A DNA stretch of 64,000 nucleotides from Podarcis pityusensis (lineage: Eukaryota), in the NCBI GenBank assembly GCA_964106645.2, contig OZ067041.1, one strand, 5' to 3'. Positions within the stretch are counted from its first letter, which is position 1; every line of letters starts with the position of its first letter. The position numbers and the translations under genes were made by a program. A model generated the notes under the pieces. It was not told the DNA's origin and did not search any database. It saw only the letters and a program-made list of their open reading frames with translations. Shown here piece after piece: positions 1 to 64,000 of the stretch.

Positions 1-123
1 CGCCAGAAGCAGCTTAATCATGACCCGGAAGCTGTATGCCGGCTTCCTCGGCCAATAAAGCGAGATGAGTGCCGCAACCCCAGAGTCGGCCACGACTGGA
101 CTAATGGTCGGGGTCCCTTTACC
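1..123 (+). mobile_element. Sauria SINE (Squam1) 3' part
   Basis: Near-identical to 40275-40420; ggtccctttacc tail. Confidence 0.85.
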
Positions 124-1593
124 ATTTCAAGTGGTGTGACTAAGAGAACATCACAACTCTATCCATAAGCATCTGTGGTGAAGAAAAATGGCAACAGTAA
201 TAATCGAAAAGAAATTCCATGGCAGTGTTTGTGAAAAGGGGCAGTAGCCAAGTCTTGCCAGCTTGGCTCTGTTCCTTCTCTGGATTTAGCAGCTGTAGGA
301 GCCTTTGTTAAGCACACAATGGACGCCAGTATCAGAATACTGTGTTATCTCAGAGTTTTCCAGATGTGCTGTATTACTGTGGGAGTCTGATAAAGGAAGT
401 CTTTGGGAAGAAAGAAATAGCCACAGCAGAAGGGAATACATAATACCATTTCCTAGGACTTTCTTCCATGGTGGGGCCAAAGAGGCTCCCTATCTTTTTT
501 CCAATTGCAGCCCGCTCTTTGAAGCACACAGCAAGGCGATTGTTTTGATTTGAAAACCGCAAAGGTGGGCGAGACGAGGGAATGGTGGGGATGCTTCTGC
601 TTGCCTTTGTGACGAGATGCTTTTAGGTTGCTGCGTTTCGAGATTGAGGTCACTCGTAATTGGATACGTATAGAAAATGCACAAGCTCAGCAGAGCCCTC
701 CCGCATTTGCTCGCCTGCCCATTTGGCAGCTGTCCTACAAAACTGAACGGCTGGAAATTTAAAGCTCCAATTAAACAAAAAGGATCCCACTACACAATTA
801 ACTCTCACCCATACAGCTTTTATCAAAATGGTACCTCTTTGCACCAGGGGAAGCGTCATTTTTTTTAATTTAAAAAAAAAACCAAACACATGTAAAGAAA
901 CAGACACAATTTCCTGGAACAAGGCATTACATTTGCAGGATGATTTAAAAAGGAAAGAAAGAAAATCTAAAAAACTCAAGAGCTTCTGAGTCAAGAGTCA
1001 GTTTCATCAATATGATGAAATCTGTCCAGATCCAATTTCTTTTGTAGATTACACTTGTGTGGCATGCAGGTCAGGTTTGAAGTACACCATTCACCTAACG
1101 TAGGTGGAGAACGTACAGGGGAAAGAATTTGGCCAGAAGGCTTCTGCACTGATCATGTAAGAGCTCCACTTCCTAGAGCTCTGTGACCACAGGGAAAACT
1201 ACTTGAATAAATATATAAGGGATATTGAGAAAGAGTGGAAGGTACCAGCTTGCTCATGAGACCCCTGAGGTCTACAGAAGTCCAATTTGTAAAAAAGCAA
1301 AACCTAAAGCAGAAACCCAACCCCAAAGTAGCCTAAATGAGGACTGAACATATTTAGTAGCAACAGAATGTTGAATGTCAGATGGGAAAGAAAAACGAAA
1401 GTGTTGATTGGGGTGGAATGGTATTCTGCAAGAAGCCATGGCTGGCAGACTAGAATACTCAACAGGAACACTCATCAATTAACAACTGTTCAAGTTATAT
1501 GAGAACTTTGGTTGAAAGAGTGAGGACCAAGTGAGAGGACGCTGAACACTTCACTTGACGCTGCATCTTTTAAGTTTTTTAATCATTAATAGT

Positions 1594-1665
1594 CATGACG
1601 AGGTGAGCTGTCACCCACAAAAGCTTATGCCATAGTGACTTGGTTTGTATTTCATGTGCCACAAA
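1594..1665 (+). mobile_element. Penelope-like element terminal fragment with degenerate hammerhead core
   Basis: aTGACGA-ggtgagctgtcacccac-aAAAgcttatgc...tgccacaa. Confidence 0.45.
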
Positions 1666-2966
1666 ACATCACTGCTTTTGCAGCAACAGATCAACATGGG
1701 GAACTCTGTTAATTCCATAGCTCCACAATAAGCCCAATGTGCAGCTTTCTGCAGCTTATTTCTTACCAATATACAAACAGACGACAAGAAACGTGTGTTA
1801 CGGCAACATTTAGTGTTGTATTTTCAGTGTTTATGGTAACACAGGGAGATTATTTGTCCACAGCATAAAACGGGAGAGGGGGAAACAACCAGAAGGCACA
1901 TATTTCTGTCCTCATACTTTCAGAAAGTCAGTATCAATGCAACATCCACTAAAGTGGCAGAAGACATGAGAATGTACAGTTTTACTGCATTTACTACACT
2001 GAATGCAGGATCCCACCCCACCAACCAGCCGTGGACAAGAACATCTACTACCAAGACGACGTTGAAAAATACCCTTCACATTGCTCCCTCTTTAAACATA
2101 TTACAATACAAAACCAGTAACCACTTAAAAAGGTTAATGCTTCTCCCCTATACAATTTTGCCAACTCCATTAAGCTATGACCTGCATTGCCCTTGCTGTT
2201 ACAGCCTGGATCCCAACTAGGGAAGAGGGAAACACGGCCAACTGTGTCAAGTTCCATGCTGCGTATTGGCAGTTTTGATCAAAAGCCTTCAGGGATTAGA
2301 GCAAATCTAAACTAATTTTCACTCTGAGCCAAATAAGCATTTGATCCCTCAGGTACAAATTAGCCTACCATACCACCTAGGGAGAATAATACCCCAAGGC
2401 ATGCATGTTTATAATCTTGGCTCTCAAAGCTCATTTCATTTCCTTCATTAAGACAATAAAAACTAACGTGAAAAATGTGAACAGAAGCAGGATCACAGGC
2501 TGAAAGCAAATCCATTCTCTTTTCTGATGAAGCCGAGACAATGATACCTGGGGATACATTTGATTTGCCTATATGCGAGAGGGGAACAGTATAATCCTCC
2601 TAACCAACCCTTCTTGTTAGTTAACTAGAGATCAGTTCAATCCCAGGTGGCATCCTGTATCCTGAGGATATGAGCATTATCAGGTTTTTAAAGCAAGTGG
2701 ATTTAGAAAACGCGCAGCCAGCTGGCCTGCAAACCTAAAGTTTATTGTTTCTTCTCCATTCACAACAAAGAGCGGCTGCCTCCTTAGCTATCCAAGGAGA
2801 CTTATTTGAAGATTTCATTTACGTAGTTTTTCTACTGAGGTGCTTAAGGTGCTTTAAAAAAAATCCCTAAATTTATTTTAAGAAAGATTTGCAAACTGAA
2901 CAAAAAACCCTGCAGACAACCGTTAATTTGATCAAACTCAGAAAAACTGATACTGCTTCTACGGCA

Positions 2967-2972
2967 TTTATT
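2967..2972 (-). terminator. Candidate MTMR6 poly(A) signal (AATAAA, ~1.1 kb 3'UTR)
   Basis: AATAAA on minus strand followed ~20 nt later by U/GU-rich cagtttttctgagtttg; more distal sites possible (AATAAA 2741-2746, variant hexamers ~1810-1835). Confidence 0.5.
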
Positions 2973-4083
2973 TTGTTTGATTAGCTTACAATATCTAATT
3001 CTTTCAAAAACTCTGAAACCTCACTGATCTGAAAGAAATACACACAAAAAATTAGAACCACATTTGCTTTCATTGAGATGAACACTCATCCATCCCACAC
3101 AAATGTTTTGGCTCTTTGTAGGAATACACACAATTACATAAATGTAAAGACAGTTGTGTTGGCACATAAAAGGCAAGTTTTAAATGCACATTGGGCCAGT
3201 GGCTTTTATTTGGCCAATCAGAATGTTCCAAAATGTTACGTAAAGCTTTCAAGTTCTCCAGTACTTCTCCAGAACTTGAAAGTGCTCTTGAGAACTCAAA
3301 GGCCTGCATGCTATATTGTGACACTTTTGATGGCATAATAAATGCATTGTCCTTACATGGATTTTGGAACGTAACTATAAGGTTTGTAGCTAGATTTCTG
3401 CAGAAGATTCACAGCCCTTAGGGGTGCAGTTTTAATCAGTTTTAACCAGTTTTCCTGATTTTTGTAAAAGGACATTTCAAGAGGCAGGGGAGATCTGGAA
3501 TTCCAGAGTTACGAATGCAAACTTAGACCCTGCTGAGTGCCTCTCTCATGTATCTCCAAACATCATGCTATGAACTTGGGATGATAAGTTTCCATCTTTT
3601 GCATGTGATATACAGTACTTTCAATGGCAACATGAAACATCAAAATTAGCAACAGGCAACAGATTAAATAGGAGTACACATACACAGTACATTCTATCTA
3701 TATACATATACTTTCAGCGGCCCCGGTAAGTATTCTGTTGTGTCCTAGAAGTAGATCTTCAAAGCCCATTAAACCATTTGGCAATTGATATATTAAATAA
3801 CATTCCAAGTTATCTAGTGCAAACTAAAGTTTGTTATCCTCTAGACACGTACAACAACTTCCATTCCTCATTTCTTTAAGCCAAAAAAAGTTTTTACTAA
3901 ATTCTCCACATTCCTTTCGGTATTGTTAAATTCAGTTACTTCTCACAAGAACAGCATTTCTCCTTAGCAACTCGTGTGCCATGCTAGTCTACATCAATGA
4001 GGCTCTCCTTTACACAAATCCGGTTTTTGGTCACGCTCCATAAGACCAGTCTCACAATGCGCCGTCAGTACTCTGTGTGACAT

Positions 4084-4338
4084 TTAACACGTCATTTTTG
4101 CCACTCCATACTCCAGACTGACAACACCAGGCTCTGTCTTGGAGAGCTCTTCCATATACTCGCTGTACCGATTGTCTGCTGCGTTGGAGCCCTCTATTGT
4201 TCGAATACAGTCATTCCCATGTAGAAGAGGCTGCTGTTTCTTAAAGCACTGGGATGTCTTAAGAACTGGTGACACAGGCCGCAAAGGTTCCTTGGTGAAG
4301 GCCGCATCCAGCTCCTTGTTTACACGGTGACCTAATTT
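4084..4338 (-). CDS. MTMR6: MTMR6 last coding exon (KLGHRV...SLEYGVAKMTC*)
   Basis: ttttaatcccag acceptor, 255 nt to TAA, C-terminus like vertebrate MTMR6. Confidence 0.93.
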   Translation of the reverse strand, partial: KLGHRVNKELDAAFTKEPLRPVSPVLKTSQCFKKQQPLLHGNDCIRTIEGSNAADNRYSEYMEELSKTEPGVVSLEYGVAKMTC

Positions 4339-4650
4339 CTGGGATTAAAAGGAGTATTTCAGAGTAGGCTCCATTTTCCCTTTGCGACCGTTTGGAGCCT
4401 GAGAAACTGTTGTTCACATCCAGCCCCCAACCTACCGAACTCCTCACTTTCCCTATCAACATATGAAACTACCTTACACAGAGTCCAACCATTCCTTCCT
4501 TCAGTTCAGTACCATCTTCTATGATGGCAGTGGAGCTCCAGACTCATCTAGAGGTCCTTCCTAGCTAGCGACTACAGTTCATTTTAACTGGGGATCCCAT
4601 GGACTGAAGCTGGGGCCTTCTGGGAAACACTGCCAATGCACTCAACTTCT

Positions 4651-4653
<3 letters not shown>

Positions 4654-4718
<65 letters not shown>
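4654..4718. repeat. Compound (CT)n(CA)n microsatellite
   Basis: Directly visible. Confidence 0.97.
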
Positions 4719-4719
<1 letters not shown>

Positions 4720-5229
4720 GCAGCTTTGTTACTCCCCACTATCAGTGGCACCGCTTGCTTCCTTATAGTATCAGGTCCTTCATACTTTCTGTACCCTCTG
4801 CTGTTCCTGAACAGCTGTAGTACATGCACTAAGGCAGGAATTGGGATGGGGAGCCTATTAACAAGGTCAGCCCAAGAGACCTACAAACAAACAAGACTCA
4901 CAACTTGGATAGCAAGTTACACTATACAAAGGACTGGTATTTATGGTATGGGGATGAAAAGCTGACACTCAAGAGCATCTTCTAAGTCTCCCTGTGGTGC
5001 AAACTGCTCTCTGACATGTTCCAGTCCATCTCTGTTTGCGTATTATCAAATGGCCCAGCAGGTGGAGTGCCATCTTTCTCTTGCCAGTTGCAAAAATAAT
5101 CTTCACAAAAGCAACAGAAAGAGACCATCATTTGAAAAAGCATCCGATGGGATGCGGTTATGACCTTTTAGGAGCAAAGCAGGCCTGTGTCGGACCTCTC
5201 AAGACAAAACAGTTATTGGAAATACTCAC

Positions 5230-5356
5230 AGCTTCCAGTTCCTTAATGTCTTTCTCCAGCAGTTTATTTTGCTCACTCATGCTCATGACCTGACTGACTA
5301 CGGATTGCCGGGGATGCATGGTGTGATCAAACTGATGATACATGTTCCTCCAGAAC
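5230..5356 (-). CDS. MTMR6: MTMR6 exon 13 (FWRNMYHQFD...KDIKELEA; coiled coil)
   Basis: 127 nt, cag acceptor and gtgagt donor. Confidence 0.94.
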
Positions 5357-5450
5357 CTGCACGTGCCAATCGCAATAGTATTTTAATACACCATTCTGGC
5401 AGCTAGAACATTATTATTATTGTTATTCTTTAAACATCATTGAAACTTAC

Positions 5451-5585
5451 TTAAAATTAAATGATACTGTGTCAGGCTCCAGAATTGTGAGTGACTGAGA
5501 AAAATTCTCATTATAGATGGGGTTTAGGTACTTCTTGCATTCATCCAGAAGGAAAGGCCACAGTGAATACGTCTTCTCTTTCAAT
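5451..5585 (-). CDS. MTMR6: MTMR6 exon 12 (LKEKTYSLWPF...VSFNFK)
   Basis: 135 nt, aag acceptor and gtaagt donor. Confidence 0.94.
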
Positions 5586-6319
5586 CTTGAAGGGAAGAAG
5601 AACTTGAGTGAATCGCAGTCAGGGCCTGAACAACGCTAACGCCATATTTCAGTGGCAAAGCTATCCATGCAGTGGAGATATTAGGACAACCTTCCCCAAC
5701 CTAGCAGACTCAGGATGCTTTGGACTGCAACTTCCACCAGCTCTAGCGATGATGGGAGTTGTAGTCCAACAACTGGAGGAAACCAGGTTAGGAAAGGCTG
5801 ATCTATGGCCAGAAAGCAATCACTGGGGGTGAGGTGGGGAGGGAATGGAAACAGAACTGGATTGTGCCTGCAGTATTTTGGGGTGAGTCTTTCCCTCCCC
5901 CTCCCCTCCCCTCCCCCAATGCTGTTTCTTTACTTTAAAGTGGGGGTCGGGGTAGAAGGTGATATAGGGTGGTGATTAACCAAGCTTTAATCAGAGTTGG
6001 ACTTAATGGATTATCACTACAGATATATATCATTTTATCTGACGATGGGAAACTGCAGTCCAGGGTGTGTGGAATTTAAAACAGTGAAATGGCATGCTGA
6101 GGGAGTGGGTTATATTTCTAAACCAGAGGGAGAACAATTCTCCCATAAACCTTTCTCTCTCTCTTGAAAGCGATTATATTCTCGAGAAGATTTTCAAGGA
6201 TTCATGTTTTAAGGAGTGCAAAAGATCTAATGTTTTTGCAATGCTGGGTTCCCCACCATCACACACCAGAAAGGTGATTCTAAGCCCTAGCAGTTAAGAG
6301 AGCTAATATGAAGCCTTAC

Positions 6320-6520
6320 CTGAGCTCTTCTCGTTCTTTCTGGCAGTTCCCAATGAAGTTTCCGAACTGGCAGGAATGGACGTGTTCATGGATCTGAAGT
6401 AGAAAAGCCTCATTGAACTCAAAGGCTTGTGGAAACTGCTCCGTCAGGTGCCAGACGCTTTCTAAAAACTGAGCGAACACGGGAGAGATTTCCTTTGGGT
6501 CTCCATCCAGCTGACCGCAT
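6320..6520 (-). CDS. MTMR6: MTMR6 exon 11 (CGQLDGDPKEISPVF...CQKEREELR)
   Basis: 201 nt, SID region QFPQAFEFNE. Confidence 0.96.
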
Positions 6521-8115
6521 CTATAAAATACATTCCACATTAAAAGAGGCCAGCCAGTTAGTTTTTATTGTTCGACTGCGGGTCACAACAGATAACGAAG
6601 GGCAACGTAAAATAGTAATCACAACCATCTAGAATATTTACAACAGCAATAAAACCTAATGGGGCAGTCAGACAGACAGAATGGAACTCCCCCCCTCCCT
6701 TCATACTGTATGAAGATAATCAGCAGAACAGATCCAGTAAGCAGCATGCAACAACTTCTACATTTCATTTTCATTAAAATAAAACCAGCTGCTGCAAAAG
6801 CACTTCAGGATAAATATGTGGGGGAAGTGGTGGACAAAACCCACCCTGGGTAGTCACAAAAATTCAATGCACCAACATAACCTCCTCCTCCTCCTTTTGT
6901 AGGTTCAGTTGGGCATTATCTATGTTTTCAGGATATGCTAAAAACCTTTCTGCGCACCCAAGTATTTGCAGAGTAGAGAAACTTGTCATATATTTACTGG
7001 TCTCTGTGGAAGCTGTGGAATTATATTTTGTATTGTTTTATTAGCCATCATATGCTTTTTATTCTTCTGTGTATTGCTTTAGGATTTTTTAAAAAAAGAA
7101 CTAAAAGCAGTTTATTAGTATAATAAATATATGGGGTTGAATCCTACTAAGTTCTACTCAAAGTAGACCCACCGATCTGAATGGTCTTGGCTCATTTTAG
7201 GTCTGCTAATATCAAGGGGTCTACTCCAAGAAGTTGGGTTCAACCTATGATAATGCTTAGTGGACACGAAGAAAACAAAATTACCAAATGTGATCTAAAG
7301 GGGATTTTTTGACTTTTAGGAGCACATCTCCATTGCTCTTTGGAAGTCCCACCTTGTTTCCAAGCCAGTTTGTTGTGCAGCAGAGATATGGTGGAGGTGG
7401 AACAGGCTGCTATTTGAAAAACACAAGCTCAAAGCCTGCTTTGGGATGTGGAAGTAGGGATGCAGTTTTTTGGACCCCGCCCTACCCAAGTTACTGCTAT
7501 GTTGCTCTGAAAGGCACAGGCCAAGTCACATAAAAACCACAAATAAAATGGGGCACACACACACACGAAGATGAGCTCTCAACTGGTATTTCAAGCTTAG
7601 GTCAGGTTTCTAGATGCCAATGGCTTACCCTGGACCAGTTAAAAATGTCTGACATGCATGTACAAGCATATGTACGTGCATAAGAAAATGACACATTTTT
7701 TTCAGAGGGACAGAAAGACAGTAAGTATAGGAGCATGACTTATAGCTCATCCTGGAGGGGCTACCAAGTCTAAGTTAACTGGTGACAACACAAAGCTCAG
7801 GGTAGATGCTAAAAGCCAGGAGCCGTCTCTGCAAGGCAAAAGGGAACACAGCTTTCCTCAGGGTCTTGGGTTGGGAAGTAGGGCATCCAAGACCAGGGCC
7901 TGGCTGGACTGGGGCTGATATCCAGAAAAAGTCATCTGAGGAGTGTCCCAGCTCAGGAGGGGTTCCAAAAACAGAGCAAATGCATCTTCTGGACTAAACG
8001 TATATAGGTCCCTTATAAGATTATGAGATCCATGTAAGCATATGAATTGAATAGTAACACAATGAGTTACATAATTAATTCAAACGTACAGCATCTTTGT
8101 AGCAAAACACCCTAC

Positions 8116-8165
8116 CTGTCTGAAAATTTGTGCCCGAACGCAATCCAGTCTTTTTCTATCAAAAC
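8116..8165 (-). CDS. MTMR6: MTMR6 exon 10 (VLIEKDWIAFGHKFSDR)
   Basis: 50 nt, FGHKF motif, tag acceptor and gtagg donor. Confidence 0.95.
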
Positions 8166-8791
8166 CTAGAAGAAAACAAGGCATCAGCTTTTCATCTGTT
8201 TTTATGCTGCGGATCTAAGTTTGGATTATATTACCCAGGTAAAAGTTCTTGGTTTTGATGAATTAAACCCAAAATATCAGAGCAGTACCCAAAATAATCC
8301 TAAACTCAAATATATACATTAGATTTAAGTCTCATGTCAGAGTAATTTTAAAAAATCGAACTGATTCAACTGGTGTGTTTACTACTTAAAATTAGTCCTG
8401 TAAACAAAAGAGGCTTCTCCCCCAACCTCATGCGCTTCAGATAGCCTTGCCACAGTGCATTGGTAATCTCAAAATTAAGACTACTATAATGTGTTGTTAT
8501 GAGGGGCTACCCTTGTGCATGGGTCAGAAGCTGCAGCTAGCATAGCATGCAGCTGCTAAGTTATTTGGTGGGACAACCCAACACCGCAGATATTCACACC
8601 AGTGTTGAATGTTAATGATGTACCTTTATAGGATAAAGATCCCCCCCCCCAATGTTTATTATGACATACTTAGGATATTAAGTGCCATTTAAAAATGGTA
8701 TATAGGAAGTAAAACAAGAGCAATTGCACCAAAGTAACTCGGTTGTACCATGTGCCAACTGAAAGCAACTCATTGTGCCCCAAGTACGCAC

Positions 8792-8917
8792 CATAAAGCC
8801 TTTCATTGTTCTATAAAAGGGATCCAACAACAGAGATCCCAGAGAACACACTTGAGACGTCCGGTCCCAGCCGTCGGAGCAATGCACTAGCACACTTGCA
8901 CTCTCCAAAGCTATGGC
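8792..8917 (-). CDS. MTMR6: MTMR6 exon 9, catalytic CX5R motif VHCSDGWDRT
   Basis: 126 nt, intact active-myotubularin signature. Confidence 0.98.
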
Positions 8918-9874
8918 CTGTGAAAAAGACAAGAAGATTGACTGATGCTTGTGCACTTGTATCTCAAGGAAAACAAACACAGCTTTGAATAATAATAATT
9001 ATTATTATTTATTATCTATTCCCCAGCCACTCTGGGAAGCTTCCAACAAAATATTAAAATACAGTAATGCACCAAACATTAAAAGCTTCCCTAAACATTC
9101 CGATGAGTAAAGCGGCTAGCAAATCACAACAAACGGCAGCAATAATTTGATTCAAATATACAGCCTGCTGCTGCACTCAGGCACCATGCTACAGCGAGCT
9201 ATCTCCTCACTTGGAACTGCCCTAACAGGGAAACAGGTGATTGTGCATCGATACCTGACAGTCTGGGGAGTGGGAGGCATAAGTTACTCAGTCCACACTC
9301 TTTTCCTTCCAAATGCCAAAAGGCAATTGGAACGTCTGAAGTTGACAATACTGACCAAGTTACCCTAAGAACACAGAAAGCTGCCCTAAGCCGGGAGTAA
9401 CTATCTAGACCAGCGATGGGGAACCTGTAGTCCTCCAGAAGTTCCAGAACTACAACTCCTGTAATTCCTGATCACTGGCTGTGCCGGCTGGGGCTGAAGG
9501 GAGTTGGAATTCAGGATCAAGCAGAGGCCTTTTACATCATTTGCTATCTGATCTTTCTTTTGAAAAACAAAAACTGGGATCTTCCACATGCAAAGCTTCT
9601 GCTCTACTCTTGAGCTAAGAACCCGCACCACGTGCAGGTGGAGGGACTCTATGAACTGAGTAGCCAATTGCAGCACCTTCTTAAATACAGCCAACTGGAT
9701 CTGGGAGCATTCCACCCTCCTTTACTAAGTTAGAAAGGAAATTGGGTGTTGTTGGGGTAGTGCCCCTGAGCATTTATCCTGGAATGTAACTAAGCTTGCG
9801 GAATGCAGGCTGAACCTGCTGGTGTACTATTATGGGCATGAACCACTGGCCACAAGTTGAAGAAAGCAAATTAC

Positions 9875-9984
9875 TTTGGCTAAGAAGATAGCAGCATCCA
9901 ACACGGCTTTGATGTGTCGCAGCCATCCGCAGCTCTCCAAACCAGACAGAAAATCATTGACCGACAGGCCCCTTGTCCCACAGA
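9875..9984 (-). CDS. MTMR6: MTMR6 exon 8 (VCGTRGLSV...GWLRHIKAVLDAAIFLAK)
   Basis: 110 nt, AG/GT boundaries. Confidence 0.96.
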
Positions 9985-10475
9985 CTGAAATAGAAAGATA
10001 CTCGGTCGTTAAATTCAAACAGCAGCACTTTCCTCTGTAGGGAAGCAACTGAAGCTTACTTTCACTTTTGAACAAATCAATTCCTAGGCTTGATATGAAC
10101 AACCTTTTCTTCCCAGAGTTTCATCTGCATCCCATGGGGGCTGTGCAAGAGAGGATGCTGAACTACGCGTGTTGTTGAAAGCTTGAAAATGTTCCATGAA
10201 ACAAAAAAAGAGGGACCTGAAATTGATGTGCATTCCAGATATTTTTTTCATAAGATTTATATTCCGCTTTAGAGTAGAAAAAACTCAAAGCGGTTTACAA
10301 AAAAAGAAAGATAGAAACCAATGTATTAACCCTTCGGTACATAAGGGATACTGTATTTATTACTTCAAGCAATAAGCTGTTTGGTATGGCTATGTAGGGG
10401 TGGAGAAGGCTCTACAAGAGTCTATTTTGTAATTATCAAGTGCTTTCTACCAATTAGAAGCAAATTTATACATAC

Positions 10476-10608
10476 CTTCCAAAAGTTTCTGCAGGCTTGA
10501 TCTCATTACATGGATGTTTTCGATACCAACAAACTGGAATCTAATATTAGAATAGTTGTCTTCATTCTCATAGCCTTTACCTGCTGCTCTGTTGGCCAGT
10601 GCATTCAG
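10476..10608 (-). CDS. MTMR6: MTMR6 exon 7 (LNALANRAAGKGYE...NIHVMRSSLQKLLE)
   Basis: 133 nt, NIHVMR motif, aag acceptor and gtatg donor. Confidence 0.96.
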
Positions 10609-11089
10609 CTTGAAGAAAAAGGAGGTAAAGCAGTTAAAATGTGTGGGAACTCCCATCTGATAAATATTAGGAACGTTATGATTGCTCAGGTTTCCAGATC
10701 TATAGGACGGGGTTTTTTCCTCCCTTCATGACCTCCTACTTTCTAAGCCAAACCATTAATCACGTAGGATATGAAGTATCAGAAAGCATCCTACTCACTT
10801 GGTAACCCCCCACAATTTGTCCTGACCCCTGAATAGCAGCTTCCAGTAGCATAATCACAATATGCTATGTGGCATGGAAAGCTGCTATTTTGAGAAGCAT
10901 CAGTACAAAGCCCTCTGGAGGTATTCAATCAGTTGCATTGTTCATTGGATCCTGGCCAGGGGCCTGAGTCAGGTAAGCAACTCCTCCAAAATCGGGGGCG
11001 GGGGGGAATTAGTCCATGAGTACAAACAGCCAGTCCAATGATGATGAGGGATCCAGTAATCAAGTCCTATAAGGAAGGAGCCAAGTATG

Positions 11090-11410
11090 CTTTAGCTTGA
11101 AGAAGAGACTGTTATCTGCAAACATCTGAAGGGCCGTCTCACACACAGATGGTAGACCAAATTTATTCTCTGTTGCTCCAGAGGGTGGAACCCAGAAGAA
11201 CTCATGAAGACAAAGGACACAACCTAAACATTAAGAACCACCTCCTGATGGAAAGAGCTGCTCAACAGTGGAACAGACTGCCTGGGAAGGCGTTGGGTTC
11301 TTCTTCATTAGAGGCAGAGTGACTAGCTAATAGGGATGCTGCAGTAATCAACTTCCTGCATCATTAGGGAATTGGACTAGGCAACCCTTAAGGCCCTTTC
11401 CATTTCCAAT
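11090..11410 (+). mobile_element. CR1 LINE 3' fragment
   Basis: cagtggaacagactgcct..., ttggactag...ggccctttcca tail. Confidence 0.6.
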
Positions 11411-11576
11411 TCATCCCATTGCCACTCTCAGGTTGTTCACCAAACTGGGTCCTAACAGAAACAGCAACCTAACGATATGGTGCAGTCAAGGAGCAGTAAT
11501 TGCACATCACCCCTTCCCATCTCTAAACTACAGCATTATATCACATGGGAAACCAGCTACAGGGAATGGTACCTAC

Positions 11577-11711
11577 TTTAGGCCTGGTGTCCACAACATA
11601 CATATAGCAATTATTAGGATTGGCTTTGCTGATTGCTTGCAACATGTGCTCATCCTCCAGACACCTGGCACTGAATCCCGAGAGAGGCTGACTACATCTG
11701 CAAATGGCAGC
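11577..11711 (-). CDS. MTMR6: MTMR6 exon 6 (AAICRCSQPLSG...VDTRPK)
   Basis: 135 nt, RCSQPL and DTRP myotubularin motifs. Confidence 0.96.
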
Positions 11712-12544
11712 CTAGTTAGAAGATGGAGGGACAAATATAAAGATAAGATAATGAAAGGTCTATATGAGCACTTTAGAGGACATGAACAGTGGTCTGAATT
11801 TTAAGTACAGTTCTTAGTTCTCTGGTAGCTGCAAGAAGGGAAGATGAAAGCCAGAAGCATGATGCATGGGACTCTGAAGATGCAAAACCTCCAGAAGGAA
11901 ACTTGAAAGCCAAAATGTTTCAGAGTTCATGGTTTCCTCTGTTATAGGCAGAGACGGTTTGCCCAAATTTTAGTGATAAAGCTGGAGATATAAGGTGGCA
12001 GACACAAAATTAGTTTCTATAAGAGAGACAAGACACATTTGCGTTATGCACAATCAACTCAGAGCATTTTTCAATGCCCAAACCACATTAGTTTGTTTTC
12101 TTGGTGCCATGCATGCTATTATTAGTTCTAGTTTCAACTTCCCCACATCCCCATAAACGGGAAGCAAAAACTTGAATCTTTAAGTCCTGAATTTTCAAAC
12201 CAGTGTGAATAATTGCAACACAAGACAAGTTGTAAAGGTTCTACTTCCGGAACTCTTGACAAAATCAACATATAGAGACAGATATCTGTGGTGCAACCAT
12301 AACCATGTCTAATCAGAAGTTAAGTCCTAATGAAGTCAATGGGACTTGCTCCCAAGTAAGTGGGGCTAGAATTGCAGCCCTAGTGAAGAGGGGCCTACCC
12401 CAATGTTACATTCTACTAACAGCCCTTTTTTGATGGGCCGCAACAGATCTATGAATCTGGGTTACTGTACTTACCCTTCTTGTCTTTTCCTGTGATGGAA
12501 AATAGCCTTTAGCCCATTTCCCCTGAATGGAAATCAGACTATAC

Positions 12545-12673
12545 CTCATTATCTTTATGATAATATGACAGCACAGGAAACCTTCCTTTACTTCGGAACT
12601 TAGAACTGCCAACAATGATGGGCTTGCTTGCACTCCTGGGAACATAGAGGTCTCTGGGATATGTTTCACAGAT
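12545..12673 (-). CDS. MTMR6: MTMR6 exon 5 (ICETYPRDLYVP...YYHKDNE)
   Basis: 129 nt, myotubularin FRSKGRFPVLSY motif. Confidence 0.96.
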
Positions 12674-13869
12674 CTGAGGGAGGAAAGGAAAGGAACTATA
12701 AAGGACAGTGCATTTAGATATGGCAGGGATGGGGAAGCTCAGGGTCCGGGGCAAAATGCAGACCTCCAAACCTACCTGATCCCTTGGGACTCTCCTTAAG
12801 CCATGGCCCTCACCAGCCTTGCTCCATGGGCCCAAGTGCTTTTGCCAGGCTGGAATGTCCTCAAAGTGACTTGTGTGCAGTGGGAAGGTAGCCTCTGGTA
12901 CAAAGAGCCACAGCCATAGCTCTACCTACTTTTGCCTCTGCCCTGACCAACCAATAGTACGCACTCCCAGATCTTTGCTCACAAGGGAATATGGCCCTCA
13001 GGAAGAAAAATATTCCCCTCCTCAAGATATGGTGTGCAACTGGTGGCATCCATTGAAATCAATGGGAAAGGCCTTTCCCCATATCTTCACAATGGATATT
13101 GCTTAACCCTTACCTAGAAGAATTCTGAAGTATCAGGGCTTCAGAAAAACACTGACTGGGTTCTTGAAACATGTCAGGGACATAAGACCCCTGATGGATC
13201 AGAGCAAAGGCCTACCTAGTCTGAACTTTCTGTGCTCACAATGGCGAACCATATGCCTGTGGGAGGCCTGCAAGCAGGAGATGGGTGCAAAGAGCCCTCT
13301 CCTGTTTGTGTTACACAGCAACTTCTGACGCTGGAGGTAGCACATAACCATAGCTTCCATAAATTTGCCAAATTCTCTGTTAAAGCCATTCAGGTTGGTG
13401 GCTATCACATCAAAATACTTGCATGATTTTAAAAATAAAACCTGGGGGGAAATTAATTCCTAGTGTTAATTCTACACTGCCTCTTCTTTAGTTAGAGGCA
13501 CAACAAGCAAGAAAAAAGTAATTAGAAGAGAAGTGAAGAAGTTGCTGCCTTCTATGTAGCCTTGCACACAAAACTGAACTGAGCTCTACAGCAAGGAGAG
13601 AGGGGGCCTAATTATATTGCGGCATACATTCTCTCAGTTAATGACAAGTTGAGTCATCCGTCCCTCCTGTATGCAATTGAGTGTGAATTCAATCGAAGCA
13701 GCTGCAAAACAGTTGCAAGAAACAAGGTTTTCCAAGCGAACCTTTGAAACTGAATTCCCATGAGGAAAAGGAACAGACCAACAATTATTCCAGCATGAAT
13801 GAGGTGGAAAATGCCACTTCTCACTTTGGTCTTTCATTTCATTTTTATTTTATGTTAGCAATCTATTAC

Positions 13870-14027
13870 CTTATAATCACGATTTGCATCCGATAGCTGC
13901 CAGTCCGAGTTAGGCACGTCCATCCGGTTGTACTCTTCTGCAAGGTCTATGAGCTGCCAGCCTTGCACTCTCTCTTCCTCCTTTTGCTTCGGGTTGTATG
14001 AGAAGGCATACAGTTCGTCGTATCTTG
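13870..14027 (-). CDS. MTMR6: MTMR6 exon 4 (ARYDELYAFSYNPK...DANRDYK)
   Basis: AG/GT boundaries, 158 nt, frame continues. Confidence 0.95.
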
Positions 14028-14303
14028 CTAAAACAAGCCAGGAGAAAGAGAAAAAGAGGAAGGAGCCTGAGCCTTGCTGTGGGATTCCAGAGGCACCACA
14101 CTGTCGTTGTTGTTTAATTTATATACTGCTTAGTGTCGAAACAGTTTACAAAGTATAAAAAGCAGTTGCACAAGCACTCATAATTAAGTTACATAATAAG
14201 CCACAGTTAAGTTACATGATAAAACAACAGAGCAATTGAACAGGAGAATCAGGTAAAAGGATCAAGGGGAATGCCTGTGTAATGAGAAAGGCAGCCACTC
14301 TAC

Positions 14304-14466
14304 CTGGTTTTGACAGCTGAAGCAAGGAGTTATAAATATCATGGCAGTCCCTTTCTCTGGGAACAATGAAGTGAACTATCCTGAAGTTCTTGCACTGGAT
14401 CACCAGGGGGCAGCCGGACGTGGTCAAGGCGAGTTTCTCTACCGCAGCAATATGATGGTGAAGTAT
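14304..14466 (-). CDS. MTMR6: MTMR6 exon 3 (ILHHHIAAVEK...LLQLSKP)
   Basis: AG/GT boundaries, 163 nt, recognisable MTMR6 peptide. Confidence 0.96.
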
Positions 14467-14969
14467 CTGCAGCACACAGAAAACCCACAATGGCGTTTTC
14501 ACAATTCTTGGTTTCCACGGAAGAACCACAGACATTATCTCAAGTTGCTTGCTTGTTATTGGATGTGCTACACTACTTAATGCTGTGACCAGTATCCAAA
14601 GATCCTGTCCGCAATATTTTTGATTAACAACCTTTTAACATATTTCTATTGCTTTTCTGGACATTTAATATGAAATTTTGTATTTTGCTTTTCTTTTAAC
14701 TGGCTTTGGGACTTCTTTCAGCTGTATGAAGAAAAAAATAAATAAATTTGATATACTAAATAGAGGAGTAACCCCGGTGGGATTTATTTTTATTTTCTCA
14801 TACTCCACTGCAAACTGTATCTGAAAGTTAGGAAGATAAGAAGAGCCCTGATGAATCAGGCCAAAGCTCCATCTAAGTCCTGCATCCTGCTCTCACAGGA
14901 GCAACAGCATTCTCCGCATCTTTGGTTCCCAGCAATTGGTATTCAGATAACTCCAAGCTCCCCTCAGAG

Positions 14970-15220
14970 GAAGAAGAAGAAGAGTCTGGATTTGATATCC
15001 CACTTTATCACTACCTGAAGGAGTCTCAAAGCAGCTAACAATCTCCTTTCCCTTCCTCCCCCACAACAAACACTCTGTGAGATGAGTGGGACTGAGAGAC
15101 TTAAAAGAAGTGTGACTGGCCCAAGGTCACCCAGCAGCTGCATGTGGAGGAGCGGGGAAGCAAACCCGGTTCACCAGATTACGAGTCTACCGCTCTTAAC
15201 CACTACACCAAACTGGCTCT
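14970..15220 (-). mobile_element. tRNA-derived SINE (Squam3-like)
   Basis: Reverse complement of 60535-60780; A/B boxes; (CTT)n tail. Confidence 0.85.
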
Positions 15221-16046
15221 CCGATTCTCTCTGGCTCTGTCAGAATCAAAAGCAACTTGCCTTGTGGAATGAGGAGCAGGGACTGCTGTTTGAGAACACA
15301 GTGAAAAGCCCCTTTGGGTGAAGGGATGCTAGCTAACCTATATTCTATTAGTCCTGCTTCTGAAGGTGACCTTCAACAGGCTACAAATGCAGACACACCA
15401 ACACACTGAGGGAAAACACTAGCTATACATAGCCAGAAACCTGTTAATGAAACTCTCAGCGTTATCTCTCTTTTCAAAGACTAAAATTAAGAAACTACCA
15501 AAGGGGGAGATGCCAATTATTCATAACTCAATAAAATTATGGAGTTTAATTAGCTAGACTATTATAGGATATACAGCGCACTTTAAAAAAAACAGTTTGC
15601 AAAATTAAACTATTAACTGTGGCAGAATGGGCAAAGAGAACTGATGATGTGCCTTAGACCTGGGAGTGGGAGACTGACTTCACACACTTGCCAGTGCTAA
15701 TCTCCACGCATGCACAGGAATGATATCTGGGCAACTGGCCCAAATGAAGTGAGAATACCGCAGCCTTCTCTCAGGAGGCTGGAACTAAAGCCTCTGATTC
15801 TTGGAAGAGTGCCCTGCAAAACATTGGAACAGCGCAGCTCAAAGAAGTCAACCTGAAGGAGGCATGTGGTTCAATACCCATTTAAAACAATTGTACCTCA
15901 CATTCTGCATACTTAAAACAGCTTACAACAACAATTACCCAGTTATTGCAAGACAGGAGACTGGGCCTGGGGAGTCCTCTACATCAGAATAAAGCGACAC
16001 AAAATAAAAAGGGTGCCCCACTGGAGAAAACCATCGGAATCCTTAC

Positions 16047-16163
16047 CCATGTCTCTTTCTGGCTCGAGTCTATAAATAACAGGTGAGTTGCCGTGAGATA
16101 GAGCGTTCCTGTTTGTGACTTGATGTTTGTGCTGAAACGATCTAATAATTTCACCTGTTCGAC
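16047..16163 (-). CDS. MTMR6: MTMR6 exon 2 (PH-GRAM; VEQVKLLDRF...QKETW)
   Basis: cacag acceptor, gtaagg donor, 117 nt in frame. Confidence 0.96.
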
Positions 16164-16620
16164 CTGTGAGGGCAAGGGGGAAAAGAGAACACATTGCCAT
16201 GAAGTAAAGCTATGAAACATATGATCTTGACATAAAAACAGCCTGGTCATTCAGTTCATTATCTTCTCAAGAGGCAGATCGCTGTCTGGCAACAAAGTGT
16301 GCGTGCATTTGCAAAGACAACCTTTAGCCTTCACAACGCACCAATAATGCAAAATGCAGCCACCAGGCATGTGACAGATACCCTAACGTGCACGGCCTAC
16401 GGTGCAGCAGCTCACATGTGCCTGCTAACAGGAAGAACCGCTCAGCTAGAACATTTTCTGGCTTTGTATCTTCCCGTTCTGACTGCTGACCAAGAGGACA
16501 ACATTCTGGTTGGGCTAGTAAAACCCTGGCGAAGTGGTAACTCAAGATCAACTGGTTCCAGGGGCTGTGTTTGCAAAGGTGACAATGCAGCCTCCAGAAC
16601 AGAAATGGGATACTCTATAT

Positions 16621-16828
16621 CAGGGGTCACCAACCTAAGGCCCATGGGCCGGAAGAGGCCCGCAGAGGTCATTTGACTGGCCCACGAGCTGCCCCCAAAC
16701 TGAGCTGCCCAATCGCGCACTGCGCTAAACCGGTGCAACGTAGCACGGGGACTCACTTCCATGGTGCCGGAAATCGCGTCTGCGCGGGACCGATCCGGCC
16801 CAGGCAAGATAAACCTTCCTGACCCCTG
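16621..16828. mobile_element. hAT-type MITE with 8-bp TSD
   Basis: TIR caggggtca / tgacccctg; TSD ctctatat / ctccatat. Confidence 0.85.
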
Positions 16829-19005
16829 CTCCATATTCTATTAAGCCTCTTGTGTTTTTTCAGTACAGTTCTGCTGTGAACAAATTCTCTCCCACAATTC
16901 TCATTTCAAATAGTACCATCATGCAATGATCTCAGAAAGACTACTTGGAAAGACTGCTCCTAGAGAGATAGAGGGCTAGGGGCTACTTTTCCCGCATCCA
17001 ACTTGGAGCACAGTTCAAGAATTGCTGAGCAGATAACACAGCAACACGAAAGTAAGGCTATAGACTTTGGGTGGCAACCCCCATAGCTATACATGGAACC
17101 AAACACAGCTTCCCACATGCTAAGACAAATAGAGGGTTCTCTTGTAACCCACATATTTAAGGAAGAATGTGGGTGCTTGTTTTTTAGGTGTGTTGTTTGC
17201 TGTGTGTTAGTGAGGAGGGAAAGTATGGTGCTGTGTGGTTATGCCACATATGTCCTATAAGGCCTATTCTGAACTGAGACTGAGGGGAAATCTATCCTTC
17301 TTAGAAAACGAAAAAGTTCCTCAAAACACAAAGGCTGAGAAGAGCCAGAGGGTCTTGCGTGCAGTATTCTTCCAAAATAACATAGGATGCTTTCAGCTGT
17401 AGCAGAGAGCAATTTACAGAAGGTACATTCAGAAATTTAGCTGCTTTTAACCGATCGGAAATTGACTTTGAATGTTCTACAGGTCTGTTTTGTCTGAATC
17501 CCAAGAGCAGGCCAGGAAAGCTGCCACAAAGAGGCAATAAGGGAAGATTTGGCAAGGATGCGTTCCTCATATTCTCTTGGCAGGATTGCCTTATTAGCAC
17601 TAATTCACCAGTCTGCTCCTAGAGCTCTAACAATGAGTCTGCCACAAGATTCAGAGAGCGCATCTCTCATACAGACCAGCAGAATTAGAACTCAAGGGAG
17701 AAAGCAGCAACAACGGAACTTCCTGCATCAGCAATGCAGGTATCTGCAATTCCTGAATTCTATCTCAACGTCAATATTTGACCTGGCTAGATTACAAGAA
17801 ACATTTTATAACCAATTCTCCAGCTCTTTGCTTTTGAAAAATGCTGGCAATACAAATCAGTAAGCATCACTTAAATAAGTAGCTTTCAGATATATGATGG
17901 TGCTAATTTGCAGGAAACAGAAAATCAGCAGCTTCAACTAAAGCAGCCTTCCAGGCACGTTTTATGTTAAAAAATAATTAGGACAAGCTACACAGGCAGA
18001 CTGGATCAGGTCAAAGCCACATGACCAGGGTCTAAAGTAAAGCAAGCCCTTAAGCGACAGAGACTTGCCAGTTTGTGAACTGTACTTTCCCCCCTTACTC
18101 AGCCACCCTGTCCAATTTTGATAAGCACAACTGTACACCAATAAACAAGAAAACATGAGCATCCCCAGAAATGAAGTCTAACGGAACAGGTAACTGTAGG
18201 GCAGGATTTATTTAAGGATTGAACTTTTTGCAAAGTATCAAGTATAAACGTGGCATAAATCCATTTCTCCATAAGCTAATTTATGGCTGCTATCATGTTA
18301 CTACATGTGCAGCCCTTAGGATGAAACAGTAGCTTACGCACATAGCCAATCACTTTGAGCTGTTGAATTATTTGCACTACGTGTCAAAGTAAACAAGACA
18401 ACCCGTGAAAATGTGGGCCAAGGGAGTGGCCACTGAGGACCAATGTGGCGTAGAGGTCTTTGGTGAAGAGCAAGGAGAGAATAAAGGTAAAGCTGCACCT
18501 GCTTTGTAGTAATAGGTGACCAGGAAAACGAGCAAGCTGGCAGAGGAGGGATGGGTGACTTATCATTCCTCTGTACTCAATACAGAAACCAAGTACTATA
18601 GATTGCCAGAGGAGGGAACGGCTCTCTTCTGCACCCAGTATAGGAATGAGGTGGGCTCTTTATCCCTTCTCTCCTGGGCTCCAAGCAAGCTATTAAAACA
18701 CTCTGCAGGCTAGTAACTTTTGTGGGCTTATTTACAAGGTTGCTTTGTGAGCATTTTGTTGCTTTTTAAGGGTGATTCTTTCTTCTTTGGAACTCCCCAA
18801 AGGAAACTTCAGCATTGTAACATAATTTCTTCCTTCTTAGGAACTCCCCCAAAGAATATTCAGCCTTGTAGCATTATAGAGAGTTGAACAGACAGCATAA
18901 ATCGCATGACAGGTGCTTCTGCCTTCTGAAAGATAACCATTTTAAGCCAAAAGGAACTGGCTCAGATCCAGCCCAAAACATTTTGCTGCCTGAAGTGAAG
19001 GTATA

Positions 19006-19245
19006 CAGTGGTACCTCTGGTTGCGAACGGGATCCGTTCTGGAGGCCCATTCGCAACATGAGCAGGACGCAACCTGCGTCTGCGCGTGCCACGATTCACT
19101 GCTTCTGCGCATGACATCGTTTTGCACGTCTGCGCATGCGCAAACGGCGAAACCTGGAAGTAACCCTTTCCGGTACTTCCGGGTCGCCGCGGGATGCAAC
19201 CTGAAAACGTTCAACCTGAAGCAAACGTAACATGAGGTATGAATG
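19006..19245. mobile_element. Tc1/mariner (Tigger-like) MITE
   Basis: TA|cagtggtacctc ... gaggtatgaatg|TA; CpG-rich. Confidence 0.8.
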
Positions 19246-20310
19246 TAGATGGTACTCTCCACATGGGCACAGGGTTATATTGGAGGTGGGGCAGGCTTTA
19301 TGTTGGGGGGGCAGAATCGAGGTATCTGTGATGCAAGTAGTCAGTTAGTTAAGTCTTTTATTTATTTAATTTGGGGGGAAGGCAGCTCCCCCCCTGCACC
19401 ACCCATGTACAGAAGCATGTCAGCTGAATCTTGTTTCAGTGCTAGGAATAGGATGGTGTTCTTTACAGCACCTGAGGGGAGCAGAATATCTTACAGGATG
19501 CAGGACAGGACATGGCTTGCATAGGTCTGTCCTCCAACAAAAAAGGACAGCCAGGAAACTCGGAGGAACATCAGGGACCCCAGCATCTGTAACCTCAAGT
19601 GGCTGCCCCAGTCTGCCTAGTGATTGGGCATGCCCTGAATACGTTCCATACTCCTTTTGAGGTGCAGGTCTTTCCTCTTCAGCTGATGATTTCCCAATTA
19701 CTTTTGTAGCTAATGGCACTTGCAGCATACAGAGACTTCTTCCACAACCTCCCCCCAACCCGGCCTGGAACAGCAGCAATTTGCCTCAGTTAGCATTTTG
19801 AAACTTGCAGATTACTATAGATAAGTCATCTGCTTCCTCCTCTCTCGCTGCCATACAAAGTTTCATTCAAAGGATATCTGAATTTCAGTGGAAGGTTTAA
19901 TTTTTAAGAAGTTAAAAATACTGCAGGTCACACACAGCAAGAGTAAATACTGATTGATACTCTGGAGTGGTTTTGCTTTGCAGACAGGTTGTGCTACAAC
20001 AGCAAACAGTCTATATGGCTCTGAGATCCATGCACACAGATCACATTTCAGGCTAAGGTCAGTGATCCTCTACAATGCAATAGAGCTTTTACTTAAGAAA
20101 AGTAGTAAATGGTCAAAGGGCAGTATTAAGCTTCTCAGGTCTAAACACAATAATCTTTGTTTTTGATTCTCCACAATTTAAACTCATATTGAGCCACTGT
20201 TTTCCAGCTACTCACAAAAACACTGAGTTACTTTAGCTTCAGAATGAAACAATTGGGGTGGGGGTGTAGAGAAAGATAAGAAGTTTTTTTGCCTGCAGGT
20301 ATGCTTGTTT

Positions 20311-20676
20311 AAAGGTAAAGGACCCCTGACAGTTAAGTCCAGTCGCAGACGTCTCTGGGGTTATGGTGCTCATCTCGCTTTACTGGCCAAGGGAGCTGGC
20401 GTTTGTCCACAGACAGTTTTTCCGGGTTGTGTGGCCTGCATGACTAAGCCGCTTCTGGTGAAACCAGAGCAGCACACGGAAACGCCGTTTACCTTCCTGC
20501 CGGAGCAGTACCTATTTATCTACTTGCACATTTTGGCATGATTTGAACTGCAAGGTTGGCAGGAGCTGGGACCAAGCAATGGGAGCTCACCCCGTCACAG
20601 GGATTTGAACCGCCGACCTTTTGATCGGCAAGCCCAAGAGGCTCAGTGGTTTAGACCACAGCGCCACCCGTATCCC
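20311..20676 (-). mobile_element. Sauria SINE, near full length
   Basis: tRNA-like head, aaaggtaaagg tail (reverse of cctttacc), homologous to other copies. Confidence 0.88.
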
Positions 20677-20829
20677 TGTATAATGCTTGTTTATACAGTG
20701 ATAAAACTTCCCTAAGAGCACAGCAATCTAAGATGATGTCATTTTTAAAAAGAGAATATTTTGAATTCAATTTGGAAATGAGCTGCATTAAAACTGTCAT
20801 GTGACCCTTACATGACTCCCACTGAAAAG

Positions 20830-21015
20830 ACATAGGAACAGAGAAAACTGTCTCCTACTGAGCCAGACCATTGACCCATCTAACTCAGTACTGTCTACAC
20901 TGACTGGCAGGGGCTTGCCAGTACTTCAGAGTCTTTCCCATTGATGCCTGGAGATTGAACCTGGGACCTTCTGCATATAAAGCTGATGTTCTACCTCTGA
21001 GCTATGGCCCTTCCA
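20830..21015 (-). mobile_element. Old tRNA-derived SINE; related fragments at ~4470-4650, 9375-9625, 43748-43890, 56885-56945, 63945-64000
   Basis: ttgaacctgggaccttctgcat...ctgagctatggccc (reverse tRNA head), gagccagaccattg..ccatct tail. Confidence 0.6.
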
Positions 21016-21174
21016 AAAGACCTGGCAAGAGAGATGGAAAAGATAATATGGAATTTGTTGTCTATCTCATGACATGATCTCATAAAATCAAATGGGCCCC
21101 ACCCTTGGCTGAGAGCCCTGTCAGAAAATATCACCCTGTAGGTTACAAGAAGAAGACTGGAAACACATCAAAAT

Positions 21175-21290
21175 TAGAATCAGAGAATTGTAGAGTTGGA
21201 AGGGACCATAAGAGTCATCTTGTCCAACCCCCTGCAATGCGGGAATCTTTTGCCCACAACCCTGAGATTAAGATTCTCATGCTCCACCTC
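21175..21290 (-). mobile_element. Short SINE with CR1-type 3' tail; related copy at ~38658-38800
   Basis: agaattgtagagttggaagggacc...caacccctgcaatgc. Confidence 0.65.
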
Positions 21291-22299
21291 TCACCTTACA
21301 TCAGGCAATACCTCTATCTAACCCCCTACACTGGCTTCCTGTCCACTCCCCAATCCTGTTTCTCCTGCTGCCATTTGCCTCCCCCCCCCCCCCGTGGTTT
21401 CCCATCAAATTATGTATGTCAAGCTCCTTGGGACAGGAACTATGCTCTTGAACTTCGTAAGATATCATGCCCGCTGACACAGAACACACACACATATATA
21501 ATTGAAAACTTAACCTCCAAATAAACATGAATAAGATAGGGCTATATGGCTGCAACCTTAACAGACAGTAAGTACTATGGAGATTAGTGCAGTTTGTAAG
21601 ATTAAATAGCATCACATTACTGCGGCCTAAACTACTGCAGCCTAAAGCCCACTATCACCACACATAGGATCATGGGAGCACTAGTCCATGAAAACTTAAG
21701 GATCCCATTAAATTCTAAGTTCAGATACGCAGAAAACAATATATGTAAAGAAATCAGGGAGGGGAGCTGAGGGAAGTCCTTGGTGGGGGAGAGGGAGAGT
21801 TGGGGAAAAAAATAATGTAATTGATTAAGAGGACTGATAAATTGTTATGTTGAAATTGGTTAATAAAAATATTTTTAAAATAGTAATTCTAAGTTCAGAT
21901 ATAGCCTGCTGCAGCAAACAGCAAAAGAAACCCAGAGGGTGACTGACATTCATCCAAGTTTTACTCAGAGTGGACTCACTGAATATTTAGTCACGCTCGT
22001 TCATTTCAGTGGGCCTACTCTTGAGTAAAACTTAGCTGCATTCCAGCCAGTATGGCAGCAACCTTAATGCCCAACCACCCAAGGCATTGTGCCATAAACC
22101 ATCACGGCCTCGCAACCAATTTCCTCAAATTGTGGCTAGATAGGATGGAAACAAGTAAAGAGCTTAGGCGACAGCAGAATTGACCATGGTGCCATAAGAC
22201 TTCTTTCTTGTGCATGTTTTGCTGCAACCTTAAAGCCCCGCTGAACTGAATGGGAATGACTTCTAGGGTAGAGATGGGTCGGTCAGGACTGCAGCCTAA

Positions 22300-22790
22300 G
22301 GCACATACAGGCTTGCGTCTGAGGAGGCATGCACAGGGTTTCACGGCAAGGCTGCGATCCGGGAGCAAGCTCGATCGGGTGCTCAAGCCTCCCAAGAGGA
22401 AGCCCCCGGGGTCTGCAAGGCTCCCTCCCACGCTGCTCCGGCGGCGGACAAGGCCGGCCTCCGAGCAAGGCCCCGCTCAGTTACCTTCGTGGTGCGAATG
22501 TGCTCCATGATGCCACCGCGCCCAAGCTGCCCGCCGCCGCCCCTCTCCGACTGGCCGCTCAGCCGGCGTCTCCTGGAGACACTTCCTGATAATCGAGTGC
22601 TGGGGATGGAGGTGGAGAGACCAAAGCGGCCTGCAAGAGGGCCGGGTCCGTCCCACAGCGACCCCTGCCGGGTGGAAGACCCAGTCAAATAAGAGAGAAT
22701 TCTCAAACAGAAAAGGCCGCTTTGTTTACTTGCTTATCATTCCGCCCTTCACCCGAAGATCACAGGGCGGTTTACCAATATACGAACACA
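22300..22790 (-). promoter_or_regulatory. CpG island / promoter of MTMR6
   Basis: High GC and CpG density around exon 1, GC boxes, ETS-like acttcctg near 22582. Confidence 0.8.
22485..22508 (-). CDS. MTMR6: MTMR6 coding exon 1 (MEHIRTTK); gene CDS spans 22508->4084, 14 exons, 1863 nt, 620 aa
   Basis: ATG in ggcatcATGG context, N-terminus matches vertebrate MTMR6, GT donor at 22484, inside a CpG island. Confidence 0.96.
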
Positions 22791-22894
22791 TACAAAAAAT
22801 ATGCACCCTAATAACAAACAAAAACAATGCCACACAAACACGCACGCAGTTTAAAAGGCCGTAGGATTGGAAAGAAGATAAAGTCCCTACCAGA

Positions 22895-23280
22895 GAAGAA
22901 TGGCAGATCAAGTGGATGTGATGATGCAAAAATGGCTAAAATGACCAGAAGAATCAGAAATCAGGAAGACCAAAATTTTAATAAGGAATAGGGGGAAATT
23001 TATAAATTTTTTTTTAAAAAAACATTGTAAACAGTTAAAATAGTTAGTAAGATCAGAATAACACTTGTAGTTTAATGGTGAATTTTGGACACAATGAAGA
23101 GGTAAAAGATTTTGATTATTATAGAAGATGCAGGAGGAAATGGTTAACTATAGGACCCACAAAGGGGAGGAGGGAAGTCCAGGAGATTCTTTGGAATCTT
23201 GTTTCTATATTGTATGTTGGATATGTGACTGTAAAATTTTAATCTGAAAAACCAAATAAATAGTTATTTTAAAATTAATT
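22895..23280 (+). mobile_element. LINE (L1-like) 3' fragment
   Basis: EWQIK..MAKMTRRIRNQEDQNF degenerate peptide, aataaa and AT-rich tail. Confidence 0.6.
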
Positions 23281-23889
23281 AATTAATTAAAAGGCCATAG
23301 GATTACTTAACTAGCCAAGGGCCTGGGAGAAGCGGAACCTTTTCTCCTGGCGTCTAATGAAGGCAACAGATGAACCTCCCTGGGAGAGGATTTCATAAAT
23401 AGGGAAAGAAAAGGCCCGTTCTCACATTGCATATCCTGGGCTTCGTATGCCTGTTTAAAATATATTGATATAGACACCTGCTGAAGATCATACTTCATAT
23501 ATCTGGCAGACTCCAAGGAAGGTGAAGCCAGAATAAATATGTTTCAGGGGACACAAGGGTAGTCACTGGTAAACTGGAATACTTGTGACATCATCCATCC
23601 AGCCAATCAACTGGGAATTTCCCAACAACAAAGGGGTCTGGGTTACATTGTCATGCTGATTAGCTGGGAAAGGATTAAGGGCATTTTCTGATTCAGTTTA
23701 CACAGATGAAACTACTTTTAGAAAAGAGTCACGCTAGCAGCTATGTCAAGGAAGAATGACTTTTGTAATCTGGGGCTTCTCTGGAGGGGTGGCCCCAAAA
23801 CCAACAATGCAGGCAGGTAAAAAGCTTCATTGCATACTAAGGATCAGAGGTGCTATGTCAGAGGTAAGGTAAAAGGGGGGGGAGAATAA

Positions 23890-24190
23890 GGAGCGGGTGG
23901 TTCTGTGGTCTAAACCACTGAGCCTCTTGGGCTTGCTGATCGAAAGGTTGGCAGTTTGAATCTGCACGACGGGGTGAGCTCCCGTTACTCTGTCCCAGCT
24001 TCTGCCAACCTAGCAGTTCGAAAGCACACCACTGCAAGTAGATAAATAGGTACTGCTGTGGCAGGAAGGTAAACGGTGCTTCCATGCGCTTTGGCTTCTG
24101 TCACGGTGTTCCTGAAGCGAGATGAGTGTCGCACCCCAAAGTTGCCTTTGACTGGACTTAACTGTCCAGGGGTCCTTTACCTTTTTTACC
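23890..24190 (+). mobile_element. Sauria SINE
   Basis: ggtctaaaccactgagcctcttgggcttgctgatcgaaaggt head, cctttacc tail. Confidence 0.85.
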
Positions 24191-24483
24191 TATGTCAGAT
24201 CAGGACATGGGGGTAAGATTTATTATATCCAGAGGCAGCATCTACCGAGGCAGCTTTAAGAGTCTCCAGAGCTTATTTCTTTATTCCTGATAGTAATTAT
24301 AGTATTGTTCATGAGAAAGTCCAGTCACCTGACCAATTTGCTAAGCTGTGGGATTTGTGCCTTTGATGTGCAGTTCTAGAATACAGTCCCAAGACTGTAC
24401 AGTCAGCGTGAGATGAGTGAGATGTGGTTCAGGCTTCTGAGATCACTCTGTGAAAGGAATAGGGTGTCTCTCATCAATTATTG

Positions 24484-24665
24484 TAGGGTTGCCGTATTTC
24501 AAAAAGTGAAAAGCCAGATACAAAAGTTGTTGAGTTTTTTGGGCAAAGTTGTTGTGCTGCCATATGCCCGGGTTTTCGACGATTTTTGAAAATTCCGTCC
24601 GGATGCTATTTTCGATGGATGAATCCGGGGTATGTCTGGGAAATTCCGGACTTATGGCAGCCCTA
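24484..24665. mobile_element. hAT (Tip100-like) MITE
   Basis: TIR tagggttgcc / ggcagcccta, internal ccgg repeats. Confidence 0.75.
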
Positions 24666-25257
24666 ATTATCAGCACCTCTAACAAACTGGGGGGGGGGGG
24701 GGGATGACGACGATGACGACCCAGGACTGTTAAAGTGGTGTAGTTGTGCTTTAAATGCATGCTATACTTTTAACCATACTGTGCAACATCTGGTGGTGGG
24801 GAAGAGATATGAATATAAAATTAGGTTTCAAATTACTTTGAGAGACATTTTATGTCTTTAGTTCAAAGATTTTTGATGCAACTTTTAATCAAATTATCTC
24901 CAAGGCAGTTTACCCAGCAGTACAAAACAACAACACAGTGGCTTTTGTTCCTCTGGCCACTGGCAGAAGCCAGAGTCTTCCCTCCCCCTCACATCTGTTG
25001 TTCCAGAGCAGCTGCCAGTTGAGCAAAGTTATCTCCCTGCAGCCACGGCTCTGTCATCTAGTTTAAGCATTAGAACCTTATCTTGCCACGGAAACACAAC
25101 TAGTACATAAAGCAGGAGGCTTAGCAGTATGACGAGGAACAAGCAGCTGGATCACCTGCCTGCCTCTATCCTTTCTTTTGAAAGCCATTTTGAAGAAATC
25201 TTCTCAACCCACCAATGGGCAAGAAGTGTGAAAGATAAAATGTTTTCCTCATAGTTT

Positions 25258-25466
25258 GTTGAGTGTGGTGTAGTGGTTAGAGCTGGTGAACTAGGACCTG
25301 GGAGACCAAGGTTCAAATCCCACACAGGACTACAAAGTTCATGGGGTGCTTTTTCCCCAGCCACCCATTGTCTCTCAGTCAAACCTACTCCTCAGGATTG
25401 TTACGAGAATAAAATGTGGAGTGGGAGAACCATGTATGTAAATGTAAGAATAAATAAATAAATAAA
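25258..25466 (+). mobile_element. Older tRNA-derived SINE (Squam3/MIR-like)
   Basis: A/B boxes, (TAAA)n tail. Confidence 0.65.
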
Positions 25467-26677
25467 CAAACCAGTCTTTCTTCCCGCAACCTGGTGCCCT
25501 CCAGAGGTTTAGGATTACAACTCCCATAGTCCCTGACCAATGATTATGCTGGCTGAAACTGATGGAAGTTGCAGTCCAACAATATCTGGAGGGCACTAGG
25601 TTGAAGGCTGTCATAGAGGTGAGGAAGTAGGCAATCTGGTAGTCTTATAATGTTGTTGGACTTTAACTTTCTGCTTATGCTGGTAGGGGCTGGTGGGAAC
25701 TGTAGTCCAACATCATCTTGAGGACTCAACTTCTTTTTTTTCTAAACATTTCCCCGCTCTGCTAACTGGGAGAAAGTAAGAGCTGCCTATAGAAATCAAA
25801 TAGAGAACTCCATGATTTTATCTTAGTTTATATCTGAACTACAGCTGGTCACTCCACACACCAATGAGTACAGCCAAGTAGCTGTATTAGGCGGGCATTC
25901 CTGCTAGGTGTTATTTTGTAAAAAATAATAATTATCTCAGCGTTTTTAAACATTTAGGTTAGACTAGAGCCTCACTGAACTCTACTTGTGAGTAGACATC
26001 TAACCCATCCACATGCAAACCAATGAAATATTAGACTTCTTTATGCAGGTGAGCGCTGGATCTGTGCAAGTGGGACAATTTAAGTGGACATTTTCTGCAG
26101 CTTTTGTGCTTCGCGGGTGGGAATTTTGAACGGAAGTCCAAACGAGCCCAGTTCCTAAACTACTGTGTCTCATCATTTATGTTATTTATTTTCCGTATTA
26201 ATTCCCTCCCCCCCCCCCCCAAAAAAAAGGCCCAAGGGCAGAAATGACATAAGGCCAAAGTTAAATGAGAATATCAAACCAGGCCAACATAAACTTCATA
26301 CAAATTAAACAACAGCAACAATGAGAATTTCAAGCCAGCATCCCTCACCTTTAAAAGGATGGCGGGCAAAGAGGTACGAATGTATTTGTTATGAGCATAG
26401 TCTACATTTGAAGTCGCACGGTTAGGGCGATTAATTTTTTTTTATGTTCAAAAATGCCTTAATGCCCACCGCACTCCGAAAAAGGCCTGGCTTCCCAGAA
26501 CATAAATACTCTCCTGCTACCTGTTGCGGAGGACGCGCTACTGCCCAACTACACCTGCCCTAAAACACGGACTTTACCAATTTCTACGAGCAGAGCTTTC
26601 TCTCACTTCCGCTCAAGAGGAGAAAAGAGCCAGTTTATAACGTGAACCCCGGAACCTTCCTATCCTAATGAAAAAAA

Positions 26678-26679
<2 letters not shown>

Positions 26680-26728
<49 letters not shown>
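26680..26728. repeat. (GA)n microsatellite in NUP58 promoter
   Basis: Directly visible. Confidence 0.97.
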
Positions 26729-26730
<2 letters not shown>

Positions 26731-27003
26731 CTCCAAGATCCCATGGTGCCGTGCGGCTGCGCGCATGCGCGAAGGGAAAAGAACGTGCGACGGAGTTTCC
26801 CTCCGACGTTTATTTGCCGCGCCGCCGGTGGCGTAATTCGAGCTCCCGAATCTTGCCGCCTTTCCTTTTGAAACTTCCCGCCGGGGAGACCTCCGAAGAG
26901 CCGCAGCCTGACAGGGCGGCTGCAGTCCAGAGAGCTCCGGCCATAACGACCCCACATCCCACGCTCGGGAGGGGGGGGTCTCCTTTTCCCCCTCGCCGCC
27001 GCC

Positions 27004-27113
27004 ATGTCGGCGGGCTTCTCCTTCGGAGCCGGGACTCTGCCTTCGGCTACAGCAGCTGCTGCTGGTACTGGAGGCGGCGGCGGAGGGGGCTTCTCGTTTG
27101 GAGGCACCCCGAG
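27004..27113 (+). CDS. NUP58: NUP58 coding exon 1 (MSAGFSFGAG...GGFSFGGTP); gene CDS spans 27004->51735
   Basis: gccgccATG Kozak, FSFG repeats, gtaagc donor, in-frame stop upstream at 26869-26871. Confidence 0.95.
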
Positions 27114-27884
27114 GTAAGCGGGGGCGGGGGGGGAGAAGTGTGGAGGCACCTCGGGCGGAGCGGGGAGTAGACTTGGCCGGCAGGGCTCGGTTGAGGGCAT
27201 CGCCTCGCTGCCATTATTATCCTCGTCTTGTTACGTAGAACACGCGCGCCCAAGTTGCTCGAGGCTGCGCACGTGGCTCCCTCCCCATCCCAACCCTGTG
27301 AGGTAGGCTATGCTGTGCGGTGAAAATATCTCCCATCCCCAGCTTCGTGGCTGAAGCTGGGATTTTAGCCTGGGTCTTCCAGAGTCCACCCTGGGATTTA
27401 TTTTGAAGTGTGCTGTGAACAGCAGCCGAAGTGAAGTACTTTAAAAAAAAAAATCTCAACTAGAATTTCAGCGATAAAAGCATGATTATGATTATGATTA
27501 TTTGAATTTGTATACTGCTCTATACCCAGAGGTCTCTAGGCGGTTCACAGAACAAAATCAAAATATAAAACCACAAAAAACATTATCAAAAACAACCCAA
27601 TAACCCCCATATATAATAGTTGCCACAATATGTCCAGCTTGCAGGGTGAAGTGATTTTGGATGTCTCAGAAAGAGCCACAATAAATAATAGCTAAACTCA
27701 AAAGCAAAACCTAAGACGGCAATTGTAGTCACACATTGGGTTAAGTCCCATTGGGCTCAGTGGGACTTGCTTCTGGGTAAGTGTGCATCTGGGATGGTGA
27801 ATCTAGGGGAGAAACAAGTATGTCCTGTGAAGAATGTTAGATATCTGCAGATTGCTGGCTGTTTTCTTTTGGACAAAATAAAAA

Positions 27885-27965
27885 AAATCCTTCCTGTAGC
27901 ACTTTAGAGACCAACTAAGTTTGTTATTGGTATGAGCTTTCATGTGCGTGCAGACATCTTCTGTA
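27885..27965 (-). mobile_element. Penelope-like element terminal fragment with degenerate hammerhead core
   Basis: Reverse strand cAGAAGA-tgtctgcacgcacat-GAAAgctcatacc...ttagttggtctctaaagtgctac. Confidence 0.55.
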
Positions 27966-29567
27966 GTTAAGCCAGCTGTACTCAGCTTCTGTGAAGGAAT
28001 AATCCAAACATCATGAGCCTTCTACTTGTTTCTTTCACACAGAGAAGCTTCCAGAACCCTCTTGAATTAATTAGAATAGGAAAGATCTCTCCACATCTGA
28101 CCAATACTTTCTGTACCAAGAAATGCAAACTGATAAGGCCATGCTTGTTTATGCTGGAAATTCACTTGCCATTTAAATAATAGTAAACAGGTACATAATG
28201 TTGCAATGCAGAGTGTTCCTGTTCAGCTCCCTCACCTCCCTTGCTCCCCCTGCAGCAGCCAGCCACTATTTTATGGTTGCTGAGCATCCTCATTCCTCAC
28301 AGCTCTTTAGGAGGTATTTATGTATTGGTTTTTATTCTCTGTATATCTTCTTGAGTTTCTGTTCTTAAAATTTCCTGTACTTCTCCAGCAGTCAGGATTC
28401 CCACTAGCCTCTTGTGTTTTCGATGGTGCTGTTTTAAGTGCATAAGATAACTGATTTCACTATTAGCATAGAGGATAATAATGATGGAAGGGGTTTAGGC
28501 TAAGTTCACCATCACATTGAACACACTATGTTTTTGTGTTCTTTTTCCCTCAATGTTCTTTACCCTGATTGCGTTGTGTCTGACACTCAGGGTGTTAAAA
28601 CATCAAATAAACTTTACAAGTCCTGATAAGAATAGCTGTCAGATTTTATTTGTGTTGTACTTGCAGCTGCTTTCCATATTGTGGCTATGATAGAGCTCAT
28701 CTGCACTGCCTTATAATATATTACATCCGTACTGTCGTAACTTTAAGCCATTTAAACCTGCTGGTTACACCATTATTAATTTTGCAACACAGACATTCCA
28801 TGTCTGAAATGTTATATGAGATCCAAAACAGAGTTGGCAGCAATTATAGAAGCTGCTTGTTGTGTTATTACTGGAGAGCCAACAGCATCTCGTAAACTTT
28901 TCTGCCTGATAGATGATGGTGAGTGAACAATAGTAGAAATTGAAAATCATGTATGAAATGTGTTGCATTGCTATAAGGATTTTTTTATTCTACTTCAGTC
29001 TGAAAAAGAGCTCACTTTTAATCTGCTAATAACTTCTTTTAAAACTTGTTCTGGGATGTGAGAAATAAAGTTAACTGTATATCTCCGGGAGTGTCAGGCC
29101 CTACCCTTCAGACTGAAAATGTAAAGAATTTTGTGTTTCCTAAAATATTCCCAGTAATGTCAGAGGTTTAGTTTGAGAGCCGCTTCATTCTAGTGGACTG
29201 CTTTTGATTCAGCTTGAGTTGAAATCACTAATGTCTTTGGATCTCTGTCTGTCCCTTTCCATATAGGGTTCTGAAACATATAATTAGTTACTTGATTATG
29301 TTAACACTGCAAATGCAATTGGTTGTTTTAAGTGTTTGTCTGTGTTAAAATAATGATAGTTAGCAACAAAAAACCCCAAAAAAGGCAACATAAATCTTGG
29401 TTGACTTGAGGGTGAAATATCTGCTGGTAGCATTTACGTTCATATTAAACAGAGAAATATGGAAGAGGCATTTTGACTTTCAAACTGTTCTGTAGAACTA
29501 CTGCAATGAAGAAATAAAAAAATGAACGTGTGTTAAATTTAACTAATTTATTTGTCTTGTAATGTAG

Positions 29568-29704
29568 CTCAACTGGAGGGCTTAATTTTGGGACATTGGG
29601 CTCGACAGCTACAGCAACTACAACCGCTTCATCGGTAGGCTTTGGAACTGGACTTTTTAGCTCAAAACCTGCCACTGGTTTTACATTGGGAGGGGCTAAT
29701 ACAG
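29568..29704 (+). CDS. NUP58: NUP58 exon 2 (GLNFGTLG...SKPATGFTLGGANT)
   Basis: 137 nt, AG/GT, FG-type repeats, frame consistent. Confidence 0.93.
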
Positions 29705-30149
29705 GTAAAATATTATATTTCTACACTTTTAAGATGAGACAAGTATCATGACATTTGAAATGTGTAAAAAATATAGTAGGTTATAAATAGCCATATATGC
29801 ATTTGGTTAAAAATAACACTTTATATACCTGTATACTAGACAAGCATATATGGAACTGTAGTTGTTTGCATATACTGTATAGTGATATAATATACCTTTT
29901 TTTCTTTTCTCTTTATGCATTTTTTATTTTTACTTTATTTTGTTCAATTGAAAAATAAAAAAGGTGAGCCTTGAACTGATAAATGATTTGAGAATTAGTG
30001 ATGAGAATTAGTGGCAAAATGCAGGAGTAGCTAAAAAAAATTCAGATAATATTCAGTAATTTTGCTCCTTGCCAAAAATATTTATATCTTCATTATTAAA
30101 AGCACCCTCTGGTTATATAGTATTATTAGAGAGCTGATAATGTATTTTT

Positions 30150-30700
30150 TTTAAAAAATATGCATTTTACATATCTTAATATATCAGTTATACAATTGTC
30201 ATCGTTTATCTCACACCCTGACTTCCACACACATCCCTCTGTGGGGTCCTATTTAGTCCTTGTTAAGCTGCATCTCCTTAATTACCGCCCCTCTTCTGCT
30301 TATTTTATCTGCTGCTCATATACCTAACGCCACTTGGAAGTTTATCTGATTGTTATATTTCTTTTAATATTCGCCAAAGTATTCCCACTCTTCTTTTATA
30401 TCCAACTCATCTTGGTTTCTTATCTTTGCAGTCAACATTGCTACTCCGCATATTCTATTAGCTTATTCTGCCAGTCTATTTTTGTCCTTCCACCTTTGGG
30501 CATAAATTATTCTGGCCACTGTTTTTGCATAGAGGAAAAAAGACTTAAGTACTTTCTTGGGTATTTCTCCCTCTACTATACTCAGTAAGAACATCTCTGG
30601 TTTCTTGGGAAATGAGACCCTTAACATCTTTTTTAGTTCTGAGTATATCATCTCCCAATACTCTGGCTTTCTTACAACCCCACCACTTGTGTATAAATGT
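30150..30700 (-). mobile_element. LINE (L1-like) ORF2 C-terminal fragment and 3' tail
   Basis: KSFFLYAKTVARIIYAQRWK...LAE peptide typical of squamate L1-like ORF2 ends; stops present; T-rich end. Confidence 0.7.
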
Positions 30701-30821
30701 CCCTTCGATCTGCTGATAATGGATTTTAAGTCACTAATTTGGGGTCAGTGATAAATCTATTAGGCAACTGGCAATAGAAGTGTGGTTTATTAAACTCAGG
30801 GTTTTTTGTACTATTACACAG

Positions 30822-30857
30822 GAACAGCAACCACCATGGCTACAGGATTGACACTTG
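30822..30857 (+). CDS. NUP58: NUP58 exon 3 (GTATTMATGLTL)
   Basis: 36-nt symmetric exon, cacag acceptor and gtaagt donor. Confidence 0.88.
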
Positions 30858-32258
30858 GTAAGTGCTATATTTTCAAAGCTAGCTTTGCTTTTTCTTTAAA
30901 TGGGGTGTGACTTTCAGAGCTGCCCAAACGAAAAGTTCTGGATTTGGATGATGAGAGACTAGGAATGCTGGATAAACCCCAAAGATGACTAAAGTGTCAA
31001 GAAGAAAAATATGGAAGTAAAAACTGTAGATAATGATACATTAGGAACATATACTCAAATATTTACTTGGTTGGTTCAAATCCAGATGTAACATTCAGCT
31101 CCCCACCTCCTTTCCACGGCATTGTTAGCCTTCCTGTTCCCCGGTCTCCAAAGCTCTCAATTATCCATGTGTTGTTATGATATGTGCTATTCAATTTCTA
31201 AAACCTGCCTATGTGATATTTTCCCATTATCTTTCTATTTGTTTCCCTGTTTTCTTCATTTTCTTCATGTTCTTTTTATCAAGTGTGTCTCTTCCTCCCA
31301 TTTTTCTCAAAGGTGTCTGTATTCAGGCCACAGCCACAGTCCATAGCCGTCAACAATTCTGCTTCCGCACTCTGTATAATCTGTTAAGGGTGTCCCATTG
31401 ATATGAGTTAGAATTGAGCTAGCATGTCTTGGTTGTGATCCTATGCCTGATGCAGCTTGGGTACGATCCTGGACTGGGCCCTGCTTCCAGGTATCCAGGT
31501 TGTAGAAGTGGTCAGAAGTTTACTTTTATCAGGTGCATCTGATTCTTCATCCAGTCGCTCCTTAGTTAAAAGGACTAGGCCACTGTCCCTTATGCATGGT
31601 GATCTCTGTGTTGGACTACAGTAAAGTACTCTATGTAGGGCCACTATTGAAGCTGGTAAGTGATAGCTGGTGCCAAATTCTTCTGCCTGTGTTTTGACCG
31701 GAATGGCCCAAAGAGCATATTGTGTCGCTTATTGTCCACTTGATCTGTCTACAGTTTCTGGCTACTATCCTTGGTCCTGATGTAAAGCAGTGAATAGCTT
31801 GGACCCATTATATTCTCATTATATTCTAGGTTCTCCAATGCTCTGAGATGAACCAGAAACCTTGTTTCAGGTGATACATATTAACATGAAACTTGTAGGT
31901 GCCCAGGGTTGACCTTCCCCAGTGGTGGTGATGATTTTGTCATCGTATCCCCTGGGAACAGGGGACAACAGTGCTGGGAAGCAGTGCATATATTATTGGT
32001 AATTGTTTTTTTAAGAATTTCAGAAGCATTCAAAATATGGGAAGCTTGGCTATCTCTTACTGCTAGTGCCTATTGTTAAATGTGTTTCACTGCTTTGAGT
32101 CTAATGGAAGAGTGATTGAAAAAATGAATGTGGCTTCACTCACTTTTCACTGGCTATATACAGATCTAGAGTAATAAATTTAGAATTTTTAATTTTACTG
32201 AACATACCCAGTTTAAGTGGCATCAAAACAAGAATGACATTTTATTTTTCTTTTACAG

Positions 32259-32408
32259 GCACACCTGCTTCTACTTCTGCAAGTACCCCAGGACTTAGTC
32301 TAGGATTCAGCAAACCTGCAGGATCAGCCACACCATTTGCTTTGCCTATCTCTTCTGCCACCTCTGGCCTCTCACTTTCTTCTGCTCTTGCATCTGCGCC
32401 AGCAACAG
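32259..32408 (+). CDS. NUP58: NUP58 exon 4 (GTPASTS...SKPAGSATPFALP...APAT)
   Basis: 150 nt, AG/GT. Confidence 0.93.
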
Positions 32409-33138
32409 GTAATATACACTTACAGTTTTGTGTTTAAATCAAATTTCCATTGTTCACAAACGCATAATCATAATTGTTCCTAAAAAAGAAACCAGGTTAA
32501 TCAGTGCAGTTCTGATAAAGATGATTGAACATTCACATAACGGTATTAGTTTAGTTTGGTACACTGAATTAACTTGAGAACATGGTACATGATAGGGAAG
32601 CCAGTATGAAGGATGCTAAAAGAAGCATCCTACGTCTGATAAGAGGAGAAAAGTGCCAAGAAACTCTGCTTTGTTTGTTGTCAAAATCCCTTTAACTGCA
32701 GAGTGATGTAAGATTGGAGCATATGCATCATGCCTAAGGAATACTTGCCTCAGAATGTATGCTGTAAGATTGGTGTGGGGGAATCTATAGCCTTCTAGAT
32801 ATTGCTGGACTACAGCATGTATCATTCCTAACCCTTAGCCATGCTGGCTAGAGTTGGAGCTGAGCAACATCTGCATGGCCACAGATACTTTTCAAAATTT
32901 GCTTTCCTTTAAAAGGATGTCTGTTGCCCCAAGTCCTCCGGATGATTTAGTGCAAGAGTGCTTAATCCATGCAAATAAATGATGACAGCGGTAACAGCAG
33001 GTAGAATTTGTAAAAGTTTCTGCCATATTGTCCGCAACTGAATTCCAATAGTTGTTTATTTAGCAGGTAATAATAGCTGCTGTTATGAAGGAAAATCAGC
33101 ATGCATGTCTTCAGCTTACACCTCTGCTTAATATTCAG

Positions 33139-33270
33139 GGTCCACTGGCTTTACGCTGAACTTGGGAGGCACAGCTCCAACCACAACAGTATCCACAGGA
33201 CTTTCTCTTGGGGGAGCCTTAGCTGGTTTAGGAGGGACACTCTTCCCAAATGCAAGCTCAGCTGCTACAG
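33139..33270 (+). CDS. NUP58: NUP58 exon 5 (GSTGFTLNLGG...GLSLGGALAGLGGTLF...)
   Basis: 132 nt, AG/GT. Confidence 0.92.
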
Positions 33271-33910
33271 GTGACAAGCCTTTTATGTGCATCTACCTCC
33301 TCAGATTTGTCCAAGCGTCTTATCAAGACGGTTGAGATACTGTGTGTTTTGCTAATCCTGTCGTGCTAGAACTAAGTAATTGTTCCTGGTCCTTTATTTT
33401 GAAGTGCTTGGGTTTGTGGTCATCTACATTAACAACTAATAAATGAACAGCATCACTTGCTGTGTTACTATCTAAAAATTAGAAATAGTTTGGGGCTCAA
33501 GGTCAACAGAGAGTTCTCATTAGTTAAGTTGCTTTCTGAGAGTTTCTGAGATAAGTGAATCAAGGATGAACCTCTGCCCACCTTAGAGCTTAGAATAACA
33601 CCCACATGGTTGGGTGTTGATGTTTCTCGGAAGATTTCTGAAGCTCACGGCCTTATCCCTACCATTTTTGGCTGGAGAGCAGGGTTGATGATGAACACAA
33701 TTTTTTGTTGTCTACGCATACTACAAGTCTTCTTTTCCCCACATCTACATATGGGTTCTAGCTGGTGAATGTAGACATAACATGCCTTTGCTTTTCACGA
33801 CTGGCAATTCATTGAGGATATATTGCTTCAAAAATGTTATATTCAGACTGTTTTCAATACTGATGCATGACAATATAAAGTCTCTGATACAGTTGATGGA
33901 TTACTTGCAG

Positions 33911-34021
33911 GGCTCGGACAGAATGCATTCGGTTTGACTCTAGGGACGGCTCCAGCACCTGCTACTACAGTTAATGAAGGTCTTGGTGGCATAGACTTCA
34001 GTAGTTCTTCAGATAAAAAGA
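33911..34021 (+). CDS. NUP58: NUP58 exon 6 (GLGQNAFGLTLG...EGLGGIDFSSSSDKK)
   Basis: 111 nt, GLGGIDF motif. Confidence 0.95.
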
Positions 34022-35230
34022 GTAAGTTTTTGTGGACGCAGCTTTGAAAGGTGTTTCTCCAAGAATACTTAATAGGCACTGGCTTTTTTCTGTAACTGCA
34101 TGGGGACTCATTAAAACAACAAATTCTAAATCTATCTTTTAAAATAAGAAACTATTTAATGAAACTAACTGCTTTATGATTCTATTACTCTGGGGTTTTG
34201 GTGCCTGGTGCTGAGACGTGTGTTCCCAGTTGCCCCGCAGCTCACCAGTACTGTCCACGTCAGTACTCCATACACCAGGAGTAGGGAATTTTTGTTCTGG
34301 CCAGATTTCTACCCCCAGGCTATTTCCCCAAATCTGCAGCCACGTCACCTCTGATCTTAGGTGTGGAGCAGGTAGAGACATGGCTGGATCAGCTGCCTGC
34401 ACACCTGAAACCTGCAAAAAGCAGGATCCAGCTCCCTGTGCACCAGTTGATGCACAGAAAATTCAGTTCTGCTTGGTTCAGGTGCTCAAGTGCGTTCCCC
34501 AGGAAATCCCTAACTCTGCTTGGTCACTTCTCCTTCTCCTCCTCCTCCCATATACTTTCCCCCCTGTCTTTATCTCTGACTGAAGCTCCTATTACAGCAT
34601 GGATGGGGAACTTGTAGCCCTCCATATGTTGTTGAATTACAGCTCCTATTATCCCTGAATATGGGCTATGCTGACTGACCAATGGGAGTTGTAATCCAAC
34701 AGTATTTGAAGGACCATACATTCTCCACCCTGCCCTGCAGCATCTGAAACTATGCCTAGAGCCCCCATAGGATGGATAATAACAGTGGTTTTAAAATATC
34801 AGGTTATTTTTGTTAGAGAATTGCTGTTTTTTAAAAAAATATATGAAAAAATGCACTATTTAAAATCTGAATTTAATGCAGACGTGCTAGTCTGTACTCC
34901 AAAATAAAATAATTGCTACCTATCAAAATATGCTTTGAAAACGTCTGACCTGAGATTGGTTAAATGACACTAATAGTGCAATCCTACCCGTATCTGGTGA
35001 CCCTTAAAGTAAAACAAGTCAGGGAACTGGCTGCTGTTTTTTTCAGAAGCTAGCATTTTTCCAAATAATATTTGAAGCTTTTAGCCAAGGGTAATAGGAG
35101 TGGGTATCCTTTTTAGAAAAGAGAGTCATTGAAGGTGTTCAGTATAAGAAACCTATTGATATTTGTATAATTCAAACTTAGGAGCATGTTTTTGTTTATA
35201 CTAAGAGTTTTAACTTCCTTTCCCCCTCAG

Positions 35231-35255
35231 GTGACAAAACAGGAACGAGACCAGA
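35231..35255 (+). CDS. NUP58: NUP58 exon 7 (SDKTGTRPE), 25-nt exon
   Basis: Strong pyrimidine tract plus cag, gtaagt donor; needed to keep frame. Confidence 0.93.
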
Positions 35256-36417
35256 GTAAGTGTACCAAATATTCATAGCTGGAAAAATACCTGTTGGGAC
35301 TAAGTCCCTCTTAAATGGAAGGCAACCATTAGCTTCTTATTTTATTTAAGCATACATAAGGTTCTGTACCGCTAAATATTCTCAAACCAAGGTACATAAG
35401 ATCAGTGTTATAAACTAAACAAAAAAAGAGAAAGATCAGAAGAACATAAAATGGGTCATATGGAAAGATAAGCTTGTGTGAATAAATGTTTTAAAGTGGT
35501 GTCTTAAATGAATCACAGAAGACACCTGCCTAATATACAAAGGCAATGCACAATATCGGCGCTGCTATGCCAAGTACCCCATTCTTATGGCTGCATAACA
35601 TGTATCACAAGGGACAGTTAGTAATGCTTCTCCAACAGATCTCAAAATAGGCAGGAATGTATGGAGAATGGTGGTCCTTCAAGGAGGCTGGTCCCAAGTT
35701 ATTTAGGGCGTTATATGATAACAGTTGCACCTTAAATTTGGCCAGAGGAGATTCTTCATCATTGGTGTTGCATGCTGTCAAGGAGCACCACCAAGCTCCT
35801 AACCTGCTACTTCAGAGACAATAACCCTGGTCAGAAGAGGCAAGTTGGCCAACCCACAGAGCCTGCATATTGTCAGGATTCCAGCTTAGTTTATTGGCCC
35901 TCATCTAGGCTACCACTGCACTTAGACCCAGGTCCAGGACTTGCATGGCCACACCTGGTTCATGGTGCTTTCCCAATGTTGGACTCCAGTTTCCATCATC
36001 CCTGAGGCTGTTGGGAGTTTACGTCAGTGACCCCTAAAGGGTACCGAATTGTTTACACTTAGTGGACTAAATTGAGTGGGTTTAATCTTCGTGTTAACAA
36101 GTTAGGATGATGAAGTTGGTGCAGATTTGACTGTGATGTTGTAATTTCCAGAGAGGACGGTACTGCTTCAAATAGTATGTTCATTCTCAACACTAGTTTT
36201 TTCATTTCTGTAGGAGAAAGATACTTGGGTTTGCTGGGGGAAATAATGAGAATGTTTTCCAAAACTCTTCCGCTGCTGCTTAATGATAATTGGGGTCGAA
36301 CATTCAAAAAATTCAGTGGTTAATGGGCTTAGTGCAGTTCTTTGCATCTGTTGTGTTAAATAAAAACTGCTGTTTAGAGAGTGTCATGCTACTAATGATG
36401 TGCATGTCTGTTGGCAG

Positions 36418-36483
36418 GGATAGTAAAGCCCTGAAAGATGAAAATCTACCTCCAGTAATCTGCCAAGATGTAGAAAATCTTCA
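36418..36483 (+). CDS. NUP58: NUP58 exon 8 (DSKALKDENLPPVICQDVENLQ)
   Basis: 66 nt, AG/GT. Confidence 0.95.
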
Positions 36484-37272
36484 GTAAGTATTTCCTGGGT
36501 TCTTGGAATTCCAGATATCTTTTGTTACTGAAACTTACCTTGAAATATGTATTGGACTAGTAAGAGTACTCTTTTGTTTACAGTTTCAAAATACTTGGTT
36601 TTGACAGCTGTGGGTATACTGTTCACAGATGCTCTGAAGGTACCTCAGGTCTTGCTTACTTGAAGTCACTTCAGTAAAATGTAACTGGTGGGTTGCAGGC
36701 TGGAATCAGCCCACAAGGTGCTTCCGTTGGGCCCCTGATAACTCCATCACAGCCTTAATCCTTGTCCACTCTACCACAGCTTTTCCTGTTGTTTGGTGAT
36801 GTGAGGAGAGTTCTCTTGGGAGAGGGGAGGATGATGGAGTGGGGAGGCATAAGCTTCTCCCCTCTGTGCAGTGCCTCTCCCCAGCACAGCTCAGATCTGA
36901 GATTGCAGCTCAGGAGTGGGAAAGGTGGAAATTGCTTTTCCATGCTTTGCGTTAAGAAAGGGAAGTCCATATTGTTAGCGTGTCATACAGAAGACAAGCA
37001 CTGAATTGGCCATGGAGAAAGAGGTGTGAGTGTATGAGAGAGAGGATGGGGGAGAGGGGTCTTCGTTGTGTTTGAGATGTGGAGAGTGTGTGTGTGCACG
37101 CGTGCACACATACACTTTATCCCTGAACCACCATCAGTACGCAGCCCTGACTACTTTCCTCTGAGATTTCCCAGCTCTGAGGAGAGAGAGGTTCCTTAGT
37201 CTGTAGTTCTGAAGAGCTGGGCTTAGGGGCATTGCATGGATTAATTCTGTCTTCTGATTTCTCCTCTCCCAG

Positions 37273-37447
37273 GAAGTTTGTAAAAGAGCAGAAGCAGGTC
37301 CAGGAAGAAATTAGTCGAATGTCCTCCAAAGCAATGCTCAAAGTGCAGGAAGACATTAAAGCTTTGAAACAACTTTTGTCAGTCGCCGCCAGTGGATTAC
37401 AGAGAAACACTCTTAATATTGATAAGCTGAAAGTGGAAACTGCTCAG
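37273..37447 (+). CDS. NUP58: NUP58 exon 9 ([14 protein letters not shown]...KLKVETAQ; coiled coil)
   Basis: 175 nt, AG/GT. Confidence 0.96.
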
Positions 37448-38025
37448 GTATCAGGAACTCTGATGGGGATCACATGCTAGCCTAAAGCTAGCAAAAATGA
37501 TAATATTCCTATCCTCCTGGAAAATGCAGGTCTGCTTGCCTAACAGCTGTGCTGGGCAGTCCTTGATTTGAAGCAGCTGAGAACTTTGTTTACCGTACAA
37601 CTGTAACAGTGTAATGTTTGCTGTCCTGAAAGGTTTTTTCCGTTATACAGAAAACTCATCACTTGGTATCTGGCATTGTATCATATCTTCCCTCCATGTG
37701 CTTTCCCTGTAGAGTTCACTGGGTCTACTCTTTTCCAGCTCCCATCTATTAGGTTTTTGAAGCCTCTGGGCAAAATTTTATTGCAGTGGTCCCCAATTAA
37801 GTGCTGTGTCCCCTTGTTTTTCAAAACCCCTGGTCTAAAATTATAGTCTGATTTGTAATCACGTCCCATTCCTTCCCCCCCTCCCAATAATAATGAACAT
37901 GGTAAAGTTCATCCTTCAGATATTAGCTAATTATCAGCAATAAATTGTTCAGTGAAACAGGTGTGTCATTTTATTGAACTGCAAGAATTACAAGAGCCAT
38001 TTTTTTCCACCTCATGTTTTTGTAG

Positions 38026-38105
38026 GAGCTTAAAAACGCTGAAATAGCATTAAGAACACAGAAAACACCGCCTGGCCTTCAACATGAAAATTCAGCACCA
38101 GCAGA
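38026..38105 (+). CDS. NUP58: NUP58 exon 10 (ELKNAEIALRTQKTPPGLQHENSAPA)
   Basis: 80 nt, AG/GT. Confidence 0.96.
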
Positions 38106-39113
38106 GTGAGTACAGCCTTGCATGTCTTGTCTATAATAAGTGTTTTTATATTGCACGTTGTATAGTTAGTCATATATTGTATACAGGTTCAAGCCTTATA
38201 TTGGATATGGGTTTAATATAAAATACGCTTTTGTATCTGCATGGTTGGTTCACTCGGACTGTCCTGTATCTCATGCTAGAATACTGCACAGGGAAAGTAA
38301 ACTAAATCTGAATGTATTATTTTGATTCCACAAGCAGAGTATGATAATTGCTATGAATCCTTTGCAGAGATATGCTAGGCACTATTTCTCTTTTGCACAT
38401 AGTTCTAAGGGATCTGTCTTCTGAGCTTCTTTCAAATAGAAAGTAATAGTTCGATTCTGGCTGGACTGATTTCTCACTGTAGTGGAAGGTGTTTCCTGAG
38501 AAATAATTAGTTTTTTCCTTTTAATTAGGGACATGATTTGAATATGGCCAAAATAATTTAGCTGGCTGGAAAGACAAATTCTTTAAATTGCCTTTTAAAA
38601 GAAGAGGTTACTGTAATATGGAAGGCTTTCCCTGGCTTTGTTAACAGGGAGTGTTTATAGAATCATGGAATTGTAGAGTTGGAAAGGAACCATGTGCTTC
38701 ATCTAGTCCAACGCTCTGCAATGCAGGAATCTTTCTCTGAATCTGGGGCTCAAACCCATGAACCTGAAATTAAGAGTCTCACACTCTGCTGATTGAGGGA
38801 ACTCGATTTCTCCTCCCCTACTCGTGATTGAGAGCAGTTAGTGTGTACACAGGTTATTTGGGGGGGGTTTATCCTGCTTTTCAGCAGAAAAGGCTTCCAG
38901 AGCAGCTTGTATAATTAAAATAAGACAGTTCCTGCCCACAGGCTGACCATCTGAAAGACATGACAAAAAAAGAAAAGGGAATTGGACGGAAGAAAAAGAA
39001 AATACGCGAATTCATGCACCGTTTCTGAAAGTTTAAAATTAGACATGAATACTTTCTGTAGAGTTCTTTATTCACTCCCGTCATTTAAATGCTCTAAAAT
39101 ATACTTAATTTAG

Positions 39114-39232
39114 CTACTTCAGGATCTTGGTTGAACAGTTTGAAGTACAACTGCAGCAGTACAGACAACAAATTGAAGAACTGGAAAACCATCTTGCCAC
39201 CCAGGCAAACAATTCCCATATAACCCCACAAG
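39114..39232 (+). CDS. NUP58: NUP58 exon 11 (YFRILVEQFEVQLQQYRQQIEELE...ITPQ)
   Basis: 119 nt, AG/GT. Confidence 0.96.
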
Positions 39233-39939
39233 GTAAAAAGTTAGTGATTTCACCAGTTGCCTTAATTGATATGTCATACTGCACTTTTTGCATCTGGCAG
39301 ACTCGCAGGGATTTGTGTTCAGATGTTGCCAAGGCAGTAGAACATGGACACACCTTAGTGTCGATTTGATTCCAAATTTAGGGCCGAAGATACAGAAGCT
39401 AACATAATTGCTGGGATCTATAAGGTGGGTTCACACACCCAGGACAGGGCTGGCACCAAAGCATTATTATTTTTTTTCCTTGCAAACAGCCGTCACATAT
39501 ATGTCCTTTGACTACAGAACCCAAGCATTTTTTAAAAAATCTGAGTGAGATCTCCCAGGATCCCCTTGACCAATGAAGAGAGGCTTAGAGGAGGTTTGAG
39601 TCTGTTTACATATTTCACTATTATTTGAGTTCCTGTATCACTACATTGAGGATTTTGTATCATACTTTTCAAGTGTGTACATTAGTTGAAATGATGGCCT
39701 AAGTCTAAACTTCTTGTTTCAGAAAGAAATAATCTTGCTGATAAAACATCAAAAGGACTGTCACCTCCGTTCTCTGTATGTTTAGAGACACCTTTTCTTT
39801 CCCCATCATATTTTGACAAATCCCCACAGCTTCCTTAATGCGGTGGTGGCTTTATGTGGTAGCTTTATGGCAAATTACATGGTTTCACTGTGATTTGTAT
39901 TGCAATGTGACTTGATTTTCAAATTTCCCTGTCTTACAG

Positions 39940-40022
39940 ATTTATCCATGGCTATGCAGAAAATCTATCAGACATTTGTAGCTTTAGCTGCACAACTTCA
40001 ATCCGTACATGAAAATGTGAAG
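39940..40022 (+). CDS. NUP58: NUP58 exon 12 (DLSMAMQKIYQTFVALAAQLQSVHENVK)
   Basis: 83 nt, AG/GT. Confidence 0.96.
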
Positions 40023-40075
40023 GTAAAGATTGCTTTATAATGTGAAATTGTGACATGATTATCTGGCTTCTTTAT

Positions 40076-40420
40076 GGTGGGTTAAACCACAGAGCCTAGG
40101 ACTTGCCGATCAGAAGGTCGGCGATTCGAATCCCCGCGACGGGGTGAGCTCCCGTTGCTCGGTCCCTGCATCTGCCAACCTAGCAGTTCAAAAGCACATC
40201 AAAGTTCAAGTAGATACAGTAGGTACCGCTCCAGCGGGTAGGTAAACGGCGTTTCTGTGAGCTGCTCTGGTTCGCCAGAAGCGGCTTAGTCATGCTGGCC
40301 ACATGACCCGGAAGCTGTACGCCGGCTCCCTCGCCCAATAAAGCAAGATGAGCGCCGCTACCCCAGAGTCGGTCACGACTGGACCTAATGGTCAGGGGTC
40401 ACTTTACTTTACTTTACCTT
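40076..40420 (+). mobile_element. Sauria SINE, CpG-rich young copy
   Basis: Full internal homology to other copies, ctttac tail. Confidence 0.88.
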
Positions 40421-41558
40421 ATGTTGATGAATTGTTCTGGCTCCTAGTTCAGACTCGAGTGCCTTTTTACTTCCTGCATGGTTGTATCTTCTTAGATTAC
40501 TTTCTACTTTTTCTTTTGAAATGGAACATGTTGCTGAAATGTTCCTTGAGGGACTTTAAAGCTAGGAGTTTTTGAAAGTTCTTTTTTTCAAAGGTCAGAC
40601 AGTTAGTCTAGCAGCTGTTTTCTGATGGCTTGCTAAATTCATAATGTGAAGTTCTTTAATTCTGAGAATCATGGGCTTTCAGAGGCACTGTTTCTTTTCA
40701 TGGTGCTCAGGTTACCAGGTATCATTCAAAATAGTACTTGATAATCTTGAATAGTCTTATTTTTGAAGTGGAGCTGATTCCTGTCTTCATTTATTGTGAG
40801 GTAGCCAGATATTTACAGTAGGTGTCGCTATACACCTACTAGGCATTTAAACTAGGGAAACCAAGGATTATTTCTGTTGCTAGTAACATACTGTATTCTG
40901 TCACCTGCTGTGTTGATATCTACTGTGAGTTCAGCAAGGGAAATCCTAGCTAGTTTTGTTGTAGAAGCATATTTATAAAAATTTCTCTCTTGCCTTTTAC
41001 AATAAACCAACTCAAGTGACTTGCAGTAGTAAAACACAATATAACAAATGCAATTAAATCAAAAAGATAAAACAGCAGTCCAGGAGATAAAAGGCCATTA
41101 AAACATCTTGCATACTACTAAATGCCTGAGAAAACAGAATGAACTCTGCCCAGTTTTTGAAAGATAATGGAGTTGACAGCAGGCAAATCTGTGGGGGAAG
41201 TTGCCTTTCTGGGTGCCACCACTGAAAAGGCCCTCTCTCTGTTAGTCATTCAGTAGCGCCTGGAGAAGTGCATTTCTCCAGAACCTAAACTGACAAGAAA
41301 GTTCATGTAGCAAAAGATAGTGGTGTAGATATTAAGGCTTTAAAGGTCAAAATCACTCCAAACTGAGCCTGGAAACTGGAAATATCTAAACCTTCAACAT
41401 TTACTTAATATAATAAGCCGCTTTGAGCTTATGGAAATGTAGAATATACTTTAAAAAACAGTACATCTCTAGTATTCTGGTTCCGTGGATCGCCTCTTAT
41501 ATAACTGCCAATGCACTTCAAGGCCTGTTTTCCAGTTTGTAGTGTTGCCATTGTAAAT

Positions 41559-41800
41559 GTTAGCTCACTTGGTTCGAGCGTGGTGCTGATAATGCCAAGG
41601 TTGCAAGTTCGATATTCGATATTCCTGCATTGCAGGGGGGTTGGTCTAGACCAGGCATAGGCAAACTCAGCCCTCCAGGTGTTCTGAGACTACAACTCCC
41701 ATCATCCCTGACCACTGGTCCTGTTAGCTAGGGATGATGGGAGTTGTAGTCCCAAAACATCATCAGGATCCCTTCCAACTCTACAAGTCTATGATTCTAT
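41559..41800 (+). mobile_element. tRNA-Ile-derived SINE with CR1 tail (Squam2-like), interrupted by a hAT MITE at 41652-41760
   Basis: gttagctca..gagcgtggtgctgataatgccaaggt head; cccttccaactctac..tatgattcta tail. Confidence 0.75.
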
Positions 41801-41856
41801 AGCAAACCTTTGAAAACTGTAGGATCAACTAAGATAACCTTTGCTGTCTTTTTCAG

Positions 41857-42058
41857 ATGCTCAAAGACCAGTATCTTGGTTACAGAAAAACCTTTTTGGG
41901 GGATGCTGTGGATGTGTTTGAGGCCAGGCGAACGGAAGCAAAGAAGTGGCAGACGGCCCCGCGTGTTACTACTGGACCGACCCCTTTCAGCAGCATACCA
42001 AATGCCGCAGCTGTTGCCATGGCTGCAACACTTACCCAGCAGCAACAGCCTGCTACAG
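41857..42058 (+). CDS. NUP58: NUP58 exon 13 (MLKDQYLGYRK...QQQQPAT); read-through to 42081 gives p45-type end GLSAFKL*
   Basis: 202 nt, weak gtctga donor. Confidence 0.96.
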
Positions 42059-45000
42059 GTCTGAGTGCATTCAAGTTATAGCTTTTAGTGTTAACACAAA
42101 CGGTAAACTTGTACAATGTTTTATATAAGGTCTTCCTTTGTGTTGGAAATTAAAAAAAAAAATTGTGAGTAACAGTTCATCAAAACGTAGGTAATAGAAA
42201 ATGCAGGATAGACTTAGCAATAATTATATACCCAGTATTTAATCTTGTGGATTTTTATTTGTAGTAGCTTGTTTACTGTATTACTCAACCCTTTCAAATG
42301 TGAGTCTTTGTCATCTCTGAATACACGTAGGAGAGCTTATCTCTAAAATTATGACACTATTGTATAAACTTTCAAATTTGTTGGGAAATCCTAATTCAAA
42401 TTTGTTTTCCATTATAGCACTTTGTAATTTGAAATTATGCCTCAAAAGGTAGACGAATGTAAGGACCATTAAAAATATTAAGAGAGTTGATTAAAGTAGT
42501 TCAGAACTGTGTATAGAAATGGGGGGGGGGTAACTGAGGTGTTGATCAAGGGTGAGCAAAACATGGGTAGAAATTAAACAACTTGGGAATGGAGATGTTG
42601 ACTTACATTTTATAAAATACTCCAACAAGATATCTTATTGACTGACATATGGCAGTCTAGGTGCTTGAAGTGAGAAGCTAGGTGGCTGCTTCTTTTAAAG
42701 TGCCTACCTTCCAAGGAGTTTGGGATCTGCAGGTCGCATTTAGAGAAACTCTGAAACTAGATGACTTTGCCTAAACATGGGTCTGAGCCCAGGTAGCAGT
42801 CTCCCTTCTGGACATATCAGAGAGTTTCCTTGGCTCTTGGTGTCCTGTCTCCATCAACCACACCTTTGTGTTTCTGGTGCTGGGCAAAAAGCAACGCAGA
42901 GCATTTCTACCTAGAGAGGTATTAAATGAGGTGCTGCTGTTGTAGTATTGGGGTCTACAGGGTATTTCCAGCTTTAACATACAGTTAACTGTTGACAGCT
43001 GGATACTATAATAAGTGAATCCAAATAGAACAGGATGAGATTGAAAGGATTGCTACATCCTTCTAGCTTACTGTAGCAACACAATTTATTCTTTCCCTAG
43101 AATTGTGCCGAAGTATGACAACTTTTGAATGCATTCACCAGTTGTTGTTGGTTTTTCTTATGGAGGGAGGTTTGAATCTGATCTTTAACTACCATAGTCC
43201 TCTAAAACCTTTTCCCAAAGCTGTTGAAGCAATGCTGCCTAAACACTTTGTAAAATTAAGGGGAAAGCACTTTACCTGAAGCCTGGTAGGAAACCTCTCT
43301 CAGAATCCAAAATATCCTTCCTTGGAAGTGAAATCCATTGATTCAGTGGAGCCTGCTTCCATAGAAGTGTGTGATGGATTGCTGCAAGTGGGATGGATCC
43401 GAAGGACTGTTTAGTTTCGATTTTCTTTGCACTTCGGTAGCGTAAAGCATAGAACAGAGCTTCTGTGAGTGGGAAGCAGCTTCCCCTTACAGAACAGAAA
43501 AGACACCTTTTGTATCCAACCTTTTGCCTTTTCTTCTAGTACAAAGGCAGCAAGGTAGGGGAGCAAGTATTTGAATTTGTGCCATCACTGTAAATTGTAT
43601 TAGGCCTTGAAAAGAGAAAATTGCAAAAAAAAAAAAAAAAAAGAGAGGAGGCCATTAATTTGGAGGTGCAGCTGATAATGTTCTAGCAGTGTATCCTAAT
43701 GGTATAGCTGTAGATGACTGTGAATATTGAAAGTGTCAACGGAATTTGGAAGGGCCATATCTCAGTGGGCAGAGCATACGCTTGGCATGCAGAGGTTCTA
43801 AGTTCAATAAAGGTTGAGGTTTTTGGGCAGCAGGGTTAGTAAAGCCTCAGACACTGGAGACTAGCTGCCAGCCACAGCCATTTGGAGCATTGGTTCATAA
43901 GCGGCGGCTGTGTGGTTTTCCATCAAAAGTAGCCAACAGGTCGCAAAAGGTATTGCTCATTCTGTGAACTAACTGGCTGTCTTTGTTTTGTGTTAAAGAA
44001 TATTCTGTAACTTAAATGTTAGTGAGGTCTGGTATTTGTGAAGATTCTTGTATTTATGACATAGGGGAGTTTCCCTAGAATAGAAAAGTAAACTTCCCTG
44101 AAGTATGGCAGCAGAGGCCATAGGGTTGGGTTTTTGGGGTTGTTTGTTTTTTACAATCACGCTCCTTTCAGAAGTCAAACATTCAGTGTTAATGAGTTTT
44201 GCCAGCTGTAGGATATTTTCTTAACTGGAAACAAATGCCTGTGAAATGGTTGACTAGCTGGGAATAATGGTGACTGCTCCACTGTAGCAGAGTGCCTCAC
44301 GTTCTGCTCAGCACAGGTTGTATTAAAGCTGTTTAGCCTAGGTAAAGTAGGAATTAAAATAATTAATTTATTGTCTCCTTGGATAGCTGTGTCATCAAGA
44401 CGTTTTCAGGTAAAAATAGTTTAGTGTAGTTACTGCCTTAAGTGTGTGTTGCTACTGACTAAGCAATCAAGATTTGATTGGCTTACCTAAAAAGCACTTT
44501 GCCTTGCTGTGTTCCAACACCTTCTAGCACCTAAAGTTTTAGGGATACCCTAACATGTTACTGTCCAGATGCTGTTGGACTCATCTATCTCCCATCAGTC
44601 CCAACAGGCCTGGTCAATGATGACGGGACTTGTAGTCCAGCAACATCTGGAGAGCACAGCATTGGCTACCCTGGTTTGTTATGTCATTTGACTCTGCAAA
44701 GGGTGCAATCGCTGGAAATATTCGCGGGAATGAATGCCTCTCCAAATCATAACACTTCATAGGACCCTGTGCTTGAGCTAGTTGTGTAGTTAAAATCCAA
44801 TGCCTTGCCACAAATTGGAGCTAAGCTAGGGTTAATTCACTTTATTTTGAAATAGGCTTAGGGCAATTTTGGTTGTACCTTTATTGTCAGTACGAAGAGA
44901 CTTGAGCAATGATATCTTGCAAACCTGGTAGGGAGCGTTGCTGATGTTTACCGTAAACGGGCTCTTAGTATTGAGCTCTATTTATTTAAACTAAAATTGC

Positions 45001-46256
45001 TCCTTAGGAGAAAAATATATAATTTTTAAAAAATATAATGCAGGTAATTATAGTTTAAACTATTTCATAACATGTGATCCAAAGGTGACAATGTTTACTT
45101 ACGTGTTTTGGCATGGACTATCTCTAGTGTTACCTAAGTTATGTACGCCTAACTTTTAAATGAGAAGTTATTTGGTTTTCTGGCAGAGTCGCATTAATTC
45201 GAGATTGCCATTAAGTTGAAAGTTTGTCAGCTTTAACTACGAAATCCTGTCTCTCCCCCCCCCCCGTCCCCCCCGTAACTTGAATATAGGTCTGTTTTGA
45301 ACTATTTTAAAAATCTAGAGTATGCTTTTTATGCAAGCTTGGCTTGGGGGACTTTGGTGTCATCAAACTGTTTAAAGGTCTTCCACCAATGGTGCCTCCT
45401 AGGATGGAAAACTGAGACACTTCCTTTAAAAGAGAACACTGGGCACTTTTTTTGTTAGAAGCCTAACTTACTTTGGATTGGAATTTTTTTAAGGAGCTGC
45501 TAGGTAGAGAGTATATCAATTTGTTTACATCTAGTTTCTATCTGTCAATGCAATGCTTGTTCTATGAAAAGAATAAAACGTTAGATCCTGGCTAAATTAG
45601 TTGAACATGGTTCTCACTGAAATTGGGGGGATAAATTAGTCAAGACTTTCCTTACTTCCTACTCCTTTCAGTAGAAATTATGTTCAACTGGCTTGGTCTG
45701 GATCTGACCCAAAATCTTTAGTTAGTGTATAGTGCATACTTGGAATACAGAAAGAACCTCAACTTGCCAAATAAGTGCTAAGTACTAATTGCAAGTTCAC
45801 AACTCTAGTTGCCCTTTACAGCATAATTCTACCTTGAATATAACAACCTCATTTTTGCATTGGATCACCTAAGGTCTGGAGATGTTCCTTTCAAAAGATG
45901 CAATGCAGAACAGTGCCTTTTGCTTGATATTTGGCTATCTGTTTAATTAGCAGTTGCGAGAACTTGAATCTCAAGTGTCTGTATATTTACAAGGCCAGAA
46001 GGGGACCATGAACACTGTCTGATTTGTACAATACAGCCTAAAAATTGTCACCAACTATTTTCTTTTCTTTTCAAATGGCAGTCATGGTAGATGAATGTAC
46101 TGTAATGCAATAACCAGGCAGAAGAACTTGACAAATTTTAATTGGGAAGATCAATATCCAAAAAGGAAAATTGAGAACCCCTAGAATCCTGAGTAGCTTT
46201 TGATAATTAAAAAAAACTTGCTGGTAATCATATTGCAAGTTGTCCTTTACTAGCAT

Positions 46257-46320
46257 GCATTGGAGTCATTGCATTGGAGTCATTGCATTGCATTGGAGTC
46301 ATTGCATTGCATTGGAGTCA
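46257..46320. repeat. Short tandem repeat gcattggagtcatt(gcatt), four copies
   Basis: Directly visible. Confidence 0.9.
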
Positions 46321-46822
46321 ATATACACACAGGCACAGTATTTGAACTTGTCAAATCCTTCAAGTTTAACTAATGCACTGTTTGCTGTGCTTAAGGGTAG
46401 GAATGCTGACTGTACTGTGAAAAGTGTTAAGTAGCTTTTTATAAGTTACAAAATTAACCTCAAGATATTTTGTTATAACTTATTTATAATGAGGGGCTAG
46501 TACATAGTTCCCTCCCCACCCCACCCCACACAGGACAATGGGTTAAAAATATCCATTTAATCTTGGCATATAAGCATGGATTTTGGCAGTGTGCATATGT
46601 AGGGAAACCACTGTCTCTAATCTTCTAAATGATGTTAGAAATTTCTGAATCTGAAATCTTGAATGTATTGGTTAAGGTACACATCTGTGCCTTTTCTGTA
46701 AATGTTTATTTAAGCAGGCAAAATGGTTGTAAATGTAGCAAAGTTCTAACAACTCAGTAACTTATCATTTTTTTGTGTGAACCAGTTTTAATTGTCATGT
46801 TTTGACTTGCTCTAAAATGATC

Positions 46823-46837
46823 AATAAATTTAATAAA
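46823..46837 (+). terminator. Intronic tandem poly(A) signals (AATAAA x2) in NUP58 intron 13
   Basis: Two AATAAA followed by an extended GU/U-rich element (46851-46903); upstream TGTA motifs. Confidence 0.65.
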
Positions 46838-47335
46838 ACAAAGTCATTGTCTTGTGTTTTATCAACTTGTTTCACTTTGTTTTTGGTGGGTTGGTTTTTT
46901 TTTAAAAGAACTTGGATAAAATACTCAAATGAGTATTTAATATCAGACATTTATAACGTGGTAATTTTAACCATGTTCCTATGAAACTTGATTTTTAAAG
47001 AATCACTTCTAGCTGCTTGTAGGATATTCAGATATAATTCCAGCAAGGAGCAGAAATTCTAACTTACATGCTGAGTTGTCATAATATCATGGTTTCATGC
47101 TGTGGCGTAATATGCTAGGCTTACCAGTAGTTTGATCTTGTATTGCATTTCGTATCTTAAGAAATTACTGATTCGGATGCTAAGATAGTTTGGGGAGGAA
47201 TTATTATGAAAGTCTGGGTGCTTCAGAAAGCGTTTGTTAAGCTGTGATTATTTACTCTCTTTAATGGAAGGGTTTACATCATGGATCTCTGTTGCGAAAG
47301 AGTAAGGCAAGTTTTGTTTTCATTTTTTTTTACAC

Positions 47336-47467
47336 NNNNNNNNNNNNNNNNNNNNNNNNNNNNNNNNNNNNNNNNNNNNNNNNNNNNNNNNNNNNNNNNN
47401 NNNNNNNNNNNNNNNNNNNNNNNNNNNNNNNNNNNNNNNNNNNNNNNNNNNNNNNNNNNNNNNNNNN
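47336..47467. other. Assembly gap (132 N), probably covering NUP58 exon 14
   Basis: N run directly preceded by a polypyrimidine tract; expected exon not found elsewhere in the intron. Confidence 0.85.
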
Positions 47468-49479
47468 GAATTACTACTATACAGCACTTCCTGAATTGGA
47501 CTAGGCAGCACGCGTCACCCGTAGAACTAAATTCTTAAATGTCTTATGCTAAATAAGCAAGATCAAGCCCCGTAATCCACATGAATTGATACAAAAGCAC
47601 CACCAGCCTCTGGTTCTGTACTCTCAACTTCCCCTTTTGGGTTAGAAAGTCTATTGCAATTGTAAGCACCCATTGAGAGAGTGGGACAAATCTACCTTTC
47701 TAGTCCTTATTTCCCTATTCTCAGCCAAGATGATTCATTTGCATTGCCATCTCCATCATGCACCCTTCCACCTAATCTGCCCTGATCTCTATGCTCATTT
47801 GGGCATCTGTTTGATAGTGTGAGATCACCAAGACTTTATCCTTCTTAGAATACATCAAGGCATCTCATCTAAACCACTTCTATTTAAACAGACATTTTGT
47901 GGGATAGAAATGATTGGTTGCCTAAATGTATATTTAGGCTTCTGTTCTTTTGTGTTTGCACATAGATATGCTTCTATTATTTGACATGTGCCTTGATCGT
48001 AGGGAATAGGATGCATTTGGAACCTAAATTAGTGCACGGTTCACAAAAATATAATTTCACTGTTGTCGGTACCAGCTTTTTGGCCTATTCTGTTTATATG
48101 TTTTAGGATCTATTCTGGGAATTGGCTGGTACAACACACACTTCATCCCCTGTTGCTGATACGCACAGAGAGGTGTTCCATTTTCCTTTATGCCTGAGCA
48201 ACCATGAGGTTGATAGATCTCTGCGGATACTGTAGAATAGCCACAGCAAAACTCCATGTCAAGCATGTGTTGCTAAACTGGTGCATTGGCAAATTTCCCT
48301 TGAAGAAATGACCCCTTTGCCATCTCCTGGTCTTTAAAGTCTGCGCATATTCTGTCCGTGTAAATACAAGTTATTGTGTGAGTGTGTACAGGAAATCCAT
48401 GGAGAAAAGGAGAATAAACCTAAAGCTGTCAGAAACGCAACAAGAAGCGCTGGTGAAGATACCCCACCATATAAAGTAGCTGAGATTAGCTGCAATAATA
48501 GAATAGCAAACCGAGAGGTGCAAAAAGCATTGTTAAAGGATATCAAATCTTTTTAAACTTGCATGAGCTGCAGCGTACTACTTTGCCATTTGTGTTAGGT
48601 TTCGGTCATGATTTTCCCTTCACCACCTGTTTCCAGAAATGGAGGCGTAAGCGCAGCTGTCTGTAGTTTCTGAGTATACATATTCCTGTTGCTCAGTAAA
48701 CTACCAGCCCTATGTGGTGGGAGCAAGTGGAGTGTGAAACCGGCCTTCCTGAAGAGTCTTGCCAGGTTATTGCTATTTCCAGCAATGGGAGATGCTCCAC
48801 CCATTTATTGCCCTAAGTGGAAGTGTGGGAGTTGAGATGCAAGACTTCCTTTCCAGCCATGTTTGGGGAAGAAGGTGGGCGTTTTATTGCCTCCTTAGTA
48901 AGAAGGCTGATGTAATCTTATGCATGCTTGCTTGAAAGCAAGTCTGCTGATATCATAGCAGTATTCTGTTTTCTTTCAAGTAAATTCTGTAATTGGGGGT
49001 AGAACCCTTGTCTCCCAAAGCAGAAAGTTGCCTCTCTACCACAATAATTGGAGGGAATCTTACTTGTTATTTACTCAACCTTGGGTTTGACAAGAATGCC
49101 AAACTACCTTCTGTGTCTGCCACCAAATGTCTAGTCCAACCCACTGCCTTCTGAAAACACATCCAGGTTTGACAAAGTTAGTCCTTTAACTTAATCAGTT
49201 GAACCTACTATGCATCTCGTTTCCCTAACTTCCCTAATCTATTAAGAGCAATTGAAGAATGTGTGTCTGCCTGCAGACTTTTCTATTTAATCAGACTTAA
49301 TAATGAAGTCTTGTGCAGATAAACCCCTTTTTTAACCTTCCCATGGCAGTTCAATAACAATAGCTCCAATGCTGCAGAGTATATGTTGAAGGGACATTGC
49401 GGAAGGCCAATTCTTGAAAGCAACCTAGCCCTGTGTGTATCTTAACGTGTGTTCCCTGTCTTCACTATTGTTCCACTAG

Positions 49480-49575
49480 GGTTTGGAAGTAGCTCTGCTT
49501 TTGGAAGCAGTGGCACGGGTGCACCATCTTTTGGATTTGGAGCTACAAATAAGCCTTCAGGAAGCCTTAGTGCAG
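49480..49575 (+). CDS. NUP58: NUP58 penultimate exon (GFGSSSAFGS...FGFGATNKPSGSLSA)
   Basis: 96-nt phase-1 exon, FG repeats. Confidence 0.95.
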
Positions 49576-51565
49576 GTTTGTTGTGTTCTGAGTGTTAAGG
49601 TATTATAAGTTATCAATACCTAACGCATGGCATCCACCTTAGTCATTGCATTCAAATCTTCTGTTTGTGGAAATTATAGTGTTCAGAATGGTATTAGAAG
49701 CGCCCATCTGTGGAAAGATAATTTAGTAGATTAGAAAAGTGCTTTTCATTTCCTTCTCGCAAGCTCAGTAGTGCGAATCCATAGGCCCTTCCAAGGGAAT
49801 TTTGGGCTTGCTTTTCTCAAACACTGTCTCCCTCAATGCTGCATAGCAAATCTTTCAAAAATGAGGAAAATTTGAACGGCATTGTAGGGTATGATACGAT
49901 AAATTTGCTACTTAAAAGGAAGAAGTCATTTCAGCAGCTTTATAGAGACATGCTAGCTATAGATGCAGCCATCTATTGGTTGGAATGCAATTCGCATACT
50001 AGCTTGTTTCAAAAGCGCCAATTGCTGCCAGCTCATTTATTGCTAACTAATCTAAACTAGTTATTTCTCCAAACCACTTGCACACCTCTCAGTGAAGCGT
50101 TGGCTTATGACAATTGTTTTATGCCTCTTAATTGTAGTTAGGCAGTAACTTTGTAAGTTTACTTTTGAGAAAAGCAAATCCTTATCTCTTCTGGGTGCGT
50201 GTGACTAGCTGTATGATGGTACATATTCTAGCTTTTGTCCATTAAAAGGACTTGAAGTATCTGCTGCACTTTTGGAGTTAAAAGTAAGAGTTGTACCTAA
50301 TACGTTTCCCAAACTGGGTACCCCTTAGGGTGGGTAAGGTCAGGTTTTTGGATTATGTAGTCTTTACGTACAAACCACTTAAATACAAAAGTAGCCCTAT
50401 TGGAATATGCTTAAGAACTTAACTGCACCTGCAGAATCCACTACCCTCACTATAGACTCTTCCTTCCTGCCGCACTGAATGGCTATCACCATCAACTCAT
50501 GGTTGCAATATTAACTGTATTTCCAGCTTAATTATTAAATTCCTTGGATGGGTTTAATGTTAGGGTGGAATAGAAAACGCTTAACAAGTATTGACAATAT
50601 GTGCAAGGAACTTTTTCTCATCAGGTAGCTTCATAGACTTGCTCCTCACTTCATGTTATTGATTTATTTACTGTTAGAATATTTCTAATTTGTCCTTCAT
50701 TTAAAAGGCTTCCAGGGTGGTGTACAGAAGGGTGAATAAAATTAATTTTCACAACATACAAATAGAATTTCAAGCCAACCAATAAATGTAACGAAGTAAA
50801 ACAAAGCTAAAAACAGAATACCACACAATTCCAAAAACCATTTAAAATGCCCTAGGCAAATGGGAAAGGCTTCGCTGAAAATCAGGTAATATCAGTGCCA
50901 AATGTTCCAGAGTGGCACTCTGACAACCTCCTTTGTGAAAGTATAACATACCTCTGCTAAAGATGGTACTATCCAGATTTAGTGTTTCTCTTAAGTATCT
51001 TAGTTTTTCAGGACATGCCAGGTCCTGTTTTCTGGACTCATAGGAAAGGAAGAGAGCTTCTCTTCATGGTAGAAGGTTTCTAATGTGCTGCTTCATTTAA
51101 CACCTGGTTCTCTTTAGAAGCAGCACATAAGGCCTAAGGTTTATTAGTCCCAGTTACTGGGATAAGAAGGGCTTCTGTTTTTCGTTTTTCTAAATTGAGC
51201 TGTTGCCATTCCTTTTCTGTTGTCTGGTCAGATATACTTGTATATGCAGGTGATCCCAGTGTCTGGCTCAGGGGCACAATATGTAATTGGCTCTGCCCCC
51301 TGAGCTGCCAGTTTCCATTTGGCATGACCACCCCACCTGGCTCCAGCTGGTGTACCTGTCAGTTCTAGTGAAGAAAAGAAAAAAGTAGATCCCATAAGCC
51401 CTGGCGTCTGTCCATGCCTGGTTTAAAGAACCAGAACTTGCTTATGACCTGCCTGAAATTTATTCCACAGCTTCAGTACAGTAGATTGTCCCTAGCTGCC
51501 TTGGCTAGGAGACTGATGTGATCACAGCGTCTCTCACGTTCAAATATTTTCCCCTCCTCTACAAG

Positions 51566-51735
51566 GCTTTGGCAGTTCGAGCACATCTGGGTTTAACTTC
51601 AGCAATCCTGGCATCACGGCATCTGCTGGCCTGACTTTTGGGGTGTCCAACCCAGCCTCTGCAAGTTTTGGCACAGGAGGACAACTTCTCCAGCTGAAGA
51701 AACCCCCAGCTGGGAACAAGAGGGGGAAAAGATAA
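51566..51735 (+). CDS. NUP58: NUP58 last coding exon (GFGSSSTSGFNFSNPG...LKKPPAGNKRGKR*)
   Basis: Characteristic NUP58 C-terminus, TAA at 51733-51735. Confidence 0.97.
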
Positions 51736-53782
51736 ATGTGAAAAGGGGGGTGGGAGGGCTGGGGTCAGAGAAAAGGGACAACTCATTGGCATAAGTCATC
51801 CTGTGGGGAAATCTATTTTTTTAAGCTGATATATAGTAGGTGCTCTGTGTCCTTGGAGATTTATAACATTTTGCTACTTCTTCCCATTCTGGATTATAAA
51901 ACGTAATTGTAACAAACAGCTATTTTTGGGGTGACTCAGAACTCGTGTAAGAATCCTTTTTTTGTGGGGGGGGGATCATAGTTTTTAGATATGCACTTCA
52001 TTATTAAGAAACTGTGTAAAACCATCTATTTAACCTAAGATTAGTAACAGGATATTTTTGTTAATATGCTTTAAACCATATAGAGAGATGCATATTTGGT
52101 TTCCTTGTACAGGTAAAGTATATTCTAGTACAAATGCTTGAGTCCATGTCTTCTGTTTCTTGATATGGCCTTTTAAAAAACATCAGGGTGGTTTTGTGAA
52201 TATGTGTGTAAATATATACAGTATAAACGCACACTCAGATATGTATATGGGTACATACCATGCATTTCAGACCTTGTCTTGTAAGACAGAACGTTTTCAA
52301 GTTTGTGTTTTGGGTTCTTTCTCCCCTCCCATGTTGTGGCAGCATATTGGAAAACCAGCTGTAACTAATGCATGTGAGACATTGTGGGCTGTTTTGTCTG
52401 TTTTCCATTTCTGTTTTGTTTCCATTCAGTGCTTTAAATGAACTGGATGTTCAATGTAAACGTTCTCAGACTGGTTTGGTTCTCAGCTGTGGCGGTGTGT
52501 CTTTGCTGTACATTTGCTCAACTGCAGCCACGCGAACTACAGGGCTTCAGGTAGATTTTTGGAGAGCTGATGACTGATTAGTGCATTCTGAAACAGCATT
52601 CACAAACAGCTCACACAAGCGGTGTGGTCTCGCGAGAAGAATACATGGGAGTGATACCACAGATGCTTCCCAAAGGATGCTTTGAGGATGCAGAAATGTC
52701 TGCCCATAAAAATCAGTGTGCTGCTCTCCCATGTTGGGCTGTTCACATGAGCAGGTCATGTGCACGAGTGGTTTGCATAAGATGGGGCTGTTTTGGAACA
52801 GACGGGTCCACTTAAAGTTAGGGCTCACTTCCATCCTAGAGCAGACAGACTCTGCTTCTCTCATCATTCTGCATGAATTGATGCTTACAGGTAGCAGGCA
52901 TGGTAAGAGGCTACGAAGGGTCAATCACAGCAGGACACTTGAGAGTAAACTTCAATATTTGACACAATTACAATAGTGTTAGCCTTGCATTAGTTGAGCT
53001 GCATCTCCAGCTCAGTGAATGTTTTAAAACAGAAACAACAGGAACATTTATTGCCTTAAATGAGGGACTACAGTCATAGTCCTTGAACTGTGTTGCCAGC
53101 ACAGACCCCATTCACTTCACTGGGGCTTGTGCTAGGCCATCTCTTTTGAGGGCCGGGCTGTAAATTAGCCCATCAGATCATTGCTCTGTGTGTGTGCGTG
53201 TGCGTGTGTTTGTGTACAGAATTTTTGTGAGGTCTAGCCTTTTTACACAAAGAATATTTTGTATATAACTCCAAGCAGATATTCGTAGTTCTCATCTAGG
53301 CACCTTTAAAAACAAAAAAATTAAGTCGTGCACGTATGTATTCTCTGGTTTTGAAGTTGGTTGCTTTCAGGCATTACTATTTTTGTAAGTTCTGCCAGCG
53401 TTTTTTGTCTTCATGCAACAGCAAGTCATCTGGCAAATGTGTGAGTCCTGAGTGTGATGCATTCAGAAGTAAGGGGAATAGCTTACTTAACACAAGTCTT
53501 TTCACCTTTATATATGAAGTATGGGCCGTTTTTCTTTTTCTTTTGGAAAGAGGAAGAAATTAAACTTGACAGAATTAAGGAAAACTTAAAAACAAATTTC
53601 AGGCCACAGTTCTGTTTTGAATTTGTATTTGGGCTCCAGCAAAAAAGATGTGCAAACTTGGATGTATGTTAACTCCTTTTTACAATATTAAAATGTTAAA
53701 ATTTCTTTGTATATAATTTGTGAACCTATTTTTTTAACTGTGTTGTCTTTGTCCATATGTGCATCTTTTCTGTTCTACAAAT

Positions 53783-53788
53783 AATAAA
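53783..53788 (+). terminator. NUP58 (p58) poly(A) signal; 3'UTR ~51736-53810
   Basis: AATAAA after a U-rich, TGTA-rich, repeat-poor UTR-like tract, with GU/U-rich sequence downstream. Confidence 0.7.
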
Positions 53789-54039
53789 ACGGATTGAAGT
53801 GTGATGTGTCAATAATACTTGCATTTATTTCTGCATGGTGTTTTCATTCCTCTTGGGCTGTGATCCCCCACACATGATATTGTGCTCAGTGGACTATCGG
53901 TGGTGCTGTTTCAAACAATATGTTTTCTGTTACATAAGAACAACCCTGAGCGTTTCCCAATATGCATTTGTATGGCCAGTGTAACATATGATCCAATCCA
54001 ATCCCTGGATTTAACCAGCAGCAATTCCTTTCAGTTCAA

Positions 54040-54455
54040 TTATTTTCTATACCACCCTTCTGAGGACCATAGAGCAGTTCACAGTATTAAAGGTTCACAG
54101 TATTAAAAACACAAAATACATAACAGTAACAAAAACAATACACGCATCCCCAACAGTTTAAAAGGCCATAGATTGTTTAATTCACCAAAGGCCTGGTTAT
54201 AGAGAAACATTTTTGCCTGGCACCTAAAGGCATATAATGAAGACGCCGGCCGAACCTCCCTGGGGAGAGCATTCCACAAATGGGGAGCCACTGCAGAAAA
54301 GTCCCCGTTCTTGTGTTGCTGCCCTCCCAACCTCTCATGGGGGAGTCACATGAAGAAGGACCTCAGGTGATAAACACAGAGTCTGGGTCTGTTCATATGA
54401 GGAGAGGCAGTCCTTGAGGTATTGTGGTCCTGAGCCTTTAAAAGGCTTTATAAGC
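54040..54455 (-). mobile_element. L2-type LINE 3' fragment; related fragments at ~23290-23520, 35335-35800, 40960-41370, 50660-50930, 8430-8600
   Basis: FSAVAPHLWNALP peptide typical of L2 RT C-terminus. Confidence 0.72.
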
Positions 54456-54989
54456 CTCAATCACAATGGACAGAAAAATGAACCGTCGTCGTACTTGGAG
54501 TTGCTGGTGTCCTTTGTCCATTATATTCACGTCCACAGTTGTGTTGCTGAAAAACACTGGAACTGAGTGTGGCGAAAACACCCTGAGTCCTCCCTACACT
54601 TAGGAACATTTTACTGATTTGGCACTTGGGTTGGATAGATCCCAATTCAGCATTTAAATATTTTAAAATTTTGACTGACTCAGTACAATTCTATGCTTCA
54701 TGTTACTTTTTTTAAAAAAAAAATACAGTATAGGGTTGGTATCAGGGATCTGTTAGTTTCTAAGGCATCTCACATCATATCTTACAACCTTTATTTTTTG
54801 TCTTCAGCTCAAAACCTGGATAGATGAATTAAAATACTGAATGATCCGTATCATTTGTTGTTTCAGCCACTGGCCATTACAAAAGATCATGAAAAAGTTA
54901 CACTTGATATTGGACGTTTGGTAACTTTAATACCTTGGGTGATAGCTAATTCCCCCCTGAAATGGTTTACAACATATGATAAGGAAATG

Positions 54990-55750
54990 CGATGTCTATG
55001 TACTATTTCTATGTAGTTTGTGCAGGAATTCCATGTGGATTGTGTGCTTCAATGGGATACACACTGAACATATTCTCAACAAAGAATACATTAGCCCTTT
55101 ACCCAGGACTCTTTGTTTTTTTTTGCTGAGACACAGCCAACCCCCAAAAACTTTTATAATTTGTATGTAGATAAGTAAATCAAATGTTTGACTCTTTGTT
55201 TCTGTGGTGCTTACGTAGGAATGCCTAGTGGATCAGGTCCAGCTCCTAGTGTATCACCTGTTGCAATGGGAAATATACCAAAGATATTTACAACGGATTA
55301 TGCATCAGGTAAATTTTGCAACCTTAACATTGCCGCAGGGATCTTTGCTTTTGCTGCAACACCAAGCAACTCTGCATTGGAATTGTTTCAATTTGGTATC
55401 AGGATAAGAAAAACAGGTGTTTGACTTTTATTTCTATGGTGCTTATGCAGGGGTTTCGAGTTCACCAGGTCTGACTCCTGCTGCATCGTGCACTTCAGTA
55501 GGATGTTCACCGAACCCATTCACAATGAATACACTAGGTAAATTTGTTAGTCTGTGAGGTGCTGCAACGCTTTGGGTTTTTTTGCTGTAGCACAAACACC
55601 CCCGCCCATAGAAATTGTTTACAATCAGATGTTTGTGTTCTATTTCTGTGTGGCACTTATGCAGGAATTCCAGGCCCAGCACCCAGTGGATCATGTACTT
55701 CAATAGGATCTGCACCAAACATACTCTTAATGAAGACTGTGCCAGGTTAG
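54990..55750 (+). repeat. Diverged tandem array of four ~200-bp units, each with acceptor plus exon-like ORF (55026-55094, 55219-55308, 55451-55537, 55665-55745)
   Basis: Shared tgtttg..ctatttct.tg.gg..cttatgcag|G acceptors, related peptides, lengths 69/90/87/81 nt (all 3n), GT donors on units 2-4. Confidence 0.8.
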
Positions 55751-56464
55751 ATAATTTATATGACATTTATGCTCTGGTTCTTACTATGATTTTCAGCTCC
55801 GAGGTAACTCTGAATGGGTTTCCACTGTACAAAGTGTTTTACCGGTCTCGTGTGACTTTCCCCAGAGATAAGGAGATAGATGTCAGATTACAAAATATTA
55901 GCTTGCTGAAATCTGCTTGGCAAGCTGTGTAGATAACGGGGGTTTAGGCCTGCACTCATATCAGCCCCAGCAACTATGGCCAGTGGCGAGCAATGAGGGG
56001 AGTTGTAATTCAGCAACAACTGGAGGGCTAAATGCTCCCTGCACCTGAGATAACTTTTCTCTAGGTCTTTCCTAACTAAAGACAACTCTTACCCTACCTG
56101 AAGACATGCATTGTCCCAGCAAGAGTGGACCATAATCCACTGGTACAGAATACACTTTGTTTTCCCTCCCACCCAAAAGAGAAAAGTTTGGGCTCAATCC
56201 TTGCAACTCCAGCTAAAAGATTTGAGGTGGGATTATACCCCCCAAACTTGCTGTCTGAGTCTTTGGTCAGGGAGGAAAGCACTGGATTATATGGAATCAT
56301 ACATTTTTTAGAGTGGAAAGGAACTCTGGGGTCCCCCCCCCAAAAAAAGCTCTGATCATTATATCCACCTTGCAACCTCAGCAGATGGCTGCCCTTCTTT
56401 AACTATCTAATGAAGGAGAACTCACCATCTTCTGAGGCAGTCCGTCAAACAGCTCTTATACATA

Positions 56465-56634
56465 CCGTATTTTTTGCACCATAACACTCAACTTTTTTCC
56501 TCCTAGAAAGTAAGGGGAAATGTCTGTGCGTGTTATGGAGGAAATGCCTACGGGTGGCATGCCTACAGATTTTCCTCCTCTAAAAACTATGTGCGTGTTA
56601 TGGTCGGGTGCGTGTTATAGAGCGAAAAATACAG
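56465..56634. mobile_element. Tc1/mariner (Tc2-like) MITE
   Basis: TA|ccgtattttttgcaccataacac ... gtgttatagagcgaaaaatacag|TA. Confidence 0.82.
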
Positions 56635-57425
56635 TACCTTAATCCTGCCACACATTATCATTACCACTAGGTGGCACTAAGTGCCTAGTAGTCCAGCCCC
56701 CCCCCCCCCCCAATATCAGTGGAAAGACTTTGGACCTCCTTGCTTTTCTGAACTGATACTACTACTACCAAAGATTTTCTACCCACCATGCAGAACTCCA
56801 CACTCGGCTCCAATTCAGCAGGCACCTTCTGCTTTTAAGTGAAAATAAATACATTGGGAGCTCCAGCCACTGAATTCCCATACAATATAGGAAGCTGCCT
56901 CAATACTGAGTCAGACCATCTATCTCAATATCGTCTGCACTGACACCTGTTCTGCCCTATATATATGTAAAGCAGTATTTAAACAGTCATGACTTCCCCA
57001 AAAGAATCCTGGGACGTGTAGTTTGTTAAGGCCGCTGAGAGTTGTTAACAGACCCTTATTCCAAGACTAGTTTAACAATCAATCCCTCTCTACAGAGAAC
57101 TCTGGGAATTGTAGCTCCGTGAGGAGAATGTGGGTCTTCCTAACAACTCTCAAAGAAGAGTTGCTATTGTTTTGTTTTCTATTTATTTGTGCTTTTATCT
57201 GTCTTGTGAATCACCTTGAGAACTTTGGATGAAAGGTGGTATATAAATTTAATAAATAATGACAAATAATGTGTTCCGGCCTCTCTGGCCCTCAGGACAC
57301 TCCCCAGGCCACGCCATTCACTGGTCCTGCTTCACCCCCTCCTTGAGTGTTTTTGCTTGGCTGAAATGTGTTATTGACATCTGATAATGCCTCTTTATTG
57401 CCCTAACGGAGGGTACAGAGGAGTG

Positions 57426-57451
57426 GTGTGTGTGTGTGTGTGTGTGTGTGT
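57426..57451. repeat. (GT)n microsatellite
   Basis: Directly visible. Confidence 0.95.
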
Positions 57452-57649
57452 AGAAGCTGGCCTGCTGTAAAAAAAGAAAAGGAAAAAAAGAGTGAGATTT
57501 ACATGAATTGCTCCTCCCACTTTTGTCTCTAGCCACACCCACCACTGGCATGTGATTCCTGGATGTTTGCTTTTGGAAGGGAAGGTGGCCTAATGCATGA
57601 AAATTATTCCCGATCTCCTGGCCTAAATTGTTTTTTCTCTTTACCTCAG

Positions 57650-57729
57650 GCATCATTAAGCGGCGTTCACCAGTAGCACTTAGCACCATCCTAGAAAATG
57701 GGGAGGTTACAGCAACGAAATTAAACTAA
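57650..57729 (+). CDS. Candidate terminal exon (GIIKRRSPVALSTILENGEVTATKLN*) phase-compatible with the exon array
   Basis: Strong acceptor ttgttttttctctttacctcag, open in phase 1; no homology evidence. Confidence 0.3.
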
Positions 57730-58349
57730 GGTGCATAGAATTAATCTCCTGGACAAGAAATGGCCATTCTCTCTCTCCCCCCCCCCCCCCATGCCTTGAT
57801 CCTAATACAGCACTGATACCAAGACCAGACTTTGTACCTGTCGCTTTTTCTCAAGAGTTATTACAAAGGTGACCTAGGCTTCTTGATCTGTGATTACATC
57901 CCTAACAAAGCTTAAAATGAAGGTAGGGTTGCCAATAACTTATTGGTACGCTCCTGTGCCTTTAGCAGCAGCTGGTTCTGCAGCAATGGATATCTCTGTG
58001 TTATGGGAAGCTTTGCCTGCTAATTCCTGCATCTCAAAAAGCTGTTAAAAGCATAGCTACAGAGGCAGTTTGAAAAGCTGGCAGTCCAGAACAAAGTCAC
58101 ATGTTGAGCATTTATGTGCAGGCTGTATCCTAGGAAAGAAAGGATAGAGTTATTTGCCTTATCCTGAAAACCCAGAGCAACTGGGTTGCTTTGTGGTAGA
58201 ACTGCAAGCATTCTCAGAATAACATGGTTGCCTGAACCCACTTTCTAACTCAAGGCCCACTGAGGTAGCATAGATTTCCTTGGTGTGTGACTTGACCGTT
58301 TCACATGACAAATATTTTTCCATCAATGAGTTTTATTTTTTCCACATTC

Positions 58350-58652
58350 CAGGCAAGTAGGGCAGGGGGACCTTGGGCCAAATGTGGCCCTCCGAGAATA
58401 TCTGGCTCTCATGACTCTCCCCAGGTGCCACCCTTCCACAGCTACACCTTCCTCCAGCATTTTTGCCTGACAGGAATGTATTTTTGATTCTTACTTGCCT
58501 GGATATAGGCTAGGGAGGGTTGTGTGAGTGTGTGGCCTACTATCCAGAGGTAAAATCTGCATTTGTTGCTCCGCCCACTTTTGCCTTTGGCCTTGTTCGC
58601 CACTAGCATGTGACCTCTGGAAGGTTGGACTGAAAAAAGTTTCCCAACTCTG
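58350..58652. mobile_element. Degenerate DNA-transposon-like repeat shared with ~57280-57620
   Basis: Shared blocks (ctccccagg..ccac; ttgctcc.cccacttttg; cact.gcatgtga). Confidence 0.55.
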
Positions 58653-59884
58653 ACATACACCCGTAATTCATTATTATAAATGTATGAAGATATGTAATTA
58701 ATCATGTTCTGCACAATGCATCCATAGTTACAGCTTCTTTTTTACGTTGGTTCCAGTGCAATAATAACCGCATACAACTTTTCCTTAAAATTGTATCGTT
58801 CCCTCCTGTAATTGTATTTCATAATCTTGATAAACACATGACAAATCTCCATACTACTGCTGGATGCTGCAGGCTGAGGCATGGAAATTATTTGTGTAAC
58901 TTGGTGAGCCAGATGGCAACTTGCTTTGCATGACCTGGGAAACTGTGCTGAACCTTTGGGTGGCAGTTCTACCCATTTGGACTGACCACCATGGTTTATT
59001 AAATGAACAAAGGGAAACAGTTTCTGCAGCTGAAGAGACAAGTCCACTATTCATCTTTAAAAGTGCCCTGCCTCTTCTGCATTGCTGCTGTAGCAAAACA
59101 AGAAGCAACTCCTTCCTTTGGATCTCAGCTTCTTTCTATAATGAAATAGAACCTAGGTCCATGACTTTCCTTTCTGAAACATTTGTGGCTTTTAAACCAT
59201 GGCTTTATTTTAATAATTGCATTTGACATAAAATATTCGAACAGGCTAAAGGCTGGATTAAAATTCTATGGTGTTGATTTCAAACGTTAAGGCACTCTTG
59301 AAATTAATTTTAAATTGCAGCTGGGTTCATGTTAGTTTAACTCATAGCCCCATCCTGCATCTCGTATGTGGAGACACAGATGACCTCATTTCCAAGTGCC
59401 CTCAATTTTACACCTTCCACAAGCTCTGTGGCTGCTAAATAAAACAAGACCAAGGTCTTCTCTCCCCTCCACCCCAATTTTCAAATACATCTGCAATGGG
59501 GAAAGCAGTATGAACTCTGCCATTGTGTGTTTATATGTATGTGTGTGTCATTCTCCGTGTGTGTGTGTGTATATATATAAACATACACAGAGTACACGCA
59601 CCATTGCCAAGGTTGTGTGTGCACGCATGTGTATTCATGAAATTAATTAGTATTTTATATGAAAAGTCTCTCCTGCACTCATCCTCTCAACTGTGCTAGG
59701 TGTAACTTGTTGTTACCATTAACTAACGAGTTAACACGCTTATAATACCCCAGCATTCTTTCTTAAAAGTAAAGCAGTGAACTAAATGGACCAAACACAG
59801 ACAAAGAAACCCATTTTTGAAAAAGCAGTTAACTCATAAACATAACCAAACCCCTCAAGCTTATATTTGGTTATAGACATAATA

Positions 59885-60083
59885 CAGTGGTACCTCAGGT
59901 TACAGACTCCGCTAACCCAGAAATAGTACCTCGGGTTAAGAACTTTGCTTCAGGATGAGAACAGAAATCATGCGGCGGCAGCAAGAGGCCCCATTAGCTA
60001 AAGTGGTACCTCAGGTTAAGAACAGTTTCAGGTTAAGAACGGACCTCCAGAACGAATTAAGTTCTTAACCCAAGGTACCACTG
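59885..60083. mobile_element. Tc1/mariner (Tigger-like) MITE
   Basis: TA|cagtggtacctcaggtta ... taacccaaggtaccactg|TA. Confidence 0.87.
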
Positions 60084-60534
60084 TACCAAGATGGTATTGT
60101 TGGGAGGCTGATTCTTTCTCCTCTGACGTATAACATTGATCTGGGCAGGCTGAATGTCAGGGCCCAACAGTTAACTTCCACGGTCCTAGGACCCCAACAG
60201 ACCAACCAACACTGGCATCTGCCCTGGGACCTCCATGCCAGCTGGTTATAAGCCACCATTTTAAATTTCCGACACTGCCCACCAGGCATCTGGCATCGGG
60301 GTACTCCCTGCTCTGCCTCTCCCGGACCTCGCTTGGGTTTGGGTGGAGAAGCAGGGAACTGGAGGGGGCAGGAAGGTCAACCTGCCTGGCCCAGCCTCAT
60401 CCCCCTGATGCTCGCTTGGTCCACCTCACTCTGCCTGCCTCCTACCACTGCCTGTCCACACGCTGGAGGTGGGGGGAGTCACCAACTTCCAAGCTTCCCT
60501 ATAGCTGGAGTCACTTTGCACACACACTCTGTCT

Positions 60535-60780
60535 CCGGTGTGGTGTAGTGGTTAAGAGCGGTGGACTCGTAATCTGGGGAACCGGGTTCGCTTCCCCGCT
60601 CCTCCACATGCAGCTGCTGGGTGACTTTGGGCCAGTCACACTTCTCTGAAGTCTCTCAGCCCCACTCACCTCACAGAGTGTTTGTTGTGGGGGAGGAAGG
60701 GAAAGGAGAATGTTAGCCGCTTGGAGACTCCTTTGGGTAGTGATGAAGCGGGATATCAAATCCAAACTCTTCTTCTTCTC
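60535..60780 (+). mobile_element. tRNA-derived SINE (Squam3-like)
   Basis: tggtgtagtggttaagagc A box, gggttcgcttccc B box, (CTT)n tail. Confidence 0.85.
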
Positions 60781-62603
60781 CATGTGCCCTTCCTGTTAAA
60801 GTGGGGTGGTTCCCCGTTTTATGCTATTTCACTTAAGTGGGGTAGGAGGAGCCTGTATATCCCTATGTTATTTATTTCCTTTGTGGCTGAGCGTTCCAGC
60901 CTTTGCTATTGGAGGCCACATGATTCAAAAGCAGTTCAGAGTGATGGTTACTGCAGAAATTGTTAGAGAAAGGCTGGGTTTTACAAGAGAGAGAAGGAAG
61001 GTAGCTACGTTGTCATTTTACACTGCAATCCTGGTAAGCCTATTTACTCAGAAGTAAATCCCGCTATGTTCAATCGGGCTTACTCCCACGTAAGTGCAGC
61101 CACACAGTGCAAGCTACAAAATATGTCTATACCCCGGCACACGGAGTGTTATTGTGCGAAATGATTACACAGAGTTATTCCCAAGATTGTTGCCTTCATT
61201 TCTTAGCCCTCCCAAGGAATAGCAAAGGAAAGGAGTCAAGAAAGAAAACGCATTTTTATTGAGATGTAAATTACGTTTTAGCTCTGTGTATTATTCAAAT
61301 CTGTTGCTGAGGAAGAAAGGAATATTTACCCGTCTTGGGTTGCTGCTGACTAAGGAAACAGGGGCAGGGGGAGGGAAATCACTCAAACATAAATATTTTA
61401 TAGAGACACTCTCCAATATTTCTATTGTTAGTGCTGCTCCCATCATCTATTATATACCTTTTGCAATGGACATTCAGGGTGCTTCCAGACGGCCGCTATT
61501 CTGGGGTGGGATTCAGTCACATCTTAGCAAATTAAGGCTAAGTTGATGGAGAGGTCTTGCACAACAAACCTCTTCCCCAAATATTGCCCCCCCCCCACAA
61601 TAATTGCTGGGTAAATCTGCTGGATAGTGTGGGGTAGCATTTGCCTTGACACAGCATCATCTAATCTCCCCACAAACAAGATGTTGTTGTTGTTTAGTAG
61701 TGTCCGACTCTTCGTGACCCGGACAATCTCATATAGTAACAAATCAGGATGGATGCTCAACAAGCAGGTTGTCTGGAAGAGACTCCAGGGTGCTCCAAGA
61801 CATGTATCATATTTATTGTGAGATGAGGATTCCTCATGCATGCGAGGTTTTTGCAGCAAACACAGGATGTTGTTCACATCAAATGCCAGCCCGTATGCTC
61901 CCCACCAATGTTGGTTATGACCTGCTTTTGATATCTTACAGTCTGCATATGCTAAATTGAAGCAACGTATGGAAGCCACAATAAGCATTAAAGCATACAA
62001 GTGAAAACTAGGAGTCGTTCCCAACATTTCTTGTAGTCAAGGATGAAGACTTTTGTGGCCCTCCAGATGGTTTTGAACTTCAACTCCCATCAGTCCTAGC
62101 TAACATGATCAATGGTTATGGATGATGGGAGCTGTAGTCAAGTAATGTTTGAAGCGACACAGGCTACTCATGGCTGTTCTATATCCAGTTATAAACGTAA
62201 GCATTTTCTAGCCTTGTGGCTGGAAATCCAAATCAGGGTACACTAGTACACTCTCTCTCTTACAGAAGGGATGGGGAACCTGTGGCCCTCCAGATATTAC
62301 TGGACTACAACTCCCATCATCCCTGGCCATTGGCCATGCTGGCTGGGATTGATGAGAGTTTTTCTTTTTTATCTACATAGCAGACTAGTGAGAACAACAA
62401 AAAAAGCAAATGAAAGGAAAATAAAAAGTATAGTTTGGTGCAGCAAGAGAATAGCCACGTGAACAGAAAATGCTCAGAATTAATAATAATCCTACAAAAG
62501 CAAATGCAACTTGATTTGGAGCCAGTCCAAGAAGCCAAATCACAGGAGCATTTTCCTAATCAAGCTATGGAAATAATTTTGCTCATATCTTTATATTTTA
62601 CAA

Positions 62604-62739
62604 CAGGAGTGAGGAACCTTTGGCTTGCCAGATGCTGCTGAACTACAACTCCCATCAGCCCTACCAAGCATGGCCAATGGCAAGGGCTTTTAAGTTGTAG
62701 TTCAGCAACATCTGGTGAGCCAAAGGTTCCCCACTCCTG
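62604..62739. mobile_element. Palindromic hAT-derived MITE; family copies also at ~5685-5800, 9410-9510, 25480-25730, 32770-32890, 34596-34735, 44560-44672, 55940-56045, 62040-62175, 62265-62355
   Basis: caggagtgaggaacctttggc ... gccaaaggttccccactcctg inverted ends, internal actacaactccc / gggagttgtagt. Confidence 0.8.
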
Positions 62740-64000
62740 TTTCATAAAAGCAGAGCATCTGCTTGAAATATATTTTCATGAATCAGAATCTTTTGTTCCA
62801 TACAAGTCTTTGGCTCTGAAATCCTGATGGTTCACGCCAAGCATCCTGAGGGACTCTATCCGAAGATCCCTTCAGACCACTCAGTTTTGTGGAGCTGAAG
62901 TGTTTAAGAACATCTGTCATCACCAATTCTGTTGTGGTATTTGCACAAAATCCAGGAAACTCATTGAACCATTGAGTCAATCAATTCTTATAATACAGAC
63001 AGAAGGAACATTATTTCAGCTCAACTGAGAGTAATATGTGTCACCCAGAGCCGTAAGATTTGCTGTAGTGGCACAGAAACTGAGAACAAATGTATTGCCA
63101 CAAATGCTGCAAACTGTCAAAATAAAATGTGCTTCAAAACATAAGGACTGCCTACATGCACCCTGTTCGTTCCCTGCTTGTTTGGGTACAGTTTTATGCT
63201 ATTCTTGATTTCATCTTCTTGCAACGATGTCCAACTCTTGAAGCAACCTAGATGATTTAAAAAATAGTATTTCATTGCAAGGACATTGCAAGTGTTTTGA
63301 ACATGTTCAGTAATTGTAGTCTTTTGGAAAGGCACTCTGGACAGGATCAAGGATGTGACTGGTAACATTCATTTAATTCAAGGTTAGAGCTGTACAGATA
63401 TATATATTTCTGGAGGAGGTTTGCAGACAACTGATAGTATTTTTGCTAACTGTGGAATATCTATTTCAGCTTCTTGGGGATCTTCAACCATTCTATGTTG
63501 GATTGGTTTTCTCAGATTTTGACATTAGCTCTGAAGAAAACACTTAAGTATTAAAGAAGACCGAAAGGAAAAACACCAACCAACCCATTTATTGAAAGAA
63601 TTGCCAGTTGGGTAGATGTGCTAGTGGAAATTGGAGGAAGAGAGAGTGCTTTTGAGACCTGTTTGTTAGGCCTCCCAGAGGCATCTGTTTGGCCACTCTG
63701 AGAACAGGATACTGGACTAGATCAGCCATTGGCCTGATCCAGCAGGCTCTTATTACGCTATTTTTTTGCAGCAAGAACAACAAGGAGTCTTTGGGCAGCT
63801 TCAAGTGGCATAAGGCTCTTTGCAATACTTCCTGAAAGTTGGAATTTAGTTGTCAATTCCATTGGCCAGGAGCTACCATTGAGGAAGCCCTCCAATAGAC
63901 TCCCAAGGGTGGGGGTGTTCAAAAGGGCATCTCTAACAGATAGGATGCTTGCCTTATAAGGAGCCAGACCATTGGTCCATTCAGCTCAGAACTTGCCGAT

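What the first reader, a model, noticed from the sequence alone, without database searches (positions are those of the whole stretch)
54990..55750. Cryptic tandem array of duplicated, frame-preserving mini-exons just downstream of NUP58
Seen: four diverged units (spacing 193/232/214 bp) each have a near-identical acceptor (tgtttg..tatttct.tg.gg..cttatgcag|G). Each acceptor is followed by a stop-free phase-1 segment: 55026-55094 GIPCGLCASMGYTLNIFSTKNTL, 55219-55308 GMPSGSGPAPSVSPVAMGNIPKIFTTDYAS, 55451-55537 GVSSSPGLTPAASCTSVGCSPNPFTMNTL, 55665-55745 GIPGPAPSGSCTSIGSAPNILLMKTVP. Units 2-4 end in AG|GT donors with 142- and 127-nt introns; unit 1 has lost its donor. Lengths differ (69/90/87/81) but are all multiples of 3, while the spacers vary freely. 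Inference: this pattern suggests selection on a spliced coding sequence. Strand and phase match the NUP58 exon 13 and exon 15 donors, so these could form a lineage-specific alternative low-complexity, non-FG, Cys-containing NUP58 tail. Alternatively they are part of an unannotated gene, or a recently decayed one. I do not recognise the peptide family.
Basis: partly seen in the sequence, partly recalled or inferred. Interest (0 to 1): 0.82.

Follow-up and report, generated by a model that had tools for sequence, protein, structure and literature searches.

The report
Spliced tandem mini-exons beside lizard NUP58
Three of the four repeated mini-exons just past the lizard NUP58 gene are really spliced together and onto a newly found last exon. 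They form a short wall-lizard transcript with a 111-codon reading frame for a probably floppy protein; whether it is its own small gene or an alternative NUP58 tail is still open.

Summary
Four homologous exon-plus-intron units lie at 54990-55840, with acceptors 193/232/214 bp apart, exon lengths 69/90/87/81 nt and phase 1-1.

New evidence: a 380-nt RNA-like contig from a related organism joins unit 2, unit 3 and unit 4. There the same frame runs 26 codons to TAA (57727-29), overlapping an ATTAAA signal, and the contig ends 17 nt later. Unit 1 is covered only by an unspliced contig, so it is a dead exon.

The only protein relative among 1.84 billion representatives is an 85-aa "hypothetical predicted protein" of Podarcis lilfordi. 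It comes from this same locus, with its own start exon at 54466-54490 and some different splice sites.

Splice acceptor regions are 80% identical among the expressed units, exon bodies 63% and spacers 50%. Amino-acid sequence shows no constraint (dN/dS about 1).

Best reading: a wall-lizard-restricted, independently transcribed small gene or proto-gene built by tandem exon duplication. The NUP58-tail idea is frame-compatible but unproven and less likely. The 5' exon could not be placed.

Modest interest: an orphan gene already loosely annotated in one species.

The parts
54466..54490 (+). Start exon of the Podarcis lilfordi gene model CAI5773160.1 (MDRKMNRR, then C|GTACTT donor). It sits at the edge of a high-copy interspersed repeat. 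The X1 transcript does not use it.
   Evidence: tblastn of P0001 residues 1-8, sequence and annotation name. The X1 contig's upstream exon ends in AG, whereas this exon ends in GTC.
54990..55094 (+). Unit 1: a conserved acceptor region plus a 69-nt pseudo-exon (55026-55094) that is open in frame but has no GT donor (TAG|CC).
   Evidence: It is covered only by an unspliced low-depth X1 contig, 54954-55137.
55219..55308 (+). Unit 2 mini-exon: 90 nt, phase 1-1, with an in-frame ATG at 55221-55223.
   Evidence: X1 contig record 4 piece 55217-55305; splice sites; Kozak context gtaggaATGc.
55309..55450 (+). Intron 142 nt (GT..AG), removed in the X1 RNA contig; the X5 contig's depth pattern fits the same removal.
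   Evidence: Pieces 55217-55305 and 55448-55535 are adjacent in the record. The 3-nt 'cag' offset is an alignment ambiguity.
55451..55537 (+). Unit 3 mini-exon: 87 nt, phase 1-1.
   Evidence: X1 record 4 piece 55448-55535 and X5 record 19 piece 55448-55555.
55538..55664 (+). Intron 127 nt (GT..AG).
   Evidence: Record positions 97-176 (80 nt) are unlisted, but the bin depth of 29.1 equals 72.8 x 80/200 (the 80-nt unlisted piece), which places them on unit 4.
55665..55745 (+). Unit 4 mini-exon: 81 nt, phase 1-1.
   Evidence: Depth and numbering of X1 record 4. P0001 residues 34-60 match at 100%.
55746..57649 (+). Intron of 1904 nt holding high-copy interspersed repeats (about 56400-57400) and a (GT)13 run.
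   Evidence: (depths of 1e5-1e6 in the DNA runs).
57650..57742 (+). Terminal exon with acceptor cctcag|GC. The frame continues as GIIKRRSPVALSTILENGEVTATKLN, with stop TAA at 57727-57729 and ATTAAA at 57720-57725. The transcript contig ends at 57742.
   Evidence: X1 record 4 piece 57647-57742; sequence and translation; poly(A) signal scan; P0001 residues 60-85 match at 100%.

Best explanation
The array is part of a real, spliced and probably polyadenylated transcript. It was found so far only in wall lizards (Podarcis and close relatives).

**Shown.** An exon-plus-intron unit was duplicated in tandem into four copies. Three copies (90, 87 and 81 nt, all phase 1-1) are still spliced together and onto a 93-nt terminal exon.

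**What it could encode.** The mature RNA carries one open frame. It runs from the ATG at 55221 in unit 2 to the TAA at 57727, which is 111 codons. If the start exon annotated in P. lilfordi is used, the frame is 120 codons. The product would be rich in Ser, Pro, Gly, Thr and Ala, with no signal peptide, no FG motifs and no predicted fold.

**Inferred.**
- The transcript most likely starts at its own promoter, in or beside the interspersed repeat at 54140-54490, rather than at the NUP58 promoter. That would make it a small taxonomically restricted gene or proto-gene.
- Selection has maintained the splice signals and the reading frame over a period much longer than the divergence of the species compared here. 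The amino-acid sequence itself drifts at about the neutral rate.
- If a protein is made, it acts through composition and length, as a disordered polypeptide. Otherwise the RNA, or the act of splicing it, is what matters.
For: **Splicing and 3' end.** X1 contig record 4 (380 nt, depth 72.8) lies on 55217-55305, 55448-55535 and 57647-57742. The 80 unlisted letters are accounted for by the depth on unit 4. All joints fall at GT..AG sites. The unique stretches 51800-53599 and 56200-56399 have zero depth in X1, which is the pattern of RNA, not DNA.

**A second organism.** The X5 contig lies on unit 3, and its depth in the preceding bin fits about 36 nt on the end of unit 2, as a spliced unit 2-unit 3 junction would give.

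**No retrocopy.** The DNA runs X7 and X10 show no extra depth that would indicate a processed copy.

**Terminal exon.** It keeps the frame, stops after 26 codons, and carries ATTAAA 17 nt before the contig end.

**Independent annotation.** P0001, 'Hypothetical predicted protein [Podarcis lilfordi]', maps to 54466-57726 as a stand-alone gene spanning 3256 nt.

**Conservation gradient among expressed units.** The acceptor region is 0.80 identical, the exon 0.63 and the spacer 0.50 (Fisher p = 0.0013 and 0.005). All six GT/AG pairs of the three expressed units are intact. Exon lengths are all multiples of 3.

**Conserved array.** Two related species keep it collinear and single-copy, with indels only in introns (55377, 55574, 55879).

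**No known family.** No Pfam family matched, the ESM Atlas model has pLDDT 0.38, and Rfam found nothing in the array.
Against: - The 5' exon of the X1 transcript was not located. It ends in AG, so it is not the P. lilfordi start exon, which ends in GTC. NUP58 exon 15 (ends GCAG, phase 1) fits equally well.
- The P. lilfordi model comes from an EVM consensus that includes ab initio predictors. Its weak start-exon donor may not be real (PMC10214862).
- There is no sign of amino-acid-level selection. Between species there are 6 nonsynonymous and 2 synonymous changes. dN/dS between units is 0.5-2.0. Differences by codon position are 36/27/31.
- Two of the three frames are open in every unit, and the dead unit 1 is also open in frame. 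The ORF evidence is therefore weak.
- The X1 and X5 runs are labelled RNA only by a guess in the run records.
Confidence: 0.5

Rival explanations
1. Alternative 3'-terminal exons of NUP58. The exon 15 donor (49575) skips the canonical last exon (51566-51735) and its poly(A) sites and splices to unit 2. This would replace the last 56 FG-rich residues with a 112-residue non-FG tail ending ...TATKLN.
For: - Same strand. The exon 15 and exon 13 donors are phase 1 and end in AG, as the X1 contig's upstream exon does.
- The join G|GA keeps the split-glycine pattern of the NUP58 C-terminal exons.
- The upstream 29 nt are not in the non-repeat parts of 51800-55217 (depth arithmetic).
- The contig starts exactly k-1 letters before the point where the exon16 (GC) and unit2 (GA) paths would branch.
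- NUP58 is known to produce a second isoform, Nup45, by alternative splicing (own knowledge; both forms are listed in PMC2173148).
Against: - No junction to NUP58 was observed.
- The P. lilfordi annotation keeps the locus as a separate gene.
- Unit 2's acceptor (interrupted pyrimidine tract, TAG) is weaker than that of the canonical last exon, yet the array contig has depth 72.8. The NUP58 3' UTR has depth 0-2.8 in the same run. This is a weak argument, because contig depth is a poor measure and a human-likeness filter may have removed NUP58 contigs.
- No unit contains an FG dipeptide.
- The k-1 argument fits a repeat-derived first exon or an unspliced precursor equally well.
Confidence: 0.25
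2. A spliced but non-coding or functionless transcript. It would be a long non-coding RNA, or transcriptional noise started from the neighbouring transposon, whose open frame is a leftover of the exon that was duplicated.
For: - dN/dS is about 1 between species and between units, with no third-position excess.
- Exon divergence from organism A (9 of 273 nt) is no lower than intron divergence.
- Splice-site use varies between the X1 contig and the P. lilfordi model, which reads units 2 and 3 in another frame.
- There are no homologues outside Podarcis.
- A possible first exon lies inside a high-copy repeat with cryptic donors at 54366 and 54419.
Against: - Splice acceptor regions are much better conserved than exons, and exons better than spacers.
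- All GT/AG sites of three units are intact despite about 37% exon divergence.
- Exon lengths are all multiples of 3, and only one frame is open through all exons up to a stop in the last exon.
- The transcript is found in two organisms; word shares suggest several samples hold part of the stretch.

These points show function at the RNA or splicing level at least. They do not prove translation.
Confidence: 0.2
3. A decayed, silent tandem duplication, or a transposon or satellite fragment, with chance splice-like motifs.
For: Unit 1 has lost its donor. High-copy repeats flank the array.
Against: - A spliced contig with exact GT..AG joints exists.
- The array is at single-copy depth in the related species' DNA.
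- There is no other copy in the window.
- Tandem Repeats Finder reports nothing here.
Confidence: 0.03

Closest known systems
CAI5773160.1 / UniRef100_A0AA35K7U2, 'Hypothetical predicted protein' of Podarcis lilfordi (85 aa)
   Same: Same locus and strand. It uses the same unit 2-unit 3 junction. Unit 4 and the terminal exon are 100% identical in the same frame.
   Different: The model starts at ATG 54466. It enters unit 2 at an internal acceptor (55282|55283) and leaves unit 3 at an internal donor (55497|55498), so it reads both in another frame. The X1 transcript uses the full exons and a different upstream exon that ends in AG.
Tandem exon-duplication arrays of symmetric short exons that encode disordered repeats (for example titin PEVK exons or elastin phase-1 exons; own knowledge)
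   Same: Exon and intron were duplicated together. The exons are about 80-90 nt with the same phase at both ends and a glycine codon split at the junction. Length is free in steps of 3, and the peptides are low-complexity.
   Different: Only three active copies. No sequence relation to those genes. No amino-acid-level constraint was detected. The host transcript is tiny.
NUP58/Nup45 alternative C-terminal isoforms of vertebrates
   Same: The array lies next to NUP58 on the same strand. Phase and the split-glycine junction are compatible with the NUP58 C-terminal FG exons.
   Different: The exons lie 3.5 kb beyond the canonical stop. They have no FG motifs, no observed junction to NUP58, and no detectable DNA or peptide similarity to NUP58 exons.
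Taxonomically restricted (orphan, proto-) genes with transposon-associated first exons
   Same: There are no homologues outside one genus in 1.84 billion representatives. The ORF is short and predicted to be disordered, evolves at a near-neutral rate, and has variable splice forms. The annotated start lies at a repeat edge.
   Different: The splice signals look older than the species compared. The units are about 37% diverged from each other, against 2-3% between species. The locus is therefore not evidently young, and a de novo origin is not shown.

Membership tests
NUP58 alternative isoform (Nup45-like alternative C-terminus) | A splice junction joining a NUP58 exon to the array | tested here: inconclusive
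   The X1 contig has 29 nt of an upstream exon ending in AG that could not be placed. It is absent from the non-repeat parts of 51800-55217. Exon 15 lies outside the stretch laid, and only one read-laying run was allowed.
NUP58 alternative isoform (Nup45-like alternative C-terminus) | Reading frame continuous from the NUP58 exon 13 or exon 15 donor | tested here: met
   Both donors are phase 1 (GCAG|GT at 49575, ACAG|GT at 42058) and unit 2 begins in phase 1.
FG-repeat nucleoporin domain | Repeated FG (FxFG or GLFG) dipeptides in polar spacers | tested here: not met
   No FG in any unit or in the terminal exon. There are only two Phe in 112 residues, and no Pfam nucleoporin FG family matched.
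Tandem exon duplication array | Adjacent homologous units, each containing an exon plus its flanking intron | tested here: met
   MAFFT alignment A1 and nhmmer E 1e-37 to 1e-59 over about 215 profile positions including spacers.
Tandem exon duplication array | Symmetric phase and lengths in multiples of 3, so that copies can be spliced in series | tested here: met
   69/90/87/81 nt, all phase 1-1.
Tandem exon duplication array | Copies actually spliced into RNA | tested here: met
   Units 2, 3 and 4 are joined in one X1 contig; the X5 contig's depth pattern fits a unit 2-unit 3 join. Unit 1 is not included.
Taxonomically restricted (orphan) protein-coding gene | No detectable homologue outside a narrow clade | tested here: met
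   A profile of the units against 1.84e9 representatives gave one hit, from P. lilfordi. The word search with P0001 found only itself. Limits: the profile has 30 positions, and isoforms inside 50% clusters are hidden.
Taxonomically restricted (orphan) protein-coding gene | Evidence of translation, or of purifying selection on the protein | tested here: not met
   dN/dS is about 1 between units and between species. Translation cannot be tested with these tools.
Interspersed repeat / satellite | Many copies in the genome | tested here: not met
   Depth over the array equals the single contig depth in X7 and X10, against 1e4-1e6 over the flanking repeats. There is no other copy in the window.
snoRNA/miRNA host gene with repeated exon-intron units | A conserved small RNA in each intron | tested here: not met
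   Rfam at E<=1 finds nothing in 54900-55900. The spacers are the least conserved part of the units.

The most novel reading that the evidence does not exclude
The array is an old, wall-lizard-restricted alternative ending of the nucleoporin NUP58. It would swap the last FG segment for a Cys-containing, non-FG disordered tail. In the tissue sampled in run X1 this form would be more abundant than the canonical one, meaning lizard nuclear pores carry a lineage-specific channel nucleoporin variant.
Probability: 0.2. Interest if true: 0.6.

Novelty: new member of a known kind. Interest (0 to 1): 0.4.

Why it matters
The finding shows that a reader working from raw sequence alone correctly predicted exon boundaries that public RNA data confirm. 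It also adds the missing terminal exon, stop codon and poly(A) signal.

Biologically, the locus is a compact example of a transcript built by tandem exon duplication. Its splice signals and reading frame have been kept while its amino-acid sequence drifts. That makes it useful for asking how short, lineage-restricted genes or lncRNAs arise and persist next to an essential gene.

If the NUP58 link were shown, it would be a lineage-specific change to a central-channel nucleoporin. As it stands, it is an uncharacterised orphan locus of modest interest.

Tried and rejected
1. Tandem Repeats Finder found nothing in the array because the units are too diverged.
2. An nhmmer profile of whole units and of exons against the window found no further copy and no similarity to NUP58 exons 15 or 16 or their flanks.
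3. Earlier scan notes, searched by place and by words, held nothing relevant.
4. Pfam on each exon peptide and on P0001 gave no family.
5. The ESM Atlas gave only sub-threshold bacterial look-alikes (0.81 or less) and an unfolded model.
6. Rfam gave only a weak mir-2511-like hit (E 0.32) inside a repeat at 56466-56549, outside the array.
7. The look-up of encoding contigs for P0001 reported the gene span, but the DNA and neighbouring genes were withheld.
8. The literature on Nup45/Nup58 splicing in the open library gave no exon-level detail.
9. A pairwise global aligner with free end gaps was uninformative, because shuffled controls scored as high. I replaced it with column counts on the MAFFT alignment.
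10. I considered a processed-retrocopy explanation for the spliced contig and rejected it, because the relatives' DNA runs show no extra depth on the exons.
11. Exons were handled one by one, by reference.
12. The N run at 47336-47467 was left untouched.

Full report
**1.

- The stretch 54990-55840 holds four head-to-tail units of about 193-232 bp.
- MAFFT aligns them over both the exon-like part and the spacer (A1).
- An nhmmer profile of the alignment recovers exactly these four places in the 64 kb window (E 1e-37 to 1e-59). Nothing else scores better than E 0.57, and there is no match to the NUP58 exons.
- Acceptors precede 55026, 55219, 55451 and 55665.
- Units 2-4 end in AG|GT. Unit 1 ends in TAG|CC and has no donor.

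**2. The NUP58 context**

- The canonical last coding exon of NUP58 is 51566-51735 (...LKKPPAGNKRGKR, TAA at 51733-35).
- Exon 15 is 49480-49575.
- Both exons are phase 1 at their ends with a split glycine codon. The exon 13 donor at 42058 is phase 1 too.
- The array therefore lies about 3.5 kb beyond the NUP58 stop. It also lies past the poly(A) signals at 53559, 53687 and 53783.

**3. RNA evidence**

The look-up of sequencing runs offered five small runs guessed to be RNA (organisms A and B) and six DNA runs of the same or related species. I laid X1, X5, X7 and X10 on 51800-57799.

*The X1 spliced contig.* X1 holds one contig of 380 nt at depth 72.8. Its pieces lie on 55217-55305, 55448-55535 and 57647-57742.
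- The 80 letters between record positions 96 and 177 are not listed. The depth of 29.1 in bin 55600-55799 equals 72.8 x 80/200 (the 80-nt unlisted piece), so they lie on unit 4.
- The 2-3 nt offsets at each joint are the repeated 'ag' or 'cag' letters, which fit on both sides.
- With GT..AG placement, the joints are 55308^55451, 55537^55665 and 55745^57650.

*Is X1 really RNA?* The unique stretches 51800-53599 and 56200-56399 have zero depth in X1, so the run behaves as RNA, not DNA. The DNA runs X7 and X10 show no extra depth on the exons, which argues against a processed retrocopy.

*A second organism.* In X5 (organism B), a 157-nt contig lies on 55448-55555. Its depth in the preceding bin fits 36 nt on the end of unit 2, so the unit 2-unit 3 joint appears to recur in a second organism.

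*Unit 1.* Only an unspliced low-depth contig (54954-55137) covers it, so it is a dead exon.

**4.

- At 57650 a good acceptor (ttttttctctttacctcag|GC) opens an exon in which the same frame continues: G|GC... = GIIKRRSPVALSTILENGEVTATKLN, then TAA at 57727-29.
- ATTAAA lies at 57720-25, and the X1 contig ends at 57742, 17 nt later. That is where cleavage would be expected.
- The spliced RNA thus has a complete 3' end with a stop codon in its last exon.
- An in-frame ATG at 55221-23 (gtaggaATGc) gives a self-contained 111-codon frame.

**5. Relatives**

- A profile of the four unit peptides (A2) searched against 1.84 billion representative proteins gave a single hit, P0001, 85 aa.
- P0001 is CAI5773160.1 / A0AA35K7U2, 'Hypothetical predicted protein [Podarcis lilfordi]'. 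It is alone in its 90% cluster.
- A word search with P0001 found only itself.
- P0001 maps to this locus as follows:

| P0001 residues | Window coordinates | Note |
|---|---|---|
| 1-8 | 54466-54489 | Donor C\|GTACTT after 54490 |
| 9-17 | 55283-55309 | Internal acceptor in unit 2, another frame |
| 18-32 | 55452-55496 | Unit 3 in another frame, left at an internal donor A\|GTAGGA |
| 34-60 | Unit 4 | 100% identical |
| 60-85 | Terminal exon | 100% identical |

- The annotated gene spans 3256 nt, which matches the distance from ATG 54466 to the stop at 57729. The DNA and neighbouring genes were withheld.
- The window is therefore from a close relative of P. lilfordi; there is one amino-acid difference.
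- That annotation is an EvidenceModeler consensus of RNA-seq/Iso-Seq, protein alignments and ab initio predictions (PMC10214862). The start exon is a lead, not a proof.
- If that start exon were joined to the full unit 2, the frame would also stay open (C|GA), giving 120 codons.

**6. The unresolved 5' end**

- The X1 contig extends 29 nt upstream of 55219, and those letters end in AG, because the piece starts at 55217 with no mismatch. The upstream exon is therefore not the P. lilfordi start exon, which ends in GTC.
- Depth arithmetic excludes a 29-nt piece at depth 72.8 from every non-repeat bin of 51800-55217.
- That leaves two places: the repeat-rich 54000-54600 (donors CAG|GTGATA at 54366 and GAG|GTATTG at 54419), or sequence upstream of 51800, where NUP58 exon 15 (GCAG|GT, phase 1) is a candidate.
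- The 29 letters plus the shared G equal k-1 = 30. The contig therefore starts at a branch of the assembly graph. That fits a repeat-derived exon, the exon 15 choice between exon 16 and unit 2, or an unspliced precursor equally well.
- In favour of an independent start: the separate gene model in P. lilfordi; low-depth unspliced contigs at 54745-55137 but none in 51800-53599; and the high depth of the array contig against 0-2.8 on the NUP58 3' UTR.
- The depth arguments are weak. Contig depth is a poor measure, and a human-likeness filter can remove NUP58 contigs.
- My estimates are about 0.5 for an independent unit and 0.25 for a NUP58 tail.

**7. Is it under selection?**

*Among the three expressed units* (Fisher p = 0.0013 and 0.005):

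| Region | Identity |
|---|---|
| 40 nt before the acceptor | 0.80 |
| Exon body | 0.63 |
| Rest of the spacer | 0.50 |

- All GT and AG dinucleotides are intact, and all exon lengths are multiples of 3.
- Shuffled exons are all open in this frame in only 0.8% of trials.
- The units differ from each other by about 37%, while the related species differ from the window by 2-3%. The duplications therefore long predate those species, and the splice signals have been kept throughout (inference).

*Among species*
- The array is collinear and single-copy in two related species.
- The listed indels fall only in introns (55377, 55574, 55879).

*At the amino-acid level there is no constraint*
- Eight exon substitutions were seen between species, 6 nonsynonymous and 2 synonymous.
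- Nei-Gojobori dN/dS between units is 0.5-2.0, and differences by codon position are 36/27/31.
- Two of the three frames are open in each unit, and the dead unit 1 is open as well.

Function at the level of splicing and frame is therefore likely. Translation is plausible but unproven.

**8. What the product would be**

- Counted exon by exon, the 112 residues are 58% Ser, Pro, Gly, Ala and Thr. There are three Cys, two Phe, no FG dipeptide and no N-terminal hydrophobic segment.
- No Pfam family matched any exon or P0001.
- The ESM Atlas model of P0001 has pLDDT 0.38, which means no fold.
- Rfam finds no small RNA in the array.
- The N run at 47336-47467 was not touched.

**9. Verdict**

- The NUP58-tail interpretation is possible but not shown. 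The better-supported reading is a small, wall-lizard-restricted transcription unit built by tandem exon duplication and already loosely annotated in P. lilfordi as a hypothetical protein.
- It is a new member of a known kind, an orphan or proto-gene with duplicated symmetric exons, and of modest interest.
- The decisive experiment is to find the 5' exon with long-read cDNA and to test translation.

Noticed in passing
window 54140-54490: A high-copy interspersed repeat, with depth up to 6e5 in related species' DNA contigs and many loose ends at 54255, 54301, 54305 and 54436. It carries cryptic splice donors (CAG|GTGATA at 54366, GAG|GTATTG at 54419) and runs up to the ATG of the P. lilfordi gene model. 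It may supply the first exon or the promoter of the array transcript. I could not name the family with these tools.
   Followed up: partly
window 56400-57400: A second block of very high-copy repeats (depth up to 1.6e6) with inverted joints lies inside the 1.9-kb last intron. Poly-C sits at 56697-56711 and (GT)13 at 57426-57451. A weak mir-2511-like Rfam hit (E 0.32, far below the gathering score) at 56466-56549 on the minus strand is probably chance.
   Followed up: no
window 47336-47467: A masked N run of 132 bases lies between NUP58 exon 13 (donor at 42058) and exon 15 (49480-49575). That is where an FG-rich exon 14 would be expected.
   Followed up: no
window 51566-51735: The canonical NUP58 last exon encodes ...GFGSSSTSGFNFSNPGITASAGLTFGVSNPASASFGTGGQLLQLKKPPAGNKRGKR*. 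From memory, this is nearly identical to the mammalian C-terminus. Candidate poly(A) signals follow at 53559, 53687 and 53783. The only trace of the 3' UTR in the two RNA-like runs is low depth in bin 53600-53799.
   Followed up: partly
window 55283-55497: The P. lilfordi gene model uses an internal acceptor in unit 2 (ccaaag|AT at 55282|55283) and an internal donor in unit 3 (TTCA|GTAGGA at 55497|55498). It reads those parts in a different frame and returns to the main frame in unit 4. This is either a minor isoform or an artefact of gene prediction.
   Followed up: partly
window 55108-55144 and 55567-55603: A 37-nt spacer motif (T-run followed by GCTG.A.CAC) is 76% identical between the introns after unit 1 and after unit 3. 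It stands out from the otherwise poorly conserved spacers and could be an intronic splicing element.
   Followed up: no
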